Source: Adineta vaga (taxonomy: Eukaryota; Animalia; Rotifera). From it: DNA of 64,000 bases. Positions within the stretch are counted from its first letter, which is position 1; each line of letters begins with the position of its first letter. The notes beneath the pieces were generated by a model. It saw only the letters and a program-made list of their open reading frames with translations, had not been told where the DNA came from and did not search any database. Position numbers and translations under genes: made by a program. Of the stretch, positions 1 through 64,000 are shown piece by piece. The DNA lies in the NCBI GenBank assembly GCA_021613535.1, contig CP075495.1:7068001-7132000 (forward strand). Reading direction: 5' to 3'.

Positions 1-834
1 TATTGTTAATGTTGTCAAGACACCCATATCAATCATAGATCAACAAGCGTTCAATTAACAATTTCATTCTACTCTGATCTTTATAGACTAAAAAAACTAT
101 GGACGAGAAATGAGTACTTTTTTTCATCTAATTCTTTTGAGCCTTTTTCTTTAAAATTTTTGATAAATTGGAATGAAGAAGAAAACTGAGAAGTGGCGCC
201 ACCCTAATTTCTATTTGCTTTTTGACTGTGAAATATTCTTAATAGACTAAGAGCATCAATGAAGAAAGAAATGTTACATTTTTTTTTCGTATATTTGATT
301 ATGTCGAGAGTTCTACAGGATTCATTTATCCGTAAATCATCAAGAATGAAACATGCATAAAATAAATAGAAACACATTTGAAGATTGTCAAACAAAATGT
401 TCAATGATGTAAACGTAACCAAGATTTAGATCAATAAGTGAAAAGATGTAATGTAAAAAAATCTATTCATGAAATTGAATCAATGATTGAAAAATGAAAA
501 TTGCATGTAATATGCATCGGTATACTGACTATAAACGTCTAAATGCTAAGTTGTTTTACAATGGAAGATCATTGATAATAATTATCATTATTATGTGGTA
601 ATCATCTAATTTAAAATATCATGTCAACTAACGATTTCGTTACACATTAATATGTGTTTTAAATTGAATTCTTCTTCGAAAACTTAGACTCATTCTCTCT
701 TACTAATGATAGCTCCATCTGTGTAAAGTTCTTTTTGTTTCGTTCTATTTTCACCTATTGATATGAATTCTTCACAAAGATATCTATCTATCTTTTTTAC
801 ATGTAAACATTTTGTGTAATTTTTTTCAACTGAC

Positions 835-1835
835 ATGCCAGATCATCGTTCCTATCAAGATCCATTCTATGGATGGAGTACACCAAAAGCAATATCTCTC
901 TGTATTCAAACATTGAAAGAATGTAGTGCAGTACCATTTGAAGGAATTAAAAAATTAATATCTTGTAAATGAATTTTATTCTTTCGAAAAGATCAAACAT
1001 TGTGTTTTTAGTGAGCGAAGCACAAGTTTTGAATGAACAAACATCAACATCAGCGCTTGAAATTTTAATGAAAATTACTAAAAAATATTCGATTTCTGTC
1101 GATCAAGTTATGCTTATTTTCAATGGTTTTGTTCATGTTCTTCGATTAGCATTAAAACCACCTGCAGCATTTCTAAAACCAGATGTAAACTAAATTAAAC
1201 TTTTCACTGAATAGATTTCTTTATTATTATTATTATTATTTTAGATCTTCAAAGAAGATTTACGTGATATAAAGTATATCAATTCAATATATCTTTTTAC
1301 GTTTAATAAACATCTTTTTCTTCTAATTATAGATTTTCCGAACAAATTATTGAAGAATTTCATAATATTCTCTTTGGTACTAAGTATGTTGATATAAACT
1401 AAAGCAAATTTCTATTGATCGAATTATCTTTATCTAACTAGACGTGATCAATTGTATCTTGCCATTCAAGAACGTGATCGTCCGCGTCTTCCATTACTTC
1501 AAACATTTGATTGGAATCTTGATGTTACTCTAACAACCGCGTATATATCTTTATTTCTTAACTTTTCTTCATTATTTTTTATGTCTATTTTTTCAGATCA
1601 TTATCACGATCTATAGAACCATTACTTCTCTTTCAATTTCGTACAACTAATAATCGACATTTAACATTTGAAGTAAATAAAATTCACAAAAAATGTGTTC
1701 TGTTTTTCAAACTTATGATCGTTATTTTAGGTTCCAATTAAGAAATTTAATGAACTTCGTTATAATACAGCATTGCTTCTGAAAGAGATGGAAGAAGTTG
1801 ATGGGAAACAAGCATTGAAACTACTTGAAACATAG
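835..1835 (+). CDS. COMMD5: COMM domain-containing protein 5 (HCaRG-like), multi-exon
   Basis: Spliced translation ...LRLALKPPAAFLKPDIFKEDL...ILFGTKR...LPLLQTFDWNLDVTLTTASLSRSIEPLLLFQF...FEVPIKKFNELRYNTALLLKEMEE matches the COMMD5 COMM domain pattern (SLKPD..FRWRVDVAISTSALARSLQP..FEVPTAKFQELRYSVALVLKEM); short GT-AG introns. Confidence 0.9.
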
Positions 1836-2650
1836 AAAAACTCTTCACTATTATTCTTCTATTTATTTGTCACTTGAATTATTACATTCCAATCATTTCC
1901 TCTTTTTCCATGATTGTCGTGTGCTTTTCTCTTTCTCTCTCTTTTTTTCTCTGATGGAAAAACAAGGACGTACGAATGAGATGGAAATCAGTTGTTACAA
2001 TCGTTGATTAAACTCTAGAGCGTGCAGTTTTATTCCCTAAAGTCCTAATATTCTATGACTTTTTCGATTTTTCTTTGTCTGTGTGTCTTTCTCTCCGTAC
2101 TGATTTCTTTTTTGACTGATGTTGAAATAAACTTTAATCCAATCGGTTCATGGATCGATGATGAACTAACTCATTTCGATCAATAATTGAAGAAAAATGA
2201 TGATATGATGGATGCCACTAGAGGAATTTGTCGTCAAAGATAAACTTAATAGATGTAATGTATGCGTTAATGGAAGAGAGAAGGACAGTAAGAGAGAAAA
2301 AAAATGGTTGTTTAACACAATCTCGTTCTACCCTCTGGCAATGTTGTTGTAACTTGATCAACGGATGAAGGAAGAAGAACATGCACGAAACACATTAACA
2401 ATCAATTTTCGAGATGTTGCCTGTCTTAGCTCTCGCTCTCTCTCTCTCCCTCGTTCTCTCAACAGGCAATGCTCTACTATGCTTACTCACTCTACTGTCA
2501 GTGCATAGAATAACTAGATGAACGATGAATTCATGTGTTTGTCACCTGAGAAAATTACATTTTCTTTTCCTCTTTTTTTTCTATACATTTTCACCTGAAA
2601 ATTTTTAATAAAGCGATGGCACATGTCTTTACATTCACAGAAATGTACTG

Positions 2651-3187
2651 TCAACAACACACTCTTATCTTAATGACAAATGAGATAAGTAGAGAAAAAA
2701 GCACGATTATTTGACGCTTTAGAAAAGTTCTTGACGTTGCTGTTGAACGAAGATGTTGAGCTTGAAAATTTTTATATACAGATGATGTAAAACAATGTTT
2801 TGGTGTATCATTTTCAAGATAAAGTTTTGCTCGATGAAGTATTGATTGATAACATACACGATGTATTTCGGTATCGTAATGTAAACATGAATGTAAAATT
2901 AAAAGCGATTTACATTTGTCTGACTGTTGTTGATTATCAAATGATTGATGATAACGTTGGCGATAGAGACATGTAAATACATAATTTTTACAGATATAGT
3001 CGTCAATTGATTGTACAATCGTCACTGCACGATCGTCATAATCGAACGATGATGATGATGGACTAATTTGATAAAATAATAGTAGACAAATCGAACATAA
3101 TCTAATAAGATTATGATTTATATTACTATTGAGAATAGAATAAGAAGGTAAGAAAGTGAACAGATAAATACGTCTAGAAGCCATCAT
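2651..3187 (-). CDS. Small secreted, probably GPI-anchored six-cysteine protein (possibly neuritin/CPG15-like)
   Basis: 178-aa ORF: hydrophobic signal-like segment (LIRLCSICLLLFYQISPSSS), six-Cys core including CKSLLILHSC, S/T/A spacer, then hydrophobic C-terminal tail (IIVLFSLLISFVI). Confidence 0.6.
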   Translation of the reverse strand: MMASRRIYLFTFLPSYSILNSNINHNLIRLCSICLLLFYQISPSSSSFDYDDRAVTIVQSIDDYICKNYVFTCLYRQRYHQSFDNQQQSDKCKSLLILHSCLHYDTEIHRVCYQSILHRAKLYLENDTPKHCFTSSVYKNFQAQHLRSTATSRTFLKRQIIVLFSLLISFVIKIRVCC

Positions 3188-4495
3188 TTGAAATCAATGT
3201 GATCTAATAAAAGAAGAAAAATGAACGTTTGTTTTAATTGATGTTTGTTCAATCGAATGATGAAGTGAACTTTCATTATGCTTCTCTACTTACTTTCATT
3301 TAGTTTAGTTAAAGTTTTTCTAATCATTTTTCTTACATATAAATGTAAGTCTTCAAGACTATACTAATGAAATCTATTTCTCTTCGTTGGCGACATTCAT
3401 AGACACATGGGAGGCGGTGCAAGTGTGAGATTTCACTCTCTACTATACTTACATTTCTTTTTTGCCTTCTATATAATTTGACAGGTGATGTAGGCATGTG
3501 TGAATCGGACAATGCATTTCATTTTTTTTTCATACAGATGCATATATATATATACATCCTATCATCATCAGTCGGTTATTGTTCTCTTATCTACTAGACA
3601 TTTAAGTTTTGATCGGTAGGCGTCAAGATTTCGAGCAATGATGAATGGTTCAGATGTAGACGGACAACGATATGTTATTGGACCCTAATACGTAAGAGAT
3701 ATAATAACGAGAGAAAAAAAGAACTGAGAACTTCGTTGTCTTTACTACGTTGATGTGCTCTTATTACTCTATAGAATGAGAAAGGGAGCAAGTAAGAGAA
3801 AAAGAAGAAGAAGAAGAAGAAGAAAAAAGTATTGAATATGAACGAAGACCGGAAGACATTCACACATAGAAAACAGAAAAGAAACGAGGAAAAAAAGAGA
3901 ATATTATTATGCTCACATCGCTTACTCTCTTTCTCGTCGTACAGTGGTAATGGACAAGACTCGAGTTGATGAATGAACTAACGCTTTTTTTCTGCAAGCG
4001 AAAGAATTCGTTGTCGTCGTCTCTAATTTCCTGTTTCCGCTTTAGCAAACTCATTTACTTATTTTTAAATAAATATCCAACGTAATATCCATATTTTAAT
4101 ATTAGATAAGAAATCTAACTAAACAACATTAGATAGATGTTCAATATAATTGAGTACAAATCGATTTCAACAAGTTTCTTTTTTATTCAATCGTCAATTG
4201 AATTGTAATAGGATTAAGATAATGCTTAAAGTCATCGACTAAGATTGCAATGTTGTCAGAGTTAATCTGACATTTCTGCATCTATCAAAGCATGTGACAG
4301 TTAGGAAATGACTTTTTTTTCTTCAATTTGAAATCAATCAATACAGATCAAAAGAATGAAATCGTTTTGTTTTGTTAATGAATATTTGGAAAGAAAACTC
4401 GTTAATACTTTTTATTTTTATACACATTAATCGAATTCATACACAAATCATTTAAAAAAAATAACAAAAAAAAAGAGTTTCGATATCGCTGTTCT

Positions 4496-6352
4496 TTATT
4501 CTTCGATTTTAACAAATACTTTTGGTTTGGAAAAGATTTTAATTGCTTCATCCAATTCAATAATTTTCTTTTCGAGTTCTTCTTTCGTTCGACGAAGTGT
4601 TAATGAATCATTTCGAATAGGTAAATGACTTAATTTAGTCACTAATTCAGCACGATCTAAACAAATAGAGAAGAGAAGAACGACGACGATCATGACATAA
4701 AAGAATCGTAATTTCGTTTATTCTCACTTGAATCAAGATGTCGTAATGTTGCTAAACGTCTATCATTATCAATTCTAACGTGCCCATATGGACAATCGGG
4801 ATCAGGAGCATTAGCACGTTCTTCATAGATTTCTTGAGCACGTCTCTCTTTAATTTTTTCAATACTAGATATGAGCAAAAAAAGAATGCAATTCATCAAT
4901 AAAGATAAATTATTTACTACACAAAATACAGCTTACTAATCAGGTGTACGACCCTTTTGATATTCATGATAAGCTTGTAATTCTTTATCTTTTTTCTCGC
5001 GAACTTTTTCTACAACTTCTTCACTTAATGTTTTACGAACTTTTGGAACATTGCCTGCCCATTGTGAATTGAGTTTTACATAATCAGGTTGAATATTATT
5101 ATCATTTCGTCTTGCAGACTGCGAACAAGAAAACAAATTCATCTCCTTCTACCGAAACAATGGTTTACAATCTTACGAGATCTATTGATGAAGCTACTGA
5201 ACCGCGACGAGAACCAGCAGCAGATTGACATCGTAAGTGTTGTGGACCCGTATTTTCATGAGCACGAAGAAAATTATTACGAGCAGATTGTGGACGAGAT
5301 AACGATCGTTGAGTATCCTAAAAATTATTTAATGTTGACAGAGAGAACTCTTAATTTACAATTATCTCTATCATCTATTAGATGAAAAGAAATTGGAACT
5401 ATTTCGTTCGAGTCTCTCATTCAATGTTCATAAATCATAGCGAAAAAAAAGATGCATTGATGGAATATGACTAAATATAAAATATATATTTGATTTCTCT
5501 GATGATATGAAGTACGTACTTTAGTCAATAGAGATATGGAAATGAGTCTATAATTAACTAATTAATAAGCAATTGCTTAACGATATTTAGCAAACTACTA
5601 TACATATTTCTGAGAAAATAGTATCGATCATTCGTCTTTTCCAATGGTTTAATATTACTAGATCTTTCTAGATATTGATTTTTTTCCTACTTGGTCTAAT
5701 TGTTGTTTAACTTTTGATTGCACATTATCGTATTGTTTAGATTTCCATAGTGCTGTAACAGGTCTTGATTGACTTTGTTCTTTCATCGCTTGTCGTTGTC
5801 GTGATTCTCGCATAACATGACGAATTCGTCGAACATTATCATTTACATGATTTCTTGGTGGTTCTATCAAAGAAATTTATTTCGTCTTTTGTTAAAAATA
5901 TAATATTCTCTTTCATACTTGCTGCTGTTCCATGTGTAGATAAAAGACCTGTACCTTGTACTTCGAATAAAAATGGAACACCAGTACCATTCGTTGCTCG
6001 TTTATGAATTGCTTTAGCATCTGAACCATGTACTCGTGCGATATTTTGAGAAGTACACGGTGCACTATAAGACAGAACTTCATGAACTGAAATCATCTTA
6101 TAGAAATTTATTCATACCTGCTCACACCAGCATCATATTCATATCCTGGTTCTGCTGGAATAGGACCAGTTATCAAAGATCGTCCTACATTAAGAAAACC
6201 GAAGTAAAACTTTATGTAATGTAATAAACAATTTTATATATACCTTCAGCATTTTTCGTTCCACTATTGTACGTTTGGAAACGATCACGACTATTGTTTG
6301 CAAACGATCCGTTGAACTCACTTGACCATGGGTGTGATTCTTGATGCAACAT
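4496..6352 (-). CDS. ENKD1: Enkurin domain-containing protein 1 (ciliary/centrosomal), multi-exon
   Basis: Exons give ITGPIPAEPG, NHVNDNVRRIR...ALWKSKQYDNVQSKVK and a C-terminal enkurin domain PDPDCPYGHVRIDNDRRLATL...LPIRNDSL...KEELEKKIIELDEAIKIFSKPKVFVK. Confidence 0.88.
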
Positions 6353-6420
6353 TTTCTTTGAAATAAGAAAATATAGATTGAGTCTCAATCTCAGTCTCAA
6401 AAGTCCCCTTTTTTTGTTCT

Positions 6421-6434
6421 GTCTATATGACAAC
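6421..6434. promoter_or_regulatory. Candidate RFX X-box upstream of ENKD1
   Basis: GTCTATATGACAAC, one mismatch to GTHNYY-AT-RRNAAC, about 70 bp upstream of the ATG of a ciliary gene. Confidence 0.4.
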
Positions 6435-8141
6435 CATTATGAATACTATTACTATGGATTTTAATTAATAATTCGATATTATTCGTCGAAAACTGAAGAA
6501 AAGTAAAGTTTATCTGATTTACGTTCGTCGATTTTAGATGTATCTTCGATAAATTTAAATTGTTTACATAATTATTAACTTTCAGATAGATGTCAGTAGA
6601 AAATCCTCGCTGCTAACTGCTCAAATATTGATCAATAAAAAACTGCAGAACATTTCTACTCTATAAATAACCATAACCATATTAACATCTATTGATCAGT
6701 TAAGCGAAACGAAAAACAACAGAAAACTAATAATTTCTTCCACGAAATAATTTTTTTCGTTAATAAATACTCATTTTCTCATTATTATTAATCTAGTTTA
6801 AAAAACCGATTAAATTGTTTTTCTTTCCTGGCATGGATTTATTATTAAATAAGAATCTATCGGTTCAAGCAGATGTTTGTCTAAACCATATGTAAGTCTA
6901 TTAATTAGCAAAATAGATGCCTAATTATCAATTTATTAACTATAATATGGCAAATACTATTGGAAATATATTATGAACAATACAATTGGTACGTTCAGTA
7001 AGAAAACAAAAGTGTGTTAAACAGGTTTGAATCAAATTTCGTTCGTTTTGCTTTTCTTTTGATCATCCCATTGTTTTTAATAGATGTGTCAACTATTAAT
7101 CCTGACATTATCGTCAGCTGCATTTTTATGATGTGATATACATTGAATAGAATATTGTCATTTTACTAATAGCTTTTGTAATCCCAATAAGATCATTGAA
7201 TTTTATTATTTCCTTACTCGAAAACAAAACCGAGTGAAGCTAATCATTCCTATGAGTAATCTCTATCTTTTTTCATTATACATAAATGTCTCAGAGATAT
7301 ATATAGACATAAATAATCTTTTTCCTAGGAAAAGAGAAAAACCACATGAGTTTCGCAAATGTTTTTTTTTCGGAAAAATCTTTTATTGTTCAATAAATCA
7401 TTCGTGATTAAACAAGAAAATAGTATTGATATATAAACAATACTGATAACATGTCGAGAAGTAAGCTAAGAAGAAAGTAATACAAAAGGAAAAAAACAAT
7501 TTCTGTCTTGCTTTGTTTCTTAGCTGTTCTTTTTTTTTTCTTCTTTCCTTTCATCTAATGTCGTTCGTTTTTTTCACGAGTTATTCATGAGAATATTTCT
7601 ATATTTTTCCTAGTCGATAGTTTAATATATATATATATACAATACATATGCATTTGAATATATAATAAATTCATTCGAAACATTTTTTCTTATGCTTGAA
7701 TTTCAATCTCGAGAATGCCGATGTCAACAGAATATTGAATGTAAGTTATTTAATATCAAAATAACGACACAAAAATACTTTGCTTATCTTTACTCTTTTA
7801 GCTTTCCGTATGCAGTATTTATGATATTCAGTTTTTTTTTACATTTTATGTAATAGACTCCACCTTTTTTTTCATTCTCGTCAAAGAAAAACGTGTTTTA
7901 TCATTCGAGCATGTCATCTTATGTAGAATAAGATGATTTGTACGCTGTAAATATTGTAATTAACAAAAACATACTAAGGTTTTTGTTTGACGTACACAAA
8001 TAACAAAAAGAATATAGTTAAAAAATAATGCGTGTTGTTTTTTCTATGTAAAGATATTGTCAGAAGAAGAAGATATTTATGTAACTATATGTATATATTC
8101 CTTTCTGTTTTTTTATCGTTCTAGATTAATGTTAACTAAAT

Positions 8142-11100
8142 ATGAATGATATTGATCATACGCATAAACAAATTCCTAGTGGTACAAATACATTGAGTGA
8201 AGGCAATCAAAAAAGGTAATGTGAGATCTATTTATCTGTGATTTGATACAGAATTTGTTGGTTAAACTAATCGTACCTAACCAATAAATTCCGGTTTTCC
8301 ATTGACAAGGACAAACAAATTTTCAGACATGCAAATTCGTCCCAGAGGACTGTGTTAGAACATTTGATTAAGATATAAGAAGAGATTCTATTACATGTTC
8401 GCTAGTTTTCAATTAATATCGAAAAAAATTATAGTTAGAATAAAATATTCATCGCAATCATTTATGAATATGTCGAAAAGGTCATTGGCGTGCACTGTAA
8501 TAAACATATCTTCAGTAAAAATTCTGTATGAAAAGAGTTCGACTTGTTCTCTTTCTACATGCCATGACAAATTCGATATTATTGGAATGATAATGAATAA
8601 ATAAAAAGCATTTAATAAACATTAATAGTTAAAAACTATATTTCAATTTTGATCTTTTCACAAATGATGCTTACGTATTTATTGTAGACAACCCCCTTAT
8701 AATCGTTTTTGTCCTTTGACTTTCCTTTCTTCCTCTTGTTATCAATCTTTTTTTCAATATCGCCTGTCTGTACCTTGGTAGGTTGTGCTTTTTTTTCTTC
8801 TTCTCACTTCGTATTCGAAAAAGAAAAGACATTGAATTAGTAAAAAGAAGAAAGAGACAGACAAGCGAACTTACCCCTTTCTGAATACAATGCGAAATAA
8901 TCATCATTTATTTCTAATTGTTCAATAAAGAAAAAAAGAAAGAACGAAAAATGTTCGTTCGATGTTTTTCAACGAGCATATTAACAAACAAGTATAATGA
9001 ATATGAGCTAAGAGTTTTGCCTATTCGACATCTTTCTTCACACCTATTCTTAATGAAATATATATACCACAGGCATTCGATATATAATTGAAAAGAAAGT
9101 GATTGAATAGTATTAATAGGGTGCTTTTTGTATAAATAAAAAAATAATAAGCATAGACGAGAAAAAGAAAAAGAGCGCCTGATTGTATTTTTAAAAAAAT
9201 GGGTTGGATATGGTTTACAGCAAGAAAACGGTAGCGCAAATAGAACGATCGAAAAGAAAGATGGAATCGTGTTTTTTTTTTATTTAGACAACCACAACAT
9301 CAACGAATCAGTCCGAATCCAGATGTTCAAGGATATACAACAACTGGAAATAATCCATTAACACCTCTCGATGCTCACCAATCATCACCAGCAACAATTA
9401 AGAATAGTTCTATGCTCTCCTCAGGAATAAAGACAAATTCTATACCAGCTATACCTGGTGCCGGAAATTCAAATTCATTACCTGGTCATCAATCGAGTCG
9501 ATCGAAAACTGCAAATTATCATCTTTCCGAACAACAAGTAGTAAATTCATCCGATAATGTAAATCACTCTTTCTTTATACTCATTTTGATAGCTCTAATT
9601 TTGAATTTCTTCTATTTAGTTACATACAACTGGTGCTAGTGGTGATCATGATACTAATGCATTTGCATCAACATCATTATCACGTAAAAAAAATCTTTCA
9701 ACATCGGATCTTGATCCAATTGAACGAAAAAAACAAGCCGTATTAGCTAAAGCTGAAGCAAAACTAGATAAAGCTCGACGTCTTCATCAACAAGCTCATC
9801 AAAGTGTTGAACAAGAAATATCAGATTTTCTTCGTGTAACAGCAATGCCTAATACGAATTCAGAAGGGACTGCTTCTCGAACAACAAACGCTTCCTTTGA
9901 AAAACGTATACGAACATTACAAGATACGAAAAAAGAATTAGAAAAAAAAATTTCCAATTATCAATCGGATATTTCACGTATTCAAACGGGCGATATTCCA
10001 CATAATTATTCCTCATCAAAAGATATATTTAGTAATCTTAAAAGTACAGCAGCTAAAGTTGCGGGAGGAAGTCTGAAATATCGTCCTTCACAAAGCATTG
10101 ATCAAACAACAACAACAACATCAACAACAGAACCGAATTCAACACCAAATACACCTGACAAACTCATTGCTTCCCATTATCTCGAATCGGATAGTCATCA
10201 TCATCATCATCATCATCCAAATCCATTTACAACACTAACAACACCAACGCCGACTGCAACCCCTGCAAATGGACCAATGAATAATAATCAGAATATATTA
10301 ACATCGAATCTATACAGTAGTACATATGATCCAACGCATTTGTCATTATCTAATTCAATATCAAATGAAATTGGTAATTCTCAATTTTATATCGATTCCA
10401 CTCGTAAGTAAATTTGACATTTAAATTCAAAAATTTCACGTTTAAAAACGTATCAATAAGCAATCTTTCAAGTTACATTTAGTTCAATGACATGTCTTTA
10501 GCAAACATATGAGTCCAAATTTTCTTTTTCAAAAGAAAAGAAAATCATTGCATGTAATACAATAGCATAAATTCATTTTGCAAGAAGATATTTAAAACCT
10601 TTTTGTGCGTGTTCTATATAAAATATTTGATCATATTAAATTCTATTTCTACTAAATCATATATGAAAACTATATGGTCTTCTTCGTTTGTTTAGACGAA
10701 CATGTTTATGACAATGATAAATCAAGTCGAAAGTACGAAGCAACCGTTTCAGGTACGCATTATTTACAGATACTATACATCGAAATATAGAAAAGAATTT
10801 TAAAAAAACACGAGATGAGAAAGGCAAAACATAAATAATATGACTAGCACCTTAGGACGCACTTATAATCCAACTCGTTATACTGGAAGTATTTGTAAGT
10901 AAATTACTAACGACATAAATAAGCTCAGATATAAACATAAGCTTCTCAGACAAAAACTCTTGTTTTATATTTTTCAAGATACTTCTAAACTTTATTTTTT
11001 TTTTCAAGTTGATGGATTAGTTGTACATGATATTGATAAATCACCAACATCAAAACGACGTCATACGTATGATAAAAAAAAGAAACTTATTCGATTGTTT

Positions 11101-12429
11101 GCTTTATTTTCGTATGATTTTAGTGATGAATCAAATCCTGAATATAATGATCGAATATCTAATCATTCCAATGATGATCGATATATAAGTAGTACAACAA
11201 AACGAAGCACATCAGTAAATTTTAATTTTATTTTGATTTGGATCAATAGAGAAGCATGATTTTCTTTCAGAATACTACAAGTGAATATCAACAATTGAGT
11301 ATTAAACTTGAATCGATGCAAAAGATTATTGATCGTTATGAAGTCAAATTCAGTGATATGCAAAAACAACTTGAATCAATGACATCAAGTATTGATACAC
11401 AACGTGAACAAAATGATCGTTTAAATAATGAATTAACTGATTTAACTGATTTACATCAAATTGAAATATCATCAATAAAAACGGAATTGAAAAATTTAGA
11501 AGAACGATTACTCTATAAATTTAATGATTATTGGAATGAATTATTGGAAAAAATCGATAAACTTGATACGAGAGTTAGTTCAATTCGATACTTTGTTTTT
11601 CTTCAATTTAAACATTTTTCGAAACTTTTCAGAAAAGATTATTAACATAGAGATGAGAAGAGTGCTTTCCGTCTGACAATGATTATAACGGGAAAAAAAG
11701 AGAAGAGAGCAATTCAATAGATAACAGTTGCGCGTTGTTTTATTTTGAAGATAAATATTTTCTATAAAGAAAACCGTCAATGACCTACACCTGTCATAGC
11801 ATTCATCTAGATGATATTGATATCGATTTGAGAGTCTTTGCGCATTCGTATGTCGATTGTTTATTTTACTTTCTATGAATAGAATATGGTATTTTATGTA
11901 TGAAAGTGATAGAAACAGAACGTACAAGATCTTTTCTTTCTATTTGATTGACTCTGCAGGATATCAATATAAGATGACTTATTACGAGAGATACCTTATA
12001 TGATATCTAATATATTATTTGATTGATCTAATATATTTAGATAGCAAAAGTTGAACAAACTCAAACACATTCCCTTGAAACAGAAGAAAATACACATCGA
12101 ATTATTAGTAAACTTGTCAATATTCTGTTGACTGTTTTTGCAATTATTCTTCTACTTCTATCAACAATCAAAAATCTTGTACAATCACGGTAAATTTTTT
12201 GTTCTTGTTTTTTTCATTCTTTTTCTTTTATCTCTAGTATTCATGCCATGACTATATTAATACTTGCTTTTATATGGATAACATTTCATTATTTACCTCC
12301 AAATTATTTTCAAACACCATTTTTGAAAAGTATATTTGAAATTTTTTATTCTTATCTCTATCGGATTATCTTCTTTCAGATTTATCCAATATATTCAAAC
12401 GAACAGCACGAAATCATACTTCCGAGTGA
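8142..12429 (+). CDS. TMCC: Transmembrane and coiled-coil domain protein (TMCC/TEX28 family), multi-exon
   Basis: SFEKRIRTLQDTKKELEKKISNY, LNNELTDLTDLHQIEISSIKTELKNLEERL...DTRIAKVE and two C-terminal TM segments (KLVNILLTVFAIILLLLSTI) fit TMCC motifs. First exon assignment is less certain. Confidence 0.85.
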
Positions 12430-13593
12430 TAATACGGTTTTTTTTCTCTTTTCTTCACAATTTGTATAATCGAGCATCGTCTATTCTTTCTTTTAAGTAT
12501 CCCTATATGTGAAGATGCCAGCTGGTCCGGCTCTTGTTGATTATACACTAGTTCTAGAAACTTCCTCATTCTTCGAATAACCAAATCGATTGACAGCATA
12601 AAATCTTCGTTTTTTTCTTTCTTTCTAGAAGATATGATTGTATGTGTCATGTTCTTTTTCTCTTGATTATACATTGTGTTTTGTTCTAAAGATCTAGTCG
12701 TTCTTTATTTTATTTTTTTCTATTCATTGTTGCAATCATCACACATTTATTCAATCGGAATTTCTGTCATACTATGCTCAAATTGCTTATAAGAATATTT
12801 GTGTACATATGTCAAAGCATAATGCAATGTTATGTTGTCTTTCTTTCCGGCGTATATTTTCGATTTGTAATATAATAATACGCAAATTATCGTTATTTTT
12901 TTTCAAATAATCAGCATAATGTCGCTAATAGTCGGTGTTCATTGTAGACTCTTTTATCTATTGGTTATTTATACGTAATAATAATAACAACACATATTTA
13001 TATTCTATCAGAGAAGAGACCAGACAGAAGAGAACAGAAAAGAAAAGAAAGGAAGAAACGCGAAAAAAGTTGTAGTAGTAGAAGACAACTGACTAACTGT
13101 TGGCTATTACCAGTACAGAAAGAAAGAAGAAAAAAGAAATATAGTTCTGTTCAGATAGAAGGATGGTTATTGTTATTTACTATCATCGAGATTGTTTTTT
13201 CGATATTATAACTATAATAAACCATATCAAATAAATCACCTCGACTTGGTGTGACAATTAAGATACTATCGCTTCGTTATTTTTTTCTTCTCTATTTATT
13301 TTTCGTGTTCTATGACAACAAAATGTGAACATGCTGAATGATAGTGTCGTTTCTTTCTTTTTCTTGTTTTACGAAGGAGAAGTAGGTTATTAGCTGTAGG
13401 AGTGAGTTATTGTATAACGGAATAAAAGAAGAAAGAGAAAAATCGATCAGTACGTATAAAATTGCATTTATAACATATGAATTTAATTGTACTTCTATTA
13501 TAGCAATCATTTTTTTTGTTTTTTAGATCATAATAACTGATTACAAATTGTTAAAATCAGGTTCACCACATATTTCAACAATTTTTTTTTGCA

Positions 13594-16067
13594 ATGGTGT
13601 CAAGTCTACTTGCTCGTTGTATAATGTAAAGATATTCACCTTTCTACTTGTATCTAAATACGATTAGCATACTTCTGTTTTGTTTACTTCTTATGATAGT
13701 GTAACAATTGGTACACTCTATCCTGGCTATCGTTCATACAAATCACTTATTAATTCAGATTTACGTGAAGTGGTATGAATTATACTATCTAGACTCAAAT
13801 TTATTCAAATACTTAACAAAGAAAGTGATTTGACATATTCTAGGTGAATTGTCTTCGATATTGGATTGTATTTTCTATATTTATTGCGTGTGAAACAGTA
13901 ACGGATATTCTTCTTTCATGGTAAATGACAGACAATGATTATGTATGTGAACAAATTTTATTATCTTCCTAGGTTTCCATTTTATTATTGGATTAAAATA
14001 TTTGTCGTACTTTGGATGATTTCACCAGCTGGCTCAACAGTTTTATACAAACGTTTTGTTCAACCTGTATTAAAAGAACGTGAACAAGTACGTCATTTTC
14101 ACCTTTTAAAAATCTATTTCGAACTGTTAATATTAAGGATATCGATCAATTACTTGAACAAACAAAACAAAAAGGTTATTCAGCATTAGTTGATATAACA
14201 AATAAAGGTTTTCGTTATGCATCGAATGTGTTTTTAAATACTGCTGTATATGTAAGAATCATTGATGTTCATTCACAAGAAAAAGTCTTAATATCTTTTT
14301 GCTTCATCCTAGGGACAAGCATATCTTGGCGAACATTTAAAACGTTCATTGAGTACAAGTGATATTGGTAATAATCCAACAAAAGGTTTTTCTAATGTAC
14401 CAGCTACATTATATGAAGAAGATGAAGGTTAATATGTTATTTTCAAGAAGAAAATCAACTTAATGCTTTTCATCTCTATTGTAGAAGTAGATCCTCATTT
14501 TAGTAAACGTTTGAAAGAAGATCAAAAATATTTATCTAAAGCTACTATTGATCTTAATCGACGAACACGATCACGTAAGTATATGACAATAAACAATTCT
14601 TTCATTTTTCTTTTCTTTTTCAATTCAATTCATCCATAGTTGCTTTAGGTAATAGATCATCTGTATTTATAATTATATACCGTTTTGATAAGCTTGATTG
14701 AGAAGACATTGCTCATTTAGCTAAGTTAGTTTTCTATCTCTTTAATTGTGATATAGATTTTTTTTCTAAATCAATGATATTTTCGGTCTTTTTGTACTTT
14801 GATATTATATTAATAGATGTATACGACTAGTCATTTCATTTCGAGTACCGTAACATATTTGTTTATTGATCAAGACTACCTTCGATTTCTTACTGTAAAA
14901 TCACCATAATATTCATATGAGATTCGGTACATAGACAAGTCGAAATATCTATTACAATCTATTTTGTCGTATCATATGTGATCAGCTGGAAACTTATTTA
15001 TGTATTTTCAGAAAAATTTTGTTTTTTTGTCGATTTTTCTTGGAAAAATATGTTATTGAATATGAAAAGCAAATAATTCTATTTCGCGTAACATTTATTT
15101 TGACGAACGATACATATAATCTTCAATCTCCCGAGGTTATACACACCGCAGGAAAGAATATCATCATAAGCATATGTTTTAATCAAGGATCTTATATTGG
15201 TAGTTATAGATATCAGCATATACATAAGATTTTCTCTTTTTTTTATTATTTTGCATTGTGGATATTTAGTGTTGACTATTAACCTCTGGTACAAATGTTG
15301 TTTTTGTAATCTAATAGAAAATCCTACGTATTCATCAGCAGTTGATGACATATATCTAGAAAATAGATGAAGTTGTCATATTTTCGAGTATATGTATATC
15401 AAACATAGTTATCTTCATTTATGATGAGTTGTAGCGCGTTGATAGCTAGAAATCAATCGATGTTTTTTTTCTTGAAGTCAACCAGATCAGCAAAAAAAAG
15501 AAGATTAATTCAAGATTATAGAAAAGTTCAATGTATTTTTCTTTTCATTTGTTTTAGAACAACGAGAAAAACTAGACAATGTCGTGGAAGATCCATTGGG
15601 TGAAATGGAAATGACAAAAGTTATGACTCGTAAACCACCGGCACGTGCAGGAAATAAAGTCACTTGTACAGTTGCTTCATCCAATGTGGTAAATAATTTA
15701 TTTTGTTTTCGAAATTCTTTCTCTATGTTGTATCCACTTTTCGATTCTGTAGAAAAACAGGTAATGAGAATTTCACATTGCAACGAGTTCTTTTCTCCTT
15801 ACCTAGTTGTGTTATAGTAGTTATTCTTGATTTACATTTAGCATGTTAAAAATATTCAATCATAGTTGTATGAGCTAATGTTTTGTTTGTATATATATTT
15901 AGAGCACTGCTAATGGAACGACTACAAAACGACAAGTAACGAAAAAGATAACGAAAAAAGCTACAATACAATACACAGCACCAGTTACACATACAACCAC
16001 TAGCTCAAATGACACGGATGATGATGATGATGATATTGACAATGAAAAAGTCCAAAAAAGAACTTAA
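13594..16067 (+). CDS. REEP: Receptor expression-enhancing protein (REEP1-4 type, TB2/DP1/HVA22 domain), multi-exon
   Basis: MVSSLLARCIIVTIGTLYPGYRSYK...RYWIVFSIF..ETVTDILLSWFPFYYWIKIFVVLWMISPAGSTVLYKRFVQPVLKEREQDID...RSLS; low-complexity C-terminal exons. Confidence 0.9.
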
Positions 16068-17122
16068 TTTTTCCTTTTCTATTATTTATCTATCGTTCAT
16101 GCATCTTCATTCGTCTCTTTCTCTCTCTTTCTTTCTTTCTTTTTTCTAAAAACGTTTTTCACACTATCGACTTGACAATTTACGATTTGTACATTTTTTT
16201 CTAGAGAATAAAACGCCATTTTTTTCTTCTGGTTTTTATATTTCATTGAGCAAAGAATATGCATACATATATATATATAAACACATACACACATTTATAA
16301 ATACTGGTGCTGGTCTCGTTCTTTTTTTAAACTTTCTAAAAGATATTTTTTCTGTAAAAATTTGTTCTTTTTTTTGTATCATGGAAATGATGATTTTTTT
16401 AAAAACAAGCAGAAATATATACATAGATTAAATATATTTTCTTTTTTAGTATACAAATTAAGTCAACATGATACATCTAGACTTAAGTATTCGTTTTTTT
16501 GTCTTCATACATCTGATTTTGAATTTTCCTTTGAAATATTTTGCATCGACAATTGATAGAAGTGAATCGACGAACAGTTCATCAATAATATGTCTTTTGT
16601 AATAAATGACTAGGATTGCATGGTGAATATTTGAATAATTACTCGTTTTTCTTCTCTATGAATAGAGAATATATCTTTACTAATTTGATAACCTTGGTTA
16701 GAAACAATCTGTTGTAACTAGTTGGCATTGGGTATGATGCTCGGCGTATTCCTTGAAACTAACTTGCTGACAACTAACGACAACTGTTGTAAATATGTCT
16801 GCGAATGACAGAACGAGTATAATACGGATCTATGAACTCCATTTAAACTCTCTTTTGGACTAGATACCTCTTCACCGTCATATTAATGTTTTCAACTATC
16901 ATTGTCAACATACTTGAACGAAAAATAAACTAAGACATAGATCATTAATTTAATTTGTTTTAACTTTCGAATTTTGATGTTTTTCTCAGAATGTAATTTT
17001 CTTTTCTAATTTAATATTCATTTATTTTAGACATTTCTTTTTTTTCTTCTTATATTATCAATTGAATCTCATTATTTCAATCATATTTTTCTTCTCAAAA
17101 CTAATACAAATACACATGTGCA

Positions 17123-20100
17123 ATGACTCAACAATTTCAAGTTGGCGATTATGTTAATATTGATTTAGAATTAGAAATAGTGCAATCATTTCAACATGGT
17201 CACGGCGGTTGGACAGATAATATGTTTGAATGTTTAGGTGCAACTGGTATTATTCAAAGTCTTGACGAAGATTACGATGTAGTTGTTGTTTATCCGAGTG
17301 GAAATCGATGGACATTAAATCCAGCTTTATTAACTCGAGTCAATTTAACTCCAGAGCAAAAAATTGCTTTACAACGGCAACAAATAACAACTCATCAAGC
17401 ACGAACAACAGCAACAGCCTTACCTCATCAAGGATTGAAAGTTAATGATATGGTACAAATATGTAGTGATTTAGAAAAGATCAAAATATTTCAACGTGGA
17501 CATGGTGAATGGGCAGAAGCTATGGTACCGGTATGTTTTATTTGTAAAATGAGATCAGTCGATTTCGAGATTTTGAATAACAATATTTTAGGCATTGGGA
17601 AAAGTTGGTCGAATTATTCATTTATATGCCGATGGAGATGTTAAAATTCAAGTTGCTGGTGGTTCGTGGATATTCAATCCATTAGCTGTTACTAAAGTTA
17701 ATCAAACACATTGCACAGAAAGTGGAAATGAAGGTATATTGTTTAAAAGAAAGAATTGTTTGTTTTTCTCTTCATCACAAATAAGCATACCTCTTCTCTA
17801 ATATATACACAATTCGATTTAGAATAAATAAGTCTTGATCAACATGAGATGAATACAAATCAATAGAATTCTGTTAGAATATCACGAAGTTAAAGAAGAT
17901 CCGATTAAATAATTTGAGGACGAATTTTTCTATCCGAATGCTTCGGTACTTATCTATTTCATATGAAGATAATTCGCAATAATTAACACATGTCATGTTA
18001 AGAAAACTAATAATTATGAGAATGTATTCGAGATGTTTTCTTTTCCATAGAAGAGTTATTCATAGAATTAATCTATTTAGAACGACTTAATGCTATGTTA
18101 AAAAAATTATTCGATGCGCAAATTACTGGTGATATTCACGAAGAACTTGTTAAAGCATCTGCAAATGGTAAAATTCAAATCAATGAATATTAATCTATTG
18201 AATCTGATTTAATCTATTTTAGGAGATTTAAAACGAGTAGACGATTTATTGAAACGACCCAATGTTGATGTAATGTCATTGTTTTGAAATATTATTTACT
18301 AATAGATCAAATAATTTGTTTAGATCAATGGTGTTTTTGCTGGTCATACAGCTTTACAAGCAGCAGCTCAAAATGGACATATCGAAATCGTTCGTTTACT
18401 CATTCAACAAGATGTTAATACAGAAATTGAAGTAAAAGAAGAAATATGAATATTTTCTAATGTTCGTTCTTTCTTTCTTATGTATATTTTAGGATAAAGA
18501 TGGTGATCGAGCAGTTCATCATGCAGCATTTGGCAATGAACCAATAATATTAGAATTACTCGCTAAAGCAGGCGCCGATTTGAATGCAAGAAATAAACGA
18601 CGACAAACAGCATTACATATTGGTACTTTATTTCATTTCTTTTCATACAATTAAAATCAAATCTTTCTTTTTAGGTGTTTGCAAAGGTCACTTAGATGTA
18701 TGTAAAATTCTTCTGCTGAATGGTGCTCATTCTGGTATACAAGATTCAGATGGTGATACACCATTACATGATGCAATATCAAAACGAAGTGATGATTTAA
18801 TTAATCTTTTACTTGAACATAATGCTGATGTAGCAACATGCAATAATAATGGTTTTAATTCAATTCATCATTCTGCTTTACGGGGCAATTCCTCGTGAGT
18901 CATTAGATCTTATCTTTGTTTTCTTTTCGCTTTCAATTCTTCACAAATAAGCGGTCAATCAGCAGGAAAACAGATATCACACATCTGGACAACAGTCTTC
19001 TTCTTCTTCTTCTTCTTCTTTCCTAATTATCATAAACGTGTCGATTGACCGATTGAAAATATCTATCTAAAAGAAGCTGATTATCTTTCCATATGTTTTT
19101 ATTTTCTTCTAAGAAAAATCACTAAGATTTTCATTGTTTTAACAGAGAACAATGCTAAAGAATAAATTTATACGTTTTGAATGTCTGCTGTTCGTTGTTC
19201 CCTCCATTTGAATTCTTATTGATTTCGTGACGATGATAGTGAAAGCCCTCGGCATACTTCTATTACATTCCATAAGATATCTTTTCAATATGGTCTGTCT
19301 TAGAAGTACGGTTTGGAAACTTTCGATATTCATACTTACATATTGATAAAATGATTTTGAACAAATATATGTATGTATATACATAGACACACTTATATAT
19401 ATATGAATGTAAGAATATGTATAATATATACTTTGGTAAATAAGAATAAGAAAGAAATATCGACGAGTATGAGAATAGAATCGTACATCGCTCTTGTATA
19501 TATACTACTGATGGTTCCTTTTTGTGCGTGTATATGTATATGCACACTCTATTCTTGTACGTAGGCATACGCAAAAGCGAATAGAAGAATCGGGATAGTA
19601 GTAATGTCGAGGCCAAATTTGGCCAACACAAGAAGAAGAAGAAGAAAAAAAGGCGATGCATAAGCATTCGCACTTCTTCTGATTGATATATATATATGTA
19701 CGTATATACAGAAGCAGGAAGTATTTTCGGCTGAAAAAGGAGAGAGAGAGAGGGAGAGAGAGATAAAAAAAGACAACAGCAATAAAATGATGCCGTCTAT
19801 TCTCTTCGGTGATTGATAAGGACGAAAAGGAGATATCAACAAAAGAAGAACGAAGAGAAGATAGAGAAAGAGAAAAATGATGAACAGATGATGATAACTG
19901 AACGAGAATAGAAGTATAACATCTATGAATATCGTTTCCAAAATGAGCAGAGATATTTATAGAATAACATCGCTACTCAATATATAATAGATAAAGATGA
20001 TGCCGTTTCTGGCGTTGACCGACATGAGAAAGAAAAAAAAGCAATCCCCTTGGTAAAAGACAACAATCAGATCATCCATCTCTTCATTCTTCTTTTTATC

Positions 20101-22461
20101 TCATGTTCTACCAGCTGGTTAACATCGCGCAAACTGATCATCGTACCTCATCCATAGTGGCAGCAGACGACCTTTCGCTCATCTAAATCTATATAAATAT
20201 ATATATATATATATAGAAGGAGAGAGAGATAGAGATGTACTAATTCATTTTTAAACAGAACTAAATGATCTTTAATATGATATTATTGAAGTGTTTGATG
20301 AAATAAAAACCTAACAAAAAAAAGCGAAGATGAAAATAAACTAACATTGACTTTTTGTGTTCGTTCTAAAATGTATACTGACGTGTAAAGTGTGAATGTA
20401 AGCTCACACGCACATAGATTCACAATAACATTTTTTTCTCTTCTGTCTCTTCCTTTTTGCTGATTGAACGAGTTTGTGCGTCAGGACGAGTAAAAAAAAC
20501 GATGACTTATTGCCTTCTTTTCTAGTTTTTTCTCTTTCTCTACTTCCCATGCTGCTTGTAACGAACTTAGTCTCATCCTCTTTCTTCTTCTTCTTTTTTT
20601 CTCTATTCAACATCGTGCATTCTCTTCTATTCAGACGCTTCTATTCAAGTGTCTTCTATGACCATGTGTTGGTCATCGACAATATGAAAAGAATTTCTTC
20701 ATGATTGGAATAAAAATGATTTTTTTTTCTTTACGACAGAATCTCTCGAAGGTAATCGATAAAAGAAGAGAAACTTCTTTCTTCTTGATATTCTCCAGCT
20801 GAGTGTTATGTCTTATTATCTGATGAATAACTTGTTTTGTCTATAGCAAATTATTATTATTATTATTGTTGTTGTTGCTGTTATTTCTCTTCATGTTTAT
20901 ATCCGGAAGTATTAGAAATGTACAGAAAAGAAAGAAAATTCTCTGCAATATGGACTGATAATTACTTAGAAAAATATAAATAAATAACTAAAATCGAATG
21001 CTAATATGTCTGTGTATGATTTCGTTTGTTTCAGTGCAATTGAAATGATTGTATCGAAAATTCAAAATCGACAATGGCTTGTTGATGAGAAAAAAGATGA
21101 TGGATTTACAGCCTTACATTTAGCTGCACTTAATGATCATTATCTTGTTGCAGAATTACTTTTGACTAAAGGAAATGCATCCATTAATATACAGAATATA
21201 AGTTTTCAAACTCCACTTCATCTAGCTGTCGGTCGGCAACATCTTCAAATTGTTAATGTACGGAAAAAAAAGCATTTTGTCTCGTTTTTTTCCGAAATCT
21301 AATATTCATTTTCTTTTATTAGTTATTATGTAGTAAAAATGCTAATATTAACCTTGTTGACAAAGATGGTGATACATGTTTACATGAAGCATTAAGACAT
21401 CATACATTATCACAATTAAAACAATTACAAGATGTTGGTGATAGTGGCAAGGTTTGTTTCTGATTTTAAAAAGAAAAATATCGATCGATTTGTTGTTTTT
21501 AGACAATGAATATATTTACAGATACGAATGGCTATGATAAACGACCAAGTGTAGCTATTGCTTGTATATTAGTTAGTTCAGGTGCCGATTTATCAATACG
21601 AAATAAAAAGAATCAAACACCATTCGATCTCTGTCCTGATCCGCATCTCTGTCGACTTTTAACGCAAAAAAACATGTAAATTTCTACGATGAATTTATCT
21701 CGGATAGATTTGACTTTATTTTTAGTGAATATAAACGAGAACATTTGACAAATCAGTCATTATCGGATAGTAGTAGTTCAATTGAATGTCTTGTTTGTTC
21801 GGATAATAAACGAGATACATTATTTCAACCATGTTCACATATTGTTACTTGTCATACGTGTGCAAGTCGAGTAAAAAAATGTCTTCTATGTAAAGAGAAT
21901 GTTCAAACAAGAATTAAAGTAAATTATTGATCTTTAATTTCATTCTTTTCTATATATCTTCACTTATTTCTTTCTTTAGATTGAACAATGTAAAATATGT
22001 TCGGAACGTAAAGCATCTGTTATGTATAAACCATGTGGGCATTTAATTGCTTGTGAAGGTAAGTGAAGAATCAAGTTCAGATAACTATTTTTCTTATGAA
22101 TATTCGTATAGAATGTGCTGGTATAATGCAAGTATGTCTTGTATGTCGAGTGCCAATAGAATCAACAGTATCATTCGAGAAATTATGTTCGGGAAATAAT
22201 GAAAATGTTACATCAAAATCAGAACTATCAAATACATTGGCCATGTCATCGAATAATGTTAGTGATGCCGTTGCATTAGCACGTTTACAACAACAATTAC
22301 AAGAGATTCGTGAACAAGTCCATTGTCCGATCTGTATGGATCGTTTGAAAAATATGGTCTTTCTATGTGGTCATGGTATTTGTCAAAATTGTGGCGATCG
22401 TGTACAAGAATGTCCAATATGTCGAAAGCAAATTGAAAAATCGATTATTTTATATACATAA
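17123..22461 (+). CDS. MIB1: Mind bomb-type E3 ubiquitin ligase (2 Mib repeats, ankyrin repeats, 3 RING fingers)
   Basis: [29 protein letters not shown]...[23 protein letters not shown], ankyrins ([35 protein letters not shown]) and terminal [39 protein letters not shown]. Contains a ~2.1 kb intron (about 18895-21034). Confidence 0.93.
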
Positions 22462-22623
22462 ATTCGAAGAGATCTATCTGTCTATATATATATATATATG
22501 TGTAATATTTTTATTTGTTTTGTGTTTATTTTTTTTTGTTATACATCACTGAGTAAGAAGAAAAAGAATCTCTCTATGTTTGTATGTCAATAATAATATT
22601 TTTTGATGGAAATATTTAATATA

Positions 22624-23290
22624 TTAGGTATTGGATTGATGTACGCCTGAATTTTTTAAACCTTCAAGAATTTCTAAGAATTTAGGGTCATTGTTAAACG
22701 CTGGACTCTAAATTGAGAACGCAAAAAGATTTCAAATTTTCAAAGTTATCGTCTTAAGATAAAAGTTTCTTTACCTCACGTTGTGGAATAGGATTGACAT
22801 TTGATTCATTGGAGTTAATCCCAGGTGGATTTGAGATATTAATTTGATCATAAAATTGATGTGCAATATTCTCGGTGACATCCGATGTGATAAATGATAA
22901 TAGATCGGATTCTTCTTTTGTAGACGAAGGTTGATCTATAGTGTTGGGATGATAATGAATTACCGAAGATGCCGTTTGTTGTTGTTGTTGTTGTTGTTGT
23001 TGAATTAGTGGTTGCACAAATGGCATATGCGTTTGCTGTTGCACGACTGTCTGTTGATACTGCATTTGTGGTGAATGTTGTTGATACTGCATTTGTGGCG
23101 AATGTTGTTGATACTGCATTTGTGGCGAATGTTGTTGATACTGCATTTGTGGTGAATGCTGTTGAAGTATTGTCTGCTGAAACGGTGTTTGTGTCTGTTG
23201 AAATTGGGTCTGTGGTTGATGATGAGGGTGATGTATTGGTTGAAATCCAGGCGGTTGATATGTCATCTGTGGTGAAAATTGCATTGGTAT

Positions 23291-23324
<34 letters not shown>

Positions 23325-26300
23325 GTTGGTACTTGTGTTAGAATCTGTGGTGATGATTCTAATGGCATTGAGAAATTACCACGACCATATTGACGTACAA
23401 CTTGTTCTGCAATGTCTGGACGAGAAAGTAGCTGTTTCAATATTGCTTCGTGATTATTCGCATATGAAGTCGGTTGTGAAGGTGGTCGATTTGATGGAGA
23501 TACAATATTTTGTGGTGATGCAATTGTGTGATTTGAACTGTCATATCCGATGGATCCGTAATCATGAACACTGCATGCATCACGGCTCTTAAAAGAAAGA
23601 AATTTTAAGATTATATAGAAAAGAGAATGATATATCATCCGTACGTTATCAGCTTCAAATGATTTTAGTTGTACTGGTGACCATGGTGTATTTGAATCTG
23701 AGATTAAAAAGAAAAGAGTACGAATAAATCTATATTTATTATTCGTATACCTGGACTATATATCCATGGTTGTTGAGAATGTTGACTATTTATTTCTGAA
23801 TTATCATCGTCAGCATTTCCATCATTAGCACTAAAATATTTCAAATGAAGAAAACATGAATTCAAATCTAAAAGGGTCAAGAAATGAAATGAATTTACTT
23901 TTCTACAAGATCCGTAACTGGTTTGTATTTTTCATCATCTTTCAATAGTTTTTGCAATCGTTTATCTAATTTTAAATTTCATTATCAAATTTTCATTTTA
24001 TGTTCCTAAAAATTTACCATAATATTTCGAAAATTCATTAAATGATAAATAAGTTCTTCCATTTGCTCGATCATCAAAATTAGATAAGATACGTATTCGA
24101 CTAGCATTTTCTGTTTCAGCTGTTGTTACAAATCTACTAATATCAGTTGCTAATGTACTCGAATCAAATGTACGATTTTGTAGTTTTTTCGTTCGATCTA
24201 AATAGAAAAGAATAGTTTTTTTTTCTCAAAAGAAATTACAATTATGAACAATTTACCATTGTATATATCTACACGAACAGCACAAGGAGCAAGTTTCACA
24301 GATCGACTAGCTGCTACAGCTGATGCAACCAGACTATAATCAATTCGAATTGTATTAAAACGAAGTCCAATGACTGGACAATCGGACACAGATGATTGAA
24401 CGATTGCTTCAGCAGCTCGTTCACTGTTACATATACCAAGAAATAGTCTTTTGAACAAAAAAAAAGAAGATAACATTTTATAATTATTCACGATAATACT
24501 TCGACGAACTTACCCATCAGCATGAAACATAGCAAGAATTGGATGTTTCGCCATAAATTCCACTTGATAGACAAAATTAACCAAAAAATCCTGAAAAATT
24601 TCCTATAAAATGTATGAAAATTCATAATCTGAACATACCAGATAAATATCTTCTAATAGCTGAGAGTTATTTCTTTGAACTAGAAATAAAGATACGACAA
24701 TGAAAACATCAGATTTTCCTATTACTTTTGGCTTTGGATAATTCTTGTTCAATATATATATTAATACATGAATTAGGAGCAACACCAGTTCGATGAATGA
24801 AATAACGTTGGAGAAAATATAGAATTGTTTCAACATTAATCGGTTTGTTCTAAAACCATTAGAATGAAATATTTTGAGAAAATCAAATCATTGTCATACG
24901 CGAGAACATCGTTTGATATCTTCAAGTATAACACGTGTTAATAATTGTGGAATTTGATTATTATGAGCACCAATACCGAATACTAATGATTCTAATGCAA
25001 ATTGAAATACTGGTGGTGTTTTACTATCCAATATATTCAGCTAAAATCAATTAAAAATGAAGATGAATTAAGAAGCAAATTTGATTTACTTGAAGTTTTA
25101 TCGCAAATTTAAATGAATGTAATAATTGAGCAAAACGAACACGTGTATCAGATTTTGATGATTGTTCAATTGTTATAAAAGATACTTCAGCACAAAGAAA
25201 TGTTCGATATTTACCACCGCCTGTTTGAACTTGACAAGCTTTCCATGAAATACTACGTGGTTCTTCTAGTTTATAATAATCTGATGATGGACATAAACTT
25301 GGCTCTAAGTAGAACGTTAGATTTTCTAGACAATATGATTATTTTAAACAAATATCTCATACCAATATCGTAGAGTTCTATTACATCAGGATATAATTGC
25401 ATGAAATCATATAATAATGAAATGATTATAACAGATATTTTGGCTGTATATTCACCAGGACCTTTTCGTTCATAGATTGTCACTGGATTAACACCTGAAT
25501 GTGGTTGAGAAACAATCATAAATGAACTAGCAGATTATAAACAAATGAAAATTTCATTTTTCGCATAAAAATTTTCTTACCTGCGAAATACAGCTTCAAA
25601 TTCATTATTCAATGGTTGAGATTGACGTGTCTTTGTCGTTGTAGATATCTTAGTCATTAATGACTTTAAATGCTCCGTAGTTCTAAATAAAAGAGAATAA
25701 ATCACATATTCTCCTATATAACTATCGTATAACATACCTGCTTTGTAGATAAACTAGATTTTTTGGATTATTAACTTCTGCATCATTCTGATAGAATAAT
25801 CTACGTATTTCTTGTGCGTTTTTTCGTATGTTAAACTCGTATTCACGCCTGGTAAAATCCTAAATATATATATATATATACTGGTTGTTTTTAAAATCAT
25901 TTCATCGAAATTAACTTACGTAAGAATTAGGAGAAAATTGTTCATCTGTCATTTTATATTGCATATCCAGTCGAGTGTCAGATATCAATCGAGCAAATCG
26001 TGTTTCATTCTTTAATTTACAAAAAATAACCGAACAAACATTTCTATTGAGAAAAAGAAACTAAACGAAGATAGTTGAATGCTTACTTCTTTGATGTAAT
26101 GTATTAATCGATCGAGCATTAAACATTTTTCAATAGATGCATCAATCTCAGGTAAATTGTCACGTTTATCTTCTAGTATTCCAGTAAAATTGGTTTGTTG
26201 TCTAAAATTCAAAACAAAAATAAAGAACGAAACATTTATATTTGAATCGATTATAAAATTTACCCTGATCGACTTCGTTTTTCACTATCATCGATAATAT

Positions 26301-26600
26301 CAGAAAAATTTATATCACCAACTGATTTTCGTGTTAGAAATGCTTGAACACCAATTGTTTTATCAGAATATTCATTTGTAGCCAGAAAATCATAACAATC
26401 AAGAAGACTATGTATAGTATTCTAAAATAAAACATTTGAAATTTCTTTATATTATGAAATCAAATGATATACCGATTGTGTTGCTGATGTAACTGGTTGC
26501 TCTAGAAAAATAATGAAATGAACATTAAGATGAGAATGAGAGAGCCTCACGAATACATACGCGTTGGTAATGATCGTTTTTTTTTATTACTACCACTCAT
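22624..26600 (-). CDS. Divergent STAT-like transcription factor (copy A): DBD-like, linker, SH2-like, Tyr motif, Gln-rich tail; many small exons
   Basis: Spliced translation gives SFMIVSQP...EYTAKISVII (STAT FvvekQP..FtakvRll), ESLVFGIGAHNNQIPQLLTRVIL (STAT SLPVVVIvHgsQ..awasilW), FHADGLFLGICNSERAAEAI...IGLRFNT (STAT WndGyImGFisKe....FLLRFS) and DEKYKPV after the SH2, then a poly-Q region. Confidence 0.7.
23052..23164 (-). repeat. Coding tandem repeat, 27-bp unit x ~4 (QQHSPQMQY)
   Basis: Plus-strand unit tgttgatactgcatttgtgg(t/c)gaatg(t/c) repeated four times, flanked by (CAA)n poly-Gln runs. Confidence 0.9.
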
Positions 26601-28115
26601 TAGTAAAGCGAACAGATAATGGATACAGAAATATTTATCTAGAAAATATAAATAAACTAAGAATGACGAGAGAAATAAAAGGTTTTCTTTCGCCGAAAGT
26701 TACCATGGATCGATAATTTAGTAGAGTTATGGGAAATGTTAGATTAGAGCTTTTAAAAATTATAATAATAAGGGGAAAAGTAGAGTCGATTTTTATGATC
26801 GATTCTAATTTATGAATAAAAGTCGAATTATTCAAACTTTGAAAATAGTTAGTAGTCAATTATATGCGATGTGAAATGATGTATCGTTTTAAATCCCTTA
26901 ATAATTATTTTCGCTTACATGATGAAAAGACGACTGTCTTCTTTAATTTTAAATTTAATAAACAGTAGTTCTTATAATTCATCAAATGCATTGGTTACGA
27001 CTCATTTCTAATTTTAAACTTACCTCTAACAATAAAAGAATCTTTTTTTAGTTACCCTTTTAATGCTATTGAATTCTTGACGGGGCAGTTTCTTTTTGGT
27101 TAATATGATGTGTAAATTTTCTTTTCTTTTTTTTCTTTACTCAAAACTTTCTTTTTCTTATATAGTGACGATTCTACAAGGTTGTGTAGAGCAAATAAAT
27201 ACAGAGAAGAAAAAAAAGGAGGCACTCAGCAATGTCTTCAATGAAACTATAGAACAATTTTTCTTTCTCTTCTTTTATTTCTCAAGAAAGAATGAATAAA
27301 ATCAAGTTTGAAACCTCGTGTGACTGGCTAGTATAAATACGAAAAAAGAAAATGTTTTTTTTTCATCATCATCACATTTCCAAGAAAAGTTAAGTGACGA
27401 GTGCTTCGCCTAGTCACTTGAAAGGTTTTATTTTTCCGGGAATGCCTCGATTGAAGTTTTTCTTGACTTTTGCTCCGAGAAAAACAACATGATTTCGAAT
27501 AAATGCAAATTTGTTTTCTGTTTGGGTGCGTGAAGTATATTTGCCATACGTACTCGACATGTAATAGATTTCTTCTAGAGTTGAATGTATCATTTGTATG
27601 ATTTATGAAGAAGATAAGTCGATGTTGACGAAAGAAATGAAGCTTTTGATTCTATTTCTTGCAGTGAATCATAATAGATACATAATTCATGTTTCAACAG
27701 ATATCTGTACGGAAATTGTTAGAAAGTTCATTTCTTCGTTCCAGATTGAACATCTTACTTTATATTTTGAAAACATTTTTCTGTTGATTCACTATATTTG
27801 CATTGTAAGATGTCACAATAAAAAAGATCGTTAAGATTTATATTGATATTTTTCATCGTAAACTCGATAGTATATGAGATGTAAATATTCTTACATATTT
27901 CACACATATACTTCGCATGTTAAAATATTTTCTTTGATCTTTTTTTTCCCCACTTTTTCTGTCTCTTATATTTTGAATGAAATTATTCAAATACAAAGAG
28001 TGGTATTAATTTCTATTCTTTATTCAAAGTTCATTTTGAATCTAAACTATCAATTCAAAACGATAGAACATACATATACTGAAAAAGAAACAAACCATAA
28101 CTATCTTTATATGTT

Positions 28116-29642
28116 CTATTCAATTGTTTCTGCTTTCCAACATCGATTTCTTTTTGCATCATTATTATTCATTCCATATCTTGACTTCTTCAGAATCAAC
28201 TCTCGCCAATATGCATTTCGAAGTTTTTCATACGCATACACATTCGGCTCTTTCACTTTCTTCCTTGCAATCTCATGCAGTTTACTTCGAAGATATTCTT
28301 CATTCAGTTCACTCATATCATTGATCACTATGACAGGTAAGTTTTCATACAATGTATCAAGTGTCGAATGCCATACTATTGGAATCACATCGAGATATAA
28401 TGCTTCCCATGTTCGATGACAGTCCAGTCCACCACCACGAGGTGATAACCATAGTGGATATTGCCGATTTCGTCGATAGATCGTTGGCAGACTCGAAATA
28501 TTCACTCCATCAGTTTTGTCATAGCACATGGCAAATGAGTTTTGCTGATTTGAACAGATTTGTTGCCATAGTTTCATTCGACCACCAGTTGGATCAGTTT
28601 GAGGACGAAAGTTGAGAAGAAGAATGGGATCTGACTGATTATTGTTGTTGTTGTTGTTGATGTTTGTAAGAACAGATTGTGTGACATCGACAAGTTGAGT
28701 GTAGTGAGATGGTTCATCAATATCATTGTGGTTGAGAGATGGAAGCAGTTGTTTTGGATAATGTCGATGTACATCTCGAATAGCTTCAGCCATTTCAAAA
28801 CAATTAATACCTAAATAAATAGAGTTGTTTCAATAAATGAATAAGTCCACAAAATAATAAATAACTAATAAGATCAAATCACTGCACTAACACCGCAAGA
28901 ATAGAATTTTTATAAATCAGAAATATCGGAAAGCAACAAACATTAAAAAAGTCTGATAGGAAATGATGTGTGCATGTCTTCTTTTATTCTTTACGTACAG
29001 TTTGCGATCGTTTTGGAAAGGAACAAGTGGAAAAGAAACTAAAAAACACTTTGACTATACGTATGTATTCTTACCAATCGGTATATGAGTAAAACGTTTG
29101 CTTCTGGTTCCAGAAATATCTCCATTTTGACCGAACCAATGAATTATTTTTGACTGAGATTTTTCTAAATAATGATGATATTTACCAGGTGCATGTTCAT
29201 CACCTTGACCAGTAATTAATACAAATCTATTCATTAGATACGGATATATCTTAGTGAAAAACGATTCAAGACTAGCAACTTTAACATAAATGATACTACC
29301 ATGTGGAAGGTTTGGTACGAGTAGTTTGTATTTACTACGAGAATTTTCTATTCGTTCATTGAATAAAGTCTCAGGCCAACCATAAATCCAATCAGCTAAA
29401 TTTCGAAAATTTTGTGGACAAACAAATTCTGGATAATGATGAATGTAAGAAGAATTGTCATTAAAAACTATGAAATTACCACTAGTTTTGAATGAATATG
29501 GACACAAAGGTAAATATAACGAACTTATTTCAATAAAAAATTGAAAATTTATCCCATAATGAAAGATGATAAAGATCATCATAAGGAAAACATTTATTAG
29601 ACAAATGATTTTTAGACGTCGAGGATAATACATAGATTGCAT
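28116..29642 (-). CDS. Type II membrane exostosin/GT47-like glycosyltransferase, two exons (intron about 28811-29074)
   Basis: N-terminal TM anchor (IICLINVFLMMIFIIF), FVLITGQGD, IIHWFGQN, HIPIGIN and C-terminal LWLSPRGGGLDCHRTWEALYLDVIPIV, the GT47-like nucleotide-sugar motif. Confidence 0.75.
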
Positions 29643-30650
29643 ATGTAATATGAGAATTTTTAGACTTCTCAAACTACGGTATGAATTACAGATAATATTA
29701 GTACGGTTCTACGAGCCACTATGATAGTATGCGCTCAGAATAGAGAGAAAAAATTCAAAATATATAGTTAAAAACATTTATCTTCGTTTTCTTATGCAAA
29801 TTGACACACAAATATTAACACGTATCAGTGTTAATGACAATGTATTTCTCTTTCAAATTTTATCATGAAAGAATTGAATAACATTAGTCGAGTTGTTCGA
29901 ATGATCAAAGTCAAACAATGATTTTTCTTATTGGCAATGGTTATATATGTAATCATATCGATGGAAGGTAACACTTTAGTGTATTGTAGAATCTATTAAC
30001 TAAATGTTGACAAATATATATTTAATCAAACAGTATACAATAATGATATTATGCATCCATATGACGATGATCACTCATTTTAGTAAGTAGGTTTTTGATT
30101 TTAACATTGTTACATGACTTTCGATATATATATATATCGGCTTTTAAGGCTATGCTTCTAAACATTTAGGCGGATTGTATCCGATATAAAACTTTACTTT
30201 AAGAATTCTAACAAAAACAAAATAACTATAAGTGTAAACTTTGACTTATGTTCTCAGCTTTTAATCTTTGATTTATTTTCCTCGAATGGGTATCTCTTAT
30301 TATTTTTATCGGCGAGAAATTTGATTTTTTTACTTTTATCATTAAACCAATAAACATTTAACCTTGTTTTCTCTTTTCTGTCAGAATGATGACATCTAAG
30401 AATTGATAAGATATCTGCAGATTCTTTTAAAATCTAATGATGAAAGAACAAAAGAGTTATTTTTAATTTGCTATTATAATCATCAGAAATGCATCAAATA
30501 AAGAACAAAATATAGTATAAACGCATAAATAGTTATATTTTATATTATGATTACAAATTTGTACATAGATAAGAGTTGTTTAAAATACATTCAAACAAAT
30601 AACTAATTTAATTAGTTATTTCATTCGATAATCTTAGTAAATTTATCTAA

Positions 30651-33600
30651 CTATGTATTTGTTGATGATGAACAGTAGAAAGTATATGATTTCGAATCAT
30701 TAGTTTTGTCTTTCATTTGTGTAGAGGCTTGTATATGAGAGATTGATTGTAAATAATTATGTAATAAGTTAGATAAAAAAAGTTTACGTTGTTCAATAAT
30801 GTCTTTAGTTGTATTTGATGAAGTAACTTTTGTGTTTGCATTTGATGAAGTAGTCATTGTTTCAACATTTAGAAACATTTCAGGTAATTTGTCTAAGAGA
30901 AAATGGATTAATTTATTTGTTTCCAAATTAATTTTTTGATTCAAATTAGTCGAAGAATGTATTGTTGCCGATGCTTCATCGAATGAACTAGCTAAATATG
31001 AAATGTATATTATTAGCATTAAGAACATTATTTATTAAATTAGTTTATACTTTGATCTGAAGTTGTAGTACTTGACTGAAAATGAATAAGTATGGATTAT
31101 TAGTCGATGTATATGCACATAGAAACTGAAATTATTTACTCTAGATGATTCATCTTCATTGGTCGATGATGACGTTGAGGATATCACTGACGCTTCAGTT
31201 TCTGAAGAAATGAAATACAATTTATTTCGAATATCTTAATTCAAATATTTCATTCGTTTACTTGTTAGTTGTTCATCATCAGTGGATCTCCTAAGCAAAA
31301 AGAGAAATCAATCAGAAATAATACGTAAGTCAAACTTACATTGTTGACCAAAGAACAGGTATCAATGGTTTATAAGTTTCCTTTGTCGGAGGTGCAACAG
31401 AACTGAGACGATACAATTCTTTATCTAGACATTAAAAAGAATAGACTCTTCTTTTACATTGTGTTTCGAATGATTACATACTAAAATATGTACTAAAATC
31501 ATAAAAATTTCGATCGGATATAGTCGATAATATTCGTGATCGTTTTGCTTTTTCTGTAATTGACTCGCAAATCATTCGACACATATCATCAATGAATGCT
31601 TTCGAATGAAAAGCAGCTTTGATCAATTCACCTAATTGTCAAAAAAAAGTAACTATATAAAGATAAACAATCGTTTAGCAAGAATATTTACCGTTATGTA
31701 CAATATATCGAACAGACGCTTGTTGAGTTGATTGATGTTCAGCGAGTGTGTCAAAACGTAATAAAATATGTAATTGTTCTCGACTACCATTCAATAGTTG
31801 ATCAACAATACTATTATAAATGCCTAGGAAAAGACTAGACATAGATCGTGTTAAATCTGTTAACTTTCAATTTTATTAGTAATTACTTATCGTGATACAT
31901 TATGGATAGCACAGGATGATCCACATAGAATTCTATTTGACTGATTAGTTTAGATAAGATATTCTTAAAATAGAAATCAGATACATTTTGTTTTTTAGAT
32001 ATTTCATTATTCGTACTTCATAGACATCGCTTGATTTGATATTTGTAGTATTCTTTCTCTCTTCTATAACACACAATGATACATTGGGTTTTAACTGAAA
32101 TCAGTACAAACCATAGAGTACTTGGCATTGTTGAAAAATGAATTGTTTAGTATGAACTTTAGGTTTAATACCTGTTATGCGTGTATGATAATCACAGATA
32201 CTATCAGTCATAATATCGGGTGTAATTAGATGATTCATCTAAAAATAAAATAGAAACAGTTTAAATCGAGAATTTCTTTGAAATTTATACATTTTGAGGT
32301 CGTTGTTCAATTTCATAGATAATCACTTTAGCTACATATTCCGGAAAATATTGAGCATGTGAACAAACTCCAAAGGGTCGTGAAAGGAGTGTTAAATTTT
32401 CTTGAAAATCACTATTGTTCATCTAGTTACAATTCATTTGATAGATCTTAGTTTTAAATTAGAAATAAGACTTTACACTAATATTTAATTGAAATTGTAA
32501 TTGACAAAGTGTGGATTTATATAGTGGACGATTACTTCGTCCATCCGGTTTTGTTAATTTAATCGTTTGTAATTCTGCATAATAGAATAATTTCGAATAA
32601 CCATTTGCATCAAAAATTTGTTTCGTTTTCCATTCAAGTGCTACTTGTCTCTCACCTTCATTATCAATCTGACGATCCAATGGATAAAGTGTCACACCTA
32701 AATTACAGTTAGATAAACAATAACTGAAAAATCAATCTTACCCATGGATGATAATACGAAATGAGTATGAATTATATTAGCATCTAATAGACAAATTATA
32801 CGTGAAGTAAGTCTAGCAGTGTAAGTATTGTTCATTTTCTCATATTTTACTGCAGCAACACATTCAGAAGTAGATGGTTCAGCGATAATTACAAATGAAC
32901 TATATTAAAATAGGAAATCGATATGAAAATTGTACTTATCAATAACTTACTGTTGTAAAAGTTCTTTCAACTGATTCCATTGTTCAATCTGTGTTTGTTT
33001 ATGATCAATTTCATAAGAGTCAATCAATTGAGAACATAGTTTACTTATACTAATAATATTTATCATACTTTCAAACATAATGACAAGAAATTTATGAAGA
33101 ATGCTTACGCTTGTTGTAAACTCAAGAATGTATATGAATGTCTATTTTCATTCTGGTTGATATAAAATAATCGTTGTTGATACAGTAAATATCTATAAGC
33201 TCGAATTTCATTATACAAATGTTCTGCTGTCTAAAAATAGATTCCAACATATGTTTCTTTTTTATACAATCCACTTTATATCGTACTGGAAATGGTATTA
33301 TAGTACTTGTCATACGCATCGTCAGTTCTGCATATAAATTTGCTGAATGTTGAACAAATTCAGTAGGATTCTTCAAAGCATCAAAATCATAATTATATCT
33401 TTAAACTGATGGTTCATCTTTCTCAATCATACCTTTGTACATTCATGAATCAAACGATTTAATATAAAACATTTTTCAATTGAATTTATATTACGTTTTA
33501 AATTTCGTCGTTCACGAGCCAATAGACTAATCCAATCATGTACTAAACTGAAATCATACATATATATGAATCTTATCAAATATTATAGAATATGTATGAA

Positions 33601-33887
33601 ATACCTTCGTCGATAGAGATTCGAAAAGGAAAGATTAATCAATTGTTTATTAGTCAAGCAGAAGAACAAGCCTATGGCATGAGGACATAATTCATTTGGA
33701 GCTAAGAATGCAAAATTATCAGCTAAATCTCCAATTGATTCAAGATTTGACTTTTTGCCATGTTCATTTTCTGTTAATGAATCTGAAACTATTTTAAATA
33801 AGATCATACACTAGAATGTAATTACAACATATTTTCATTACCTTTTCTTTTACTTGCTTGTCGAGAGGGTTTATCAAATGCAGACAT
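30651..33887 (-). CDS. Divergent STAT-like transcription factor (copy B); many small exons
   Basis: Spliced translation: SFVIIAEP, YYAELQTIKLTKPDGRSNR..LQFQLNIS, LLSRPFGVCSHAQYFPEYVAKVII, QIEFYVDHPVLSIMYHDNLFLGIYNS...HILLRFDT...VRYIVHNG, FYDFSTYF, KETYKPLIPV, then an S/T-rich tail. Confidence 0.68.
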
Positions 33888-34911
33888 AGTATCAGAAAGG
33901 AGAGAAATATTAACTAAATTTTGTTCGCAATCGATTTAATTTTTATGTGAATAAATAAGTTATTTATATGCTTTTTTTTTCTAAGTTGTTTATATACGAA
34001 AAAAAAGTAAAGAAATATCTCTGTAAACTCCTATTTGAAGTATATAAAGAGTCTTTTCAGCGAAAATCTGTTCGTTCTTTACGCATGTTTTCGTACTGAA
34101 TATAAAGGTAACCTTGCTAAAATTTTTTCGTCGAATGCAAGGGTTATAATTTTATCTGAAACACATTCTGAATACAACAATAAGAAAAATTCGACAGTTA
34201 ATTTTTTTGTATCATCGTCTTAATTAAACGAATTAGCATGTCAATTAAAGTGAATGAATTTGAAGAAATATGAATCTAATTCATCGATTTGTTCTCAACA
34301 CAATTTTGAAAAAAAAGAAACATTTCTGTAGTTTTTTCATCGAAAGTCGACGTGTTCTTTATCAGAATCATTAAATAATATCATTTTTCCTCGACATTTC
34401 ATTTCGTTCGGCGAATATTAAGAACCTTGCTTCTCAAATAAAAAAAACATGTTTATGAGCCTTCTCTCTCGTGAAGCTGTATAGTTCGTCGTGTACCATG
34501 GACTTTCGTGGATTTCATTATTCTTACACTCTGCAAAATTTGACCTTGACATTACATCAAGATCCTGCCGTTTTTCTCCTCTTCTAATTGCAAATTTTTA
34601 AGTATTGATCAAATCATAAAAATATTCAATATTATACGTTGAACGTTTGACCATACGTGTGGATAAAGAATTGACGGACTTTTTCCGAAGTGACATATTT
34701 CAATAACACATCGAAGTTTTACAACTGATCTCGAAAGAGTCTACCTATTCTTTTCAATCAATAAGAGATGAAATTAATGGTTATGTGAATTCTTTATTTG
34801 ATTAAAATTTGTTAGTATTTTTATAGTGAGTCAAAAAAAAACACACAGCTGTTCTTGTTATAAATTTTCTTTGAATAAATAAAACGAATCTGTTTTATGA
34901 ATATGTTCTTA

Positions 34912-37231
34912 TTAAACATTATTCATGGCCATTTGAGGAGGTTTATTTTTTGATATGGTACTTTTCATCCCGTTCGTACCATTTGATCCATTCACACTTA
35001 TCTTTCCAATATCATTCGCTAATAAATCATTATCATTATAATTTCCTTCCGTTGCGATTACATCTGTTTCTTCGTCTTGCTTACCAAATATCTGGGTAAA
35101 TAATGTATCGAAACGTGAAATTAATGCTGCACCTAAACAAATATACTGCATGGAACTGTTCAATGCTATTCGTTTAACAGATATTGACCATGTATTCATT
35201 TCAATACCAAAATTATCGGAACCAATAAGCCATTTATCATCTTCCCAATCGATATAAATAATTTCTTCGGCAACTTGACCATCGGGTTGAAAACGATATA
35301 AACTAAATTGATAATGTTGATCTGTTGTTGGTTCTTCTAATGATGCTGTGAAAAGATCTTTACTAAATTTAACAATTCCCCAATCACCATGATGATCTTT
35401 GATAATCAATGCTTCTTCTTTTTCCGGTTCTAATGTAATAATTGAATTATGATTATTACTTGAAATTTGATTTGGTAATGGTAATTGTGACCAATTCAAT
35501 GTATGACATGAAGCAAATATTGCACTGTTAAATGTTGCTGTAAATATATCGATATCATTAATAATCGTGTGACGAACATTAAGTAAAGTTGGTTGTTCTT
35601 GATGAATAGGAAGAATACTATGTAAAGCTTGTCTAACTTTTACAGTTTCCAAATTGAATAAAAATGATGTACCCAATTGCGTAAGATAATTTTGACCAAG
35701 TATTACATCTTCGTAATCGGCTGCTTCGTATCGAACAATGATTGTATTAATATCAATTGCGGGAATACCGACAACAAGTCTAAAGAGAAAAAAAAGAAAG
35801 AATTGAATGAATAATTACAACTATAACATACCTTCTTGCTTTTGGTATCATTTTTACAAATGGTGAACTAGGATCGAGTGCCTTATTAAATATATAATAA
35901 AGTGTACCTGGTGCATCATCACCATCAGCCTGTAAACCAGATTTAACAGGTTGAATAAAATTTGTAATTGAATAAAGTTTTTCTACAGGTACTTGATATT
36001 CTTCTAATGAACTGAAATAATTCATCGGCCAATAACCTGCTTTTTGTTGAATTTTAAGTACCAATTGTGTTGTTAAATCACTAAAATCTGCTTCAAAATG
36101 TGCTTCAACATTTCCTGATGAACCTCGAGCAAAAAGTTCTTGGTCTGATGAATTGATTTGTGCAAAAAGTTGCTCAGGTAATGGTTCTGCGCCAACATGA
36201 TCATGTAGAGAAACAACAGTACTTGATAGATTTTCATTTCCTCTTCCATTCACAGCTATTGTCGAAGAATTATTATCAAGAAATTGAACAAAAATAGAAT
36301 ATCGTTGACATTCAAGTAGAAAACTGAAATCTGTAACATATTGATAGAAATCTTTGGATGTTTTTCCACGATACATGCAACCATTTTTCGGTAAACGATC
36401 ACCATATAATTCAAACCATTTATGTCGAGTTTCATGATCTGATGTTGATAATTTTGAATTCGATGTACGATCTTGTGTTGTATCATCATGATGAAGTACA
36501 TGTTGAAGATTAGCAATCATATCTCGACGATAAACTTCCGGAAATAATTGATGAGTATGCCAAATAATATCAATATCATACATGGGTACAACATATAATT
36601 GAGGATTTAAACGTTTTAAATAAATAAATTTTTTATAACGTTTTATTGCTTCTTCAAGAAAATCTGGATCTTTATAATGATTAAGAGCAACTGAATAATA
36701 GAAATCTGTTTGTCTTTCAACAGCTTGACTTAATGCATATTTGATTTTACTTGTATAAGGTGGAATAACTTGTATATTTGTTGAATAATCAAGTTCAAAT
36801 GGCATTGTACGATTATATTTTTTTATCCATAATTGTTCACTGAATTTCATCAGTTGTTCCGTACGTGGTCGGACACGATTCGGTAAAATACGTCCAAATA
36901 AACGTTCACAATCACTCGCATATGCTGTTGGTGCAAGCATATGTGAATGCCAAATAAAAAGTATATCAAGTGGTGGTATAACATCCAGTTCACCATTTTC
37001 TGCTAAGAAGGGTAACCAAAATATTTCATAACGATAGATAGCATATTCACGTGATTGTTTTTGAAGATATTCGGGATGATCATAGATTTCTTTTAAATAA
37101 GCCAAATGATCATAGACAGCTGGTTTTAGATTTTCACTAATTATTATTTGAGATGGATGAGTTATGGAAGGATTAAATGGAGATTGACTTGCAGCGGCTG
37201 ATATTGTTGATGAGGACGGTGTTGAAGCCAT
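34912..37231 (-). CDS. Glycine-rich domain-containing protein-like (GRDP, DUF1399), two exons (intron 35780-35831)
   Basis: Two DUF1399-type motifs: RYEIFWLP..PPLDILFIWHSHMLAPTAYASDC and AIKRYKKF...VPMYDIDIIWHTHQLFPEVY...HHDDT..DR. Confidence 0.85.
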
Positions 37232-37760
37232 GGTTCGTTAGTAAATGAGAAAGAAAAAAAGGTAAAAATGAAGAAATATACGTTGAAACAAGAGTATTCA
37301 AGGAAGAAAGCGAACGAAAAAAACGTTAGATAGTTACGCCTGATTAAACACAATCAACGAGCATAACTTACTAGATGAGCAGGATAAAATATAATTTATC
37401 TACAGAAAATGTCAGGCTTTTTCGCTTTTTCTCGAAGGAGACATGATACATAAAGAAATTTCGTTCATAAATTCTTTATCACATTTTTTAATATGATTAT
37501 TTTATATAAAAGCGAAGTTCTTTAAAAGATGAATATTACTACAACATAAGCATAATAAGAAAAAGGATCGAGACCTTCAAGTATAATATTTCCACCATCA
37601 ACTAGTGACATCTGTGCTAGTTTGGGTTCTTTTTCATTTTGATTATTTTACCAATTATAAGCGTTTAATTACAATCTAATTGGATCATTGCACTTAAATC
37701 GGACGCATATTCCAACTCTACCTATTTTGATGTTGTTTGTACCAAGTTCGTCGAATGTGA

Positions 37761-39891
<2,131 letters not shown>

Positions 39892-40008
39892 ACACAAAAA
39901 AAAACGAACATTTATGAGAGAAGTTTTATTTTTAGTCAAGCACAGTTTTGTAATTTATTTTATTTTTTATCATAACGACAAATAAATAAAATATGAAATA
40001 GGATAGTC

Positions 40009-41128
40009 TTATGATCCACCAGAACCAATAATTGCTATTCGTGGTGTTGTTGAAACAGTTGTTGAAAAACGATGTCTTTGAAAAAAGCAGAATGCACAGA
40101 AAACTTTCATAAATTCTGTCCGACTATTTTGAAATGGTAAAACAAATGCAACAAAATTCAATGTTGATGCCAATAATTCATTAAATGATAAAAGATAATA
40201 CAAAGCTGTATAAAAATTTAATTCAATTGGAATAAAATATCGTATTAATAGAAGCATTCGTAGTGGAAATGTTGTTGTCACTTGTAAAATAGCAATAGCA
40301 ATAAGAATAATACTTGTTTCATAGATTGATGTTCCTAATTGTGATTGTTGTTGTTGTTGATCATTTGATCGTAAATATCGTTGATGACGTTTATGACGTT
40401 TTAATCCAATAATAATTAAAATAATTGATATTGTTGTTATTGAACAAGGTAATAATGAAAATAAGATAATATCAACTATAGCATAGATTTTATAATTAAA
40501 AGTCAATTCTGAATGATATATATGAAATACATCAGAATAGAAACAACGTGAAAAATCCATTGAAGCAAAATAATCTGGAATTAGATAAAAATGTGTGACA
40601 ATAAACATAGTAATTATATTGATTAATTCTTCGATGAATGCATGACGCATTGTTGTTAAATATCTTGCACGAAATGGTGACCAAAGAATAATACAACGTT
40701 CAATGGAAAGAAGAACAATAGTTACAATAGATAAATGAGAAAAATAGTTTTGAAGAAAAAAAGCGAAATTACAACGAGTATATTTGTATCTAAAAATTTC
40801 GTCAATCAATTCTTTGAATCAATGAACTCATAAAATGGACTTACCTTGGTAGAAATAATGATAAAGGAGGAAACCAATAGAATAATCTTTCAATAATACG
40901 ACATCCATCATAGATAGCTAAACATCGAATATGTAAACCGAACGATGTTGTTCGATAGAGTGGAGAAAAATGTATAAGAAGAAATGTAAAAATACTCAGA
41001 ATAATTCGTGCTAATTCAAGAAATGGTGTTAAAGTACTTGTTACTAATTGTATTGTACTTAGAAATGATCCCGATTGGGGTAATAATAATATTTCATTAT
41101 TAAAATAAGTTATATTTGTACGATTCAT
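40009..41128 (-). CDS. Class A (rhodopsin-like) GPCR, orphan peptide/chemoreceptor type, two exons (intron 40790-40844)
   Basis: N-terminal NRT/NIT sequons, LAIYD in TM2, Cys at top of TM3, SIERC (DRY-equivalent), LLPC in TM5, TTFP in TM6, TLNF in TM7. Confidence 0.85.
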
Positions 41129-41346
41129 AGTTGATTGTTGAACAAAACAAAACAAAAAAATCAAAAAGAATAATTGTGTAAAAATATTCTTTGAATGTTA
41201 GCTTTTTCTTTTCTTTTATTCCGTTTTCCGTAATTATCAAAATCGTCATTATTTTCTCTTTTCACACGTCCTTGAAGATTATTAGTTTATTTCTATTTTT
41301 TATCATGAAAAACAAAAAACAAATGTTACATGATTTCTTCATTTAG

Positions 41347-42379
41347 TTAGTCATGTCGTTCACATCGATGACCTTGCCAACCTTGACGACAAGTGCATTG
41401 ATAAAAGCCCGTACATCGACCTCCGTTCAAACATGGCAATGGACAAAATGCTAATAAAAGAGAAACAAATCACTTAAAATTTTGTTTACGAAAGTCTAAT
41501 TTTACCATTTTGACATTGATTTCGACAGACACATTTGCCATCAAGACAAATTTCATTTGATTTACATGTATTATTACATTGATCACATGAATTTGTTTTA
41601 CAAATACATCTTCCATTAATACAATGTTCATGTGGACGACATCCACCTCGTTTTGTACCACACATACATACATCTGATTGACAGATTTCTCCTTTACCAC
41701 ATTTTCCTCGTGAACCACAACTACATGATTGATTACGACAACGTTCACCAACTTCACAAATTTCATAACAGGGTCGATCAAATTCACATAAACCTAATGA
41801 ATATTAGTATGGAAGATTGATAAAATAGAATGTTTTCAACAAACCTTTGTAACAACCACAACGACCATCTACACAAACTTGTCCATGTCGACATACAACA
41901 GGACAATAAGGTGTTAGAGATGATTGACATTGTCGATTGATACATTCTGTTCCAACTGGACATGGCGGATAACATTGATTATCCATTTTATCTTCATCAA
42001 TATTTGACCAACTGCATTGTCCATCAATACATACTTCATCCTCATCACAAGGAGGATCACATGTAGGCGGTGTTAATCTTGCTTGTTGTCTTAAACAAAC
42101 GCCTGTTTTCTTTTCACATAATTCACATTCAATTGTACATGGATTATCTAATATCAATTATATTTATCTGATTTAAATAAGAACAAGAATAGATTTCTCT
42201 TTACATACATTTACATTTCGGTGGTAATGGATACCATTCAGAGGGTACCATACAAAATGCACGACTAGCACCAATCATTTCGTATCCATAATCACATTCA
42301 TATTCAACTGATGAACCTACTTCATAATCAGATACACGATAAAGTCCACCTGGGATTGATGCAGGTTCCGAACAGCCTA

Positions 42380-42412
<33 letters not shown>

Positions 42413-43900
42413 CAGTGTTATTGAAGTAAAAAGCCTATTGAATATTTACCTGAACAAAACGATGAACTTTTTAATTTACTTGTATCAATTTCAATTTGAT
42501 TTGATACTTGTGACCAAGAAAAGAAGTCGCCCGTTTGCTTTCGACAATCACGATAACTAACAAGTAGTTGTTGTTCAGATATAATTTGTTGCCATATTTC
42601 AATACGTGTCATATGACCATGAAATATTCGATGAAATAAATCTAATCTAGTCACATCTAATTAGATAAAGAAAAGTCATACTGATCATTTATACATGTCT
42701 TTCTATTGGGCTTACTTGCTTTGAAAATCGAAGTTTATTACTCGAAAATCGATCGATTGTTGACGTGCACCATCAATATATAAATTTGATTGTTGATTTC
42801 TATTGGAATAAGTCCATGCAAAATGTTTCCATCTTTCAATGGGAATATTGGCAAATGTTGCTAAAGGAGATTTTGTTTGATTACGACGTAAATGATAAAG
42901 AAATAATCTATTCAAAAATATATATATTTCATAGTTGTTTTTTGTTTAAATGTATATTAAATAGAACAATAACTAACCTGCCTTGTTGAATACCTAATTC
43001 AAATAGAATATTTCCATTATCTTGCTTGAAAGAGAATAGATTTGCTTTCGTATTATTTTCCAAATAGAACCAAAAGATGATAGTAAATTGCGATGCATTA
43101 AAAGATGTTAACATAATACCTGTATCATTATGAGAAATTTTCAATGCGTAATTTGAATAATCTATTATTGAACAAAAGAAATTGTTAGGAAATCATAAAA
43201 ATAGAAATATTTACCGAGATATTTTGGAGTCGCCGTTGTTAAACGATTTGTTGATGTTAAACTTGTAATTAGACGAGGAGTTGTTTCCGTACCGGCTAGA
43301 AAAAGATTGTATTCTTCGCGTTTATATTCTATATATAGAAATGTACTTACCGATACAGAATTGATCATAACCTGTCCATCGTCCCATACTTAAACATTCT
43401 CGAATACGTGGACCAATTAAACGGTAACCTGTATTATTACATTTTGCTTGACATTTCGTACCAAATTGAACTTTTGTAGTATGTTGTTGTGGAAAACATT
43501 CCTGCAATACTCGCGAACGAGTTTGTAATGAAGGACAACGAATTTCTAGAGACATTTTTTTTATCAATATTCGTTTTGACTGTTATTCTTACCTTCACAT
43601 TTCGGTTGTCGTCCAGTCCATGTTCCATCGGAGCGACATTCTCGAAAGCTGTCACCATTGACTAGACGATATCCCGGTAAACATCCAAAACCACACAATG
43701 CACCTGGTGTATGTTTACAGTCACCCGAAAAGAAAAATCCATGATTAGGTAATTCCATAACAGAACATGATTTTGTCTAAGATTGAAAAGAAAAACTATG
43801 TCTGATAGGAGAATATTTCAATAGTTCAAAAAATTACTCGTGTAACTGCATCAATTGTTAAAATTTTCAATGTAAAAATAATCAAAGAAAAACGAATCAT
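41347..43900 (-). CDS. Secreted protein: 2 sushi/CCP domains, LamG/pentraxin-like domain, Cys-rich repeats, terminal EGF
   Basis: Signal peptide [14 protein letters not shown]; [34 protein letters not shown]; second CCP; FTIIFW...WKHFAWTY...LYIDG; repeated C-x3-C-x4/5-C-IDGxC units; [25 protein letters not shown]. Confidence 0.8.
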
Positions 43901-44430
43901 CGATCGACTTCGATACTTTGCCTTTGACCACCACATATCGGCAAAAATCTTACTGTACATTTAGTGATGATATGTACTCGTTGAAAGAAAAAGAAAGAGA
44001 ATCATATTGAGAATGTTAAATGATGCAAATGCCTGTTTAATATCTCTCAATGAACATCTGGTATTGAGAGAATACAGATATGAGAAATGACGTGATTAGT
44101 GTCATTAGGAAAGAAGATGCTCGTTTACAATATCCGAGAGATTATTTGTTCGCATATATATATATATACAAATCATTGACATGAAAATAAGATGTTGCAG
44201 ATTGTATCAATTTATATAGACGATAGTGTTACGCTGCCAATGTCATTGTATCCATATGAGATGAGAGACCTTGCTTAGTATAAATGTTAATGATTTTACA
44301 TATTAATCGTCGAAATATTCAATCGATATTCTATCAAAATCTGTTCTCATTGATATTTATTAACAATAAAATAATAATAAAAAAAAAGAGAGATTCTTCT
44401 TTTCATAATCATATCTATCGTTCTTTCTTT

Positions 44431-45727
44431 TTACATTTCATGCTGAATACCATCAATAATTTTCTGTATAATTGACTTTAAAGTTTCCATTGACGTATGA
44501 AAATCAGGTTCAACAGTATCAATAGCAGCACATGTTTTAAACAATTGATAGGCAGAATTTTGCATAAAATAAAAATTTGTATTACACGGAATATTGAATG
44601 TACTACGATTAAATTTCATTGCATGTGCCGGTGCATTCGTCCAAACTAAAGATATTTGTTTGATTGGTATTCGATATTCACGAAATGTTTCTAATTCATG
44701 TAAATGATTGATGAGATCATCCCAATCAGGATTTGCATCAATGTCTGAACCATCTGAAATGACTACGAGTGCGGCAAAATGATTAATACCACATAAATTA
44801 CATAAAGAATCGATAATTACATAAACATCTTCGCCTTCAATATTTCTCAAAGGATCAAGAAAGACGAGTGTTCGTTGATTATCAATAACAAATGAATAAC
44901 GATCGAAGGCAAATTTTTGTTTTAAACGAGGTGAACGTATAACAATTTCTTTTTGATCAGGTGCAATTGCTGTTTGAGAAAGACGATGACGATATGCATA
45001 TTTAGTCGCAAAATAATTTGCTACATAATGAATAAATGTTGTCTTACCTAGAATGAAAATGATATATCGATTGAGAAAAATGAATCATTCAATTTCTACC
45101 GGCTCCTTTTTCTCCAGCAACTAAAACATAATATTCCACATTTGTATTCGAATTGGCTAGATGAGATATTCGAATTGTTGTTTTCCAATCAATTTCATGT
45201 GTTTCAATTGTCATTGATGTCGGATATTTTATTGGTTGATTGATATCATCTTTTAAGCATGCTAATAATTTTATCCAGCGATCAAGATCACGTTCAACGA
45301 AATTTTCTGTATGTTGTTGTTCTTCTAATTCTTTTGCTACGTATAATAATCGTTCACTAAGTGTATTATTAAAACGTGACTGATCAAATGATTGTTTTAT
45401 TGACATACGAGCTTCATCGGCAATATGACGACATGCAATTATTGTTCGATCTTCCCATTCATTAATTTGTCGAAAAAGATTCTGAGCATCTTCATTTTCG
45501 AATTGTTCACGAATTGATGTATCAATTCGTGTATTTAAATCTTGAAGAATTTCGTCATGTTTGTCAATAATTAGATTCAGATTTTTTGAAAGTTGATTAC
45601 GATGTTCAACAAAATGTTTATTACAAAAATGATGATAGCATCCATGACATGATGTAATAGCAAGTGTTCTTTTCGGGGCACATAAACAACACAATTTTTC
45701 ATCCGAATTTCTTGCATCGTTTGCCAT
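44431..45727 (-). CDS. B-box-like Zn finger + coiled coil + P-loop NTPase/GTPase-like protein, two exons (intron 45048-45099)
   Basis: CCLC..SCHGCYHHFCNKHFVEHR (B-box-like), helical region, then VLVAGEKGAGKTT (Walker A, joined across the intron), LVFLD, ISLVWTN. Confidence 0.7.
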
Positions 45728-46741
45728 TGATAAAATTAAAATGTTTCTTTTTTAAATAAATATTCTAGAAAATGAATTAATCGTAGAAATATGAAAATAT
45801 CGAGAAAAATCTATTCGTTTCGTCTTTCGTCTAATAAAACTCATTGATTTAACTAGTGATTATTTTGAGAAAATTATGATCGTTCGAGAGCAATAAATGA
45901 ATTTCTCCAACTCTTATTGACTTTTCAATGATACTGTATAGGTTATTTTAATGTTCATGTAAAAAAATAGATGAGCTTAAAAAATGTAGTTTTTTTATCG
46001 ATCTAGAAACACGAAAAATACTTTAAATATGATGTAGATTATTTGATAATGATAAGCAGGTCATTTTATTGTTTTATTTCTAAAAAAAATATCAATTAAA
46101 CAACTGATCAATTTAAAACATAAGGAATTAAATGATTTCTTACCTGCCAATGTGACACAAATTGAATGAAATGTTATTCATATAAATAAATTAATGAAAA
46201 TATCGATGTCTTGTATAACAATAACTGAAAAACGATGTTTTATCAATCTTTTCAACATACATGCGAACTACCACATTACTATTTCAGCTGTTTCGATGTT
46301 CCATGATACACAACATCACCTATGAATGATCAAGGAAACTATGCCGACGGAACAAGGGAAAGAGCAAATTAGAAGGTGATTTCAGTCGCGACTGTGACGA
46401 CTGTGGCCTTTAGTCGTTTACACGTTATGACCAAGGTTAGATCCTTGTCTGATCATTTCTAGAGAAAAATAATAAATATGTACAAGATATTTCATTCATG
46501 CACACATTGCTAATGCATCGTACTTTCCGTATTGCTAAAAAAAAACAATCAAACTTAAATGAAGATTATCACTTGACTGTTCTCCGTTATTTCAATTTAT
46601 TTTTCAATCATATAAGCTCTGTAAATCATTGACAAGTATATTAAGCTTGACATGTGAGAGAGTAAAGAAACGGATACAAATTAAGCTCGAAATCACTACT
46701 ATTTATACATAAAAAAAGAGAAAAGAACACGTTGTTTCAAA

Positions 46742-49700
46742 TTAAATTTCAATCGGTTTGGGATTTGGTTTTCTAATATGACGCATATTAGCACCGGGTT
46801 CACTAAAAATAAAGATACAAAAGTAAATAGTTGAGTAAAATTTTTGTTCGATCATACCTCGGTTTAAAGGGAGCATGTGAACCGTATGGTTTGGCTATTT
46901 GAATATCAGCATCATTATCTGGAGCATAACGTTGAGGACGAGGTTGAGCTTGAGTAACTACGCCGCCTGGTAAGATAAAATGTTCCATTTCACGTTCTTT
47001 CTGAAAGAAAAACAGTGAGTATGAATAAGGAGAAATTTTTTCGAAGAAAAAAAGAAAGTTAGATTACGAACTTCTTCTCGAAGCATTCGTTCATTTTTAC
47101 GTCTTTCTTCCAATTCATTAGAACGTTGCCATTCACGTTCAATTTCTTCACTGGGTGGATCTCCCTAATCATAAAGTAAGATCATCACTGTATCAAAAAA
47201 CAAACAAAAAAACAAATCCGTACTTGTTCCATTCGTGCATAAGACTGTCTTAATTCTACATCTTTAATATTTTTTTCTTGTTGAAGTTTTAATGAATCTG
47301 CTTGATGAATCGCTAATTCTGATAGAGTTGCCATCATTTTACGTGTAATATCTTTTATTTTATTTTGTAAATCATTGACTTTTTTAGCTAATGATAATGT
47401 ATCATCTTTTCCCGCATCTGCTCTTGTTGATAAACGCACAATTAATCGATTAACTTGTTCAAGGATAAGATCTTTTTCAAGTGATTGTTCTTCTTTAGTT
47501 GATAAACGTTGTTCAAGCTAAAATCAAATCTTACAAATACAGACATCTTTGAAATGATGAACTTGACTTACTTGTTCAAGTTTTTTCATAATTGAAGCTG
47601 GTGATTCATCTTCACCATCGAGAAAACGTACACGAGCTGGATCATTTGGATTTTCAAGCATCTTTTCAAGTTCAACCAAACGTTCTTGACATGATTCAAG
47701 CTACATGAAACAAATATATAACTTCTGATCGTAGAATAAAGAAATCTTCTATCTACTTACACATATTCGATATAATTCAAGTTCTTTATCCATAGCTCGT
47801 TTGACAGGTAATTTCTTTTTTGATAATGAAATCTCTCGTTTTTCTTCTTGAATTTGTAATTCTAATAATCGAACTTCATCATCTCGACTTCTCGATTCGA
47901 TATAAGCATTCTTTAATTTCGTATCTTGTACATTGACTTTTTCCTAGAAGACAAAAAAAAAATGATTAGATTATTTTATCAAAAAAGTCAATGATAAATT
48001 TAAAAAAATACAAACTTGAAAAACAACTTCTTCATTAAATCGTTCAACTAATTGTACACTTCGTTCATTTCGATCAACAACTGAAGTATCATATTCTTTT
48101 TTTAATTTGACTAATTCTTTTTCAGCAAATGCAATTAAATTATTATAATTTCGATTTTCTAATGTTTGTTGTTGTTCTTGAATATTTAATTCACGTAAAT
48201 ATGTACGTTGTTTTTCCACTTTATGTTTTTCACGATCACGTTCAACAACTGATGCAAGAACAAGTAAATTCTTCTTCTGTAAATCTTTTTCTAATGTACT
48301 TAATTTTGTTCGTAAAATTTCAATTTCATTTTCAAGTAATTTGATTTTTTCTTTCATTTCATTCGATTTTTGATGATTCACTTGAATGGAACTAACACAT
48401 TTATTTCGTTCATTTTTGATTATTTCATACATTTTAGCAAATTCTTTCAATTGAATGTCTAAATCAGCAATACGTTTTTGATGTTCATAGATTTCATTTG
48501 CTTTGCGTTGATAATCTTCTTGAACAGATTGAAGACGAGCTTTGGCTTTCATTTTTTCTCGACATTTCTGTTCACGTTCATTCGATATAACAGAAGCAAA
48601 ATGTGCCAATGACACAGCATCACGACGGTGATCACTTTGTTTCAAAAGAACATTTTCATGCTCTTTTTGAGCTGTTACTAACATACTTTGTTTAACAACA
48701 AGTTCTTTTCCCTAAATATAGATTTCAATAAACATCTAAAGAATAATTCTGTTAACTAACAACAAACCTGTTTTTCATTAATTTTACGAATATCGTCCAT
48801 GTCTTCTTTCAAATCATCCCTGTTAATTTCGAAACTATTATCATCAGTTGGTAATGCTGAATACTACAGAGAATAAGATCATGATATGAATTACTAAAAA
48901 ACATATATCTTATTCAACTTACTTGAAGCTGTAGTTTTTCAACAGTCATTTGAGCACTCGATAATTCATCTTCGGCATGTCGACGTTGATTTTCAGCACG
49001 TTTCAATTCTCTCAATAATCTTTCTTTTTGTTTTTGTACTTTTTGATGTTGTTCACGAATTTGTCTACCCATTTGTATCGTACTTTTCACTGCTTCTGTT
49101 GATTGACGTCTAGGAAAGAATATACGAATTGTTTATATTAAAATGTACAATGTAAAAACAAATAAAATGTGTTTTTTTCTTCTTCATACTCGTCGATTTG
49201 TCCTTTAGCTAATTTTGCTTCTTCAAATGCAATTAAATTCAGGACATTTCGAATTTCATCATTTAATCGTTCATGTTGTTGATTTTGTTGATCAAGTAAT
49301 TTGTTTTCTTTATATGTTAAAGTTTTCATTTTAGTTGTTTCTTCAGTTATTTGAGCAATTGTTTCATTTTGTTCTTTCAATTGCATTTCTAAGTCTTGTG
49401 CTTCTTGTTCAATTTGACTAGAAATAGACAAAGACAAAGGATTTTATTAAACAATATACGTAATAAATCGAAAAAACGAAATCTTTTTTTAAATCTAGAG
49501 CAACAAATCAGCAAGATTTATACAGACTGTTAGAGAATTTAATAAAAATCTGGAAGAATAGATGAATATAGATTATACTCTAGGAAAAAGATTCTAAAAA
49601 TAAATAAAACCAACATACTCTTTTTGAAGACTCAAACAATCAGTTTGTTTCACTAATTCACCTGGCCGGCGTGTCACTTGAAGATGATCAGTCTTGAAAG

Positions 49701-50684
49701 ACAAAAATATCCAATGAAATAAACATGATGATAAATTACTTCTAATATTTCGACTGTTTGTTGAATTTCTTCATATTGTTTAGTAGTAATACTAAATTTC
49801 TTTCGTTTGTCAACTAATGAAAGATTTTGATCTTTAATTTCTGATTTCTTTTGTGCAATTTGTCGTCGTAGATCATCACATTCTTGTCGAAGATTTTTAA
49901 CTTTTTCATCGATTTCATGTTGATTAGGAATTCGTGCCTTTTCATTCTCTAATGAACGTTTATCTTCTTCCAAACTAAATAATTCATTTGAATTCGAATC
50001 GAGAAAATTTCAATTCGTTCAAACTTACGCTTTAATTTTGTATTCAAGATCAAATAAACGTTCATTTGTACAAGCTAGATCATTACTATATTTAAGTAGA
50101 TCTTTTCGTCGTTGTTGAACTTCAGTTGTAATTTTATCAGGAAATGATTCTCCTTCTTCTAAAGTACGTTTTTGTTTTTCAATCCGAGCTAAATATGTCT
50201 GTTCGTCATGGCGTAAACGAGCTTCAGTTTCACGTGATCTAAATTTAGAAACAATTATAGATCGATTGATCGTGAAATAAACAAAAGAAATAGAATCTGT
50301 ACTGTGCTAAAGCATTTTGTAAATCAATGTATTTCGATTTGAACCATGCTACTTGTGTACCAGTGAGTATTCCCTCTTTGAATAACTAAACGAAGATAAA
50401 TGAATCGAATATGAAAAGGAAATCATTGAACAAATACAAACATCATCAAGTGAACGAAAAGCTGGTGTACCAGATTGATGTCGCGCTTGTTCATCAGTAT
50501 CAATTTCAATCGGTGGACGTGCTTCAATAGGTTCCATATCATCGTATTGTTGTTGACTGGATAAATGTACAAATGCGTCATCAGTAACGAAAGCATTTGC
50601 TTCTTGATCATTTATATCTAATTCATTTTCGGAAAGATTATCATCTTCGTTCGGAGATGATTCTCCATCACTACGAAAACTCAT
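46742..50684 (-). CDS. CCDC146: Coiled-coil domain-containing protein 146 (MBO2; axonemal), multi-exon
   Basis: Long coiled coil with YEIIKNERNKCV and the diagnostic C-terminus [31 protein letters not shown]. Confidence 0.9.
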
Positions 50685-50798
50685 TCTAAAAATAAGCTGA
50701 AAGAAAAATTTTCAAGTAGAAATCGTGATTTTAATAAAACAAATAAAAGTTTTGTTCAAAATCGTCAAACAGAAATTTAACAACCATTCTGTAGGTTT

Positions 50799-50812
50799 GT
50801 TGACATGGAAAC
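50799..50812. promoter_or_regulatory. RFX X-box upstream of CCDC146
   Basis: GTTGACATGGAAAC (reverse GTTTCCATGTCAAC), near-consensus X-box about 115 bp upstream of the ATG of a ciliary gene. Confidence 0.6.
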
Positions 50813-51117
50813 CGAGAGATTATCAATTATATGTAAGGATAATTAAAAAAAATGAAATCAACTGTATTCATTAGTAAAAATAAAAGAATGAAGAAAAAAT
50901 GCAAATTCTATTTGTATAAAACATTGAATAGTGAAGATGATGTCGCCCATAGTCAATCAAATGAAATACACTACTATATAGTCTGATTTTTGAAGGTTTA
51001 TCAGAGAATGAAAGTTCGTAGTGAGCTTTTTAGATAATGAATAATTTGTATATTTTCATAAGATGAATAAGTTACAAAAGTTGATTAATCGAAAAAAGAA
51101 AGAAGAGTATCTTTTTT

Positions 51118-52889
51118 TTAAAAGTCTGTTTGTCCTTCTGTTAAATAATCATTTTGTTCCGAATTAGTAAGTTCACCTGTAAATTCAAGATGACGAAAAG
51201 CTGCTATAGGAACAAATGATCGATCATCAATACTTCGATCATCGTTATCATTTGTTCTCGGCCGTTCTTGACCTTCAAGATGACGAAATGAATCAGAATT
51301 AACATATGGTTTTGTATCAATCGATGGACCCATTGCTGAATGTACAGAATTTTTTGGTGTATCATCTCGAATACCTTCAAGATATTTAAATGCATTAGGA
51401 TTAACATAAGATCGTTGATCAATACCACTGTCAGTTGTATCAACTATATCTCTTGGTGCACGTTCAAGATGAGCAAGTGCATTCGGATTTTGTTCAAGTA
51501 TGAAACTACGTGTATCAATTTCTGATTTACATTCATCACTTTTCTTTCCAGGACGACGATCAATATATTGAAATGCTTGTGGATTAATATAAGAACGTTC
51601 ATCAACATCAGGACCGTCATCAATTTTTGGTTTGGGATCTTTTTTTTCGATCCATTTAAATGCTTTAGGATTAACAATTGGTCGATAATCAATTGTTGAT
51701 TCCGTTATTTCAGGTCTTAAATCACCTTTTCGTTCAATATATTTAAATGCGTCCGGACTGACCATTGGTTTTGTATCGATACCAGATTCAATATCACGAC
51801 GAACGGGTGCACCACGTTGTTCTAAATAACGAAATGCATCTGGATTAACAATTGGCTTATAATCAATTCCACTTTCTTCATGATCTTTTCCTGAATTTTC
51901 TCGTCGTTTTTCTAAATATTTAAATGCATCAGGATTAATAATTGGTCGTGTATCAATAGTAGATTCATTCGAAATATTTGATGATTTAGGTTCACGTCGA
52001 CTTTCTAAATATCTTCAAAAGACACAGAAAAAGGATGTAATTAAATACAATCGATTTTCTACGAGAAGAAACTTTACTTGAAAGCATCTGGATTCGTAAT
52101 TGGTCTATCATCGATTTTATAATCAACACTTTGACCTTGTTGTTCGTTATCTTTACTTTTATTCTTCTTTGCTTCAATATGACGAAATGCATTTAGATCT
52201 ACAATTGGTCTTCCGTCAATACCCGGTCCTGAACCATCATCACCTCGTACTCGATTATTCTTTTCAATCTGTTGCTGTCGACGTTTTTCTAATTGTGTTA
52301 CAGCATCAAGATTAATTATTGGTCGCGTATCAATACCACTACCATCAACAGGTGCAGATGGTTTATTTTGAGATTTTTGACTATTCGAATTTAAATAACG
52401 AAATGCACTTGGATCAATTATTGGTGAATCATCAATTTCGCCAAGTGTTTCTCTATTATAGAAGCCACTTTCTTTATTTTGTGTTGCATAACGTGATGGT
52501 CGTGCAGTTAGAGCTGGATTGACTCTTCGTGTTGGTGTACCAGGATTATTCTGTGGATACACGACTGATTGAGGACCTTGAATAGGCTGTACATTTTGAT
52601 AAGATATATTTGGTTTATTTTGTTCAACATATTGTGGTTGATTCGGTCGTACAATTGGTACAGGATTTGTGGAACGTCGTTGAACATATAAAGACTGAGG
52701 AATTGCAGTTTCTTGATTATTTGAAGTATTTTGTTGTGTTCGATTTGCTGGTACTGTTAATGCTGGATTTGTACGTCGTTCAACATTTGGATTTGGTTGA
52801 TTATATGTATAGTTCATAGGTTGAGTATTTGATCTCGATTCATATGGATAATGAGAACCACTAGTACTTCCACTGCGCATCGAAGACAT
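51118..52889 (-). CDS. Uncharacterised hydrophilic protein with 13 imperfect IDxRPxxNPxAFxYLE repeats, two exons (intron 52013-52077)
   Basis: N/Q/P-rich N-terminus with RRxNP motifs, then a recurring 17-aa motif separated by charged linkers; splicing joins DAFK/YLE in register. Confidence 0.8.
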
Positions 52890-54041
52890 CGTTCTAATAT
52901 GTATAGAACCAGTAATGATTGGAAAATAACAGAACAGTACTATCTTATTGAGAAAAAAATCGAACAAGGAAGTTATCAACGTATCATTCTGTTTCTTTTC
53001 TCTCGTTCTATATATAAGGATATATCTTTTTTTCTTCTTCTTTCTTTGCCACACGTTGTTAAGATATCTAGCAGTGGGCGTCAAATTAGGTTCCTTTTTT
53101 GGTGCAGAGACCAAAAAAAGTCAAACAGTTGTTTGGTTAATCGACAAATATATATATCCGTGCAATATTTTGGTACTCACAAGATCCGAAGAAAAATAGC
53201 AATTACGCATTTTGTTTCCCTTTTAGCTATGATATATATGCATGATAATCATTGTGTTGTGTCCTACAAAGACATGATACTTCATTGAGATTATTGTTGC
53301 TGCTGCTGATGTTGATAAGATGTCAAGAAGAAAGAGTTAGAATACTTTCTCTTATGGCAAATATGATTAAGATTCGATATTTGTCTGTCATTAATATAAT
53401 TTAATGTTTATATCATGAAGATATCTCGAAGGATTATGATCTGATTTATTCACTTAGTATTTTCTTGTTATTGGTGATATATGAGCTCATATTTTCTTCG
53501 CTATTCTTGAAATTATACTGAATTGATTAGGACAACAAATTAGATAATAGTACGAACTATTTCTTAATAGTTGGAATGCTTGATTTTTCTTATAAATAGA
53601 GGATATCTATTGGAAACGATTGAGTACGACGAGACATACGATAGAAATCATATAGAGATGTGTCATCCGATGTATTTGAACTTTGAAACAAAAGTATGTA
53701 ACCTTTTATGTCGGATGATACAATGAAAAACTTATTGCAGAATTTGATAATTATGTAAAGATAAAAAGCTAACGTAGACAATAAATTCTTCTTAAATTAT
53801 GTAAAACTAAGAGTTTTGACACATGAGTACACACTATCAATAGGTTTATAAATATATATATATATCCTTTTTGCACAATAGTTAAGTTTTGTGATAAGAA
53901 AAGTGTTTGATAATCAAATTTTCATTTATCTAAAAGACTGTAATCAAGAGAAAGTTTAATCCTCTTTTATCATTATAAATATCATGTTATTTAGTAACTC
54001 ACTTTAGTTCGATTTTTATACCTTATAGTATCAAACAGATC

Positions 54042-55181
54042 ATGATTTTCATTCTAATATCGTTCTTTCTCTGCTGTCATACATCTTTTGGTCAACATTT
54101 ATCGCACAATCGATCGTTTCCATTTATTCATGAAACTCTTGGCACTCAATCTGTTGGCACAGATCCTGATGATCCAGCTATATGGATTCATCCTAATCGA
54201 TCTGAATTAAGTCTTATTATTGGTACTGATAAAACAGCTATGATCGGTGGATTATATGTATTCAATTTGAATGGAACAATTGTACAACATATTTCAAACA
54301 TTGATCGTCCAAATAATGTCGATGTTGAATATGGTTTTCGGATCAATACGACACATTCAATTGATTTAGTTGTTCTTACTGAACGTATACAAAAACGATT
54401 ACGTATCTTTTCAATTAATATGCCTACACGACAATTGTATGAAATTCCTGTGTCGAACCCACATGTATTTACTGATAGCAGTGATGAACAGGCAGCTCCT
54501 ATGGGTATTGGATTATATAAGAGAAGCAATGATGGAAAAATCTATGCTATTGTTAGTCGAAAATCTGGTCCTAGTCGTGGATATTTGGGTCAGTATGAAT
54601 TAGTTTGGAGTGGGCAATCAATTGATTTGAAATTTATTCGTTATTTTGGTGATTTTCAAGGTTTAGAAATCGAATCAGTTGTTGTTGATGATCAACTCGG
54701 TTTTGTTTATTATTCTGATGAAGGATATGGTATCCGTAAATATAATGTCGATCCATCTACCAATCATATCGAACAGGTTGGTTTTATTAATGTTACTAAT
54801 TTATGGCAAGGCGACTCTGAAGGATTAGCCGTATATAAAACTTCAAATACCGATGGATATTTGATCATAACGGATCAATTAGCAAATGGATCTATCTTCC
54901 ATTTTTATGAACGACAAGGTAAAAATACTTATGTAATGTCAATTCGAACTCGTGCTGATAAAACGGATGGTATAGAAGCAACAAGTAGTTATTTGAATGA
55001 AAATTTTCCTCAAGGTGTATTAGTTGTAATGAATGAAATCGATGGAAATTTTCTTTTATATGATTGGCGACATATTGACAAAGAATTCGATTTTATTAAA
55101 AATAATTTTTGTTATAATCAGTTAAATCTTCTTTATTTACTGTTAGAATCTTGTATCATCATCTTCATTTTTCATACGTAA
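54042..55181 (+). CDS. Beta-propeller phytase (3-phytase), intronless, signal peptide and hydrophobic C-tail
   Basis: DPDDPAIWIHP, IIGTDK..GGLYVFNLNG, RPNNVDV, EIESVVVDD, YYSDE..GIRKY, DSEGLA, TDGIE, FPQGVLVVMN are beta-propeller phytase motifs. Confidence 0.9.
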   Translation: MIFILISFFLCCHTSFGQHLSHNRSFPFIHETLGTQSVGTDPDDPAIWIHPNRSELSLIIGTDKTAMIGGLYVFNLNGTIVQHISNIDRPNNVDVEYGFRINTTHSIDLVVLTERIQKRLRIFSINMPTRQLYEIPVSNPHVFTDSSDEQAAPMGIGLYKRSNDGKIYAIVSRKSGPSRGYLGQYELVWSGQSIDLKFIRYFGDFQGLEIESVVVDDQLGFVYYSDEGYGIRKYNVDPSTNHIEQVGFINVTNLWQGDSEGLAVYKTSNTDGYLIITDQLANGSIFHFYERQGKNTYVMSIRTRADKTDGIEATSSYLNENFPQGVLVVMNEIDGNFLLYDWRHIDKEFDFIKNNFCYNQLNLLYLLLESCIIIFIFHT

Positions 55182-56133
55182 ATGATTTGGTTTGCCTTTT
55201 TCTTGTGCTTCTAAGTAATCATCTTCTTCTTCATTTTCATATTCAACAAATGATCTTGCTCTTGAACCTTTACGATCATCTTCTCGAAGTGATGGATTTC
55301 GTTTCGCAGATTTTTCTAAATTATCTTTCGAAGTATCGGATTTTTGTGGACGTGCAGCAACAAATGCAACAGCCTACATGAAAAAGAAGAAATTTCTTTT
55401 AGCATTTTGATTGAACTACAACCTAGTGAATAGCTACCTTTCGTCCTTCTTCATATGCACGTTCGACAAGTACTAGAGCAGTAGTAATGTCCACTCCGGA
55501 AAGATTGTAGGTTCCAGCTTGTATCAAATAATCACCTTCCTTTAATATGCCTAAAAAGAATCGAAACACTTCGTATGTATAGTTTATGTCGATGAATAGT
55601 TTTCGAACGTATTCGTAAGAAAATAAAATGAAATAGATTTCTTTTTACCATGCATTTCGATCATTCCGTTCGGTAAAATCTCATCAATAAATACATATTG
55701 TTCGCCTTCAATTTGACCGAGAACTAATCCGATTTCGGCTTCCTAAATAAATGACTATCAATATACATATATACTGAAAGATTCATACTTGTCCAAACCT
55801 TTTCAATCTCAACTGGAATCAATTGATATTCTGTACCATTGAACTAAAAATCCATGAGAAAATTCCAACAATAAAGAATAAATCTTTGTTTACATACTAT
55901 TTGAGATGCTTTCTTTATATCAGTTAGATCAGGAGGCTCGACGACTAAAAAATCGAATCAAATTATGCTTCAGGAGTAAAACGAAGAAGGAATATTACTC
56001 GATGGACGTTGAGCAGATCGTCGATTAGATAATGAAATCTGCTCATAATGGCCACTAAACAAATAATTGGGTTTAAAAAGAAACAGAAAACTAAAATTCT
56101 TTACTTTGCAGTTGTTTTAACATGTATTTGTCC
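55143..56133 (-). CDS. Single PDZ-domain protein, multi-exon (true N-terminus unresolved, upstream of 56133)
   Basis: Spliced exons: PVEIEKEAEIGLVLGQ...VFIDEILPNGMIEMHGILKEGDYLIQAGTYNLSGVDITTALVLVERAYEEGRKAVAFVAARP, then a charged tail ending EDDDTRF*. Confidence 0.75.
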
Positions 56134-57005
56134 CTATAAAACAAGTCAAAGATGATGATTCTGATAAAATAGAAAGTTATTTCTTGCTCAAACTTTTTTA
56201 TTCATCTGTCCGGATTGATTGTTATCTTTAGAATACATCAAAACGTTTTTTTTTTATAATAAGATACTGTTACCTTCGTATTCTTTTGAATAATCACAAA
56301 AACTATTCACATGATATGTTATCTATTCAGTTTTGTTATCAAGATCACCCGACAAAGTATTTACTTTAGTTTTCTTTTATTATGAAATACATTTTTTAAT
56401 TGAATCTTACCAATAGAAAATGATATATGAAACAATATTTAGATATCGATTGCTGCTGTTCTCACATATCTGTATGTTATACATGGCTATCTGCTACAAA
56501 CATCATCCGTCTCAATTACAAAAGAAACATACGTTTTCCTTAAAACTATAAATTAACAGTTAGTCATTCGACTTCAATGATAAGAGTCCGTTATCTTATT
56601 TCATTGAAAGAATGAATTCATATAATTTTATTTCATTTTATTTTCATATCTTTTTGATGAGAACTACACATATAAGCACAAATGACATCAAGCGAAGAGA
56701 GATTATACATCTTTTTCGATGCATAAACACGCTGAGACAACAATCCATAGTAATAGAAATGAAAAAAAGAAAACAACCAAAGAAGAATACCTAATCATTG
56801 ATACAATGATAAGTAGTATACAACAAATAACGAGAAAGAAACAAAAAGAAAATGATGTTGACAATTGAAGATCTATACAAGTGTTGAATTCTCTTAATTG
56901 ATCTTCACTAACAAATAAGGGCAAAAAGAAAAAAAAACAAACAAACTAGACATCGATAAAGAGCGGCTGTTTTTTTTGTCTTTTTGTATATTAATTATTT
57001 TCATT

Positions 57006-57667
57006 TTATTGTGCACCTGCTTTAGCTGATGCTTGAGGTAAACTACCTTGAACTGGTGTCTTCTTGCCAATAAGTGACTATAATATCAAAGAAAATCATG
57101 TTTAAATTTTCAATTCAAAAAAGAAACTACAAAACAAACCTTATGAATATGTGGAATAACACCACCACCAGCAATTGTTGCTTTAATTAATGTATCTAAT
57201 TCTTCATCACCACGAATAGCCAATTGTAAATGACGTGGATTAATACGTTTTACTTTAAGATCTTTGGATGCATTGCCTAATCATATCAAACGAGCGTATA
57301 TTTGTTTATCGTTGTTCGAAAACGAAAAGAAAATGACTAACCAGCAAGTTCAAGTACTTCAGCAGTTAAATATTCAAGAATAGCAGCTGTATATACTGCT
57401 GCAGTTGCACCAACACGGCCATGTGATGTTGTGCGTGATTTTAAATGACGATGAATACGACCTAAGAATGCAAGTTGAATGCTAAATCTGAATGAAATCC
57501 GAAGAACTTACCAACAGGAAATTGAAGACCAGCTCGGGCACTTCGTGAAACAGCTTTGGCTTTAGCTTTACCATGATCTTTACCTATATATAATGAAAAA
57601 TTATGTTTACAAAAAAAAACAACTAGGCCATGAAATAAGTCAACACACCAGCTTTGCCACCGGCCAT
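57006..57667 (-). CDS. H2AZ: Histone variant H2A.Z (H2A.V), 5 exons, extended C-terminal tail
   Basis: [139 protein letters not shown]. Confidence 0.97.
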
Positions 57668-59257
57668 TCTAATTGTCAATAATAATATTCAATAGAGAAA
57701 AATGTGTGAGAAAGAGAAAATAGGTGATGAATGAATCTAGAATAAGGAACAGAGTTTTAACAAATTTATTTCGTTTTCTCTTGAAATAGAATTTAAGAAA
57801 TGTGAATATATCGGTCTCAGCGTTCACTGCATTGTGAATTGAAATCATCGATTGGAATAAAACATCCATCTCAATCACAGTAAGTATCATCATCAACCGA
57901 AAGATGAATTTTATTGAAAGAAGAAAAACATGTACATTATTACATTTAACTGTCTGTATAAGTGATTGTGAATATGCCAACAGCAAATATTCTACTAGTC
58001 AAACAAAGGACATGAATCACGTGAAAATAGAGAAGACGTCGTTCTTTTCCTTTCTTCTAAGCAGCGAGTCGGCGGACTAAATGGAGTCGATGTATATATA
58101 TATATATGTTGTATTTTTTTTCTCAACGAAAGGAAAGAGAGAGAACGAGGAAAAGAATAATAAACCTAACGATCGAATGAATCTATGTGTCTGCGTGCAT
58201 ATGTATATATGTTCGCGGTCGTCGTCAATATAGGGTGAATACACGACATCGGTCAGAATCTGTTTGCATATGGAAGAAAGAAAAGCTAACAAGGTCAAAG
58301 AGGAAAAAGAATGAAAACTAAAGATTTCAATACTATTAACCATTTTACTATAAGACCTTAGTCGTTTTGTACAATATAATTAGTCTGAATAATATTACTT
58401 TAATAAAGTAGAATTTACACGAAAGTAATTAATGAATAGTAAGCTAATTTAGAGAATCTGTTCACTGCATGTTTCTCCTAATTAGCATCTGTAAGAATGT
58501 TGTAAAAGTCAGAAGATATCGATGAAGACATAGAAACCAAATATTCATGATAAATGAATAAGAATAATCTTCTCTATCAAAAGAATTAACGTGTTTTACA
58601 AGTGAAAATTGGATTAGAAATATCATTAGAAAAGATCAGATGAAAAATGATACTTATGCCTGTCTGATAAATATTTGTTTAATTAGAACAACTGTTATGT
58701 CGTCTTCTTCAAATTTAAACAATCATGAAAAGGAGTATATATCATTTTCGATGATGTTTTTAAGAAAAAAATATGATTTTTAATTCGAATTTAATTATTA
58801 AAGATAAACTGATAGACAGAAATTTGTTCAATTCCAAGTTATCACAACACGTAGAATATAAGTTCTTCAATGTTTTATACAAAATTGAATAAGAAAATAT
58901 GAGCTTCATAAATTATACTATTATATGTTTGACATTATTAAGAAAAATCCATTCACATACCTTTATTTTACTTCAATATTTCATTCTTTTCTCTTCTTAC
59001 TGTTTGAATGTCTCACCTTTCACTATGAAAAGTTCAAGGTTATCTGTTCTAATCACAATCAGATAAGAATTTCTCAATTTTATTTTCTTCATATTTACTA
59101 ATAGTATAATATATTAAAATTAACAAAAAGAAATGTGTGCTGATAAATCTAGTTACATATCTTAAATATAATATATACACAAGAAAGTAGAATTCGTGCA
59201 AATGATCGAATAAAACCTGAGAGAAAGGTGCGCATATGTGCAATCGAGAAATAATTC

Positions 59258-60981
59258 TTATTTTTTCTTCGTAACTTTTTTAATTGATTCCATATTTATA
59301 CGTTTACGTTGCTCGAATAAATTCATTTCATGTTCAAGTGAACGCCATTTTTCATCACATTGATCTTTTTGATCTTTATATTGTTTTTTAATATCAGTTA
59401 ATTGTTCATTAATCTAAATAAAAAAAAAGATTTATTTTCTATTTCAATTAAGAATTATTGATTTACTTGTTTTTCGGATTCTCTCAATTCTAATTCTTTT
59501 TCTTTGACTTTTTCAATAAATTTTTCTTTTAATTCATGTTCTCGTTTATCAAGTTCTTGTCGAAGTTCATTACGTTTCATTTCAAGTGTATCACTAATTG
59601 AAATTTGTTTTCCATCAATATTATCTGTAAGACCAAGATCAGTTAAACGATTACGTCGAAAGATTTCATAATGTTTCCAATGTGTTGTTTCAATTAAATC
59701 CAACATATTTTTTTCAATTAAACTATCACGTAATTTTTTAAAATCACAATGATTTTCATTCTCAACTGAAAAAGAAAGAAAAAAAAAACATGTGTGAAAC
59801 GTTTTACTAATAGATGAACAGATTATTAATTTCATCTACAAGGTGACACATGCAAGGAAACATGTTATCCTATCCTTCGATTTTCACATTACTATCAAGG
59901 ATATTTTTAATTCGAGGAAAAAAGAAATCATTTAACAATATATATGCAACATATCAGAGATAATGTAGGATAGAACATATCAAAATGTGAACATCTGGTA
60001 CTATTTAATGCAATGATTCTATCATAATACTTTTTCTCGGAAAAAGACATTGATTTTGTAGTTTGTAACTAACCTTGAACAACACCCCATGGATATTGTC
60101 GAGCTCGTACGTATTGATTTCCAACTTTAACCGTTTCATTACTTCCAACAATAGCTAATGGAAGAAGATTCTTAAAAGAAAATATAATTGATTGTAGAAA
60201 TCTAAAATAACATTACATACATTTGCTTTGAGATTTTCTTCGGCTAATGTTTCATCATCAGTTGGAAAACGATAAATTTTAATTCCAGCTGAATTTAATT
60301 CATTGAGAATATTTTGTTTAAATCTTTGTAATTCATTTTTTGATATCGTATCTGATTTAGCAATAATTGGAATGATATTTACTTTTGTATCGAGATATTT
60401 CATTGTTATTAAATCTAATGCTTTCAATGAATGACCAGTTGGATTGATGAAATACAAACAAACATGCATTCGTGTATCATGATAATTTGCTAAATTTCGT
60501 TTAATTTTTAATTCTTCATCAAGATAAGATTGAAATTGTTCATCGATGAAATCTCCAATGATTTTAAATGAATCATCTTTATTGATTTGATCACCAAAAC
60601 CAGCTGTTTCAACAACAGTTAATTTTAAACGTATTTCACGTTCAAATAAATCATATGTATTTTTACGTAGACATACACGAGTATTATCATGTGTTGATGG
60701 TGTTGAATCTAATCGTGTATTAAATAAACTATCAAGTAATGATGATTTACCACATGCAGTTTCACCAACACATAAGATATTGAAAACAAAACCATCCGAT
60801 ATAGCTTTAGCCATGATTTGATTTGGTAAATTATTAATACCACATTCTTCTTTCAATTCAAATGTACGAATTGATGGAGTCTAGAGGACAATTTTTCGAT
60901 CAATGTTTTTCAACAAAAACTATTTTGATTTACCTCCGATTTTGATAGATTTGGATCTGTTAGACGAAGTACGTCTTTCAT
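59258..60981 (-). CDS. Septin, SEPT6/8/10/11 group, multi-exon
   Basis: [93 protein letters not shown] and a C-terminal coiled coil. Confidence 0.93.
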
Positions 60982-63729
60982 TCTCGAAGTTGTTTTTTTT
61001 TATGATATCTAGAAATCAATAAAAAAAAAGAAAAAGAAGAGCATCGATGAATGAATGTATGTGTATATAGTTAGAAGACAGGAATGATCGATCAATTGGC
61101 ATTTAATACGAAGTGAGAAGAAGAAGAGAAAAAATGCCAAATGACCAATAGTAAAATAAAAGAACAATTTGTGTTTTTTTCGTTATCTTTTGATGAGAGA
61201 AGATGATGATCATCATCATCATACGACATCTGGAATTTCGATGTTGTGCTATTAAAAATTCTTTCTCTACAAAAAGAACAATTTGTTGCACATTTCATTG
61301 TTCTCATTTGTATCGTAATCGAGGTTTACTGATCATTATTTAATCTTTGTTATGTTTATTTGTCTTTTTATCTTCATGTTAGATCATCAATATAAATATA
61401 TATATATAAATTCTTTTCTTTTCTTCATCTTAGCATCCTTCGTTTTTGATGATCATAAACAATGTTTTTCATTATAGTTTGTAACGTTCATTGTTCGAAA
61501 CAATAATCTCTAGAAAGATTATTTATCAAGGTTATTTATTATCATTGATTTCGAAATACAATTTTGAGTTTAAATAAACTCTAGAGATCAAAACAATCAC
61601 TTATTGTATACATTTGTGAAAAAAAGATATTTCCAGCAGATATTATTCATATCAAAAACAAATTATGCTTCGTGGGCATCAAATTGTTTGTCCTTGAAAT
61701 AATGTTTTCGTTACAATTCATTGCATCCTTTCAACTCGAGATATGTCTTTGAGATCTTTCTGTCTGTATTGTTCTATTAATAATATATATATATAGAAAA
61801 AAGTATTTTTGAAAAGCATTAGGGAGTCTCACCAACACTATTTGTTCTATTGAATAATAGAAGAAAAAAAATACTTCGCATGAATAATTAGTTAACTATC
61901 TTCTTTTATCTCTTGTAATTCTTGGATATTTCAATTCAACTCGATTTGATCGTCGAATCGAGAGAGATGACTAATTAAATATCAGTGATTGTTTTCTTTG
62001 CTTAATAATTAAAGTATTTTGTATGTCGTGAAGAAAAAAAACTCATTAGTATACATCCGTTTCTGTACAGTGTCATTGCTTTTTTTTGTATATATGTTTG
62101 CATGAAGTAAAATGATGGAAATTTCCGCATTGTTTGTTAACTATCATCACGTAATCGAATGTCCAATGATTTATCTATCTATTATCCTAGACAAGTCGGA
62201 TTACAGGTGTTTGAATCGGGCAAGAGAAAGCTATGCGTGTGTTCATTTTTCATTCTTAGACTCAAATGTCGGAAATCACTATCGAGAAAGATAAGAGAAT
62301 AATGTTGAATTGATAATCAAACAGAACGATGGACAACTGGACGAGACAAATCAATAGAAAATTGATTGTTATAAAACTCTTGAAACTTTCATTCTGTCTG
62401 TTCATTTTACGATCATTAGTTACGTATTTAAAAATAATCTTGCTTGAATACGTTAGATGCAATCTGATCAGTATAAAAAAAAAGAAATCATTTGGAAATA
62501 AATTACATATGTTCTGATCTTATTTCCCTTTGGAATGTTTCTTTTACATATGTATACCTACAATGTATACGTATGTTCATTATGAATAGAATAAGAAGAC
62601 ATGTATTTTGTGTAAACTTATCATTAGATGTCATACACTTGTCGAACCAACACAAAATATATTTATCTATCCATGTATATATATATATAGATGAAATGAC
62701 AAAGACAAGTATAATCCAACAGTAATTAACGTTTATATATCTAAGCACGTATGAGGTTTCATCATTAGAATTAATTTGTCAGTGGCAATGACAGAAGAGT
62801 AAATCTTTTTGGCAAGGTTTTCTTTTCTTTAGATGATAGATATAAAAAGACAACTAGAACAAGAGCAAAGATGTGCTTCAATAGACATATATATATGGAT
62901 CAATAAAATAGAACGAATAATAGAATGTCTCTTGTTTTAGAACGACATTCATCGTTGTCGTCGTATGTTATTTTAATTTAATAATCAAAAAGAAAACCCG
63001 AGTGCCCGCCATTTTTCTTTTTCTCTTCAAGACGTACAGCAATAGCAATTGAGAAGAAAAACGATGAAGTAAGGCAAATAATAGATGATGAACGCAAGCA
63101 AAAAGAATAGAGAGAGAAGGAGAGCGAGAAAGAGAGGGAGAGAGAGAGAAAGAGAGACCGAAGGTTCTTTACAGAGTATGAAAATGAACACACGATAGTA
63201 AGAATCTAATGAATTGTTAGCCTAAAAATAACTCTAGTTTGTCTTCTCTATTAATTTTCGATTATCACAAATGTTCTTATAAGTAATTTTTTTACAATCA
63301 TTTGTTCACATCTAGAACATAAGAGAAGGATGGTCAATTTTCTTTTCTTCCTTCCTCTCTCTCTCTCTTCTTCTTCCATTGACTGGACACTTCTGTTCTC
63401 TCTTGTTCATCACTTTCGCTTTCTTGCTCGCACAAACATACATACATACATACATACATACAACACAGTAGCACAGTCTTAGCACATCATCACATCACAC
63501 GGTTGGTTCCGAACAACAAAAAAAAGTCTCTCCATATAGTTAAGAGTATCATTCTTTTCTATCGAAGTCGATTGCATCACACACACACATACATACATAT
63601 ACATAGACGATAATGATGACGGCAATTTGCTGTTCTCTTCGTTTCTACTTTTTTTTGCTAAGTTCTTCTTATTCTTATTCTTCTTTTTTTAACATTGAAG
63701 ATTGTTGAATTGAATACATATATCAACAC

Positions 63730-64000
63730 ATGTTTTACTCACTGATCATACTGATCTATTTTAATCACCACCTGCTGTTACATACAACATCAGCATCGTC
63801 ATTATTATTTACACTTGATAATGTACGATATTCGTTATCGGATCGTGTATTGACCATACCTAAATTAGGTGCGCTTCGTGGCATTCATATTGATTATGAA
63901 AATGAATATCATAAAAAGTATAACCTTGTTAATGTCGAAGCATTTCTTGGTATACAATATGGATTATATCATGGAAGATTTGAACCATCAAAAGAACGTT
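63730..64000 (+). CDS. N-terminal fragment of a carboxylesterase-family / neuroligin-like protein (runs off window)
   Basis: Open frame from ATG: signal-like MFYSLIILIYF..., then RVLTIPKLGALRG...VEAFLGIQYG...RFEPS, matching the COesterase N-terminal pattern G.lrG...v..FlGipY...RF.pp. Confidence 0.7.
   Translation, partial: MFYSLIILIYFNHHLLLHTTSASSLLFTLDNVRYSLSDRVLTIPKLGALRGIHIDYENEYHKKYNLVNVEAFLGIQYGLYHGRFEPSKER

Follow-up and report, generated by a model that had tools for sequence, protein, structure and literature searches.

Two spliced genes on one strand

The window, by which we mean the whole 64,000-nucleotide stretch analysed here (contig 2:7,068,001-7,132,000 of an Adineta vaga assembly of 100.8 Mb in six contigs), carries two multi-exon genes on its minus strand, hereafter gene A and gene B (Table 1). 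Hand splicing yielded a 19-exon gene A encoding 746 amino acids with no internal stop, and a 20-exon gene B encoding 961 amino acids in an open frame; every intron in both genes is GT-AG and 44-77 nt long. Upstream of gene B, the ATG at 26706 was ruled out as a start, its frame running into a stop after 13 codons. The GC content of the window is about 30%.

Table 1. Positions of the two genes, their predicted domains and the intervening gene within the window
Feature	Position	Strand	Basis
Gene A, A-type bdelloid STAT	30651..33887	-	Open spliced frame; P0109 gap-free over 18-637; orthologue model folds as STAT
Gene A exons 2-4, N-terminal domain made of helices only, probable STAT N-domain	33287..33782	-	Weak 1bgf match, suggestive only
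Gene A exons 5-6, shortened coiled-coil region	32951..33230	-	About 85 model residues (102-185) in the place of the STAT coiled coil
Gene A exons 7-9, predicted Ig-like STAT DNA-binding domain, ends at His363 (codon 32359-32357)	32357..32899	-	Orthologue model; PMC5737217
Gene A rest of exon 9 and exons 10-12, predicted helical linker domain	31887..32356	-	Orthologue model
Gene A exons 13-14, predicted SH2: betaB5 Arg495 (31758-31756), betaB7 Asp, alphaA2 Ser477	31482..31834	-	Model and alignment
Gene A exon 15, tail with Tyr584 of YKP (31374-31372)	31340..31424	-	Phase 1/phase 2 exon, as is exon 22 of STAT3
Gene A exons 16-19, C-terminal region rich in Ser/Thr, putative transactivation segment	30651..31290	-	36% S+T
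Gene B, B-type bdelloid STAT	22624..26600	-	Open spliced frame; P0122 60% identical; orthologue model folds as STAT
Gene B exons 8-10, predicted DNA-binding domain, ends at His371 (24965-24963)	24963..25526	-	Orthologue model
Gene B rest of exon 10 and exons 11-13, predicted linker domain	24514..24962	-	Orthologue model
Gene B exons 14-15, predicted SH2: betaB5 Arg502 (24362-24360), betaB7 Asn, alphaA2 Ser481	24018..24447	-	Model and alignment
Gene B exon 16, tail with Tyr610 of YKP (23927-23925)	23899..23965	-	Spliced sequence and alignment
Gene B exons 17-20, C-terminal region rich in Gln, Pro and Ser, putative transactivation segment	22624..23830	-	21% Q, 10% P
Unrelated gene between A and B, two large ORFs, outside the family	28116..29672	-	Runs 29672->28116

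Several comparisons bear on these gene models. Residues 18-637 of gene A align without a gap to P0109, a database protein of A. ricciae, with 61% identity overall, and the alignment reaches the C-terminal end; the A. steineri protein P0122 spans gene B. The spliced aligner used here reproduced the NCBI models of three chromosome 5 paralogues and, with splice weights trained on these introns, recovered the gene A exons when protein B was aligned onto gene A DNA. The same introns are found again in Didymodactylos and in both A. ricciae and A. steineri. All the motifs that a sequence-only reading of this DNA had listed as shared, in order and on the same strand, are indeed present in both genes; the glycine it read in 'YNG' falls in a split codon and becomes Asp in gene B after splicing. 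That reading had also counted at least four introns matching in position and phase. We found 14 consecutive core introns that share their phase and whose aligned places coincide or nearly so, ten of them within about one column.

Two old subtypes of a bdelloid family

Genes A and B are related well above chance, with a blastp E of 8e-40 at 26% identity over 625 columns and a Smith-Waterman score of 428, against a mean of 43 and a maximum of 67 for shuffled sequences. They are not adjacent, being separated by an unrelated gene. The gene order in the window, namely a GRDP-like gene, A, the unrelated gene, B and a mind-bomb-type RING ligase, is repeated in A. ricciae and is kept from A onward, through B to the RING ligase, in A. 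steineri; in Didymodactylos a B-like gene adjoins the mind-bomb-type RING ligase, and in Rotaria socialis no A-type gene was seen in the 10 kb upstream of B. The window is collinear with a homoeologous region, contig 5:11.12-11.18 Mb, where six tandem copies are found, four A-type and two B-type. Profile searches closed the A. vaga family at eight loci (five A, three B): neither a 587-position profile nor the distant relative P0081 as query revealed a ninth in the genome, and the window holds no remnants of further copies. Thus the 'pair of genes' originally described is real, but the term understates a family of eight.

The closest chromosome 5 copies are only 50% identical to A and 52% identical to B, and the A/B split therefore predates the duplication of the chromosome 2/5 block. 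In a quick tree made of family proteins only, A and B types separate with full support and each includes Adineta and Rotaria members. The duplication is thus old, as had been proposed, and the A and B types represent two ancient subtypes, spread across the bdelloids, whose sequences HMMs no longer recognise. Outside A. vaga, the matches with a named source were all unnamed proteins of Adineta, Rotaria and Didymodactylos, and the remaining relatives were unnamed fragments from metagenome and read assemblies; judged by the relatives that sequence searches found, the family appears to occur only in bdelloids, in keeping with the suggestion that it is lineage-specific. The forecast that annotation pipelines would call such genes hypothetical also holds, the chromosome 5 paralogues I4U23_025503-025505 being labelled 'hypothetical protein [Adineta vaga]' at NCBI.

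Predicted structures identify the family as STATs

Sequence searches miss the family. Ten full-length family proteins gave no match at E<=1 to the Pfam models STAT_bind, STAT_linker, STAT_alpha or SH2, so that the HMM check proposed by the sequence-only reading came back negative; Pfam searches with single exons and NCBIfam searches with two full-length relatives were likewise blank, and PDB sequence searches with exon and full-length profiles, including a 32-sequence profile, returned chance matches only.

Predicted structures gave a different picture. The proteins folded were the orthologues of A and B (61% and 60% identical), not the window's own proteins. Modelled by AlphaFold without templates, the A and B orthologues reached pLDDT values of 89 and 88 and pTM values of 0.90 and 0.91, respectively, and for both models the best 45 Foldseek rows were all STATs, with best E values of 1e-12 (A) and 9e-12 (B). 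In VIA comparisons the B-type model scored Z 16.5 to STAT6 (rmsd 3.9, 368 residues aligned) and 15.1 to STAT1, with Z 7.2 for the best non-STAT, and the A-type model scored Z 16.1. Against human STAT1, STAT3, STAT5 and STAT6 (1yvl, 1bg1, 1y1u, 4y5w) both models aligned over 360-380 residues (Z 14-16.5), spanning coiled coil through SH2 domain at 10-16% identity to the solved STATs. Both contain, in one chain, an Ig-like STAT DNA-binding domain followed by a helical linker and an SH2 domain, bearing out in the orthologues the domain order, with its tyrosine tail, that had been read from motifs. The first helix of the coiled coil (STAT residue about 136) is where the alignment begins; this domain is present but shortened to about 85 residues, roughly half the STAT1 length.

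The helices at the N-terminus lie in the expected place for a STAT N-domain and weakly match that of STAT4 (1bgf; Z 4.8, rmsd 3.2, 103 of 124 residues), and an ESM Atlas search with this part alone was blank. A feature search of the ESM Atlas with the A orthologue returned its own rotifer cluster and otherwise, among the named clusters shown, only STAT clusters, the best of them at 0.94 with 212 of 256 features in common. By prediction and comparison, therefore, the proteins follow the STAT order, with a short coiled coil, an Ig-like DNA-binding domain, a linker, an SH2 domain and a conserved tyrosine in the tail, a core that is probably preceded by an N-domain. We regard it as almost certain that A and B descend from an animal STAT gene.

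Intron positions point the same way, since four of them line up with human STAT3 in both phase and spacing. A phase 0 intron of gene A lies 22 residues after His363, and the STAT3 488/489 border lies 22 residues after N466; the distance from a second phase 0 intron to the SH2 Arg is 52 residues (58 in STAT3), and a phase 2 intron precedes the Arg by 26 residues, as in STAT3, where exon 19 ends at codon 583. The tail tyrosine, like Y705 of STAT3, sits in a small phase 1/phase 2 exon that ends 11 (A) or 9 (B) residues after it, compared with 10 in STAT3; the upstream phase 1 border of this exon differs, at 17 (A) or 13 (B) residues before the tyrosine versus 4 in STAT3. Three more STAT3 borders (before AFVVERQP, at codon 534 and at codon 630) presumably match in phase and place as well. 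The published STAT3 borders used were 488/489 and 551/552 (phase 0), codon 701 (phase 1) and c.2144, that is codon 715 (phase 2), and phase 2 at the end of exon 19 was deduced from the frameshift p.N489Vfs caused by deletion of exons 17-19 (PMC8217968). Together with the probable N-domain, these intron positions argue for descent from an animal STAT rather than from one like that of Dictyostelium, whose STATa (1uus, 1uur) also matches structurally (Z about 12) but scores below the animal STATs.

An altered SH2 pocket and a conserved histidine

The SH2 betaB5 Arg is present in all 32 proteins and falls on a strand predicted by both models. In 30 of 31 proteins (97%) the tail Tyr is retained, in a stretch where most columns reach 20-60% and which is otherwise variable except for the +2 Pro and one Leu, giving a Y-x-P-hydrophobic motif; the paralogue c5a3 has Phe at the Tyr position. 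Two further ligands of the phosphate have been replaced. At betaB7, Asn occurs in 26 proteins, Asp in 2, Glu in 2, His in 1 and Gly in 1, with no Ser in any of the 32, and at alphaA2, whose register was set from the predicted helix start and from a distance of 18 residues to the Arg in gene A, there is Ser in 27 of 32 and Lys in a single protein. The BC1 position is Ser/Thr in 20 of 22 B-types. FLLRFS has been reported as common to all STATs, and in human STAT3 the changes S611N and K591E/M cause loss of function (PMC6895964). The bdelloid signature instead reads xxxR[FLM][ND], so that of the FLLRFS with invariant Arg that had been claimed from the sequence, the Arg stands but the remainder does not.

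On the DNA-binding side, the position equivalent to STAT1 N460 and STAT6 H415, aligned through the STAT1 sequence and the predicted strand-to-helix junction, is His in 26 proteins, Asn in 2 and Arg in 4 (n=32), and is His in both A and B. In STAT1, N460 is the single residue that directly contacts DNA bases, STAT5 and STAT6 have His there, and N460H leaves STAT1 specificity intact, whereas single changes at the S459 and Q463 positions abolish it (PMC5737217). The A-type pattern is Ser-His-x-x-Tyr, with Tyr or Leu at the Q463 equivalent in all A-types, and gene B reads Ala-His-x-x-Gln, with Ala at the S459 equivalent. Because single changes at these neighbours of the His abolish STAT1 specificity, the DNA site cannot be assumed to be a GAS element; and since A and B types are not alike in the contact residues beside the His, it may differ from one.

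How the proteins might work

With the architecture provided by prediction, we infer each functional step as follows. A and B would be latent transcription factors whose Y-x-P-hydrophobic tail is phosphorylated by a tyrosine kinase, perhaps a non-JAK kinase, as in the case of C. elegans STA-1; the phosphorylated tail would be bound by the invariant SH2 Arg of a partner chain, in a rebuilt pocket with Asn/Asp at betaB7 and without the alphaA2 Lys, probably with lower or altered affinity; and the dimer would contact DNA through the conserved His and act through its low-complexity C-terminus, which in gene B contains poly-Q runs and four 9-residue repeats. JAK-free STAT signalling has a precedent (PMC5587905). 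Against the mechanism stand the replacement of two phosphate ligands by equivalents of loss-of-function STAT3 changes, the alteration of positions that govern STAT1 specificity in A-types (Q463 equivalent) and in gene B (S459 equivalent), and the failure of sequence profiles to match any STAT. Taken as a whole, we consider it moderately probable and lean towards it.

A less probable reading, though one to be taken seriously, is that the proteins are STAT-derived factors that work independently of phosphotyrosine, the pocket no longer binding phosphate, Arg and Tyr being kept for packing, and activity being controlled by localisation or partner binding. The family-wide replacement of two among the main phosphate ligands (PMC6895964) would fit, as would the helix that the models place directly after the tail Tyr, the lack of a JAK FERM match above cut-off, the Phe of c5a3 and the precedent of C. 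elegans STA-2 (PMC3670131, PMC5587905). However, a purely structural aromatic residue should swap with Phe more often than once in 31 proteins, the Arg is invariant, most B-types keep the BC1 Ser/Thr, and STA-2 has lost the tyrosine motif that the bdelloid family retains.

The preferred, phosphotyrosine-dependent mechanism could be taken further. It is plausible, from exon-wise and candidate-limited searches, that A. vaga lacks a canonical STAT and JAK altogether. The STAT Pfam models found nothing above cut-off in the genome in an exon-wise search that is insensitive; of the 42 genomic loci with Pfam SH2 matches, those whose core motif could be read are all unlike STATs, and the family profile matched none; and the JAK FERM model PF18377 gave one sub-threshold match (E 0.2) by the same exon-wise method, which also misses the STATs described here. 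The term 'subfamily' in the sequence-only reading implied canonical STATs alongside, and these weak tests found none. That bdelloids are without canonical STAT and JAK, and that the whole STAT pathway runs on this family with phosphotyrosine read by the rebuilt SH2 pocket, is a tentative proposal that we think unlikely to hold in full; if true, the pathway would use substitutions that are loss-of-function in humans.

An obligate A:B heterodimer, analogous to STAT1:STAT2 and serving immune or stress signalling, seems distinctly improbable. Both types are retained on both homoeologous chromosomes, A and B remain linked in A. ricciae and A. steineri, their Y-x-P tails are similar and their DNA-contact residues differ in a type-specific manner. 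Yet a tandem duplication leaves linkage anyway, an unrelated gene has come to lie between the two, the copy numbers are unequal (five A against three B) and Rotaria socialis shows no A-type gene in the 10 kb upstream of B. None of the six tags I4U23_025500-05 appears in the partial supplements of two A. vaga stress studies, an uninformative result.

Finally, an origin outside the STATs, whether as chance motif resemblance, as an artefact of splicing or as a separately arisen protein with an Ig-fold and an SH2-like part, is largely refuted and very improbable indeed, for although no Pfam, NCBIfam or PDB sequence match was obtained even with the 32-sequence profile, and whole-chain Foldseek TM-scores are only about 0.45 for both models, all four domains line up with STATs in the right order in models built without templates, language-model features and, independently, intron positions indicate a STAT, and the short coiled coil accounts for the low TM-score.

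Comparison with known STATs

On predicted architecture the family is STAT-like and descends from STAT, while it departs from the strict canonical signature. With metazoan STATs it shares domain order and folds, the betaB5 Arg, a tail Tyr right after the SH2 domain and several STAT3 intron positions, and with STAT5 and STAT6 the His at the base-contact position. It differs from them in its low identity, the absence of a Pfam STAT or SH2 match and of the alphaA2 Lys, a coiled coil of about half the length, the Y-x-P-hydrophobic tail and the presence of eight copies in one invertebrate genome. Another comparison is with C. elegans STA-2 (F58E6.1), which is also a lineage-specific STAT derivative, less than 20% identical to its parent and with a reduced coiled coil (PMC3670131, PMC5587905). 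STA-2, however, scores against SH2 and DNA-binding HMMs, whereas the bdelloid proteins score against neither; it lacks the tyrosine motif and long C-terminus that the bdelloid proteins keep; and it has the canonical STA-1 alongside, whereas no canonical partner was found by our weak tests in A. vaga. STA-1 itself may illustrate how a tyrosine kinase other than JAK could activate such proteins (PMC5587905), but it is a recognisable STAT with all classical domains, and the weak test for a JAK in A. vaga gave no match above cut-off.

The STAT family, and divergent STAT derivatives in nematodes, were already known. What is new is a bdelloid-wide family, present in eight copies in A. vaga and lying below HMM detection, in which the Tyr and the Arg survive while the remainder of the canonical pocket does not; we found no paper describing these genes in the literature searched, the coverage of which was incomplete. 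Invertebrate phyla have been scored as STAT-present or STAT-absent by sequence search. A 2026 survey, in which rotifers were not included, detected no STATs in flatworms and nematodes (PMC13203501). Because an intact, expanded STAT can fall below HMM detection, reported STAT absences need a structural check. For bdelloid biology, the family provides a concrete candidate regulator of pathogen or stress responses. It also amounts to a natural experiment in SH2 chemistry: across three rotifer genera betaB7 has become Asn and the alphaA2 Lys has been lost, each a disease-causing change in human STAT3, with the Arg and the Tyr nearly invariant.

Tandem copies of the STAT family in Adineta vaga and relatives in other bdelloids

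The STAT-family array on chromosome 5 consists of six tandem members. In copy c5a3 the tail Tyr, the conserved tyrosine C-terminal to the SH2 domain, is replaced by Phe, and the DNA base-contact position (equivalent to STAT1 N460 and STAT6 H415) is Arg in copy c5b1. Intron loss, of one to three introns each, was found in three of the chromosome 5 family copies, and copy c5a1 has an intron of 282 nt where that of the other copies is about 55 nt long.

In the long-branch database relatives P0081 and P0095 the base-contact position is Asn, as it is in STAT1/3; a search of the A. vaga genome with P0081 did not find a separate orthologue. Among the public gene models for family members P0043, P0047, P0028, P0030, P0058 and P0103, several skip core exons. 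Since the P0103 model, from Rotaria sp. Silwood1, is a fusion of two adjoining family genes, our data suggest that the family forms a tandem array in this species too.

Features of the chromosome 5 array and of the surroundings of genes A and B (window positions unless prefixed G000:C5, A. vaga chromosome 5)
Feature	Position	Strand	Remark
Six tandem STAT-family members	G000:C5:11,139,900-11,164,000		L011-L014
Mind-bomb-type ankyrin/RING E3 ligase gene, 3' end	up to 22461	plus	
Four near-perfect 27-nt repeats	23050-23170	minus	gene B C-terminal exon
ATG directly followed by good 65-nt GT-AG intron candidate	26639-26706	minus	upstream of gene B start
Gene between A and B	28116-29672	minus	two long ORFs
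GRDP-like glycine-rich domain gene, alpha-amylase family gene, rhodopsin-family GPCR	35780-40809		upstream of gene A

Genomic neighbourhood of genes A and B

Gene B lies tail to tail with the mind-bomb-type ligase gene, which ends about 160 nt from the gene B stop; this neighbourhood is shared by Didymodactylos and other species of Adineta. The three genes upstream of gene A occur in identical order in A. ricciae. The collinear block on chromosome 5 lacks the gene between A and B, for which counterparts at 55-72% exist in A. ricciae, A. steineri and R. socialis. Searches of Pfam and NCBIfam with this gene returned no match; its C-terminal part is reminiscent of exostosin/GT47-like glycosyltransferases.

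Ahead of the gene B start, the ATG followed by the candidate intron would open an upstream ORF of 13 codons within the 5' leader. The repeats in the C-terminal exon of gene B code for a Gln/Tyr-rich 9-mer and are flanked on both sides by poly-Q runs.
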